Positions 1 through 32,366 of a stretch of 32,366 bases of DNA are shown piece after piece; position 1 is the first letter of the stretch; every line of letters begins with the position of its first letter. Made by a program: the position numbers and the translations under genes. The DNA is from an uncultured archaeon (lineage in GTDB: Archaea > Iainarchaeota > Iainarchaeia > Iainarchaeales > VGJJ01): assembly GCA_964356075.1 (NCBI GenBank), contig CAYHGC010000002.1, positions 1-32,366 on the forward strand, in the 5' to 3' direction. A model generated the notes under the pieces. It made no database searches, had not been told where the DNA came from, and saw only the letters and a list, made by a program, of their open reading frames with translations.

Positions 1-1
1 G

Positions 2-199
2 CTCAACAAGAACCGCGAATTATACGAAGCGCGTGATGTTCACGGAACACACTGGGGAAGACTTTGCTGCATTGAAACGCCGGACGGACCACAATGTGGA
101 TTAGTGAAAAACTTAGGATTATTCTCGGAAGTCACCAATGATGTGAATCCGGAACCAGTTGAGAAATTATTGAAAGGAATGGACGTCTATTTGAAGTAA
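2..199 (+). CDS. rpoB2: DNA-directed RNA polymerase subunit B'' (C-terminal end; 5' truncated by window edge)
   Basis: Frame 2 reads LNKNRELYEARDVHGTHWGRLCCIETPDGPQCGLVKNLGLFSEV...MDVYLK*. This matches the conserved RNAP beta/Rpb2 motif HWGR.C..ETP.G..CGLVKNL. Stop TAA is at 197-199. B' starts 25 nt later behind GGGAGGG. It is absent from the ORF track because it has no start in the window. Confidence 0.85.
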   Translation, partial: LNKNRELYEARDVHGTHWGRLCCIETPDGPQCGLVKNLGLFSEVTNDVNPEPVEKLLKGMDVYLK

Positions 200-224
200 A
201 AACGGAGAACGGGAGGGAAACAAC

Positions 225-2042
225 ATGGTTGCACAAGAAGGAAAAATTTTCGTCAATGGAAAATTGATCGGATTCCATAAAGACATTCACAAATTAACCA
301 AAGACTTGATTTCCAAGCGCCGCTCCGGAAAAATCGATCCCCAAATCAACATTGCACTACATGAAGATAATTTTGAATTGTATGTGAACACGGACTCCGG
401 ACGCGTCCAGCGACCCGTGGTGGTAGTAGAAGCCGGAAAGCCCCGCATCACGAAAGAAATACTGAAACAAGTCAAAGACGGCAAACTCACGTGGAACGAT
501 TTGGTGCACCAAGGATACGTTGAGTATTTGGACGCCGAAGAAGAAGAAAACGCCAACGTTGTGATGCGCGAAGAAGACATTGTCGCCAAAACCACACACA
601 TCGAAATCAATCCCATGGGGATTTTCTCCGTTATCTCGTCCATGATTCCATTTTTGGAACACAACATGGCCGGAAAGACCTTGCACGGAGCCAAAGTATT
701 CAAACAAGCACTCGGACTGCCGTCCGTGAACTACAATTTACGCTCCGACACGGAATCGTACTTGCTCTATTATCCGCAGCGCGAACTCGTACGAACGAAA
801 ACCATTGACTTTTTGCACACGGACCAACGACCCATGATTCAGAACTTTGTGGTGGCGATTATGCCCTATATGGGATTCAACGTGTTGGATGCGGTTGTAC
901 TAAACAAAGGCGCCATTGACCGAGGACTCGGACGCGCCGCCTACTTTCGCAATTATGAATCGGAAGAAACCCGCTACCCCGGCGGACAAGTGGACAAATT
1001 TGAAATTCCCACCGAAGAAGCCGTTGGACACTTGGGGGAGGATCCCTACAAACGACTCGGAGCAGATGGATTTGGAAACATTGAAACCTATGTTTCGGAC
1101 AAAGATGTCATCATCGGAAAGACCTCTCCTCCACGCTTCTTGGAAGAAATCACCGAGTTTGGTGTGATTCAAGAAAAGCGACGCGAAGCGTCATTGTTTC
1201 CCCGTAAAGGAAAAGGTGGACACATTGACCGCGTGGTTATTACCGAAGGCGGATCCGGTGCGCGTATTGCGAAAGTAAAAGTGCGCTCGAACATGATCCC
1301 GGAACCCGGCGACAAATACGCATCCAAGCACGGACAGAAAGGAGTCATTGGGGCCATTATCCAGGAAGAAGATATGCCGTTCACCGAATCGGGAATTAAA
1401 CCCGATTTGATGTTGAACCCGCACGCCATTCCGACACGAATGACCATTGGACACATGCTCGAAATGCTTACCGGAAAAGGAGCAGCCTTGAGCGGAAAGC
1501 TCGTGGATGGTACTCCGTTCAACGAAGACCCGGTTGAAGACACGCGAAAGATTCTCCTGGCGAACGGATTCCGAGCCGATGGAAAGGAAGCGTTCTATGA
1601 CGGACGCACCGGACGAAAAATTGAAGGAGAAATCTACGTGGGAGTCATTGCGTATCGTCGCTTATTCCACATGGTCTCACACAAATTGCAAGCTCGTTCA
1701 CGCGGGCCGGTTCAGATTCTTACTCGACAACCTACGGAAGGTAAAGAGAAAGAAGGTGGATTGCGATTCGGAGAAATGGAAGGAGAAACACTCGTTGGTC
1801 ACGGTGCCGCGATGCTTCTGCAAGAAAAATTCATTGACGATTCTGATAAAGTCACGGAATTGGTCTGTGAAAACTGTGGAGTTATTGCCGTGAACGATCA
1901 AATCCGAAAGAAACGATTCTGCCCGATGTGCGACAGCTCGAATGTGTACCCCGTCCAGATGAGTTACGGATTCAAATTACTGTTAGACGAACTGAAAGCA
2001 CTGGGAATTTATCCCAAAATGCGATTAATGGACAAGGCATAA
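225..2042 (+). CDS. rpoB1: DNA-directed RNA polymerase subunit B'
   Basis: 605-aa ORF with C-terminal-half RNAP B motifs: GDKYASKHGQKGV, NPHAIPTRMTIGHMLE, GGLRFGEMEGETL. A C-terminal Zn ribbon reads CENCG...CPMC. An SD-like GGGAGGG lies upstream. Confidence 0.97.
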   Translation: MVAQEGKIFVNGKLIGFHKDIHKLTKDLISKRRSGKIDPQINIALHEDNFELYVNTDSGRVQRPVVVVEAGKPRITKEILKQVKDGKLTWNDLVHQGYVEYLDAEEEENANVVMREEDIVAKTTHIEINPMGIFSVISSMIPFLEHNMAGKTLHGAKVFKQALGLPSVNYNLRSDTESYLLYYPQRELVRTKTIDFLHTDQRPMIQNFVVAIMPYMGFNVLDAVVLNKGAIDRGLGRAAYFRNYESEETRYPGGQVDKFEIPTEEAVGHLGEDPYKRLGADGFGNIETYVSDKDVIIGKTSPPRFLEEITEFGVIQEKRREASLFPRKGKGGHIDRVVITEGGSGARIAKVKVRSNMIPEPGDKYASKHGQKGVIGAIIQEEDMPFTESGIKPDLMLNPHAIPTRMTIGHMLEMLTGKGAALSGKLVDGTPFNEDPVEDTRKILLANGFRADGKEAFYDGRTGRKIEGEIYVGVIAYRRLFHMVSHKLQARSRGPVQILTRQPTEGKEKEGGLRFGEMEGETLVGHGAAMLLQEKFIDDSDKVTELVCENCGVIAVNDQIRKKRFCPMCDSSNVYPVQMSYGFKLLLDELKALGIYPKMRLMDKA

Positions 2043-2058
2043 ACGGAGGGATGAAACC

Positions 2059-4677
2059 ATGTTGATGAAAAAAATCCAAAGCATCGAATTCGGAATATTG
2101 TCTCCGGAACAAGTCCGCCGAATGACGTCCATTGAAATTAAGTCCCCTGAAACGTACGACAAAGATGGTTACCCTATGGAAGGCGGACTCATGGATCCGC
2201 ACTTAGGAGTGATTAATCCTTCTCTTCGCTGTAAAACCTGCGGACAGAAAATGAAACAATGCCCGGGACACTTCGGAAGCCTCGAATTAGTTCGACCGGT
2301 GGTTCATCCTAAGTTTGGAAATAAATTGGAAGAATTGTTACATGCGACGTGTAAAGAATGTGGGAAGATTGCGTTGAAAGAAGAAGCCGTTGCCGAGTTT
2401 CGAAAAGAAATTGAACGTATGGGAAAGGAAGAAGCCGTCAAATTATTGGTGAAGAAAGCCAAAACAAAACGCAAATGTCCTCACTGCGGAGCCGCTCGCG
2501 AAGAAATCTTGCTCGACAAGCCGACGAATTTCTACATCGACAAAGATCGCTTATATCCCTCGCAGATTCGCGAATGGGTGGAGAAAGTTTCGGAAGAAGA
2601 CTTGAAAATGTTCGGATACGATTTGCAACGATTGCGCCCGGAATGGTTCATCATGACGGTGTTGCAGATTCCACCTATCACGATCCGACCGTCGATTACG
2701 CTCGAAAGCGGAATCAAGTCCGAAGATGACTTAACGCACAAATTAGTGGATGTTATTCGCATCAACTTACGATTAAAGGACAACATTGACGCGGGAGCGC
2801 CTCAGTTAATTATCGAAGACTTGTGGGATTTGTTGCAATACCACGTCACCACCTACTTCGACAATGACACCGCCGGAGTTCCGCCTGCGAAACATCGCTC
2901 TGGTCGCTCGTTGCGAACGCTGGTGCAGCGATTGAAAGGAAAGAAAGGGCGATTCCGCTACAACTTAACGGGAAAGCGCGTCAATTACGCCGCACGTTCC
3001 ACCATCATCCCGGATCCCTATTTGTCGATTAACCAAGTGGGTGTTCCCGAACAAATCGCCAACACGTTAACCGTCCCTGAAATTGTAACGGAATGGAACA
3101 TGGATGAAATGAAAAAGCTCATCAAGAAGGCCGACTTGGTCGTGTACATCACGAAGCCCAATGGACTGCGCAAACGCGTGGGCGAGCTCAACAAAAAGGA
3201 AGTAACCGACGAGTTAGAAGTTGGAAGCAAAGTTGAACGCGTCCTCCAAGACGGAGACATTGTGTTGTTCAACCGCCAGCCTTCTCTGCATCGTTTATCC
3301 ATGCTCGCGCATGAAGTTAAAGTCGTACCTGGACGCGCTATCCGAATGAATCCGATGGTCTGTAAACCCTACAACGCGGACTTCGATGGAGACGAAATGA
3401 ACTTACACGTCCCACAGACCCAAGAAGGAATGTCGGAAGCCCGCGAATTAATGTTCGTTGAAAATCAGGTTATCTCTCCCCGAAACGGACAGCCCGTTAT
3501 TGGGGGACAGGAAGACGACATGACGGGATTGTTCATCTTGACGATGGATCAAACCGAATTCACGCGCGAAGAAGCCATGAGTATGCTCTACAAAATCGGC
3601 ATCACCGAATTGCCCGAAGCCGATCGTGGAAAGAAATATTCGGGAAAACTCATTTACTCGCACGCACTCCCAACGGACTTGAACGCGGAATATTCCAACA
3701 ACACCGCCAAATTGCTCCGACAGGCCAAGATCCCCCAAGAAGGAAACGAGGCCATGTACAAGGATGCCCATGTTAAGATTGTCAACGGGAAACTCATCGA
3801 AGGAATTGTCGATTCGGCCCCGGGTGTCATTGAAAACATCGTGCGAAACTATCCTGCGCACACGCTTGAACAATATTATTTCAAAATGGCCCGATTGACG
3901 CATGAGCTCATGACCATGAAGGGAATGACCATTTCGATTGACGAGTTCAACAATACTCCTGAATTGGACGAAACACGCAAGCAAGCCATTGAAGAAGAAC
4001 ACCGCGAGGGTGCCGAATTGGCCGCGAAGTTTTCGGAAGGAAAACTCGAAGCGATTCCCGGACGAACGGTTGAGGAATCATTCGAATTGCTCATGGTGCG
4101 CTTAGGTGTCAAGACCAAAGCTAAAGTCCAAGCACGCTTGGCAGAATACAAACTCCGCAAACTGTTTGAGTCTTCACGCCCTACCCTCGACACGATGCCG
4201 ATCATTGTGTCCGGTGGACGCGGATCCATGTTGAACATTACCAATTTGTCCGGATTCTTCGGACAGATCAACGTACGTTCAGGACGCCCCAAGAAAGGAT
4301 TCCAGAACCGACTCATCACGTCAAACGACAAGAATGACTTGCGCCCGGAGGCGGGAGGATTTGTGGCATCGAACTTCCTGACGGGAATGAATCCCAAGGA
4401 ATACTTCATGCACTCTATGGGAGGCCGTCAAGGGGAAGTGGACACGGGTGTTGCAACAAAGGTCTCCGGATACCTGTATCGCCGACTCGCGAACTCGTTG
4501 AAGGACTTACACGTCGCGAACGACGAAACAGTCCGTTCTGCCAGCAAGGACATTGTTCAATTCCGCTACGGTGAAGATGGGGTCTTCCCCGCGCGAACCA
4601 ATGGAGGCAATTTCGCCGACATGGATGAAATTATTCGCAACATGCAACGCAAAGGTAATAAGGAGAAGAAAAAATAG
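2059..4677 (+). CDS. rpoA1: DNA-directed RNA polymerase subunit A'
   Basis: 872 aa. Zn motifs CKTCGQKMKQCPGHFG and CKECG..CPHCG, then RQPSLHRLSM and the catalytic NADFDGDEMNLH. GGAGGG lies 8 nt upstream of the ATG. Confidence 0.97.
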   Translation: MLMKKIQSIEFGILSPEQVRRMTSIEIKSPETYDKDGYPMEGGLMDPHLGVINPSLRCKTCGQKMKQCPGHFGSLELVRPVVHPKFGNKLEELLHATCKECGKIALKEEAVAEFRKEIERMGKEEAVKLLVKKAKTKRKCPHCGAAREEILLDKPTNFYIDKDRLYPSQIREWVEKVSEEDLKMFGYDLQRLRPEWFIMTVLQIPPITIRPSITLESGIKSEDDLTHKLVDVIRINLRLKDNIDAGAPQLIIEDLWDLLQYHVTTYFDNDTAGVPPAKHRSGRSLRTLVQRLKGKKGRFRYNLTGKRVNYAARSTIIPDPYLSINQVGVPEQIANTLTVPEIVTEWNMDEMKKLIKKADLVVYITKPNGLRKRVGELNKKEVTDELEVGSKVERVLQDGDIVLFNRQPSLHRLSMLAHEVKVVPGRAIRMNPMVCKPYNADFDGDEMNLHVPQTQEGMSEARELMFVENQVISPRNGQPVIGGQEDDMTGLFILTMDQTEFTREEAMSMLYKIGITELPEADRGKKYSGKLIYSHALPTDLNAEYSNNTAKLLRQAKIPQEGNEAMYKDAHVKIVNGKLIEGIVDSAPGVIENIVRNYPAHTLEQYYFKMARLTHELMTMKGMTISIDEFNNTPELDETRKQAIEEEHREGAELAAKFSEGKLEAIPGRTVEESFELLMVRLGVKTKAKVQARLAEYKLRKLFESSRPTLDTMPIIVSGGRGSMLNITNLSGFFGQINVRSGRPKKGFQNRLITSNDKNDLRPEAGGFVASNFLTGMNPKEYFMHSMGGRQGEVDTGVATKVSGYLYRRLANSLKDLHVANDETVRSASKDIVQFRYGEDGVFPARTNGGNFADMDEIIRNMQRKGNKEKKK

Positions 4678-4680
4678 TAA

Positions 4681-5895
<1,215 letters not shown>

Positions 5896-5928
5896 GCCGC
5901 CCGATTTCGTACGGGCACTCCGAGAAAC

Positions 5929-5966
5929 GGGTACATCGCTTCGCGAGTACCCCTGGCTATTTTTTT
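5929..5966. terminator. Hairpin plus T7 run between convergent rpoA2 and hydrolase genes (candidate bidirectional terminator)
   Basis: GGGTAC-A-TCGC-TTC-GCGA-GTACCC (5929-5952) folds as 6 + 4 bp with a bulged A. A T7 run follows at 5960-5966. A second 5-bp hairpin GCCCG/CGGGC lies at 5899-5916. Confidence 0.4.
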
Positions 5967-6597
5967 ATTCGTCTGAAATGCTATTCTTCTTTTTTCCAGC
6001 GAAACCCTTTTCGGGAAAAATACCCCACTCCTGAATGATGTCCCGTGCGATTTTGAGTTCGTTTATTCCATCGTGTGAAGTAAAGTGTCCCATGTTTTCT
6101 TCGATGAGAATGTTGGCATTTAATTTCTGGCGAAAAATATTACTTTCGGAAACGTAATCAACGTATGGGTCATCTGTTGAGAAAATAGCCCGCGTGTTCG
6201 TGGCGCGCGCAAATATTTTTTTCCAATTAATGGGGGTTTCCATCCAGGGTTTGGCAATCGCCCGCTCTTCGGGTGTTTCTTCCTCTTGATTTTTGAGTTT
6301 GGTCCAGGGCGCAATGAGTAATAATCCTCCAACAGTGGGATTTGCAGGAAGGGTTTCGATGTAGCGCAACACTGCTTGGCATCCGATGGAATGGCCTATC
6401 AAATATGTTTTTTCATTCGGAGTTGGAAGCGTTTCCTGGAGAGTAGAAACCCATGATTCTATTTTGGGATGATGCACATCCGGCATTTTAGGGATGAGCA
6501 CGCGCACCCCTTCGGCTTCCAACTGGCGTTTCAACCAAGGATACCAATCTGCATCCGGGGAACCGGACCAGCGATGCGCGAGGAGGAGGGTGGTCAT
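5965..6597 (-). CDS. alpha/beta-fold serine hydrolase, YdeN/RBBP9-like
   Basis: 210 aa. Nucleophile elbow GHSIGC, acid in STDDPYV, His in MGHFTS. The N-terminal LLAHRWSGSPDADWYPWLK fits the YdeN/RBBP9 layout. Family assigned from memory, not searched. Confidence 0.8.
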   Translation of the reverse strand: MTTLLLAHRWSGSPDADWYPWLKRQLEAEGVRVLIPKMPDVHHPKIESWVSTLQETLPTPNEKTYLIGHSIGCQAVLRYIETLPANPTVGGLLLIAPWTKLKNQEEETPEERAIAKPWMETPINWKKIFARATNTRAIFSTDDPYVDYVSESNIFRQKLNANILIEENMGHFTSHDGINELKIARDIIQEWGIFPEKGFAGKKKNSISDE

Positions 6598-6649
6598 ACA
6601 CGTATTTGATTCGCGGAATGGCCTTTAATGCTGTCCCCCCACCTGCTTC

Positions 6650-6657
6650 TTTTTATG
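6650..6657 (+). promoter_or_regulatory. TATA-like box (TTTTTATG) for the rpl30e-rps12-rps7 transcript
   Basis: An A/T-rich octamer about 95 nt upstream of the rpl30e ATG. It would give a leader of about 70 nt that contains the 6697-6733 hairpin. Confidence 0.35.
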
Positions 6658-6696
6658 TCTTTTCCAGGGGTTCTTCGTTAGAAAGCGTTGAGAAGG

Positions 6697-6733
6697 GTTT
6701 TGATGAACCTTTTCTCAAAAGGTTCTGAGAAAC
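6697..6733 (+). promoter_or_regulatory. Leader stem-loop with box C/D-like GAU/UGA internal loop (kink-turn-type candidate)
   Basis: GUUUU-GAU-GAACCUUUU-CUC-AAAAGGUUC-UGA-GAAAC. It has a 9-bp perfect inner stem, a symmetric 3x3 loop giving tandem G.A/A.G plus U.U, and a 5-bp outer stem. Its sequence parts recur at 22084-22099 and 22144-22152. Confidence 0.45.
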
Positions 6734-6748
6734 ACGGAGGTGTGGAGA

Positions 6749-7117
6749 ATGGATCACGCAGAAGCAGGGAAAGAAATCCGCCGTGCGGTTGACACGGGAA
6801 AGGTATTGTTTGGGGGACGCGAGTCCACGTATGCCTTACGTCACGGCGAAGGGCAATTGTTGATTGTCACGCACAACGCGCCGCCACTGGTTTTAGACGA
6901 TTTGAAACACACCGCTTACTTGTCCGAAATCCCCGTGTACGTGTTCAAAGGAACGGGCCTCGAATTGGGATCCGTGTGCGGAAAGCCCTATGTGATTAGC
7001 ACCTTATTGGTTCTCGATGGGGGAAAGTCCAAAGTACAGGATTTAGCCACGCAAAAAGACGAAGGGAAAACCGTTGCGCCAAAAACGACGCGCGGACGGA
7101 AAAAGAAGGGAGTCTAG
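6749..7117 (+). CDS. rpl30e: 50S ribosomal protein L30e
   Basis: GKVLFGGRESTYALRHGEGQLLIVTHNAPP...IPVYVFKGTGLELGSVCGKPYVISTLLVLD indicates the L30e/L7Ae fold. Its position after rpoA2 matches other archaea. ATG 6749 lies 8 nt after GGAGG (6736-6740). The ORF-track start at 6740 is a GTG overlapping that SD. The protein has a K-rich C-terminal tail. Confidence 0.93.
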   Translation: MDHAEAGKEIRRAVDTGKVLFGGRESTYALRHGEGQLLIVTHNAPPLVLDDLKHTAYLSEIPVYVFKGTGLELGSVCGKPYVISTLLVLDGGKSKVQDLATQKDEGKTVAPKTTRGRKKKGV

Positions 7118-7169
7118 TTGACTTATTTATAAGCCTTCTGATGAGCAAAAATGGTAACCGGGTGAATGA

Positions 7170-7598
7170 ATGGCGAAAGGAGAATTTGCAGCGCGACAGC
7201 TTGAAAACAAGCGAGCCAAGTGGCGGATGAAAGATCCCTACCACAAGCGACGCGTCTTAGGATTGCGCGAAAAACACGATCCGATGGAAGGAAGCCCGCA
7301 AGCAAAGGCGATCGTATTAGAAAAACGCGGAGTCACTCAAAAGCAACCCCACTCCGGAATCATGAAGTGTGTGCGGGTACAGCTTATCAAGAACGGAAAA
7401 CAAGTCACCGCATTCTGTCCCCGCGACGGTGCCATTAAGTTTGTGGATGAACACGACGAAGTGATCATCGAAGGTATTGGAGGATCCCAGGGCGGACCGT
7501 ACGGTTCACAGTGGGGAGTCAAGTACCGCGTGACGCATGTTAATGGACAATCGTTGGAAATGCTGCGCACGGGTCGAAAGGAGAAAGTTAAGCGATAA
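7170..7598 (+). CDS. rps12: 30S ribosomal protein S12 (uS12)
   Basis: 142 aa. [48 protein letters not shown] is the uS12 core. Confidence 0.97.
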
Positions 7599-7618
7599 AA
7601 TCATTGAGATGATACAAT

Positions 7619-8224
7619 ATGGAAATGAAACTCTTTGGAAAATGGGACACCAGCACGGTCGTGCTCAAGGACATGACGTTGCAACGCCAAGTTTCATTAG
7701 CACCCAAAATTGTCCCCCATTCGTTTGGTAAAGGAACCAAGCGCGCGTATCAAAAGGAAAAATTGAACGTCGTTGAACGATTAATCAACAAAGTCATGCG
7801 CTCCGGACAAGGACGACGTAAACTCTCTGGAAAATATATTCGCGGACGCGGAAGTTGTGGAAAGAAAGTCCAAGCCATGCGCATTGTAGAAGAAGCATTG
7901 GATATGGTTCACGTTCAAACAAAAGAAAACCCCGTGCAGGTTTTAGTACGCGCCATCGAAAACGCGGCCCCGCGCGAAGACGTTACACGATTGAAGAAAG
8001 GTGGAGTCGCCTACTCGCAAGCCGTGGATGTGGCTCCCTTGAAACGCGTCGATGAATCGGTCAAGAACATTGCGCTCGCCGGATTTTATGGAAGCTTCAA
8101 CAACAACACTTCGGCAGCCGAAGCGTTGGCAAAAGAAATTATTCAAGCGGCGAAAGACGACTCCAACGCGATGTCGATTAAGCGCCGAAACGAAGTCGAA
8201 CGAATCGCGCTCGCTTCGCGATAA
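7619..8224 (+). CDS. rps7: 30S ribosomal protein S7 (uS7)
   Basis: 201 aa. LINKVMRSGQ...KVQAMRIVEEALDMV...NPVQVLVRAIENAAPREDVTR...AVDVAPLKRVD is the uS7 pattern. It follows rps12 as in the str operon. Confidence 0.96.
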   Translation: MEMKLFGKWDTSTVVLKDMTLQRQVSLAPKIVPHSFGKGTKRAYQKEKLNVVERLINKVMRSGQGRRKLSGKYIRGRGSCGKKVQAMRIVEEALDMVHVQTKENPVQVLVRAIENAAPREDVTRLKKGGVAYSQAVDVAPLKRVDESVKNIALAGFYGSFNNNTSAAEALAKEIIQAAKDDSNAMSIKRRNEVERIALASR

Positions 8225-8302
8225 CCTTTTAGAAAAAGTTTAATCAAAAAGCTTCGCGATAACCTTTGCAAGCAAAGCTTAACCAAGCGGCTTCGTGATA
8301 AT
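8202..8302 (+). repeat. Three direct copies of the rps7 3' end (GCTTCGCGATAACCTTT)
   Basis: The identical 17-mer GCTTCGCGATAACCTTT occurs at 8213-8229 and 8251-8267; the first copy includes the rps7 stop TAA at 8222-8224. A degenerate copy GCTTCGTGATAAT lies at 8290-8302. Confidence 0.8.
8233..8250 (+). repeat. 18-mer AAAAAGTTTAATCAAAAA, copy 1 (just after the rps7 stop)
   Basis: An identical 18-mer is found at 15981-15998, just after the rps10 stop. Both copies are preceded by a short T run. Confidence 0.8.
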
Positions 8303-8361
8303 GCGCAGGATTTTCCCAGCTATGCGTGTACCTTTTTATTTTACAGAACGCTTAGCTCGGC

Positions 8362-8859
8362 ATGCGACCTATTCGTTCTCATCGGGGACGGCCCTCCAAT
8401 ATGTTTTTGCGCCGATTCTTCATGCCATTGGAAAAGATTTCGCGTGAACAGTTGCTCGCCCGCAGCATGGCGGAGGGACTCGTCGACTTGCACCCAATCG
8501 AAAAAGGAGGAATGGCCACAGGCGTTGAATGGAGGCCCACGGCTAAGGGTGTACTCGTCCAATTGAGCAACCGCGGATATCCTGCGAAATGGGAACAGAT
8601 GAAACATCGTGAACAAGCAGACGCCTATCATTTGATCGACCGTTATTTCAATCAGTGGAGGAGAGAAAACCGATCTCAGCGGCATGATCGTGAGCTGTGC
8701 TTAGATCAAATTCAGGCGGTTCAACGAAACATCGATATGCTTGAAGGCTTGCTGAAAGAAATGTCTCCCTCAACTCGGAGAAGTGTCCTCATTCGTCTCC
8801 GCACGCGCCTGCTTAACTACAGCAGCATCCTCCTGGGTGTAAACGAGCAATTTTCGTGA
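8362..8859 (+). CDS. hypothetical basic protein (orphan, 165 aa)
   Basis: 498-nt ORF. A TATA-like TTTTTATTTTA (8333-8343) is centred about 24 nt before the ATG, the leaderless geometry seen for other first cistrons here. I recognise no family. It is Arg-rich, and an overlapping antisense ORF (8341-8685) makes the call less certain. Confidence 0.5.
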   Translation: MRPIRSHRGRPSNMFLRRFFMPLEKISREQLLARSMAEGLVDLHPIEKGGMATGVEWRPTAKGVLVQLSNRGYPAKWEQMKHREQADAYHLIDRYFNQWRRENRSQRHDRELCLDQIQAVQRNIDMLEGLLKEMSPSTRRSVLIRLRTRLLNYSSILLGVNEQFS

Positions 8860-8861
8860 GT

Positions 8862-8892
8862 GAGTCGCACTCGCTTCGCGCGAACCCTCTTT
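8862..8892 (+). repeat. Fourth, degenerate copy of the rps7 3' end (right boundary of the orphan-ORF segment)
   Basis: GAGTCGCACTCGCTTCGCGCGAACCCTCTTT aligns with GAATCGCGCTCGCTTCGCGATAACCTTTT (8202-8230). About 25 of 29 positions match, with two 1-nt gaps. It starts 3 nt after the orphan ORF stop. Confidence 0.7.
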
Positions 8893-9001
8893 CGATCGAA
8901 AAGGATGAGAACCTGCACTCGTCTGGATTCCGTTTAAAAACATTCTTCCGACCATTTTGCTCATAAACGGGGAACAAACACACATTCGAGGTTGATTTTA
9001 C

Positions 9002-11194
9002 ATGGGTCGAAAGGAAGACATGGCAAGTGCCGCACAGAAGCTGATGGGACAACAAGAAGACGTTCGAAACATCGGAATCGTTGCGCACATCGATCACGGT
9101 AAAACAACGCTCTCGGATAACCTCATTGCGGCCGCCGGACTCATCAACAAAGAACTCGCCGGAAAGCAACAGTTCATGGATTTTGAAGACCAGGAACAAG
9201 ATCGTGGAATTACGATTAACGCAGCCAACATTTCACTCGTCCCGACGATTTTAGGCAAACAATATTTGATCAACATGATTGACACCCCTGGACACGTCGA
9301 CTTTGGTGGAGAAGTTATCCGCGCCATGCGTGCGGTGGACGGAGTGGTATTGGTTGTGGATGCCGTTGAAGGTGTAATGCCTCAAACTGAAACGGTTATT
9401 CGCCAAGCCTTGCGCGAAAACGTTCGTCCTGTTTTATTCATCAACAAAGTGGATCGACTTATTAACGAATTACAGGTTGACGAATCCGAAATGCAAAAAC
9501 GATTTGTGAAAACAATCACACACGTCAATCAACTCATTCAGAAAAACGCCCCGGAAGGAAAAGATCAAACTTGGCAAGTGAACCCGGGTAATGGAACGGT
9601 TACATTTGGAAGCGCGTACAATCACTGGGCCGTTTCAACCACGTCCATGAAACGTACGGGAATCAATTTCAAACAAGTTTATGATTTAATGAAAGCAGAC
9701 AAGCAAAAAGAAATTGCCGAAAAGTCGCCGCTCGAAGACACCATGTTCGAAATGGTCGTGACGCATTTACCCAATCCGATTCAAGCACAAAAATACCGCT
9801 CTGCTGTGATTTGGTCGGGAGACAAAGAGTCCGAAGTCGGAATTTCCATGCTCGCGTGTGATCCCAAAGGACCGGTTGCCATGATGGTCACGGATGTGTC
9901 CGTTGATCCGCACGCCGGAGACATTGCCACGGGACGTGTGTATTCTGGAACGCTCCGCAAGGGAGTCAAAGTCAAATTAATTGGATTGCAGAAAGAAGCC
10001 ACGATTAACCGTGTGGGTGTTTACATGGGTCCGGAATTTGTAGAAGTCGAATCCATTCCGGCAGGATCTATTGGAGCCATTGTGGGATTACGCGAAGCGT
10101 TCGCCGGGCAGACGGTTTCCGAATTGGATATGCGCGAATTTGAATCATTCAAAACAAACGTTGAACCGGTTATCACGGTCTCGATTGAAGCCAAGCAGAC
10201 GAAAGATTTGCCTAAATTGATTGAAGTGATTCGCCAGTTAACCAAGGAAGATCCTAACTTGCGCGCGTCCATTAATCAAACCACGGGAGAACACTTGCTC
10301 TCTGGAATGGGAGAATTGCATTTGGAAATTAACCAATATCGTATTGAAAAAACCCACGGCGTGCCCATTACGGTTTCGCCGCCGATTGTGGTGTATCACG
10401 AAACCATCCAAATGGCCTCGCCGGAATTGGAAGGAAAGTCGCCGAACAAGCACAACAAATTGTTGATGATGGTCGAACCCATTGCGCCGGAAATTCAAGA
10501 AAAATTAATGGATGCGAAAGTGAAAGGAAAGGTCAAGCTCAAAGACAAAGAATGGATCGACAAGTTTCAACAAGCCGGAATTGGCATTGATGAATCCAAG
10601 AAAGTCTGGGCGATTGAAAACTATAATTTGCTCGTGGATGGAACGAAGGGAATTCAAGCCTTACACGAAATTCGCGAACTCGTTATTCAAGGATTCCAGG
10701 AAGCCATGCACGCAGGACCTTTAGCCAAAGAAGAAGTGCACGGAGTGAAAGTCACGTTATTGGATGCCAAGCTCCACGAGGATGCCATCCACCGCGGACC
10801 CTCGCAGATTATTCCCGTTATTTCGCGAACGATTTACGCCTGTATGCTTGCCGCGAAGGCCGTGTTGGAAGAGCCGAAGCAATTGCTTTCGATTACGACT
10901 CCGGAAGAATACATGGGAGCCGTCAGTAAAGAGTTGCAACAGCGACGCACGCAGATTACGGAAATCAAAAACGAAGGAGACGCGACCATCATTATTGGCC
11001 TCGCTCCCGTAAAGGAATTGATTGGATTTTCCCAAGCCATCCGCGGCGCGGCACAAGGACGTGTCATCTGGACGGCTGAATACCACGGATACGAGATACT
11101 CCCTCCTGAGTTGCAGAAGAAAACCGTTGAAGAAGTGCGGAAGCGAAAGGGAATGGATCCGGAAGTCAAGTACTATAGCTTCTTCTTAGAATAG
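9002..11194 (+). CDS. fusA: translation elongation factor 2 (aEF-2)
   Basis: 730 aa. G domain AHIDHGKTTLSD, DTPGHVDF, NKVDR. Diphthamide-loop HEDAIHRGPSQ. GAGGT lies 9 nt upstream. Confidence 0.98.
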   Translation: MGRKEDMASAAQKLMGQQEDVRNIGIVAHIDHGKTTLSDNLIAAAGLINKELAGKQQFMDFEDQEQDRGITINAANISLVPTILGKQYLINMIDTPGHVDFGGEVIRAMRAVDGVVLVVDAVEGVMPQTETVIRQALRENVRPVLFINKVDRLINELQVDESEMQKRFVKTITHVNQLIQKNAPEGKDQTWQVNPGNGTVTFGSAYNHWAVSTTSMKRTGINFKQVYDLMKADKQKEIAEKSPLEDTMFEMVVTHLPNPIQAQKYRSAVIWSGDKESEVGISMLACDPKGPVAMMVTDVSVDPHAGDIATGRVYSGTLRKGVKVKLIGLQKEATINRVGVYMGPEFVEVESIPAGSIGAIVGLREAFAGQTVSELDMREFESFKTNVEPVITVSIEAKQTKDLPKLIEVIRQLTKEDPNLRASINQTTGEHLLSGMGELHLEINQYRIEKTHGVPITVSPPIVVYHETIQMASPELEGKSPNKHNKLLMMVEPIAPEIQEKLMDAKVKGKVKLKDKEWIDKFQQAGIGIDESKKVWAIENYNLLVDGTKGIQALHEIRELVIQGFQEAMHAGPLAKEEVHGVKVTLLDAKLHEDAIHRGPSQIIPVISRTIYACMLAAKAVLEEPKQLLSITTPEEYMGAVSKELQQRRTQITEIKNEGDATIIIGLAPVKELIGFSQAIRGAAQGRVIWTAEYHGYEILPPELQKKTVEEVRKRKGMDPEVKYYSFFLE

Positions 11195-11222
11195 CCGTTT
11201 TCGTCCGTCTGCACCGAAGTTT

Positions 11223-11242
11223 GGGAGATCATTCGATCTCCC
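11223..11242 (+). terminator. Perfect 8-bp hairpin downstream of fusA
   Basis: GGGAGATC-ATTC-GATCTCCC lies 29 nt after the fusA stop. No adjacent T run, so terminator function is uncertain. Confidence 0.3.
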
Positions 11243-11287
11243 GGCCGAACTCTGCAGGCTTTTATTTCCCAACTCTTATGCATCGGC

Positions 11288-12158
11288 ATGGACATTCAAA
11301 CGGGAGTGTTATTCGCATTCGCCGCGATGATTTGCTGGGGTGTGGGAGATTTTCTTATTCAACGCACCGTGCGCAAAATAGGAATCGTGGAAGGACTGGC
11401 CGTCATTGGAATTGTTGGAACTGTTGGACTCCTCCCGTTTGTTTGGAATGATTTGCAAATTATTTTTCAGCCCGAAAACGCATCGTTGCTCCTTGGGCTT
11501 GGAGTTGTCACATTCATTGCGGCCATGTTTAATCTTTACGCCTACAAAATAGGCAAACTTTCCGTTGTCGAATTCGTTTTGGAAATCGAACTTCCTGTGA
11601 CGGTCATTTTGGGTATTGTTTTTTTTCCGCGAAATGCTTTCGATTGAACAACTGATCGTTGTCGGGATCGCGTTTGCGGGGATTGCACTCATTTCCCTCG
11701 AATCACTGTCGATTCGTAAGGAACACTTTCTGGAGAAAGGCGTTTTAGTCGCAGGAATGGCTGCACTGTTCATGGGAGTCTCTAGTTTTCTCACGGCTTC
11801 GGCCGCGCGAAGCATTTCTCCCCTGCTTTCCATTTGGGGGCCATGGACGGTATTCACCATTATCTCTCTTTTCTGGGTCTGTCATACTGGAAAACTACAC
11901 GTTTTTTTCAAAAATGTGAAAAAACACCAAAAATTAGTCCTTGCAACGGGAGTTATCGACACAGCGGCCTGGGTCTTTTTCGCCCTCGCAACGAGTACGC
12001 AACTGCTAGCGATCAGCATGGCCATTACGGAAAGCTATCCGGCCGTGGCTCTTCTTTTGGGGATTCATTTCAACCATGAGCAGATGAAAGGACATCAATT
12101 GATTGGCGGTGCGCTTGCCTTAGCTGCCAGTGTGGTATTAGGATTCTGGTTGGTTTAA
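11288..12158 (+). pseudogene. EamA/DMT-family transporter interrupted by a frameshift in a T8 run
   Basis: ORFs 11288-11647 and 11616-12158 together give a two-EamA-repeat, roughly 10-TM protein. The frames join inside one motif (ILGIVFF|REMLSIEQLIVVGIAFAGIALIS) at T8 (11619-11626). Removing one T restores a 290-aa ORF. TATA-like TTTTATTT (11260-11267) lies about 24 nt before the ATG. Confidence 0.8.
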
Positions 12159-12343
12159 TTTTTGGTTTCTTTTTCTTCCGATTTAATTTTTTTCAATAGC
12201 CCATTGTATCGCTCGTTCATTTGTTCCCATCCCTGCTTAACCCATTCTGTATCCGCACGATCTTGAGGGGTGTCTTTCCACGTCCCTCTCAGCGCGAGCA
12301 AACGTTTCACTTTTGCCTGAAAATTCTTTTTGTCCATATTCAT
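12155..12343 (-). CDS. small hypothetical protein (62 aa), Trp-motif, antitoxin-like by composition
   Basis: MNMDKKNFQAKVKRLLALRGTWKDTPQDRADTEWVKQGWEQ... It is divergent from the Bro-N/DinD-like gene. The motif RLLA-x15-EW.K..W[ED] is shared with the 65-aa ORF at 13304-13501. The alternative ATG at 12337 fits TATA spacing better. Confidence 0.5.
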   Translation of the reverse strand: MNMDKKNFQAKVKRLLALRGTWKDTPQDRADTEWVKQGWEQMNERYNGLLKKIKSEEKETKN

Positions 12344-12426
12344 TTAGTTGTTAAAACGTTTTAAGAAAAAAGGTGGGATACGATCGTTTGCCAACATAAC
12401 TCTTTGGCGGGATGGTATCTGTATCG

Positions 12427-12435
12427 TTAAATATA
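12427..12435 (+). promoter_or_regulatory. TATA box (TTAAATATA) for the Bro-N/DinD-like gene
   Basis: A consensus-like archaeal TATA centred about 40 nt upstream of ATG 12471. AAGGGGG lies between it and the ATG. Confidence 0.5.
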
Positions 12436-12470
12436 CCAAAAAGAGAGTAGTCCAAAAAGGGGGCTTTTGG

Positions 12471-13301
12471 ATGGACAAGGAAAACGCATTGGTTGTTTTT
12501 CAGGATAAGCAGATTCGTCGGGTTTGGCATAATGAAGAATGGTATTTTTCGGTAGTGGATGTGATAGGGGCGTTAAGCGATAGTCCGACTCCTAACCAAT
12601 ATTGGGGTAAAGTGAAGGACAGAGAATTTATCGAACTTCAGTTATCCCCAATTTGGGTACAACTGAAATTGCCCTCGTCCGATGGAAAATCTTACATGAC
12701 CGATTGTGCGAATACTAAAAATATGTTCCGTATAATCCAATCCATCCCTTCTCCCAAAGCGGAACCTTTCAAATTATGGTTGGCACAGCTCGGGCATGAA
12801 CGGATTGAGGAAATTCAAAATCCAGAATTGGCTCAAGACCGCGTTAAGCATTATTACGAACTCAAAGGATACCCCAAAGAATGGATCGATAAACGATTGC
12901 GGGGAATTGCCATCCGTCAGGATTTAACCGATGAATGGAAACAGCGCGATGTTTCCGAAGGGAAAGAGTTTGGTATTCTCACGGATGAAATTAGCAAAGC
13001 CACGTTTGGGAAAACCACGCGTGAATACAAGGAATTCAAACGTCTTCAGAATCCCAAACAAAATCTGCGCGATCATATGACGGATTGGGAACTGATTCTC
13101 ACGATGGTGGGAGAAAAAGCGACTACGGATATTACAACGGCGAAAGATTCGCGCGGATTGGAGGAATGCAAAGATTCTGCACAAGAAGGTGGAGAAATCG
13201 CGGGCAATACACGCAAAGCGCTTGAACAAAAAACAGGAAAAACGATTGTCTCAAAAACTAATTTTTTGCACTTGAAACCAAATTCAAAAAGGATTGAATA
13301 A
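12471..13301 (+). CDS. Bro-N domain / DNA-damage-inducible protein D (DinD)-like protein
   Basis: The N-terminus VVFQDKQIRRVWHNEEWYFSVVDVIGALSDS resembles a Bro-N domain. The C-terminal part (NLRDHMTDWELILTMVGEKATTDITTAKDSRG...GGEIAGNTRKALEQKTGK) resembles E. coli DinD (ILDHMGSTELAANLFRATQTEE...). ATG 12471 is preferred over the TTG at 12348 in the ORF track. Confidence 0.7.
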   Translation: MDKENALVVFQDKQIRRVWHNEEWYFSVVDVIGALSDSPTPNQYWGKVKDREFIELQLSPIWVQLKLPSSDGKSYMTDCANTKNMFRIIQSIPSPKAEPFKLWLAQLGHERIEEIQNPELAQDRVKHYYELKGYPKEWIDKRLRGIAIRQDLTDEWKQRDVSEGKEFGILTDEISKATFGKTTREYKEFKRLQNPKQNLRDHMTDWELILTMVGEKATTDITTAKDSRGLEECKDSAQEGGEIAGNTRKALEQKTGKTIVSKTNFLHLKPNSKRIE

Positions 13302-13303
13302 AA

Positions 13304-13501
13304 ATGAAACGGAAGAAATCCAAATCAGAAACTGAAGAAGAACGTGACTGGCGACTACTTGCGGAAGAATCTTTTTGCCATCTATATGAAAATGAGGACA
13401 AAGAGTGGGGTAAAGCATGGGATGAATTTGCTCAAAAAGAATTCAAGCTGAAATCTAAAACGAAAGATAGGAAACATAAAAAGAAGTTGAATATGGGCTA
13501 G
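13304..13501 (+). CDS. small hypothetical protein (65 aa), Trp-motif
   Basis: It starts 2 nt after the DinD-like stop, so it is operonic. EEERDWRLLAEESFCHLYENEDKEWGKAWDEF shares RLLA-x13-EW.K.W[ED] with the 62-aa ORF on the opposite strand. Confidence 0.5.
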   Translation: MKRKKSKSETEEERDWRLLAEESFCHLYENEDKEWGKAWDEFAQKEFKLKSKTKDRKHKKKLNMG

Positions 13502-13504
13502 TGT

Positions 13505-13543
13505 TTCCGCGTCGCGGGATGATTTGGACGCGGAACGTTTTTA
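13505..13543. terminator. Hairpin plus T run between convergent genes
   Basis: TTCCGCG (13505-13511) pairs with CGCGGAA (13529-13535). GTTTTT follows at 13537-13542. Confidence 0.35.
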
Positions 13544-13552
13544 CGGGTGAAA

Positions 13553-14095
13553 CTATTTTCTTCGTCGACTTTCGCGTCTAATGCGTTTGGAAATTGCGCG
13601 CATCTCTCGAGGAGTTTTTCCTCCCGTGCGTGTGGCGGGTCGATTGGGGCGTTCTCGATCTTCTCTATCGCGTTGTCTTCCTATTTTTTGGTGTGATCTT
13701 CGGCTTTTATCCACACGTCTCGCGGCCTTTCTATTTTCAGCTCTAAATGCTTCAATCTCCTCTGGGGAGGCGTATCCCTGAAGATAATAATCTGACCGAG
13801 GAGTTTCTACTCGTTCTCGGTCAAAAAATCCGCCGGGTCGACTTGAAACCCTCGGATGTTCTTTTCGGACCCTCTGTGATGTGTGTGCACGTTGTTGACC
13901 AACTTCAAACTCCGTTGGAACGTTGGGATGTAACCCTTTTCTTCCAAATAGAGCGCGGATTTCCTCTCTAATTTGTCGGGATCGCTTTCGCATTGCTCCC
14001 GCGGCTCGATTTTCGATGGCAAGCCGATGACCCATTCGATCATAGGCTTTTCCATTCCCTGCTGGTGACTGGCTGGCTGGTCTTCGTGTGCGCAT
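13553..14095 (-). CDS. hypothetical arginine-rich, very basic protein (orphan, 180 aa)
   Basis: 543-nt ORF. A TATA-like ATAAATA on the - strand (14117-14123) is centred 25 nt from ATG 14095, giving leaderless geometry. The R/K-rich tail ends ...RRESRRRK. I recognise no family. An alternative overlapping frame at 13807-14103 exists. Confidence 0.5.
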   Translation of the reverse strand: MRTRRPASQSPAGNGKAYDRMGHRLAIENRAAGAMRKRSRQIREEIRALFGRKGLHPNVPTEFEVGQQRAHTSQRVRKEHPRVSSRPGGFFDRERVETPRSDYYLQGYASPEEIEAFRAENRKAARRVDKSRRSHQKIGRQRDREDRERPNRPATRTGGKTPREMRAISKRIRRESRRRK

Positions 14096-14246
14096 TCCAG
14101 CAATATCGAAACTTAGTATTTATGCTTTGCCCAAATGAGCGAGAAAGGAGAGGCTTTCGTGTGTTCGCGCCCATCACCTATTTAAACGTTCCCCAGGGAC
14201 TTTTGCTTTATACCGCGCCGGAAAGGGTGGCGTTTTCCCTTTAGTG

Positions 14247-14295
14247 CGACCCTTAGATAAGGGTCGATCGAACGACGGGTTGTAAACAACCCGTC
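14247..14295 (+). promoter_or_regulatory. Twin perfect hairpins in the tuf 5' leader
   Basis: CGACCCTT-AGAT-AAGGGTCG (14247-14266, 8 bp) and GACGGGTTG-TAAA-CAACCCGTC (14274-14295, 9 bp). They lie 55-100 nt upstream of the tuf ATG. TATA-like CTTTATAC (14205-14212) is upstream of both. Confidence 0.45.
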
Positions 14296-14349
14296 AGTAC
14301 GAGTCGGTGCAGCAAAACACCCACAAGGAATGATTGGAGGAAAAACACT

Positions 14350-15618
14350 ATGGCCGAAAAGCCCCATATTAATTTGATTTTCATTGGTCACGTCGACCAC
14401 GGTAAGTCCACCTTAGTTGGACGCTTCCTGTACGACTCAGGAGCCTTAGCCGAAAACGACTACCGCAAAATTAAGGAAGAAGCCGAGTCCCGCGGAAAAG
14501 GATCGTTTGCCTTTGCGTACGTCATGGACAATTTGAAAGAAGAACGCGAACGCGGAGTAACCATCGACGTTTCCTACAAGAAATTTGCCGGAAAGAGCAA
14601 CAACTTCACTATTATTGATGCCCCCGGACACCGTGACTTTGTTAAGAACATGATCACCGGTACCTCGCAAGCCGATGCGGCCGTGTTGGTTATTTCCTGT
14701 AAAGACGGTCCCCAGATGCAGACCAAAGAACACGCCTTCCTTGCGAACGTGATGGGAATCAAACAATTAACCGTTGCCATCAACAAGATGGATGAAATGG
14801 AATACAAAGAAGAAGCCTACAACAAAGTCAAAGACGAAGCCACGAAGCTCGTCAAGATGGCTGGATTCAAGGATGAACAATTTACGGTCATCCCGGTTTC
14901 AGCATGGATGGGAGACAATGTCGCCAAGAAATCCGACAAGATGCCCTGGTATAAAGGACCCACCTTGCTCGAACGCTTGGATTCGTTGAAAGCCCCTTCA
15001 TTGCCCACCGACAAGCCCTTGCGCTTGCCCATTCAGGACGTCTACACCATCAAGGGTGTAGGAACCGTGCCTGTTGGACGCGTCGAAACGGGAATCATTA
15101 AGCCCAACGATAAAATTATCGTGATGCCCTCGAAGGCCACCGGTGATGTCAAATCATTGGAAGCCCACCACGAACAACTCACGCAAGCATTGCCCGGTGA
15201 CAACATCGGATTCAATGTGCGCGGACTGGAACGAAAAGATATCAACCGCGGAGACGTTATCGGACACCCCAATAACCCGCCCATGGTTGCCAAGGACTTC
15301 ACGGCCCAAATTGTCGTGCTAAACCATCCGACCGCAATCCCAGTTGGATACACGCCGGTCTTCCACATGCACACCTCGCAGATGAGCTGTACATTGGCAG
15401 AATTGCAGAAGCGATTGGATCCGAAGACGGGTCAGTCGGCCGAAGACAATCCTAAATTCTTGAAGACCGGAGACGCTGCGATTGTGAAAATCATTCCGCA
15501 GAAGCCGTTGGTTGTTGAGGAATTCAAATTGTTTCCGTCGTTGGGACGATTTGCTGTCCGAGATATGGGACAAACCGTTGCAGCTGGAGTGGTCTTGAAG
15601 GTCACTCCGCGCGACTAA
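14350..15618 (+). CDS. tuf: translation elongation factor 1-alpha (aEF-1A)
   Basis: 422 aa. [30 protein letters not shown] lies 9 nt upstream. Confidence 0.98.
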
Positions 15619-15657
15619 ATAATGGAAACGATGGATGGAATGGGAGATTGATACTGT

Positions 15658-15972
15658 ATGCAAAAAGCACGAATTAAACTCACGTCTCCGTCCTACGAAA
15701 CCATTACGGACATTTGCGGAAAAATCGTGGATGTGGCAGACCGAACGGGTGTCAAACATACCGGAATCATTCCGTTGCCCACCAAAAAATTACACATCCC
15801 GACGCGAAAGTCTCCCTGTGGAGGCGGAACCGAAACGTACGAGCATTGGGAAATGCGCGTCCACAAACGAATGATTGACATTCAAGCGGACGAACGAACA
15901 TTACGTCGAGTGATGCGTGTGGATATTCCCGAGAATGTGCACATCGAAATTGAACTCAAAGAAGGAAAATAA
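15658..15972 (+). CDS. rps10: 30S ribosomal protein S10 (uS10)
   Basis: 104 aa. MQKARIKLTS... and LPTKKLHIPTRKSPCGGGTETYEHWEMRVHKRMIDI are uS10. It follows tuf as in other archaea. Confidence 0.96.
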   Translation: MQKARIKLTSPSYETITDICGKIVDVADRTGVKHTGIIPLPTKKLHIPTRKSPCGGGTETYEHWEMRVHKRMIDIQADERTLRRVMRVDIPENVHIEIELKEGK

Positions 15973-15980
15973 ATTTTTCA

Positions 15981-15998
15981 AAAAAGTTTAATCAAAAA
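15981..15998 (+). repeat. 18-mer AAAAAGTTTAATCAAAAA, copy 2 (just after the rps10 stop)
   Basis: Identical to 8233-8250. It is preceded by a T5 run (15974-15978). Confidence 0.8.
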
Positions 15999-16031
15999 CT
16001 ATTTTCGTTATTTTCCAACTTCTCTTTTTTT

Positions 16032-16523
16032 TTATTTATTTTCCCATTCTTGCGCAGCGTCATTAATGATTCGTTCGATTCCACTCAAAAGGCGGAGCGC
16101 TTTTTCTTCCGGAATTTTATACGCATGTAATGTTTGGAGAATGATTCTTCGAGCGATGTCAATTTGTCCCTCACTGTGTGCCCTTTGGATGTTCAATTCG
16201 CGACTTGGTCCTGCGTTGACGAGAAATATTTGATGTCGCGTCCAACTGGCAATCTGATGTTGGACTCCGGTAGCAGATTCCGTTTCAAACGTTCGTGTTC
16301 GCTGCGAAGGCTTGCGGTTAGGTTCGAGTGCACGGGTAACCAGACGAAATGCCGCAGCAGTGGTGGTGTTCACATGTCTCGCCGCGCGCTCGATATTTTT
16401 TCTCGCGGTTAGAGGTGTTTCTCCTGGTTGCGTAATCGCGCGAAAGTTTCGGCTCCGCTCACCGCGCGTGCGGCGTTTGGCCGCGCGATATCCTCGATCC
16501 GTTGCGCGTTGTCCCCTGATCAT
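16032..16523 (-). CDS. hypothetical basic protein (orphan, 163 aa)
   Basis: 492-nt ORF. A - strand TATA-like ATTAAATA (16545-16552) is centred 25 nt from the ATG, giving leaderless geometry. The N-terminus is Arg-rich (MIRGQRATDRGYRAAKRRTRGERSR) and the C-terminus looks helical. I recognise no family. Confidence 0.5.
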   Translation of the reverse strand: MIRGQRATDRGYRAAKRRTRGERSRNFRAITQPGETPLTARKNIERAARHVNTTTAAAFRLVTRALEPNRKPSQRTRTFETESATGVQHQIASWTRHQIFLVNAGPSRELNIQRAHSEGQIDIARRIILQTLHAYKIPEEKALRLLSGIERIINDAAQEWENK

Positions 16524-16771
16524 TCCAGAAGAACGAATGCCCCGTATTTAATGATTGGGGCGATTTAGGGGATTGTTTTTGGCGTTTTTTTCGCCCTTCG
16601 TTCATCGCCTTCTTTTGTCTGTTTCTTAATTTTTTTTACGTTTATGACCGAACTTTGGGTTGTTTTCAAACGTTTTTCTTTTAAACGCTTGATGGCAAGA
16701 GATTGTCAATTCGAGGACTTTTGGAAAGCAATTTCCAGGAAGAATCGGGACACGAGGAGGTGTCTTTCAAT

Positions 16772-17119
16772 ATGGACATGCAAAAGATTGGATCTTGGGC
16801 ATTCATTATTGGTGTCGTTATCGCCATCATTGCCGGGATTTTAGGATCAGCCGCATTGGGCGGAGTCGGACCGTGGATCCCTTTGATCTTTGTGATCTTA
16901 GGAATTTTGATCGGAGTCCTGAACGTCACGGATAAAGAAATTACGACCTTCTTGGTCGCCGTTATCGCACTTTTAGCTGCGGGCGGAGTAAATTGGGCAT
17001 TGATCCCCTACGTCGGAGCCATGTTGGGCAGTATTTTTGCCTACATCTCCGCTTTGATGGCGCCTGCCGCCATTATTGTGGGAATTAAAGCCGTCTGGAA
17101 TTTAGCCAGCAACAAATAA
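16772..17119 (+). CDS. small integral membrane protein (about 115 aa, 3-4 TM helices)
   Basis: MDMQKIGSWAFIIGVVIAIIAGILGSAALGG...IPLIFVILGILIGVL...FLVAVIALLAAGG...AYISALMAPAAIIVGI. ATG 16772 lies 11 nt after GGAGG (16756-16760). The ORF-track start at 16703 is a TTG. Confidence 0.75.
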   Translation: MDMQKIGSWAFIIGVVIAIIAGILGSAALGGVGPWIPLIFVILGILIGVLNVTDKEITTFLVAVIALLAAGGVNWALIPYVGAMLGSIFAYISALMAPAAIIVGIKAVWNLASNK

Positions 17120-17135
17120 CATTCCCAAAGAAGGA

Positions 17136-17169
17136 GGGTGGGAAACCACCCCCCTTTTTTCTCTTTTTT
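17136..17169 (+). terminator. Intrinsic-terminator-like hairpin plus T runs
   Basis: GGGTGG-GAAA-CCACCC (17136-17151) is followed by T6 (17155-17160) and T6 (17164-17169). It lies 17 nt after the membrane-protein stop. Confidence 0.6.
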
Positions 17170-17277
17170 CGGTATCTGCCTTTTTTTGATGGAGTTTTCT
17201 CGTTAAAGTGTCTTTTTTTAAGTTCAATAGTACCCCTTTACTTCTATTACTAAACATAATTTCTCGGAGGGTTGAGA

Positions 17278-18423
17278 ATGAAGGTTGGAAGCTTTTTAGT
17301 GGCCTTACTTATTGTGGGATTTTCCATGCACGGTGTTTTTGCGCAGGAAGTCTCAGTTGAAACAAATGACGGTGGAACATCGGACGCGATCAGCGCGAGC
17401 CCCGAATCCATCGATGTTCCTTCAGAGGAACCAATTAGCGATGAATCGGAAACGGTAGTCGTTGAACCCGTTCCCGATGCCCCCATTGTAGAGGGTGAAA
17501 TCGGACCTGTTGAGGTTGAACCTATCGAACCGGTTCCGCCTGTTGATCCCCCGGTGATTGTAGTCGACCCCCCGGTTGACTCCCCGATTGAAGGACCTGT
17601 TCTCGAAGGGAATGAAATTCCTCCCGTCGAAAAATGCCCGCTTGAAATCGACGGAACGCAAACGGATTGCGATGACGAACCTGTTACTCCCATTCCGGGA
17701 CCGAGCGTAGACACGGGAAAAGAAACCCCGGTTGATAAGTGCTCGATCCAATTGGATGGAACCGTTAATCCGGAGTGTGACGACAATAACGATGATCCCA
17801 TCACGCCGATTCCAGGACCTTCGACCGGTACCGGAAAAGAAACTCCGGTTGAAAAATGCGGAATCCAAATCGATGGAACAGAAATTGATTGCGACGACGA
17901 AGACGACGATCCTATCACCCCGATCCCCGGTCCGATTGTGAGCGAAGGAAAGGATGTTCCGATCGACAAGTGCGCCGAAGCGGAAATTGTCATGAAAGCC
18001 TCACTCAAGGACTGCGATGAAACGCCGCCCGGTGATGATGATGACGGAGACAATGACGACACGACTCCGACGGACGACACGGGAGATGTGCCTTCCACCA
18101 ACGCCAATCCTGAAGAGGAAACATCCGGCGGAGGAAGTTATTTCTTCAGCTCGTGGAATCAGCCCAGTGTCTTCAGCACGACCCCTGCGCCTACTCCTGC
18201 TCCTGCACCCGCAAGTGAAGGAACAGGATCCGGAAGCAATGGTGGAACCGTTGAAACGGCGCCTACGGTCGTGGAAGGAACGACTGCACTCGTTGCCGAC
18301 ACCACTCCTGAAGCTCCCGCGACGTCGACGGGATTAATTACTGGAGCCAACGCGCCCCTGCTCGGATTGCTCGCCCTCTTAGTGATTGGGGGAGCGCTCT
18401 ACGTGCGATCGCGCAAAGTGTAG
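17278..18423 (+). CDS. secreted, highly acidic Cys-pair-repeat surface protein with Thr/Pro linker and C-terminal TM anchor
   Basis: Signal peptide MKVGSFLVALLIVGFSMHGVFA|QE. A P/V/E-rich segment is followed by 3.5 repeats of K-C-x10-13-C-D-[DE]...PITPIPGP. Then come a TTPAPTPAPAPAS linker and a C-terminal hydrophobic helix plus RSRKV. ATG 17278 lies 7 nt after GGAGG. Confidence 0.8.
   Translation: MKVGSFLVALLIVGFSMHGVFAQEVSVETNDGGTSDAISASPESIDVPSEEPISDESETVVVEPVPDAPIVEGEIGPVEVEPIEPVPPVDPPVIVVDPPVDSPIEGPVLEGNEIPPVEKCPLEIDGTQTDCDDEPVTPIPGPSVDTGKETPVDKCSIQLDGTVNPECDDNNDDPITPIPGPSTGTGKETPVEKCGIQIDGTEIDCDDEDDDPITPIPGPIVSEGKDVPIDKCAEAEIVMKASLKDCDETPPGDDDDGDNDDTTPTDDTGDVPSTNANPEEETSGGGSYFFSSWNQPSVFSTTPAPTPAPAPASEGTGSGSNGGTVETAPTVVEGTTALVADTTPEAPATSTGLITGANAPLLGLLALLVIGGALYVRSRKV
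17617..18021 (+). repeat. In-frame tandem coding repeats (about 39 aa / 117 nt, 3.5 copies)
   Basis: The repeat units are IPPVEKCPLEIDGTQTDCDDEPVTPIPGPSVDTGKE, then TPVDKCSIQLDGTVNPECDDNNDDPITPIPGPSTGTGKE, then TPVEKCGIQIDGTEIDCDDEDDDPITPIPGPIVSEGKD, then VPIDKCAEAEIVMKASLKDCDE. Confidence 0.85.
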
Positions 18424-18437
18424 TTGAATCATTAAAC

Positions 18438-18482
18438 GGGGAGTGAGGGAACGAATTCCCTCATTTCCCCTTTCTCTTTTTT
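18438..18482 (+). terminator. Long hairpin plus T-rich tract after the acidic surface-protein gene
   Basis: A 14-bp stem spans 18438-18469, with inner GAGGGAA-CGAA-TTCCCTC and an outer GGGGAGT/ATTTCCC that includes G.U pairs. TTTCTCTTTTTT follows. Confidence 0.6.
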
Positions 18483-18552
18483 CATTTCGACATTCGCTCG
18501 TTTTCTCAAAGGGAAGCGGTTTTTATTCTCAAACACGATTAATCCGCCTCGT

Positions 18553-19878
18553 ATGACCAGCCCGGAAGACGTGGACGAAATAAATGAGTACCTCCAGGCT
18601 CGGAGAAAAAAGCAAGACTTGGGAGAGTTGCCCAAACCGGATAGTACGCCGGGATTTGTCAAGAAATTAAGCTCCGCTATTTTTGGTCCGCCTAAACTGC
18701 TGAAGGTTCCACTCAACAGTACACAAGCAACCAATGCAAGCCCGCAAGCACAGGATGCGGTGCGCAAACAATTGGCTGAAATCATGAGCGAAAAAGGACG
18801 TATACCTAACGTATCGCGACCCGGCTCATCCAATGGTTCACCGTCTCCTCAACCGGCTGCACGATCCCTTTCGACGATTCCATCGACTGCTACCATTGCA
18901 TCGGCTCCCGTTTCTCGTTTTCCGCAAGGAGATGTTTGGAAAAACAGTGCAGCCAAACCTGCGCTTATTCCCCCATCATTTTCATCGAATGTGATCAAAG
19001 CAACCCCTGCATCTTCCTCAACGTCACCCATCAAAGTGTCAGCGTACATTCCTCCCACTTCTCGCGCGACGAGTGCAACTTCTTCTAAATCTGATTTTGC
19101 GATTCGCTCAATCATGGGAGGGGCATCCGCGTCATCACAATCTTCCTCTTCATCTTCTCCCACTCCAACCTATTCACGCGAAACCGCGCGATACATGCCG
19201 CCGTGGGTGGCACGCGAACAGAAAACAAATCCACTTGCACCGCGCGTCACGCCGCCGATGTCAATGCGTGAAAATGAAAATACGCGCGAGAGAGAAAATA
19301 CAACTCCTCAAACATCATTCCGCGCACCGTTTACAAAACCATTTGCTCCTCTGATGCGAGAAACGATTGTTCCGTCCATCGCACGCGAAGATGCGCCGAA
19401 TCCGGCGGAGAAAAATGATTCATCTCGTCATTCCTTTCAGTCGGGCGAAGTTACTCTGGATGATTCCATTTCATCGGAAGCGAAACGCAAACCAATTGGA
19501 GAACCATTTGCCACTCCTCCACCCTCCGCGCATCCGTCTCACGCCGCTCATTCGTCCGAAATGGACCGTGAGATGACGGAAGAAGAAGCCCTACAAAAAC
19601 TCCCCTTTGAAGATGTCGAAGGATTGTCCGCAGACGACTTGGCGTATTTGGAACGAAAAGAAAAGGAACATCGCGCGGCACAAGAAAAGGAAGAATCCGA
19701 CCATGTTTCTCCGGAAGCCTTGCGGGCCCAGCTGGACCGACAATCGCATCCTTCCGCCGCTACTGGCGGATCAGCTCCTCAAAATGCCCAAGATTCGGGA
19801 AATGACGAAAAGAAGAAGATTTTAGAGCGTTTACGACACATGATGGCGGCCGAGAATACCCCGAACGCCGATAATTAA
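18553..19878 (+). CDS. Ser/Pro/Ala/Thr-rich low-complexity (probably disordered) protein, 441 aa
   Basis: 1326-nt ORF with no signal peptide and no TM helix. It has long S/P/A/T tracts and an acidic, helical-looking C-terminal region (EEEALQKLPFEDVEGLSADDLAYLERKEKEHRAAQEKEE). TATA-like TTTTTATT (18520-18527) lies about 29 nt before the ATG. Confidence 0.6.
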   Translation: MTSPEDVDEINEYLQARRKKQDLGELPKPDSTPGFVKKLSSAIFGPPKLLKVPLNSTQATNASPQAQDAVRKQLAEIMSEKGRIPNVSRPGSSNGSPSPQPAARSLSTIPSTATIASAPVSRFPQGDVWKNSAAKPALIPPSFSSNVIKATPASSSTSPIKVSAYIPPTSRATSATSSKSDFAIRSIMGGASASSQSSSSSSPTPTYSRETARYMPPWVAREQKTNPLAPRVTPPMSMRENENTRERENTTPQTSFRAPFTKPFAPLMRETIVPSIAREDAPNPAEKNDSSRHSFQSGEVTLDDSISSEAKRKPIGEPFATPPPSAHPSHAAHSSEMDREMTEEEALQKLPFEDVEGLSADDLAYLERKEKEHRAAQEKEESDHVSPEALRAQLDRQSHPSAATGGSAPQNAQDSGNDEKKKILERLRHMMAAENTPNADN

Positions 19879-19934
19879 CTCATTAACGGGTAAAAGTAAT
19901 AGATTTAAAGGGTTGGAGGGGGCTAATCCTATGT

Positions 19935-21971
19935 ATGGTCGCATTTCGATATATTCTCCTGAGCCTCTTGATGGTTATCGCCTTGCCGTTGGCCCACGCG
20001 GCCGCGTCATGTAACGACCTCGACTTATCCCCTCTCGAAGTGACGCTCAAAGAGGACACGGATGGGAAGACCCTTTCGTTTGACTTTGAAAACAACGCTA
20101 CCGACGATTTTGAAATCGACGACGTGAAGGTTTCGGAGTCCAGCCCCTACTTCAATTTGACCGTGAAACAAATCCCTGATTTTGTCGATGAAGACGATGA
20201 AGTCTCGATCAAAATAGAATATGAAACTGTGGATTTGAACGCGGATAAATTTGATTCGTTCAACATTCAAGTGAAAGGAGAATTTGACGACGGAACGGAT
20301 TGTTCATTCTCGAACGTTTCATTCACGGTTGACGTGACGATTGAATCCACGGCCGACATGTGTGCATTAATCGAACCTACTTCTTCCGATGTTTCATTAG
20401 CCGAAAACTCTTCAATCTCGCACACCATTTCAGTAAGCAACCCCACGAATCAGGATTTCACCTTAACCGGATTTAATATTTTTGATGATTCATCCGCATT
20501 TAACGTGAAACTCGATCCGAGTTTTTCCAATTCCAACTTTGAAAAAACCATTCCAGCGAACACGACTCTCACCTACACGGTTGAAGTCAACTCGAACAAC
20601 GTCGATGGCGATCAAACCGACACGGCGTTCGTTGAAATCCGAGGAGAATTTGAAGATCAGAACGATTGTTCATTCACGGACATTTCAACTGAGTTTGATG
20701 TGAGTGTGGAAGAGGCCGGAACCAACAACGTCGTGTGTTCCGAAATCACCACCAGCATTCCGTTGGTGGAAGTCAACGCCAACGAGCCGACGCAATATTC
20801 TATTACACTCACCAACAAAGGCGACCAATCCTTCACGGTGGACGAATACACGATTACGGATCAAAACTACCAAGTGGAATTCCAACCCTTGTTTACACCA
20901 GACCAAATTGAAAACGGTACAAGTGAAAACTTAACATTCAACGCCATTGGATACGCGAATCCCCAATCGTTTGACGGAAACGCATTCCTCAATCTGAAAG
21001 GACACTTCACCAACGGGGGAACGTGTTTCATCAACGCTAAGAAATTCAACTACCATTTTACGGGAACGCAGGGAGCCACCTGCGGAGAATTCTATTCCAG
21101 CTTAGCGAACGTGGACGTGTTGAAAGGAACGACCCAAGAAACGGTGTTGTTCAACAACCCCCTCTCCCAAGCTGCGACGATTACCTTATCCATGACCAAT
21201 GGAAACGTCACCCCTAACAAAATTGTGATTCCCGCCGACTCGGCGAAATCATACACACTATATTTCTCGGACATCTCTCAAGACGGCATTTTATTGGTCA
21301 ACACGATCATTCCAGGTTGTACCATTCCGCAGAAACAAACCACCATTTTGTTCTCGGGATTGGAAAACGCTCCGGTGCAGCTGAAGAATCCTCCGTTCTC
21401 CATCGTGGTCGGATTGTCGAACGAATTTGCATTGCACGTGGAAAATCAATCCGCATTTACGCAAGAAGCGATTATTACGATTATCACGAAGCCGGACAAT
21501 CACTCGTTTTCAAAAACAATTTCCATTACGGGATTGGATGATCCTTTGATTTTCTTCCCCATGAGTCTCATCGCGGGAAAAGACGAAGCGATTGTTCAAG
21601 TCAAATCCGCGGGATACATTGTGTCGCACACGATTCACATTATCAATCCAGTCATTGTGGTTCCGCAGCCGGTTGAAAACCAAGGCGGGGTCATCACTAC
21701 CATCACGGGATTCTTCCTCATCGGAAATGGATTTTGGTTGGGATTGCTGATCGTTTTACTTTTACTTGCGCTTTGGTTAGTGGCACAAAAGAATGAAAAA
21801 ATTCAAGCGTTCATGATTCCGGTGAAACCGTCAACCAAATCCACGACGCTTGAAACAAAGTCCACTACAACCACTACGATTACCAAAACGCCCGCTCAGC
21901 CGGACTTAGAACTTCCTGAAGAACCCTGGATGAACCCTGCCAAGACGCTTGGGGAAGACTACCCTAAATAA
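19935..21971 (+). CDS. large type-I membrane surface protein with four Cys-bracketed beta-sandwich-like (CARDB/S-layer-like) repeats
   Basis: Signal peptide MVAFRYILLSLLMVIALPLAHA. Four modules of about 100 aa are bounded by Cys pairs C26/C123, C143/C245, C268/C364 and C383/C462. Each ends in a recurring motif: KGEFDDGTDCSF, RGEFEDQNDCSF, KGHFTNGGTCF. ITLTNKGDQSFTVDEY resembles CARDB. A TM helix lies at about aa 587-617, followed by a Thr-rich tail. Confidence 0.8.
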   Translation: MVAFRYILLSLLMVIALPLAHAAASCNDLDLSPLEVTLKEDTDGKTLSFDFENNATDDFEIDDVKVSESSPYFNLTVKQIPDFVDEDDEVSIKIEYETVDLNADKFDSFNIQVKGEFDDGTDCSFSNVSFTVDVTIESTADMCALIEPTSSDVSLAENSSISHTISVSNPTNQDFTLTGFNIFDDSSAFNVKLDPSFSNSNFEKTIPANTTLTYTVEVNSNNVDGDQTDTAFVEIRGEFEDQNDCSFTDISTEFDVSVEEAGTNNVVCSEITTSIPLVEVNANEPTQYSITLTNKGDQSFTVDEYTITDQNYQVEFQPLFTPDQIENGTSENLTFNAIGYANPQSFDGNAFLNLKGHFTNGGTCFINAKKFNYHFTGTQGATCGEFYSSLANVDVLKGTTQETVLFNNPLSQAATITLSMTNGNVTPNKIVIPADSAKSYTLYFSDISQDGILLVNTIIPGCTIPQKQTTILFSGLENAPVQLKNPPFSIVVGLSNEFALHVENQSAFTQEAIITIITKPDNHSFSKTISITGLDDPLIFFPMSLIAGKDEAIVQVKSAGYIVSHTIHIINPVIVVPQPVENQGGVITTITGFFLIGNGFWLGLLIVLLLLALWLVAQKNEKIQAFMIPVKPSTKSTTLETKSTTTTTITKTPAQPDLELPEEPWMNPAKTLGEDYPK

Positions 21972-22025
21972 TCCGGGCGTATTGATCTATTCTGTGGTGT
22001 TTATCGCACCCTTCTTGACGGTTGC

Positions 22026-22033
22026 TTTATATA
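22026..22033 (+). promoter_or_regulatory. Consensus archaeal TATA box (TTTATATA) about 240 nt upstream of rpl3
   Basis: A perfect TTTATATA. No credible ORF lies between it and rpl3. Confidence 0.5.
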
Positions 22034-22081
22034 CGTTTCTCGGGGAGAAATGGTGAGAATGAGGTAGACTGCTGACCCGAA

Positions 22082-22243
22082 AAGGTTTTGATGAACCTTC
22101 ATCAGAAACAGTGTTTCTGATGCCAGCAAACCAATGGTTTGCTAGGTTCTGAAAAGGTTCAGTAAATGCCCCGAAAAGTCCTCTTTTTGGTGCAGTTCGG
22201 CCTTTTAGGAAAAGGCCGGCGAAAAATAAACTACCTCGTTTTT
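22082..22243 (+). ncRNA. Hairpin-rich rpl3-operon leader or independent small RNA (candidate)
   Basis: Five stem-loops: 22082-22099, 22100-22122 (10 bp perfect), 22125-22143 (8 bp perfect), 22149-22162 and 22198-22218 (9 bp perfect). A T5 run follows at 22239-22243. It contains the UGAUGA...CUGA module shared with the rpl30e leader. Confidence 0.4.
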
Positions 22244-22269
22244 GAGCCAAAACCAGGGATGATACAAAA

Positions 22270-23316
22270 ATGACCCGCGCACGCCACAACCCTCGTCGAG
22301 GAAGTACGGCGTATCGTCACCGCTCGCGCGCCGCGAAACAAACGCCGAGCTTTAACTCCTTTCCCGAAATGAAAGGACCTTCTAAACCCTTGAACTTTTA
22401 CGGATACAAAGTGGGAATGATTCACGTCATTGCACAGTCTCTCCACCAGGGCGGACGACAAGACAAACAAGACATTCAAATCCCCACTACCGTTATCGAA
22501 TGCCCGCCCATCCATGTATATGGAGTCCGAGCCTATACGAAAGACGCGTATGGTTTGAAAGTCATGGGCGAAGTCACGGTGGATAAACTCGAAAAGTCCG
22601 CCATGAAACGTGTGCCTTCATTCAAAAAGAAATCAACGCACAAAAAACATCCTCATTCTGAAAAAACAAATCAAACCAAAACAACCGCAACAAAGATTGA
22701 AGATTTTGAAGCGAAGAAAGAACAAATTCACGCGATTCGCTTATTGATTCACACCCACCCGGAGAAAACCGCGTTCGGTAAAAAGAAAGCCGAGATGGCC
22801 GAACTCGCATTATCGGGAACCGTAGAAGAACAATTAACGTTTGCCAAAACCAAACTCGGACAAAACTTATCCGTGAAAGAAGTGTTTAAAGAAAATCAAA
22901 TCGTCGACACGAAAGCCGTCACACGCGGATTCGGATTCGGGGGAGTGATTGCGCGATACGGAGTCAAGACATTTCGACCCAAAGCAAAATACATTCGTGC
23001 GGTTGGATCCATTTCACCCTTGCGACCGGGAACGGTTCAATTTTCGGTTCCGCGACCCGGACAACTCGGATACCACAATCGTACCGAATTCAACAAAACG
23101 GTTTTGAAAGTAGAAACCGATGCCAAAAAGATTAATCCCAAAGCCGGATTCGAACATTACGGACCAGTGCAGAATGAATACGTATTGATCGCCGGAAGTG
23201 TCGGCGGACCCGTTAAACGATTAATCGGATTGCGCGAATGCATTCGACCGGATCAAACCAACCACTACAAAATCGGACCCGTTAAATTTGTCTCCACGAC
23301 AGGAAGTGCATTATAA
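22270..23316 (+). CDS. rpl3: 50S ribosomal protein L3 (uL3)
   Basis: 348 aa. MTRARHNPRRGSTAYRHRSRA, FGFGGVIARYGV, GQLGYHNRTEFNK. It contains a K/T-rich insertion (KKKSTHKKHPHSEKTNQTKTTATK). Confidence 0.96.
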   Translation: MTRARHNPRRGSTAYRHRSRAAKQTPSFNSFPEMKGPSKPLNFYGYKVGMIHVIAQSLHQGGRQDKQDIQIPTTVIECPPIHVYGVRAYTKDAYGLKVMGEVTVDKLEKSAMKRVPSFKKKSTHKKHPHSEKTNQTKTTATKIEDFEAKKEQIHAIRLLIHTHPEKTAFGKKKAEMAELALSGTVEEQLTFAKTKLGQNLSVKEVFKENQIVDTKAVTRGFGFGGVIARYGVKTFRPKAKYIRAVGSISPLRPGTVQFSVPRPGQLGYHNRTEFNKTVLKVETDAKKINPKAGFEHYGPVQNEYVLIAGSVGGPVKRLIGLRECIRPDQTNHYKIGPVKFVSTTGSAL

Positions 23317-24122
23317 TGCCTGCCATGTTCGGAACGGATGGAAAGAAAGTCAAGGACATCACTTTACCTCCGGTTTTTCACACGGCGTATGATCCTTCCT
23401 TGATCAAGCGCGCCGTGTTAGCGGTACAATCTACACGCGTTCAACCCTTCGGAAACAAACCCGGAGCCGGACGAGCGAACACCGCCGAATACATCGGTGT
23501 CCGCGGAAAACCCACGATGCACAAAACAATCAACGTGGGAAAGGCTCGCTTGCCCCGCTTGCGAAACCGACGCGGAATCTTATACGGAAAAGTGGCATCC
23601 ATTCCCCAAGCCGTGGGCGGACCGCGTGCACACGCTCCTAAAGTGGAACAGCGCCAAGAAGAATACATCAACATCAAAGAACGAAAGAAAGCCATTGCAT
23701 CTGCCATCGCCGCCACATTGAACCCGGTCCTCGTCAAAGCGCGCGGTCATCATTTCGATGAAAAAATGTTCCCGTTGATTGTGGACCATTCCTTTGAAAA
23801 AATGAAGAAGACGCAAGACGTGGTTAAAGCGTTGAACGCCCTCGGACTCGAACGTGACATGCTCAAAGCCAAAGAAGGAAAACGCACGCGCGCAGGAAAG
23901 AACAAAAATCGAGGAAAACCGTTCAAGCAAAAGAAATCCGTTTTGATTGTTACCGACGGAACCAAATCGGTTTACGCCGCGGCTCGAAACTTGCCCGGTG
24001 TTGAAATTGTGCAAGTGCAAAGCTTGAATGCTGAACACTTAGCTCCCGGAACCCACGCCGGAAGACTCACGGTATGGACGGAAGACGCTATTCACGTACT
24101 CGCCAAGCGAGGTGAGCAGTAA
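23316..24122 (+). CDS. rpl4: 50S ribosomal protein L4 (uL4)
   Basis: 268 aa. [26 protein letters not shown] and [16 protein letters not shown] overlap with rpl3. Confidence 0.96.
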
Positions 24123-24517
24123 TGGCTGAAAAAGCAATGGCTGCGAATGCGCAAGAAGCCCGAATGGAAGAAAAGGCGAAAGCAAAAGCCGCTGAAGTCA
24201 AGGTTGTCGACAAGAAAGAAGAGAAAGCTCCTGCCCGAAAAGGATTCTCGATGGAGCTTGCGGACTTTGGATATTTACAATACCCCTTGATGACAGAAAA
24301 AGCCATCAACTTAATCGAACGCGAAAACAAACTCTCCTTTATCGCCACCGAAAAGGCCACCAAAACCGACATTAAAAAATTGGTTGAGCGTGTATACAAC
24401 GTGAAAGTGGACAAAGTCAATGTCGTGAATGACATGAAGGGACGAAAGAAAGTGACTGTTAAGCTCAACAAGAAATACAAAGCCGAAGAACTCGCGGCCA
24501 AGCTGGGAGTGATCTAG
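24122..24517 (+). CDS. rpl23: 50S ribosomal protein L23 (uL23) with N-terminal A/K/E-rich extension
   Basis: Core [48 protein letters not shown]. An extension of about 45 aa precedes it. TAATG overlap with rpl4. Confidence 0.95.
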
Positions 24518-24518
24518 C

Positions 24519-25241
24519 ATGGGTAAGCGATTAATCTCTCAGCGCCGCGGAAAAGGAACCAACCGCTTCGAGGCCTCGCAGAATGGGGTGGCTGACGTCA
24601 ACTACGTTCCATACTCTCCTATTCAGCGCGAAGGCAAAATGATCGGACAAGTCATGGACATTGTCGACGATCCCACGAAAACCGCTGTTCTAGCACAGAT
24701 TCAACTCGAGAACGGCGTGCGCACCTACACGTTTGCCGCCGAAGGACTGATGGTCGGACAGCGAATCGAAATGGGTAAAGAAGCCGCTTTTGAAATTGGA
24801 AACGTTTTACCCGTCAAATATATCCCGGAAGGAGCCCCCGTGTTCAACGTGGAAATCCGACCCGGTGACGGTGGAAAGCTCGTGCGCGGAAGCGGAGTAT
24901 TCGGACTCGTTGTCACGAAAGAAGCCAATAACGTTTTGATCAAATTACCCTCAACTAAAACCATTCGCGTTCACCCGGATGCACGCGCCACCATTGGAAG
25001 CGTCTCCTGCGGAACACGTGTGGATAAACCCTTCATGAAAGCGGGAAAGAAACACCACGCCATGAAAGCGCACAAGAAACGACACTCCATTGTTCGCGGA
25101 GTTGCCATGAACCCGAACTCCCACCCGTTTGGGGGTTCACAGCACCATCCCGGAAAGTCCAAGTCGACTGCACGATCTGCACCAGCCGGACGAAAGGTTG
25201 GAGCCATTGCATCGAGTCGAACCGGACGGAGAAAGAAGTAA
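24519..25241 (+). CDS. rpl2: 50S ribosomal protein L2 (uL2)
   Basis: 240 aa. GGKLVRGSGVFG and VRGVAMNPNSHPFGGSQHHPGKS. Confidence 0.97.
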   Translation: MGKRLISQRRGKGTNRFEASQNGVADVNYVPYSPIQREGKMIGQVMDIVDDPTKTAVLAQIQLENGVRTYTFAAEGLMVGQRIEMGKEAAFEIGNVLPVKYIPEGAPVFNVEIRPGDGGKLVRGSGVFGLVVTKEANNVLIKLPSTKTIRVHPDARATIGSVSCGTRVDKPFMKAGKKHHAMKAHKKRHSIVRGVAMNPNSHPFGGSQHHPGKSKSTARSAPAGRKVGAIASSRTGRRKK

Positions 25242-25255
25242 CGGAGGTATGACGG

Positions 25256-25657
25256 ATGGCCAAAGAATACACGTACATGGGAAAGACGCTCGCCCAACTG
25301 CAGCAAATGAGCACGGACGAGTTTGCTAAATTAACCACCTCCCGCACGCGACGCACCATTCAGCGCGGACTCGACAAGACGTTCTTAGCCAAAGTCATGG
25401 CCATCCACCAGGATGCCAAAACAGGAAAGTTCCCCGCGAAGCCGGTCAAAACGCACCTCCGCGACTTTGTGATTCTCCCCCAAATGGTGGGAATCAAATT
25501 TGCCGTATACAAAGGAAATACATTCGAGCAAGTGGAAATTCAACCCGAAATGATGGGACACGTGCTCGGAGAATACGTGTTGACACGCAAACGCGTCTCG
25601 CATGGAAAGGCCGGAATTGGATCCACGAAATCCAGCTCCGCGGTAACCGCGAAGTGA
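25256..25657 (+). CDS. rps19: 30S ribosomal protein S19 (uS19)
   Basis: 133 aa. VGIKFAVYKGNTFEQVEIQPEMMGHVLGEYVLTRKRVSHGKAGIG. Confidence 0.96.
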   Translation: MAKEYTYMGKTLAQLQQMSTDEFAKLTTSRTRRTIQRGLDKTFLAKVMAIHQDAKTGKFPAKPVKTHLRDFVILPQMVGIKFAVYKGNTFEQVEIQPEMMGHVLGEYVLTRKRVSHGKAGIGSTKSSSAVTAK

Positions 25658-25664
25658 TGTTGAT

Positions 25665-26141
25665 ATGACGAAAACCACGTACAACTACCAAGGGACATTC
25701 GACCCCACGCGCATGGCGCGCGCCTTTACAACGAATCAGATTGCATCCTGGAAATATGGATTGGAAATCGGACGCACCATCAAAGGAAAGTACGTTCACG
25801 ACGCGGAAAAATTCTTACAAGATGTGATCGATCAAAAGCAACCCTTGCGCTTGCGCACGTATCATAAGAAAATCCCCCACCGACCAGGTCAAGCGGTATT
25901 AGGAACCAAATCCGGACGCTATCCGCAGAAGACCTGTAAATCCTGGTTGAATTTGTTAAACACCGTTCGCGCCAACGCGGATGTCAAAGGGCTTGACGTC
26001 AAGAAACTTCAGATTGTACACGCCATTGCCACGATGGGATTCTCCCGCATTCGCAATCAGGCACAAGGACGTATCTCCGGAAAGTCCCGCAAATCCAAAT
26101 CCGCTCACATGGAAATTATTGTTCGCGAGGTGGGAGCATGA
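25665..26141 (+). CDS. rpl22: 50S ribosomal protein L22 (uL22)
   Basis: 158 aa. KGKYVHDAEKFLQDVIDQKQPLRL...HKKIPHRPG...SAHMEIIVREV. Position between rps19 and rps3. Confidence 0.95.
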   Translation: MTKTTYNYQGTFDPTRMARAFTTNQIASWKYGLEIGRTIKGKYVHDAEKFLQDVIDQKQPLRLRTYHKKIPHRPGQAVLGTKSGRYPQKTCKSWLNLLNTVRANADVKGLDVKKLQIVHAIATMGFSRIRNQAQGRISGKSRKSKSAHMEIIVREVGA

Positions 26142-26890
26142 TTGAGAAAACGTTTGTGAAACAATCGATCAAGAAAGTGCAACTCCACCAATACTTGAAG
26201 AGTCAACTCGACCGCGCCGGATTCACGGGATTTGACATGGTGAAAACGCCCATGGTTACACGAATTGTTGTACATGTTTCACGCCCCGGGCTCGCCATCG
26301 GAAAAGGCGGATCCAACATTCGCACCCTTACGGAAACGATTGCCAAAGTCTACGGTGTCGATAATCCTCAACTTGAGATCAAAGAAATCACCAACCCTGA
26401 CTTGGACGCCAAATCCGTTGCGGACAAAATGAAATCCATGATCGAACGCGGATTCGCCTGGCGATCAGTCGCATTCCGAACGTTGCAAGATATTGAACGC
26501 GCGGGCGCGGTGGGAATGGAAGTTGTTCTTACCGGAAAACTCGCTGGAAAAGGCGGACGAAAGAAACAAGTCCGATTTGCCAAAGGATACATGAAAAAGG
26601 TTGGGGACCAAATCAAATTGGTTGACATGGCCAAAGTCACCACGTACCCGAAAGTCGGTGCGATTGGAGTTACAGTTCGAATCATCCATCCCGGAACATT
26701 CTTCCCGGACAAAGTGGATGTGCGCCAGACGTTGAAAGATCGAAAGACTGCCTCGGTTGTCGGAAACACCGCTGCCGTCGGAACCACCGTCATCAAAGCG
26801 GCTGAAGATACTCCCATTACGGTTACCGAAACCAAAGCGGAAAATACCGCCGACGTTCCGATCGAAGCCAAGGGAGGAGATGCCGTATGA
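26138..26890 (+). CDS. rps3: 30S ribosomal protein S3 (uS3)
   Basis: 250 aa. KH-domain GLAIGKGGSNIRTLTE. ATGA overlap with rpl22. A/T/E-rich C-terminal tail. Confidence 0.96.
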   Translation: MIEKTFVKQSIKKVQLHQYLKSQLDRAGFTGFDMVKTPMVTRIVVHVSRPGLAIGKGGSNIRTLTETIAKVYGVDNPQLEIKEITNPDLDAKSVADKMKSMIERGFAWRSVAFRTLQDIERAGAVGMEVVLTGKLAGKGGRKKQVRFAKGYMKKVGDQIKLVDMAKVTTYPKVGAIGVTVRIIHPGTFFPDKVDVRQTLKDRKTASVVGNTAAVGTTVIKAAEDTPITVTETKAENTADVPIEAKGGDAV

Positions 26891-27141
26891 ATAAGAAACT
26901 CAACGATCTCCGAAAAATGGGTGGATCCGAACGAACCATTAAACTCACCGAGCTCAAAAACGAGCTTGCTCGCGAACGCGCGTTCAAATCAACGAACACG
27001 CGACCGGAGAGTCCGGGAAAAGCCCGCAATTTGCGCAAGCAAGTCGCGCGCATCCTGACGTTCAACCGCCAGGACGAGATGAGAAAAACCATAAAAGTCA
27101 TTCCAATGAAATCAGTGAAAAAAAGCGAGGTGAAGCAGTAA
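26887..27141 (+). CDS. rpl29: 50S ribosomal protein L29 (uL29)
   Basis: 84 aa. LRKMGGSERTIKLTELKNELARERAFK...ARNLRKQVARILT. ATGA overlap with rps3. Confidence 0.93.
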   Translation: MNKKLNDLRKMGGSERTIKLTELKNELARERAFKSTNTRPESPGKARNLRKQVARILTFNRQDEMRKTIKVIPMKSVKKSEVKQ

Positions 27142-27143
27142 GC

Positions 27144-27443
27144 ATGGACAGTGTATGTGCAACGTGCGGGTTACCCAAGAACATTTGTGTTTGTGGGCAA
27201 ATCGCGAAAGAAAACCAAAAGATTACCATCCGAACCGAACAACGACGATTTAGAAAATATATCACGATCGTTGAGGGATTAGAAGAGGGAATCGCCAAAG
27301 AGGTTGCTAAAACACTCAAAACGAAACTGGCGTGCGGTGGAACCATGGAAAATGGTCGAATCGAACTCCAGGGAAACCATCGCAAGAATGTCAAAAAAAT
27401 ACTGCTCGAAGAAGGATTCAAGGAGAATGCAATACATGATTAA
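27144..27443 (+). CDS. sui1: translation initiation factor aSUI1/eIF1
   Basis: 99 aa. An N-terminal Cys cluster CATCGLPKNICVCG is followed by the SUI1 fold (ITIVEGL...LKTKLACGGT...IELQGNHR). Confidence 0.93.
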   Translation: MDSVCATCGLPKNICVCGQIAKENQKITIRTEQRRFRKYITIVEGLEEGIAKEVAKTLKTKLACGGTMENGRIELQGNHRKNVKKILLEEGFKENAIHD

Positions 27444-27738
27444 AACCGCAAAATATGCCATTACCGGAGAACGACTCTCTATTCACGAACTCATCGGACT
27501 GAACGTTTTGGTGACGCAGTCGAAAGACGCCAACAAAAAAGGCATTGCGGGAACGATTGTGGACGAAACTCAGCGAACGTTTGTCATCGAAACAGCCAAC
27601 GGAGAAAAAATCGTGCCCAAAAATGAAAGCGTATTCGCATTCGAATTGGGAACTGAAAATGTTACACTCAAAGGAAGCGATTTACTCTACACTTCTATTG
27701 AACGATTGAAGAACGGGGGAAAGATCCTGTATGCCTAA
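27436..27738 (+). CDS. rnp1: RNase P protein component 1 (Rpp29/Pop4)
   Basis: ELIGLNVLVTQSKDANKKGIAGTIVDETQRTFVIETANGEKIVPK is the Rpp29 Sm-like core. ATG 27436 lies 10 nt after AGGAG and overlaps the sui1 stop. The ORF-track start at 27304 lies inside sui1. Confidence 0.88.
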   Translation: MIKTAKYAITGERLSIHELIGLNVLVTQSKDANKKGIAGTIVDETQRTFVIETANGEKIVPKNESVFAFELGTENVTLKGSDLLYTSIERLKNGGKILYA

Positions 27739-28120
27739 AACCAACACGACTGCATCCAAAGAACATAGCGCTAAAATGGGATTCCGCGTCCGCGGAAACG
27801 AATTTGTGGGACGCGTTGTTTCAGCGAAAACCCCGAAAACGGTTACGATTGAACGCGAAGCGGTTGTATATGTTCCTAAATTTGAACGATACAAAAAAGT
27901 CCGTTCCAAATTACACGCGCACAACCCCGAGTGGATCAACGCTAAAGAAAACGACATTGTTCGAATCGGCGAAACACGCAAAATTTCCAAAACCAAAGCA
28001 TTTGTGGTTACTGAAATCGTGGGACATGGTAAAACGATGATTGTTCACGAAGAAATGACCGAAGGAATGCGCGCCAAGAAAGCCGCTGAAGCCAAGGAAG
28101 ACCAGGAGGAAGTTCAATGA
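27731..28120 (+). CDS. rps17: 30S ribosomal protein S17 (uS17)
   Basis: 129 aa. GRVVSAKTPKTVTIEREAVVYVPKFERYKKVRSKLHAHNP...DIVRIGETRKISKTKAFVV. Confidence 0.95.
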   Translation: MPKTNTTASKEHSAKMGFRVRGNEFVGRVVSAKTPKTVTIEREAVVYVPKFERYKKVRSKLHAHNPEWINAKENDIVRIGETRKISKTKAFVVTEIVGHGKTMIVHEEMTEGMRAKKAAEAKEDQEEVQ

Positions 28121-28515
28121 AAGCCATTAGCGCCTCACCTGTAAAGGGACTCACTCGCTTATCGCGCTGCTTCTGCGCCGACAACAGCGGAGCCAAAGAA
28201 GTCATGATTATTTCCGTCTTCCGACACACGTCAAGAAAACGAATGCAGCCCGCGGCTGGAATTGCCGATATGGTGAATGTGGTTGTGAAGACCGGAAAGC
28301 CTGCGATTCGCTCCAAAGTGGAACGCGCCGTCATTGTGCGCGTGCGCAAAGAATACAAGCGCCCGGACGGAACACGGGTCAAATTCGAAGATAATGCCGT
28401 CGTGCTTGTGGATGAAAAGGGATTGCCCAAAGCGTCCGAAGTGAAAGGCGTTATTGCCAAAGAAGTCGGAGAGCGATTTCCTAAAATTGCTGGAATCTCC
28501 GCCGGAATCGTGTAG
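28117..28515 (+). CDS. rpl14: 50S ribosomal protein L14 (uL14)
   Basis: 132 aa. CADNSGAKEVMIISV...RAVIVRVRKEYKRPDGTRVKFEDNAVVLVD. Confidence 0.96.
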   Translation: MKAISASPVKGLTRLSRCFCADNSGAKEVMIISVFRHTSRKRMQPAAGIADMVNVVVKTGKPAIRSKVERAVIVRVRKEYKRPDGTRVKFEDNAVVLVDEKGLPKASEVKGVIAKEVGERFPKIAGISAGIV

Positions 28516-28528
28516 GGATTGATGATCT

Positions 28529-28957
28529 ATGAGTAATACCAAAACAATCAACCCGGGAAAAAACCGCCAGACGGTGTACAACGCGGATATTCGACAGAAA
28601 CGCGTCCTCATGGCCGCTCATGTTGGAAAAGATATGCGCGCCAAGACGGGAATCCGCAGTCTCGCCGTGCGAGTCGGGGATACGGTGAAGATCATGCGCG
28701 GAGACTACAAAGGAAAGACGGGAAACATCAACCAAGTGGACCACACGCGAAACAAAGTGTTCATCCAAGGAATCATGCGCAAGAAAACGGACGGGAAAGA
28801 AGCGTTTATCGCCTTCCGACCGAGCAATTTGATGATTACGGGAATGGAATCCAAAGACAAAACGCGCATGAAGAAAATGACCGGTAAGAAAGAAGCCGAC
28901 ACGAAGACGGAAACAAAAACCATGAAAGCTGAAACGAAAACGGGGAAAAAGGAGTAA
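28529..28957 (+). CDS. rpl24: 50S ribosomal protein L24 (uL24) with K/T/E-rich C-terminal extension
   Basis: 142 aa. KOW motif VGDTVKIMRGDYKGKTGNI. Tail KDKTRMKKMTGKKEADTKTETKTMKAETKTGKKE. Confidence 0.95.
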   Translation: MSNTKTINPGKNRQTVYNADIRQKRVLMAAHVGKDMRAKTGIRSLAVRVGDTVKIMRGDYKGKTGNINQVDHTRNKVFIQGIMRKKTDGKEAFIAFRPSNLMITGMESKDKTRMKKMTGKKEADTKTETKTMKAETKTGKKE

Positions 28958-28962
28958 CGATT

Positions 28963-29706
28963 ATGGCACGAAAAGGACAGAATCGAAAACAAAAGCGCTT
29001 GTCTGTAGGCACGGTCCGACAGCTTCTGCGCAAAGACTACACGTGGACGATTCGCGCGAAACCCGGTACGCACAAGGGACTCACGAGTATTCCCTTAGGA
29101 TTCGTTGTCCGCGACATGTTGAACTTAACAAAGACGGCCAAAGAAACCAAGCACATTCTCAACAAAGGAATGGTGCACGTGGATGGGATGGTTCGAAAGG
29201 AACATCAATTCCCCTTAGGATTATTCGATTCCGTTTCCATTCCTACAACCAAAAAGAACTATCGCTTGATGCTCGACACCAAAGGACGATTGAAGTTGCA
29301 CGAAATTAGCGATGCACAACTGAAACAGAAGCCCGTGAAAGTCGTTCACAAGCGCATTGGCAAAGGAAAAGTGTTGACGATTCAAACCCATGATGGAAAA
29401 ACGTTCCGCGGAGCGCAGAATGCGGTTCACGTCGATGATTCGGTCATGGTTCCCATGAAAGGAAACACGATCGAAGGGCACATGCCCCTTCAGAGCGGAA
29501 GCCGCGTGTACATCACCGGTGGAAAGCACGTAGGAGAAGTCGCTCAAATCGCGGGAATTGTAGAAGGAACCATGAAGCGAAACAAGCTCGTGAATCTTAC
29601 CGAAGGTAAAGAAAAGTTTCAAACGACGATTCAGAATGTCATGGTCATCAACGATGACGTGGCCAACTGGATCAAAACCGCCCACGCCGGAGGAAAGACC
29701 GCATGA
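28963..29706 (+). CDS. rps4e: 30S ribosomal protein S4e (eS4)
   Basis: 247 aa. The S4 domain and KOW-like region fit eS4 (HILNKGMVHVDGMVRKEHQFPLGLFDSVSI, ...VYITGGKHVGEVAQI). Confidence 0.95.
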   Translation: MARKGQNRKQKRLSVGTVRQLLRKDYTWTIRAKPGTHKGLTSIPLGFVVRDMLNLTKTAKETKHILNKGMVHVDGMVRKEHQFPLGLFDSVSIPTTKKNYRLMLDTKGRLKLHEISDAQLKQKPVKVVHKRIGKGKVLTIQTHDGKTFRGAQNAVHVDDSVMVPMKGNTIEGHMPLQSGSRVYITGGKHVGEVAQIAGIVEGTMKRNKLVNLTEGKEKFQTTIQNVMVINDDVANWIKTAHAGGKTA

Positions 29707-30287
29707 CTACCGAAGCAATGCCCAACGCACATGCTGAAAAGAATACGGCCACGTCTGGCAAGCTCGACAACCCGATGCGCATCATTCGCATCGAGAAAGT
29801 CACGATCAACATGGGCGTTGGAGAAACGGGAGAAAATCTGAAGAAAGCCGGAGAAATTTTGAAGAAAATCACCGGCGTTAACCCGGTTCAAACCAAATGT
29901 AAAGTGAAAATCCCCACCTGGGGTATTCGCGAAGGATTGCCGATCGGAGTCAAGGTCACGTTGCGCAAGCAAAAGGCCATGGACTTCCTCAAGCTCTGCT
30001 TACAAGCCCGCGAAAATACGATTACGAAACGAAACTTCGACAAAAACGGAAATTTGGGATTCGGAATCAAAGAATACATTGACTTGCCGGGAACCAAGTA
30101 CGATCCCAAGATGGGAATTCGAGGATTCGACGTGTTGGTTACACTTGAACGACCGGGATTCCGTATTAAACGAAGACGCTTGCGACCGGGTACCATCGGA
30201 AAGAAACACCGACTCACGCGCGATGACGCGATGACCTTTATTCACAAGAATTTTGGAACGAACATTGTGGAGAAGTTGCAAAACTAA
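29703..30287 (+). CDS. rpl5: 50S ribosomal protein L5 (uL5)
   Basis: 194 aa. NPMRIIRIEKVTINMGVGE...GNLGFGIKEYIDLPGTKYDPKMGIRGFDV. Confidence 0.96.
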   Translation: MTTEAMPNAHAEKNTATSGKLDNPMRIIRIEKVTINMGVGETGENLKKAGEILKKITGVNPVQTKCKVKIPTWGIREGLPIGVKVTLRKQKAMDFLKLCLQARENTITKRNFDKNGNLGFGIKEYIDLPGTKYDPKMGIRGFDVLVTLERPGFRIKRRRLRPGTIGKKHRLTRDDAMTFIHKNFGTNIVEKLQN

Positions 30288-30300
30288 CGGGTGAACGGAC

Positions 30301-30483
30301 ATGATGAACGAAGCCAAAAAGAAAATGAAAGCCCAACAAAAAAAGCGACCCAAGACGGGACGCAATTCCTATTGCCTCAACTGCAAAAACAACAAGGGAA
30401 TGGTGCACAAATACGGCATCAACTTGTGCAGACGATGCTTCAAAGAGTTTGCTCCCATGATGGGATTCAAAAAATATAGTTAA
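30301..30483 (+). CDS. rps14: 30S ribosomal protein S14 (uS14, zinc-type)
   Basis: 60 aa. CLNCKNNKG...CRRCFKE Cys4 arrangement. Confidence 0.93.
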   Translation: MMNEAKKKMKAQQKKRPKTGRNSYCLNCKNNKGMVHKYGINLCRRCFKEFAPMMGFKKYS

Positions 30484-30500
30484 ACGGAGGTGAAACACGC

Positions 30501-30893
30501 ATGACACAAATCGACCCAATCGCAGACGCATTGACGAACATTCAGAACAGCGAAAACGCCTCCAAAAAGATTGTCACGATCATTCCGGGCAGTAAGCTTC
30601 TCGGACAAATCCTTCGCGTGATGAACGAAAAGGGATACGTGGGTAAAATCGAGGAAGTTTCCGATCGACACAAGAAGATGTACAAGGTTGAATTGGTGGG
30701 AAAAATCAACAAGGTTTCCGCCATTAAGCCCCGCTACGCCGTCAAACGAGACGACTTCGAACGCTACGAAAAACGATTCCTCCCGGCACGAGACATTGGG
30801 ATGATGATCGTTTCCACGTCGCAAGGCGTCATGACGCACGGAGAAAGCAAGGAGAAAGCCATCGGAGGGCGCTTGCTAGCCTACATCTACTAA
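30501..30893 (+). CDS. rps8: 30S ribosomal protein S8 (uS8)
   Basis: 130 aa. DPIADALTNIQNSENA...MMIVSTSQGVMTHGESKEKAIGGRLLAYIY. Confidence 0.96.
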   Translation: MTQIDPIADALTNIQNSENASKKIVTIIPGSKLLGQILRVMNEKGYVGKIEEVSDRHKKMYKVELVGKINKVSAIKPRYAVKRDDFERYEKRFLPARDIGMMIVSTSQGVMTHGESKEKAIGGRLLAYIY

Positions 30894-30911
30894 AAACCTA
30901 ACCCAGGACGA

Positions 30912-31463
30912 ATGATTATTATGGCCAAGAAAACAAGCGAAACGATTGCCGTTCCGGCCGGGATTTCCGTCAAGTACGAACACGGAAACCTCCACGTAGC
31001 CAAAGGCGGAAAGTTTGCTGAAAAGCACCTTTCCTCTCCCGACGTGAAAGTGGAAATTACCGGACAGGATGTTAAACTGACACCCAAGAACGAGCGCCGA
31101 CTCACTTTTGCCACGCTCAACTCATTTGTGGCGCACGTCAACAACCTCGTTTTTGGAATGGAAAAAGGATACACGTACAAGCTTGCCATTGTGCATTCCC
31201 ATTTCCCCATGAATGTCAAAGTGAAAGGAACCATGGTGGAAGTCGCCAACTATTTGGGAGAAAAAAACCCGCGCTTGTCTAAAATTGTAGGGAAAGAAAC
31301 CAAAGTGGACATCAAAGGAAAAGACATCACGGTTACCGGAAACAACGTTGAAGATGTTTCCCAAACGGCCGCCAACATGGAAAAAGCCACACGCGACCCG
31401 AAGAAAGATCAACGCACATTCCAAGATGGTATTTACATTACCAGCAAAGGAGTGGATGCTTAA
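30912..31463 (+). CDS. rpl6: 50S ribosomal protein L6 (uL6)
   Basis: 183 aa. The two-repeat uL6 pattern (YTYKLAIVHSHFPMNVKVKG...ITVTGNNVEDVSQTAANME). ATG 30921 is an alternative start. Confidence 0.94.
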   Translation: MIIMAKKTSETIAVPAGISVKYEHGNLHVAKGGKFAEKHLSSPDVKVEITGQDVKLTPKNERRLTFATLNSFVAHVNNLVFGMEKGYTYKLAIVHSHFPMNVKVKGTMVEVANYLGEKNPRLSKIVGKETKVDIKGKDITVTGNNVEDVSQTAANMEKATRDPKKDQRTFQDGIYITSKGVDA

Positions 31464-32206
31464 TGGCTGACCAAAAAAAGGACCATAACACCATGGAACA
31501 AAAGCATCCGAACCCCGGACACGTGCCCGATCATCAGACGCACAACGTGAAAGAAATGAAAGAAGAGGCGAAAGACGCTAAGATTGAAATTGCGATGGAA
31601 AAGAAAGCGGAAGAAAAGAAAGCCGAACACGCGACGCCCGTGAAACAAGTTCACACGGAACACGTCGCGAAAGAAACCAACATCAACGACGAAAAGAGAG
31701 AAACGGCTGCAAAGAAAACCGAAGGCAAGATCAAAGCCAAGAAAGAAGACAAAGCAGCTACTAGTCCTACTCCGAACAAGCCCGCCAAAAAGAAAGGCGT
31801 GAAAGCAACATGGATCAAGAAAGAAAAGACCAAAAAAACCAAAGAATCCAAGAAGATCCAATCCACGTTAGAATCCAAATGGAAGCCCGTGTTCTGGGGA
31901 CGATTCGGAAAGAAGAATCTCCGCTCGCGCAACAATCCAAAGTTTGACAAATGGCGCAAGCCTCGCGGAGAAGACATGCAGCAGAAGCGCGACGATGGTG
32001 CGGTGGTAGCCGTTGGTTACCGCGGACCTAAAGCCATCCGATTCATTCACCCTTCCGGATTCAAGGAAGTCATGGTTTACTCCAAGAAGGACTTGGATTT
32101 GATCAAGCCCACGCAAGCGGGACGATTTGCAGCCGGACTCGGACGACGAAAACGTATTGATCTCATCAAATATGCCAACGAAAAGAAAGTGTACATCCTG
32201 AACTGA
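31463..32206 (+). CDS. rpl32e: 50S ribosomal protein L32e (eL32) with about 115-aa Lys/Glu-rich N-terminal extension
   Basis: The C-terminal 125 aa (WKPVFWGRFGKKNLRSRNNPKFDKWRKPRGEDMQQKRD...YRGPKAIRFIHPSGFKEVMVY...AAGLGRRKRIDLIKYA) are eL32. The N-terminal half is low-complexity K/E/T. Confidence 0.93.
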   Translation: MADQKKDHNTMEQKHPNPGHVPDHQTHNVKEMKEEAKDAKIEIAMEKKAEEKKAEHATPVKQVHTEHVAKETNINDEKRETAAKKTEGKIKAKKEDKAATSPTPNKPAKKKGVKATWIKKEKTKKTKESKKIQSTLESKWKPVFWGRFGKKNLRSRNNPKFDKWRKPRGEDMQQKRDDGAVVAVGYRGPKAIRFIHPSGFKEVMVYSKKDLDLIKPTQAGRFAAGLGRRKRIDLIKYANEKKVYILN

Positions 32207-32218
32207 GCGTGAAACGAT

Positions 32219-32366
32219 ATGAACCCCCGAAAACTCAAACGAATGGCGGCCGACATCTTGAATGTAGGCGAGACCAAAGTCTGGGTCGACCCGACGCAAA
32301 TGGTAAAGGCAGCGGAAGCGATGACCCGAGACGATGTGCGCGGACTCATCGGACAGCGCATCATCA
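32219..32366 (+). CDS. rpl19e: 50S ribosomal protein L19e (eL19), 5' part (runs off window)
   Basis: ATG at 32219, then MNPRKLKRMAADILNVGETKVWVDPTQMVKAAEAMTRDDVRGLIGQRII. This is the eL19 N-terminal signature, in the expected position after rpl32e. Confidence 0.88.
   Translation, partial: MNPRKLKRMAADILNVGETKVWVDPTQMVKAAEAMTRDDVRGLIGQRII

Follow-up and report, generated by a model that had tools for sequence, protein, structure and literature searches.

The locus described here recalls several described systems: DinD of E. coli and the PADLOC family PDC-S13, Bro-N antirepressors of phages, archaeal VapBC pairs and the DdrC protein of Deinococcus. E. coli DinD is SOS-induced, and Uranga et al. 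reportedly found in 2011 that it inhibits RecA filaments. We know of no experimental validation of PDC-S13, a name that our literature search found in no paper. PDC families in general are candidate systems, mostly without validation, and are enriched in DPANN archaea (PMC12988326). DdrC, a DNA-break sensor, works as a dimer that binds nicks and ends in DNA and traps them; it has been described as being without homologues outside Deinococcus (PMC11347143).

We analysed a window of 32,366 nucleotides from a groundwater archaeon with a small genome (~1 Mb; the genome is 88% complete), in which the gap between the EF-2 and EF-1alpha genes holds a Bro-N/DinD-like gene flanked by two small ORFs, s1 and s2 (Table 1). 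A preliminary description of this DNA had delimited the three ORFs exactly as we find them, and had read them as a three-gene toxin-antitoxin or defence cassette. With a probability of roughly 75%, we favour a composite locus instead: a lone, acquired Bro-N/DinD-like gene that sits between a decayed vapBC pair and the resident gene s2. The stretch was found only in DNA metagenome runs of one study, and none of the RNA runs searched holds it.

Table 1. Features of the EF-2/EF-1alpha gap, in window coordinates, with the evidence or context for each.
Feature	Position	Strand	Evidence or context
EamA/DMT transporter gene, resident	11288..12158	+	two ORFs, 11288-11647 and 11616-12158, split by a 1-nt frame shift
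Inverted repeat, left arm	12154..12197	.	non-VapB C-terminal tail of s1; where congeners have vapC
s1, 62-aa chimeric ORF, vapB remnant	12155..12343	-	tblastn and HMM against congener VapB
Divergent spacer, 127 nt	12344..12470	.	read directly from the sequence
Bro-N/DinD-like protein, 276 aa	12471..13301	+	Pfam, PHROG and PADLOC profile matches
Inverted repeat, right arm	13293..13336	.	last Bro-N codons, stop, first 11 codons of s2
s2, small charged protein, 65 aa (family 56-65 aa)	13304..13501	+	homologues in four other lineages
Very basic 180-aa ORF	13553..14095	-	convergent with s2 (ORF list)

The gap between the two translation genes is a hypervariable hot spot of accessory DNA in this genus. 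Among ten congeners and the archaeon's own genome it measures between 218 bp and 5.9 kb and differs in content, the comparison being restricted to genomes in which a single contig carries both translation genes. The cargo across congeners includes toxin-antitoxin genes, a nucleotidyltransferase, large secreted proteins and a defence candidate. Neither tRNA genes nor Rfam RNAs that could serve as integration targets were found in the window, and no att sites or integrase were recognised at the hot spot. Two congeners, G005 and G007, display an older gene order: EamA (+), vapC (-), vapB (-), a divergent spacer of 128-130 bp, s2 (+), a basic ORF (-) and EF-1alpha (+). The EamA gene, a single ORF of 288-289 aa in congeners, is broken in the window by the T8 frame shift. 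Both halves match Pfam EamA, the single-ORF proteins of the congeners G001 and G011 cover both pieces at 60-74% identity in tblastn, and an independent contig carries the same split. At the other end of the gap, the slot of the 180-aa ORF is filled in congeners by a family of 129-206 aa with the signature SPYKL[ST]GLG. The 180-aa ORF had no match in family-profile searches, and we rejected its membership in that family, whose HMM gives it -4.2 bits, a score equalled by 278 of 1000 shuffles.

The small ORF on the minus strand aligns with part of the vapB gene of the older order. The congener proteins at the site match the Pfam families VAPB_antitox (PF02697) and PIN (PF01850), the full-length VapB there having 78 aa and lying beside VapC. 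Residues 5-46 of s1 (12206-12331) align to VapB residues 36-77, with tblastn E-values of 6.8e-12 and 8.5e-10 for this region against VapB of G005 and G001. A whole-genome search likewise recovered VapB residues 35-77 only (E 2.5e-11). On the VapB-family HMM s1 obtains 32.6 bits (residues 3-46 on positions 34-77), a score reached by none of 2000 shuffles, the highest of which gave 11.8; Pfam's own VapB model stays below threshold on the fragment. Neither VapB residues 1-35 nor VapC found a counterpart between positions 11000 and 14500 or elsewhere in the whole genome. By these alignments, s1 is the 3' remnant of a resident vapB whose ribbon-helix-helix-type N-terminal half was lost together with the PIN gene vapC. 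Short W/acidic proteins had been likened to stand-alone antitoxin-like domains; s1 is indeed antitoxin-related, and s2 scores -2 bits on the same HMM.

In the VapB family, as in type II antitoxins generally, it is the C-terminal half that contacts the toxin. This half is well kept in s1, including the motifs LALRGTW and W-x-K-x-G-W, and the reading frame is intact from ATG to stop, all of which would suit a working orphan antitoxin of the 'anti-addiction' kind, one that neutralises VapC toxins from mobile elements or elsewhere. We consider such a role distinctly unlikely. No cognate VapC is detectable in the archaeon's own 88%-complete genome, and s1 is the sole truncated copy among 23 family matches in 196 genomes. 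Its tail would be filler DNA copied from the start of s2, and the spacer that bore the operator has either gone or changed strongly. The available contigs of this population are 99.9-100% identical to each other and so give no measure of selection on s1. Most likely, s1 is a functionless relic.

The second small ORF has a different history. Homologues of s2 at 52-57% identity occur in four other lineages (G005, E 2.9e-18; G007, E 5e-17; P0123; P0125), where they adjoin vapB or directly follow EamA and have no Bro-N gene beside them. The homologues of s1 and s2 surfaced solely through synteny in congeners and an exhaustive HMMER search; a word-index search of 5.8 billion proteins returned, for either, sequences from the same population only. 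Pairs of s2 homologues have pN of 0.20-0.33 and pS of 0.65-1.0, and we take the family, on these values, to be under purifying selection. Homology of the DNA to G005 begins exactly at the ATG of s2 (13304). As judged from these comparisons, s2 is a real, resident and conserved gene of this locus, unlinked to Bro-N.

In the window, s2 begins 2 nt past the Bro-N stop. It has lost its own upstream spacer, and therefore probably relies on transcription running on from the Bro-N promoter. The 2-nt gap on a common strand, the purifying selection in the s2 family and this probable reliance are what one would expect if the two genes formed a new functional operon, with s2 modulating the DNA-binding protein. 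Among 17 members of the genus and ~99 homologous loci, however, only this population has the two genes side by side, s2 homologues function beside other genes, and the identity of the population's contigs leaves no time for co-evolution; we regard such an operon as highly improbable.

The preliminary description had presented s1 and s2 as apparent paralogues arranged as inverted partial repeats around the central gene. We reject the paralogy. BLASTP gave no alignment of the two proteins at E <= 100, their Smith-Waterman score of 39 was equalled by 487 of 5000 shuffles (p ~0.1), and the VapB-family HMM was negative for s2. The motif said to unite them, RLLA-x13-15-EW-x-K-x1-2-W-[ED], is literally present in both, but the similarity of the proteins is at chance level and the motif residues are not conserved in the s2 family, where the W of 'EW' is replaced by E or a gap. 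The nucleotide strings quoted as the repeat are also present in the sequence; that repeat too was rejected, being neither the best local alignment of the two ORFs nor significant. The best nucleotide alignment of s1 and s2 (p ~0.017 by codon shuffles) involves another, low-complexity stretch.

A real inverted repeat of 44 nt does exist at the locus. It is imperfect, with 33 of 44 positions matching (75% complementary), and its score was reached by none of 1000 dinucleotide shuffles. Each arm is the best match of the other in the whole 1-Mb genome, the next best reaching 31/44. The repeat brackets s1 and the Bro-N gene and, together with the tight packing (a 127-nt divergent spacer and a 2-nt gap) and the literal motif common to s1 and s2, it could be taken to mark the three genes as one mobile toxin-antitoxin or defence cassette with the small proteins as paralogous partners. 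The right arm, however, coincides with the ancestral start of s2, as homology to G005 indicates, and is no element end. The similarity of s1 and s2 is insignificant, and homologues of both occur at this locus in congeners without a Bro-N gene. Both are absent near ~99 further Bro-N/DinD-like loci, among them those of the two paralogues that the archaeon's own genome carries. We find the cassette scarcely credible. Three outcomes had been named that would tell against it: small ORFs without conserved linkage to Bro-N/DinD-like genes, an insignificant similarity between them, and a central protein that matches neither profile. The first two are what we observe, and the central protein does match. 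The claim of an insertion between fusA and tuf is borne out to the extent that an accessory gene occupies the insertion-prone gap between EF-2 (fusA-type) and EF-1alpha (tuf-type), but what it occupies the gap as is not a cassette.

Under the composite reading, the vapBC pair of the older order EamA-vapC-vapB-s2 has decayed here, with vapC and the DNA-binding half of vapB lost. A single Bro-N/DinD-like gene has landed between vapB and s2, its stop falling just short of the s2 start. The present s1 consists of the toxin-binding half of VapB and a new 15-residue tail derived from an inverted copy of the start of s2, and the Bro-N promoter probably now drives s2. We infer the order of the events (insertion, loss of vapC, truncation of vapB, inverted duplication). 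Where a toxin-antitoxin pair decays, it would appear, an incoming gene can occupy the room it leaves and perhaps take its promoter as well.

The divergent spacer carries a GGCGGGATGGTATCT box at 12406-12420 and a TATA-like box, TTAAATATA, at 12427-12435, and a G-rich, ribosome-binding-like run precedes the ATG at 12471. The GGCGGGATGGTATCT box recurs upstream of further Bro-N genes in the genus and of s2 homologues. The spacer may have arrived together with the Bro-N gene, because the box lies at -65, as it does in the paralogue C69. Alternatively, it may derive by divergence from the vapB-s2 spacer of the older order, whose length is the same and which aligns weakly with it: the alignment score was reached by 17 of 500 shuffles for G007 and by 278 of 500 for G005. 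We considered the GGCGGTTTGGTCTCC box and a nearby hairpin as an attC-like site of an integron, dropped them as a recombination site and keep the two as a note on the promoter region. The hairpin is found only in the two ancestral-type spacers and is absent upstream of Bro-N genes, and the box occurs genome-wide at chance level (29 sites with <= 3 mismatches, against ~25 expected).

The central protein has the composition that was first proposed for it. Its N-terminus is a Bro-N domain by Pfam (PF02498, 2.8e-11, 44.3 bits against a cutoff of 25.6, residues 14-106), and its likeness to DinD, earlier assigned to the C-terminus, extends over the whole length: the PADLOC PDC-S13 model PDLC04920 aligns residues 1-272 with model positions 1-273 of 286 at 384 bits (E 8e-116, or 8.3e-116 unrounded). 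The same model also matches the E. coli control genome. The protein matches phrog_15286 at 1e-95, and some sources label its homologues 'DNA-damage-inducible protein D'. The cutoff of the NCBIfam DinD equivalog NF008573 is missed, with 13.4 bits against 242 over residues 148-219 only. Profile matches thus make the protein a family relative of E. coli DinD and, going by the NCBIfam equivalog model, no orthologue. The gene is a candidate only, listed by PADLOC as the single-gene anti-virus (defence) candidate PDC-S13.

Genes of this family are patchy and multi-copy. The archaeon's own genome has three copies, and 23 of 61 relatives carry them, with up to seven matches per genome. The central protein has at least 8000 homologous clusters, and at least 597 loci in archaea and bacteria encode proteins at 52-75% identity to it. 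Identities of 52-79% between domains exceed what is usual in defence genes. The tree places the window copy with foreign copies (support 0.85-0.96), apart from the paralogues of its own genome, and we conclude from this that it arrived horizontally. It is the inserted gene between vapB and s2. The gene neighbourhoods of homologues, which had been proposed as a check on co-occurrence of the trio, revealed no conserved linkage and no conserved partner gene of any kind at the ~99 homologous loci examined. The closest homologues (79-75% identity) are placed among unrelated housekeeping genes, and no flanking ORF cluster is conserved in 80 loci, the largest being type I restriction-modification genes at 3 loci. 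The central gene would act alone.

A gene with this distribution need not serve host defence. Its patchiness and multiple copies, its transfer across domains, its very high conservation and its insertion between conserved housekeeping genes would also fit a selfish gene that spreads by itself, or an anti-repressor of viral or plasmid origin that an integrated element left behind. Homologues are found on plasmids and on a few phage contigs, there is a weak match to PHROG Ant (0.0028), and the viral fold matches of the central protein include Bro-N, KilA-N and antirepressor proteins. We consider this origin unlikely, given that the ORF list and profile searches revealed no integrase, transposase, other viral gene or tRNA in the gap, that neither Pfam nor the fold search detected a nuclease-type domain in the central protein, that only 4 of 50,697 phage records contain a homologue, and that some homologues adjoin type I restriction-modification genes.

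The one interesting lead of an otherwise ordinary finding comes from the fold. We obtained two AlphaFold2 models of the central protein (pLDDT 65 and 89.4). For both, Foldseek returned DdrC as the sole significant PDB match, with all 6 chains (E 3e-6 to 1e-4, probability 1.00, 222-257 aligned columns) and with TM-scores of only 0.30-0.49; the next best match had an E-value of 0.29. A link at the sequence level was rejected: searches with two family profiles and with either half of the protein gave no DdrC match at E <= 10. The Bro-N domain and the C-terminal helical domain together would resemble DdrC, and it is tentatively possible, with the odds somewhat against it, that the PDC-S13 family shares its whole two-domain architecture with that protein. 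Our best guess for the function is a DNA-binding protein that recognises broken or unusual DNA, whether incoming or replicating viral DNA or damaged DNA of the host, and blocks its processing. We make this guess because the models match DdrC and E. coli DinD is SOS-induced, and the blocking of viral or damaged DNA would suit a gene that PADLOC lists among its defence candidates.

Should DdrC resemble the family through shared ancestry or a shared mechanism, it would represent a divergent branch of a family that spans domains, and DinD-like proteins, including the archaeal copy and E. coli DinD, would trap DNA nicks or ends. A defence candidate that is uncharacterised and present in several copies in small-genome archaea would thereby gain a testable mechanism. 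As far as the models go, the fold link points to broken-DNA binding as a testable activity for a very widespread and unstudied family. For annotation, the locus is best described as a single-gene PDC-S13 candidate, a vapB pseudogene remnant and an unrelated conserved mini-gene, and not as a new three-gene system. The EF-2/EF-1alpha junction in the translation-gene cluster emerges as a recurrent landing site of accessory genes in small-genome archaea.

Among known systems, the PDC-S13 family (PDLC04920 and PDLC04919; E. coli DinD/PcsA; phrog_15286) has the same two-domain layout as the central protein, and the likeness extends to the full-length model match and to a single gene without a conserved partner. 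In contrast to E. coli DinD, the window gene is archaeal and falls short of NF008573. D. radiodurans DdrC (PDB 7UDI, 7QVB, 8U0G), which the fold match covers over almost its full length, may have in common with the modelled protein an N-terminal winged-helix-like domain and a C-terminal helical bundle, and both DdrC and E. coli DinD, a relative of the window protein, are DNA-damage-response proteins; DdrC, a DNA-compacting dimer, differs in having no detectable sequence similarity to the window protein and TM-scores < 0.5 with it. Phage Bro-N antirepressors (Ant, KilAC-containing proteins) and baculovirus BRO have the N-terminal Bro-N domain in common with the central protein, a likeness to which the PHROG and viral fold matches add, but its C-terminal domain is of the DinD-type helical kind, whereas phage antirepressors have KilAC/ANT, and the window gene lacks their prophage surroundings. 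The locus is related to archaeal VapBC through s1, a homologue of the C-terminal half of the VapB that congeners carry at this site; without the VapB N-terminal half, the PIN toxin and the operator-bearing spacer, it is a remnant and not a module. The gap itself is comparable to the core-gene hot spots of, for example, enterobacterial and Pseudomonas chromosomes, with conserved flanks and highly variable cargo, but unlike them it lies inside the archaeal, str-operon-like EF-2/EF-1alpha cluster.

The source genome is archaeal, ∼1.0 Mb in 113 contigs and 88% complete, and near-identical contigs originate from Hainich groundwater metagenomes. No tRNA genes or Rfam RNAs were found in a search of the whole window. 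The region considered here is bordered by the EF-2 and EF-1alpha genes. Among members of the genus with both genes on one contig, the gap between them ranges from 218 bp in G014, where the genes are adjacent, to 5.9 kb in G005, and its contents are very different. Accessory genes have a general hot spot at the EF-2/EF-1alpha junction. In other congeners the gap instead contains a Cys-rich secreted protein of 504–555 aa, namely in G015, G012, G003 and G006 (contigs L021, L022, L026 and L057), and holds very large secreted proteins (735 to >1200 aa) in G005 and G002. A DUF2204-type nucleotidyltransferase gene with a small overlapping downstream ORF, possibly another toxin-antitoxin-like pair, occupies the position of the Bro-N gene in G001 (L027:1810-2618), G008 and G006 (L052, L057). 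In congeners the position immediately before EF-1alpha, on the other strand, is taken by a basic 129–206-aa protein family that is unannotated in databases and shares a conserved SPYKL[ST]GLG motif (L019, L023, L027, L051, L054, L056, L058, L060); the window has a 180-aa ORF in the same slot, whose similarity to this family is not significant. The EamA transporter gene, a single ORF of 288–289 aa in congeners, is split in the window and also in L015, an independent contig of the same population. The split reflects either decay into a pseudogene or an assembly error in the homopolymer.

Features of the EF-2/EF-1alpha region and sites of the promoter-like box
Feature	Position	Strand	Remark
EF-2 gene	9002-11194		left border of region
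EamA gene, two ORFs	11288-11647 and 11616-12158		1-nt shift at T-run, 11611-11634
Inverted repeat, 44 nt, imperfect	12154-12197 / 13293-13336		33/44; brackets s1 and Bro-N gene
s1	12155-12343	-	62 aa
Bro-N/DinD-like gene	12471-13301	+	276 aa
s2	13304-13501	+	65 aa
180-aa ORF	13553-14095	-	same slot as SPYKL[ST]GLG family
EF-1alpha gene	14350-15618		right border of region; S10 next
Box	12406-12420; own genome C69:4364; L004-L007, L011		upstream of Bro-N genes
Box	L023 about 4727; L051 about 1388		upstream of s2 homologues

Reading of the sequence confirmed the three ORFs of the preliminary description, with a divergent spacer of 127 nt and a gap of 2 nt. The two small ORFs, s1 and s2, had been taken for apparent paralogues enclosing the central gene in a candidate three-gene toxin-antitoxin or defence cassette. 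They give no BLASTP alignment at E ≤ 100, their best Smith-Waterman score of 39 is matched by 487 of 5000 shuffles, and the nucleotide stretch quoted in favour of paralogy is not the best local alignment between them.

The origin of s1 is indicated by the congeners. In G001, G005 and G007 the gap contains, on the minus strand, vapC (Pfam PIN) and a vapB of 78–83 aa (Pfam VAPB_antitox). These genes directly follow a full EamA gene in G001 and an N-terminal EamA fragment in G005; the G007 contig begins just upstream of vapC, so that EamA is outside its reach. s1 aligns to residues 36–77 of this VapB type (E = 6.8e-12 and 8.5e-10; for example, LLALRGTWKDTPQDRADTEWVKQGW in s1 and LLALKGTWVSSAQDKEDEKWIKEGW in VapB). 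A whole-genome search with VapB, covering 196 genomes, recovers s1 at E = 2.5e-11; of the 23 hits s1 alone is truncated. On an HMM built from ten full-length VapB homologues s1 scores 32.6 bits, the maximum of 2000 shuffles being 11.8; s2 scores -2.0 bits. Neither VapB residues 1–35 nor VapC has a match in 11000-14500. By these results s1 is what remains of a resident antitoxin gene. No cognate VapC was found in its own genome.

s2 has homologues of its own, 59-aa ORFs in G005 and G007 with 52–56% identity (E = 2.9e-18 and 5e-17). There the gene is divergent from full-length vapB across a spacer of 128–130 bp, with no Bro-N gene between. An exhaustive HMMER search added P0123, of the G007 type (order PIN-VapB-s2-ORF158), and P0125 (order EamA-s2-ORF138), which lacks both vapBC and a Bro-N gene. 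Synonymous sites are saturated among the s2 homologues (pS 0.65–1.0) at pN of 0.20–0.33, which shows that the family is protein-coding. The window and G005 become similar at the DNA level exactly at the s2 ATG (13304-13351, 81%).

These two resident genes flank the Bro-N gene, which stops 2 nt short of the s2 start. A tree of 90 family members places the window's copy with foreign copies (P0004, 79% identity; support 0.85–0.96), apart from its own paralogues (70% and 55% identity). The gene was thus acquired by horizontal transfer. No relatives of s1 or s2 were found near the other two Bro-N copies of the genome and 11 loci in relatives, near the three closest Bro-N homologues (79–75% identity), or near 80 further Bro-N/DinD-like loci from many archaeal and bacterial phyla. 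When the ORFs lying up to 400 bp from these 80 genes were compared all against all, no conserved partner emerged; the commonest shared neighbours, type I restriction-modification genes, occur at 3 of the 80 loci.

The inverted repeat around s1 and the Bro-N gene scores above all 1000 dinucleotide shuffles, and for both arms the best match in the whole 1-Mb genome is the opposite arm. The right arm comprises the Bro-N stop and the ancestral s2 start. The left arm codes for the non-VapB tail of s1 and lies where congeners have vapC. The repeat is possibly templated filler DNA at a vapC deletion junction.

The 127-nt spacer aligns weakly with the ancestral vapB-s2 spacer, at scores reached by 17 of 500 shuffles for G007 and 278 of 500 for G005. 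It contains a box, GGCGGGATGGTATCT, at -65 of the Bro-N gene. Similar boxes stand at -50 to -74 of the other Bro-N genes of the genus and at -49/-50 of the s2 homologues, and are missing from the upstream regions of the nearest foreign Bro-N homologues. Within the genus, a 15-nt sequence resembling GGCGGTTTGGTCTCC is followed by a TATA-like run, 50–75 nt upstream of the start codon of the Bro-N genes and s2 homologues; in the window's own genome the box also precedes a RelE-like and a PIN-like gene (C3:21970, C45:6115). It could be a promoter or operator element of accessory genes that is specific to the genus. The ancestral spacers of G005 (L023:4648-4776) and G007 (L051:1309-1436) are identical at 95 of 129 positions; they contain a hairpin, AAACCGCC...GGCGGTTT, and a palindrome adjoining the vapB start, TATATAGATTAA.TCTGTATATA, likely the VapB operator.

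The central protein matches Pfam Bro-N above threshold (2.8e-11), PHROG family 15286 (1e-95) and, over its whole length, PADLOC PDLC04920 (8e-116), the single-gene 'phage defence candidate' PDC-S13, which also matches control genomes of E. coli and D. radiodurans. Close homologues are named 'DNA-damage-inducible protein D', 'BRO family protein' or 'phage antirepressor' in several sources. On the strength of these matches and names, its description as Bro-N with a DinD-like C-terminus is right at the family level; the protein falls below the narrow NCBIfam DinD equivalog (13.4 versus 242 bits). The ORFs and the family assignment of the preliminary description hold; s1 and s2 are not paralogues, and the cassette reading is refuted. 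The family is patchy and multi-copy, with three copies in this genome and hits in 23 of 61 relatives, up to seven per genome. Identity is 52–79% across DPANN archaea, methanogens, CPR bacteria, Bacteroidota and Proteobacteria, and the family has invariant charged motifs (SIPSPKAEPFKxWLA, NLRDHMTD.ELI and GE..TT.I). For a gene that is a defence candidate, conservation this strong is unusual. PDC families are candidates for defence, most of them unvalidated, and DPANN archaea are enriched in them (PMC12988326); the central gene adds a member to one such known family, and its locus is variable.

An AlphaFold2 model of the central protein (window 12471-13298) from a more diverse alignment of 49 sequences reached a pLDDT of 89.4. 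Among PDB folds only the six DdrC chains of D. radiodurans match it significantly (E = 3e-6 to 1e-4, 222–257 columns), the next best match being at E = 0.29; an earlier model with a pLDDT of 65 gave the same result. Among viral proteins, the fold matches Bro-N, KilA-N and antirepressor proteins. Sequence searches gave no DdrC signal, and TM-scores were below 0.5 throughout; the link is for both reasons a lead, not proof. DdrC reportedly has no homologues outside Deinococcus (PMC11347143). This link is the sole item worth pursuing: as modelled, the central protein appears to resemble DdrC, which as a homodimer binds single- or double-strand breaks in pairs, compacting or circularising the DNA (PMC11347143).

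Follow-up and report, generated by a model that had tools for sequence, protein, structure and literature searches.

The source genome is archaeal, 1.0 Mb in 113 contigs and 88% complete, and the window (the whole stretch of DNA analysed, 32,366 nt) is its contig 2; a sequencing-run listing places the stretch in groundwater DNA metagenome contigs only. One strand of the window carries a co-directional string of genes headed by rpl3, in which Pfam matches and the layout of open reading frames identify L3, L4, L23, L2, S19, L22, S3, SUI1, S17, L14, L24, S4e, L5, S8, L6 and L32e, and in front of this string lies a region that begins at a TATA box and ends at a Shine-Dalgarno-like sequence (Table 1), the 3' end of the 16S rRNA of relatives being GGAUCACCUCCU. 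In orthologous regions of the same genus, a TATA block (GCTTTATATAcGTTTC) is found 42-43 nt from the ACUG of the conserved core described below. With the spacing of about 30 nt that is usual in archaea, counted from the TATA box's first base, the transcription start is predicted near 22056.

The earlier note had placed five consecutive hairpins between the TATA box and the ATG of rpl3, and all five were confirmed, together with the TATA box, the T5 tract at 22239-22243 and the ATG at 22270: AAGGTT/AACCTT (22082-87/22094-99), a 10-bp stem (22100-22122), an 8-bp stem (22125-22143), CTGAA/TTCAG (22149-22162) and a 9-bp stem (22198-22218). An open reading frame check of the gap found none that was credible, in agreement with the same note. 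The + strand of the region (22040-22272) has a minimum free energy of -83.8 kcal/mol, compared with -57.4 +/- 4.2 kcal/mol for 200 dinucleotide shuffles (z = -6.27, with 0 of the 200 as good), and the - strand of the same region folds more weakly (z = -4.4). The predicted fold includes two conserved features that were absent from the list of five hairpins, namely the hairpin P3 and the helix P1 that closes the whole leader.

Table 1. Features of the rpl3 leader and of the genes discussed in the text (positions in the window)
Feature	Position	Strand	Basis
TATA box of the rpl3 operon, TTTATATA	22026..22033	+	Read from sequence; conserved within the genus
P1 5' strand, GAGGTAG, closing the whole leader with CTACCTC (22231-22237)	22061..22067	+	Minimum free energy folds
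Conserved core, 5' half, GGTAGACTG (G-G-Y-A-N-A-C-U-G)	22063..22071	+	Alignments of 40 distinct leaders
P2 5' strand, CTGACCC, partner GGTTCAG (22156-22162)	22072..22078	+	Minimum free energy folds
Inserted repeat 1 (module 1), long form: TTTTGATGAACCTT, hairpin 22100-22122, CC, hairpin 22125-22143, AGGTTCTGAAAAGGTTC	22084..22160	+	Copies elsewhere in the genome
P2 3' strand, GGTTCAG	22156..22162	+	Minimum free energy folds
Conserved core, 3' half, TAAATGCC	22163..22170	+	Leader alignments
P3 hairpin, GCCCCGAAAAG-tcct-CTTTTTGGTGC, with T5 tract 22184-22188	22168..22193	+	Minimum free energy folds
Inserted repeat 2 (module 2): hairpin CGGCCTTTT-agg-AAAAGGCCG, then tag GGCGAAAAA	22196..22229	+	Copies elsewhere in the genome
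P1 3' strand, CTACCTC, followed by T5 (22239-22243)	22231..22237	+	Sequence and minimum free energy folds
Shine-Dalgarno-like GGGATGAT, 7-14 nt before the ATG	22256..22263	+	Read from sequence
rpl3 (uL3), first gene of the co-directional string, ATG at 22270	22270..23316	+	Pfam Ribosomal_L3, E = 3e-68
rps8 (uS8), gene of the hypothetical ligand of the leader	30501..30893	+	Pfam Ribosomal_S8, E = 9e-27

Dispersed repeats inserted in the leader

Hairpins 1-4 of the five belong to module 1 and hairpin 5 to module 2, and copies of these two repeat families make up about 110 of the approximately 214 nt of the leader. Module 1 recurs in the same genome at C65:3626-3704 with 84% identity and as partial or variant copies at C75, C7 and C68; its 5' core TTTGATNAAMCYT, followed by a AACCTTTT-loop-AAAAGGTT type of hairpin, has 27 occurrences in the genome, mostly intergenic, and its long form comprises two additional hairpins with compensatory changes between copies. 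In the window, P2 houses module 1, which is flanked by 9-nt direct repeats (GAAAAGGTT, 22079-22087 and 22151-22159); these are the sole candidate for a target duplication, and they partly overlap the module's own GGTT...AAGGTT terminal repeat. Module 2, which consists of a hairpin and the tag GGCGAAAA, is located between P3 and the 3' strand of P1; other copies are found at C5:22532, C48:97-122, C80:65 and C14:2117, and many more, with 85-100% identity, in relatives within the genus and the order. Matches to one or both modules were found in 20 of 40 relatives (1-21 matches per genome, counting both families together).

Both modules are missing from the rpl3 leader of the closest relatives (G014, G011, G007, G005 and others), and four genomes of the comparison (G008, G012, G013 and G015) have different repeat copies at the tip of P2. 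Module 2 is a unique insertion in the genus alignment; the MAFFT alignment that includes insertion-bearing sequences misplaces the 5' core and was used only for this insertion. When 22088-22159 and 22198-22229 are removed in silico, the remaining 125-nt RNA folds as P1, P2 and P3, the three helices of the family. Because the modules recur elsewhere in the genome and in relatives, because most genomes of the same genus lack them at the orthologous position, and because their deletion leaves the family fold, 22084-22160 and 22196-22229 are insertions of small mobile hairpin repeats, and the P2 tip and the spacer between P3 and P1 are places that tolerate insertion. Both modules are short, palindromic, multi-copy, intergenic and polymorphic among close relatives, and they are often flush with tRNA genes. 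In these respects they are like the Correia and REP elements of bacteria.

These results divide the claims of the earlier note. It had regarded a match to a repeat family scattered across the genome as evidence against its reading, and occurrence at many unrelated loci with presence/absence polymorphism, as in dispersed MITE- or REP-like repeats, is indeed found for 22084-22160 and 22196-22229, but not for the single-copy core that lies between and around them. The switch-like behavior proposed for GAACCTT is based on two alternative partners that are present, but these are a property of the repeat, with its GGTT...AACC...AAGGTT design, and not of the leader. The suggestion of a regulatory 5' untranslated region survives insofar as a long structured leader does extend from a TATA box conserved in the genus, but the five hairpins cited in its favor are almost entirely dispersed repeats.

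Taken to its extreme, the repeat content would make the whole stretch a pile of mobile or terminator-type palindromes behind the upstream surface-protein gene, with no function for rpl3; the large share of the leader occupied by repeat copies would fit, and the internal T-runs of the repeats could terminate transcription from either direction. This explanation is scarcely credible, as the residual core is single-copy, conserved in the order and tied to rpl3, and the covariation of its three helices already contradicts the explanation for the core.

The stretch 22086-22156 of module 1 could also be read as a C/D box sRNA or a kink-turn bound by L7Ae/L30e, with UGAUGA (22089-22094) and CUGA (22149-22152) flanking the hairpins, weak Rfam matches (SNORD18 at 17.7 bits, E = 1.2; sR7 and sR3), and the same short hairpin with both boxes preceding a gene of the L7Ae/L30e family at 6740. 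Such an identity is very improbable: the Rfam scores are 12-18 bits compared with gathering scores of 37-43, other copies of the repeat read CUCA or CUAA for the D box and UGAUCA or UGAUUA for the C box, the box spacings of 21 and 26 nt are unfit for guides of 10-12 nt, and it is the stems that are conserved, not the guide regions.

A core conserved upstream of rpl3

The regions upstream of rpl3 were compared among 15 genomes of the same genus and 14 other genomes of the order Iainarchaeales (DPANN). The alignment of relatives, one of the checks named in the earlier note, brought out a conserved, covarying core with hairpins other than those it had cited. Leaders of the genus share the order TATA block, about 42 nt, G-G-Y-A-N-ACUG, a short variable hairpin (P2), (G/A)UAAAUGCC, P3 (composed of an A-run and a U-run), the 3' strand of P1, Shine-Dalgarno sequence and ATG, the 3' strand of P1 being complementary to the bases just 5' of ACUG. 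A pattern search found the signature ACUG...UAAAUGC in 27 of 30 rpl3 upstream regions, which come from 24 families of the order, and two further regions (G009 and G016) were recognized by eye as having a GAAAUGCC variant. In 40 distinct leaders, G11, A13, A15, C16 and U17 are the same without exception and N14 is variable (C, G or A); in the 3' half of the core, A46 and A47 scarcely vary, neither U49 nor C51 varies, and 33 of the leaders have A at position 48.

A covariance model (R1) built from 21 uninterrupted leaders matched 76 of the 151 genomes in an order-level sample, with exactly one match in each, and 69 of 151 genomes in a phylum-level sample. About half of the sampled genomes of the order have no match to R1 at E <= 0.01, which could reflect divergence, incompleteness or absence, and no match was obtained in 11 genomes of families f33-f37, which were missing from the order-level sample. 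Each of the 30 best matches to R1 shares the strand of rpl3 and lies 24-250 nt upstream of it, and the core is linked to rpl3 whatever the upstream gene. The window itself yields two partial, non-significant pieces only (22054-22105 and 22140-22197), escaping R1 because of the stretch of approximately 89 nt between ACTGC and GTAAATGC, most of which is inserted repeat. The signature occurs in the window's genome in the rpl3 leader and in one more place (C58), which is in a coding region, has no hairpin, and was taken as a chance match rather than a second copy.

Known RNA families do not account for the leader. Rfam has no match in the whole window at the gathering threshold and no family at the locus, and permissive searches, which covered 21900-22350 (E <= 10) and seven uninterrupted orthologues (E <= 1), returned only chance-level matches, C/D snoRNA-like or unrelated. 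A scan of the window for tRNA and tmRNA found none. RNase P RNA maps to C5:5315-5569 of the window's genome, and SRP RNA is located elsewhere in G016 and G033, so that both were rejected as identities of the leader. Mimicry of rRNA was also rejected: the 5S rRNA of the lineage (GCACUGGG...UUGGAGCGAC) has no convincing likeness to the leader core; the likeness to domain VI of E. coli 23S rRNA (GCACUGC...GGUAGC) has no match in the lineage's own 23S rRNA; and R1 found nothing within 23S or 5S rRNA at E <= 10. Judged by these alignments and searches, the core is a putative RNA without earlier description, conserved over the order and present once in each genome where it was found, and as far as searched it is limited to the Iainarchaeales. 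Its length without insertions is approximately 95 nt, and as a single-copy element it extends through no fewer than 20 families of this DPANN order.

Helix P2 is 98% paired across the 40 distinct leaders, with four of its six pairs changing on both sides and a covariation score that 0 of 500 shuffles reach. For ten uninterrupted leaders of the genus, the structure predicted by RNAalifold has compensated changes in 10 of its 20 pairs and begins with a local stem (G-G-Y-A with U-G-C-C), which is followed by an internal loop, then P2 and finally P3; in P3, 4-5 pairs are changed on both sides in the genus alignment. As the position of P1 varies, this helix was tested by comparing cognate with non-cognate pairing: the 5' segment of a leader pairs with its own downstream region at -10.3 kcal/mol and with those of other genomes at -7.6 kcal/mol (permutation p = 5e-5, which is only indicative, as the leaders are related). 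Compensations of P1 in relatives include GAAGGUAGA/UCUGCCUUC, GGUACAC/GUGUAUU and GGCAAAC/GUUUUGCC, and those at the variable position, identified by eye, are GAC/GUC, CAC/GUG and AAC/GUU. All three helices of the core thus covary, pointing to the conserved secondary structure that is one criterion of a ribosomal-protein leader. In this structure, P1 joins the first bases of the mRNA to a strand shortly before the Shine-Dalgarno sequence and encloses both P2, which lies between the invariant strands A-N-A-C-U-G and U-A-A-A-U-G-C, and the A/U-rich P3.

The covariation fits two folds that are mutually exclusive. In minimum free energy folds, UAAAUGC pairs with a GCAUUU-like strand after P3, creating a three-way junction that leaves hardly any of its bases free; the invariant strands can also pair locally (G-Y-A with U-G-C), and the resulting hairpin has an internal loop that is small and asymmetric. 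Covariation is also seen between N14 and position 48, although the two never make a Watson-Crick pair and are never U (CA in 23 leaders, GA in 7, AC in 6, AA in 3 and AG in 1), and the seven bases other than A at position 48, found in at least six families, all occur with A14. This covariation could reflect a non-canonical contact in the loop of the local hairpin or, just as well, an A-minor interaction within the three-way fold. In 36 of 39 leaders, UAAAUGC is followed within 45 nt by a U-tract of five or more, which belongs to the 3' strand of P3; the figure for control windows is 6.8%.

The U-tract bears on the other option of the earlier note, an independently terminated sRNA of about 185 nt. 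On this explanation, the element would be a small RNA gene of about 180 nt (approximately 95-110 nt in relatives without insertions) with its own TATA box and an oligo-T end, and its synteny with rpl3 would not signify action in cis. In its favor, T5 (22239-22243) follows the strand with which the predicted 5' end pairs in the closing helix, the U-tract in P3 is conserved, and archaeal termination depends on U-tracts (PMC8716108). Against this, the modelled motif ends just 24-35 nt before the ATG in the same genus, and by eye this gap contains no TATA-like box, so that rpl3 would need transcription through the element; several relatives (G014, G007, G003 and G001) have no T-run after the 3' strand of P1; and in 30 of 30 cases the element immediately precedes rpl3 in the same orientation. 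A separate sRNA is therefore distinctly unlikely.

Probable ribosomal-protein feedback and its possible ligands

The core lies where a ribosomal-protein leader is expected, in the 5' untranslated region of a ribosomal-protein operon on the coding strand, between the conserved TATA box and rpl3. As a single-copy structured RNA that is tied to the first gene of the string and starts at the string's conserved promoter, it is best read as a site of feedback by a ribosomal protein, which is the most likely function of the leader to judge from these comparisons. The rpl3-led ribosomal-protein operon of this Iainarchaeales archaeon probably has bases 22056 (approximately) to 22269 as its 5' leader, a predicted feedback leader that consists of the conserved core and the two inserted repeats.

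A leader acting in cis without binding a ribosomal protein, whether as a riboswitch that senses an ion or a small molecule or as an element for processing or stability, which would shield the mRNA 5' end or guide cleavage in the 5' untranslated region, is unlikely. Riboswitch aptamers usually have such an architecture, an invariant three-way junction whose P1 extends to the ribosome-binding region, and the three-way fold of the leader has both traits. For a processing element, the extreme 5' end of the transcript would be buried in P1, and in a methanogen the processing of 5' untranslated regions is reported to stabilize and activate the mRNAs of ribosomal-protein operons (PMC5499594). On the other side, the leader matches no riboswitch class of Rfam, and its invariant loop resembles a protein site. 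Metabolite sensors usually control several loci, whereas this element is found only before rpl3 and once per genome, which fits feedback by a product of the operon better.

If feedback by a ribosomal protein is the function, the downstream string offers candidate ligands, and the genes of uL4 and uS8 are both part of it. Leaders of this kind often, though not always, resemble the site of their ligand in rRNA. In helix 21 of 16S rRNA, the internal loop, which is the uS8 site, has A-A-G-U opposite A-(U/A)-A-C-U in relatives, and the leader has A-A-A-U opposite A-N-A-C-U. Both the leader and the S8 site, in helix 21 and in the S8 operator of the bacterial spc operon, present a helix with a small asymmetric loop in which A-N-A-C-U faces A-A-x-U, and the leader loop is like the helix 21 site in six of seven core positions, a likeness of sequence only. 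The equivalents of A640, A642, C643 and U644 (A13, A15, C16 and U17) show no variation among the 40 leaders, and N14 matches the variable position 641. The equivalents of the A595-(A596-U644) triple and of the U598-A640 pair are sequence-compatible, given that A46 and A47 hardly vary and that all 40 leaders have U49-A13 and 39 of the 40 have U17-A. The leader differs from the S8 site at the equivalent of G597-C643, where position 48 and the invariant C16 form A·C in 33 leaders, C·C in 6 and G-C in 1, leaving 39 of 40 without the pair; the lack of a G597 equivalent could be coincidental or could reflect an operator that is weaker by design. It also differs in that the leader hairpin closes the opposite side of the loop, a circular permutation relative to helix 21, and in that the leader site heads a fused string of S10-spc type and is not located before rplE.

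On this basis uS8 can be put forward only tentatively, as a possible rather than a probable ligand: the invariant loop would be an operator heading the fused S10-spc-type string, and the nascent local hairpin would capture free uS8 ahead of the synthesis of the downstream strands, which would divert the transcript from the stable three-way fold and favor a stop at the conserved U-tract. By precedent, uL4 is a candidate too, and shares with other proteins of the operon what remains of the ribosomal-protein reading. Whichever protein is the ligand, the local hairpin would form first during transcription and would be complete before the U-tract is made, and P1 and the extension of P3 would require strands that are made later. 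A ribosomal protein encoded by the operon, with uS8 as the best structural match and uL4 as the one with precedent, would bind the local hairpin at times of surplus of the free protein, and expression of the operon would fall. Since the hairpin precedes the U-tract and the P1 strands come later, a protein holding the hairpin could favor termination at the U-tract, prevent the three-way P1 fold, or do both.

A switch that sequesters the Shine-Dalgarno sequence was considered but is not supported, either in general or for the window. When the local fold was forced on 39 leaders in silico, predicted accessibility of the ribosome-binding site decreased in 14, increased in 5 and was unchanged in 20, and the leader of the window showed no change (0.59 versus 0.56). 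The distance from motif to ATG ranges from 24 to 250 nt, so that simple sequestering of the Shine-Dalgarno sequence cannot be general.

Among known leaders, that of the E. coli S10 operon exerts L4-mediated attenuation as well as translational control. The Iainarchaeales leader likewise fronts an operon that encodes L3 and L4, and its conserved U-tract after a structured RNA is compatible with attenuation; the two have no homology, and the first gene here is rpl3, not rpsJ. Archaeal termination is not known to use a hairpin terminator of bacterial type. The nearest published counterpart, the L4-Archaeoglobi leader candidate (in Rfam; Eckert & Weinberg 2020, PMC7247131), was proposed from comparative analysis only as a feedback site in front of the rplC-rplD-rplW-rplB operon in archaea. 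It shares with the Iainarchaeales leader its position, its proposed feedback role and the comparative nature of its evidence, but differs in lineage, fold and invariant nucleotides, and neither the window nor the seven orthologues match it in Rfam.

For genomes such as these, the two modules are a caution that hairpin density alone mostly reflects mobile repeats. The same insertions mark the parts of the leader that tolerate additions of 30-90 nt, the P2 tip and the P3-P1 spacer, which is useful for the design of constructs. The invariant loop turns the search for a ligand into a concrete, testable hypothesis; if uS8 were indeed the ligand, the leader would be the first uS8 feedback circuit of Archaea and a protein-driven co-transcriptional attenuator in that domain. 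The leader also bears on whether RNA-protein complexes can regulate termination at U-tracts in Archaea, and it opens a route to studying how archaea whose genomes measure about 1 Mb balance the synthesis of ribosomal proteins and rRNA.

A short repeat family and the tRNA genes

The genome to which the window belongs carries at least 27 copies of a short element consisting of TTTGATNAAMCYT followed by a hairpin, AACTTTTT-loop-AAAAAGTT, and a long form in which this element is joined by two covarying hairpins. Copies end 0-8 nt 5' of the mature tRNA start at about 10 of 38 tRNA genes, which places TTTGAT of the repeat at about -27 to -30, the usual place of a TATA box; leaderless tRNAs are not required, because RNase P RNA is present in the same genome. 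The repeats may act as promoters or as terminators, or they may be mobile elements.

Another conserved hairpin, CGGUGCGGCCG-loop-CGGCC, lies immediately 5' of several tRNA genes (Val-GAC, Ser-CGA, Asn-GUU), sometimes 3' of a repeat made up of a hairpin plus GGCGAAAA.

Locations of the features in the window and elsewhere in its genome (C-numbers are contigs of that genome)
Feature	Location	Remark
Short repeat, window	6693-6735; 8236-8248 (-); 15984-15996 (-)	
Short repeat, elsewhere	C3:5975, C10:1901, C12, C43:7202, C68:5257, C78, others	
CGGUGCGGCCG-loop-CGGCC hairpin	C46:4440-4468, C54:6253-6281, C80:93-126, C48, C40	outside the window
UGAUGA-hairpin-CUGA	6693-6735	5' of L7Ae/L30e-family gene
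L7Ae/L30e-family gene	6740-7117	Pfam PF01248
678-aa protein gene	19935-21971	5' of rpl3 leader
TTTTGATGAAC	22085-22095	
GGCGAAAAATAAAC	22218-22232	

The rpl3 leader and its surroundings

The 678-aa protein encoded 5' of the rpl3 leader has no Pfam match. In relatives, too, the product of the gene 5' of the orthologous leader often ends in a hydrophobic segment and EEPWM(N/H)P, and the upstream gene is therefore partly syntenic within the genus. Outside the genus, in orthologous leaders of other families (loci L077-L103), the loop of helix P2 also shows conservation and comes in two versions: GAACC (e.g. genomes G030, G032, G037 and G025) and UAAAUCY (e.g. G033, L097, L100 and L101). This is a hint that the loop makes a tertiary contact or a contact with a protein.

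Two dispersed repeats inserted in the window's leader have brought further strings with them: module 1 carries TTTTGATGAAC, and module 2 carries the BRE/TATA-like GGCGAAAAATAAAC, approximately 40-50 nt 5' of the rpl3 ATG. In this genome, either could provide a putative internal start from which transcripts would lack some of the leader.

A candidate kink-turn before the L7Ae/L30e-family gene

The UGAUGA-hairpin-CUGA arrangement preceding the L7Ae/L30e-family gene has a layout like that of a C/D-type kink-turn. Throughout the genus, the motif YUGWGAARCAC is retained in the 5' UTR of this gene, 5' of the Shine-Dalgarno sequence; in G000 and G002, a copy of the short repeat makes up the 5' half of the UTR. 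An autoregulatory kink-turn has been reported for archaeal L7Ae, and the region here is a possible element of that kind.
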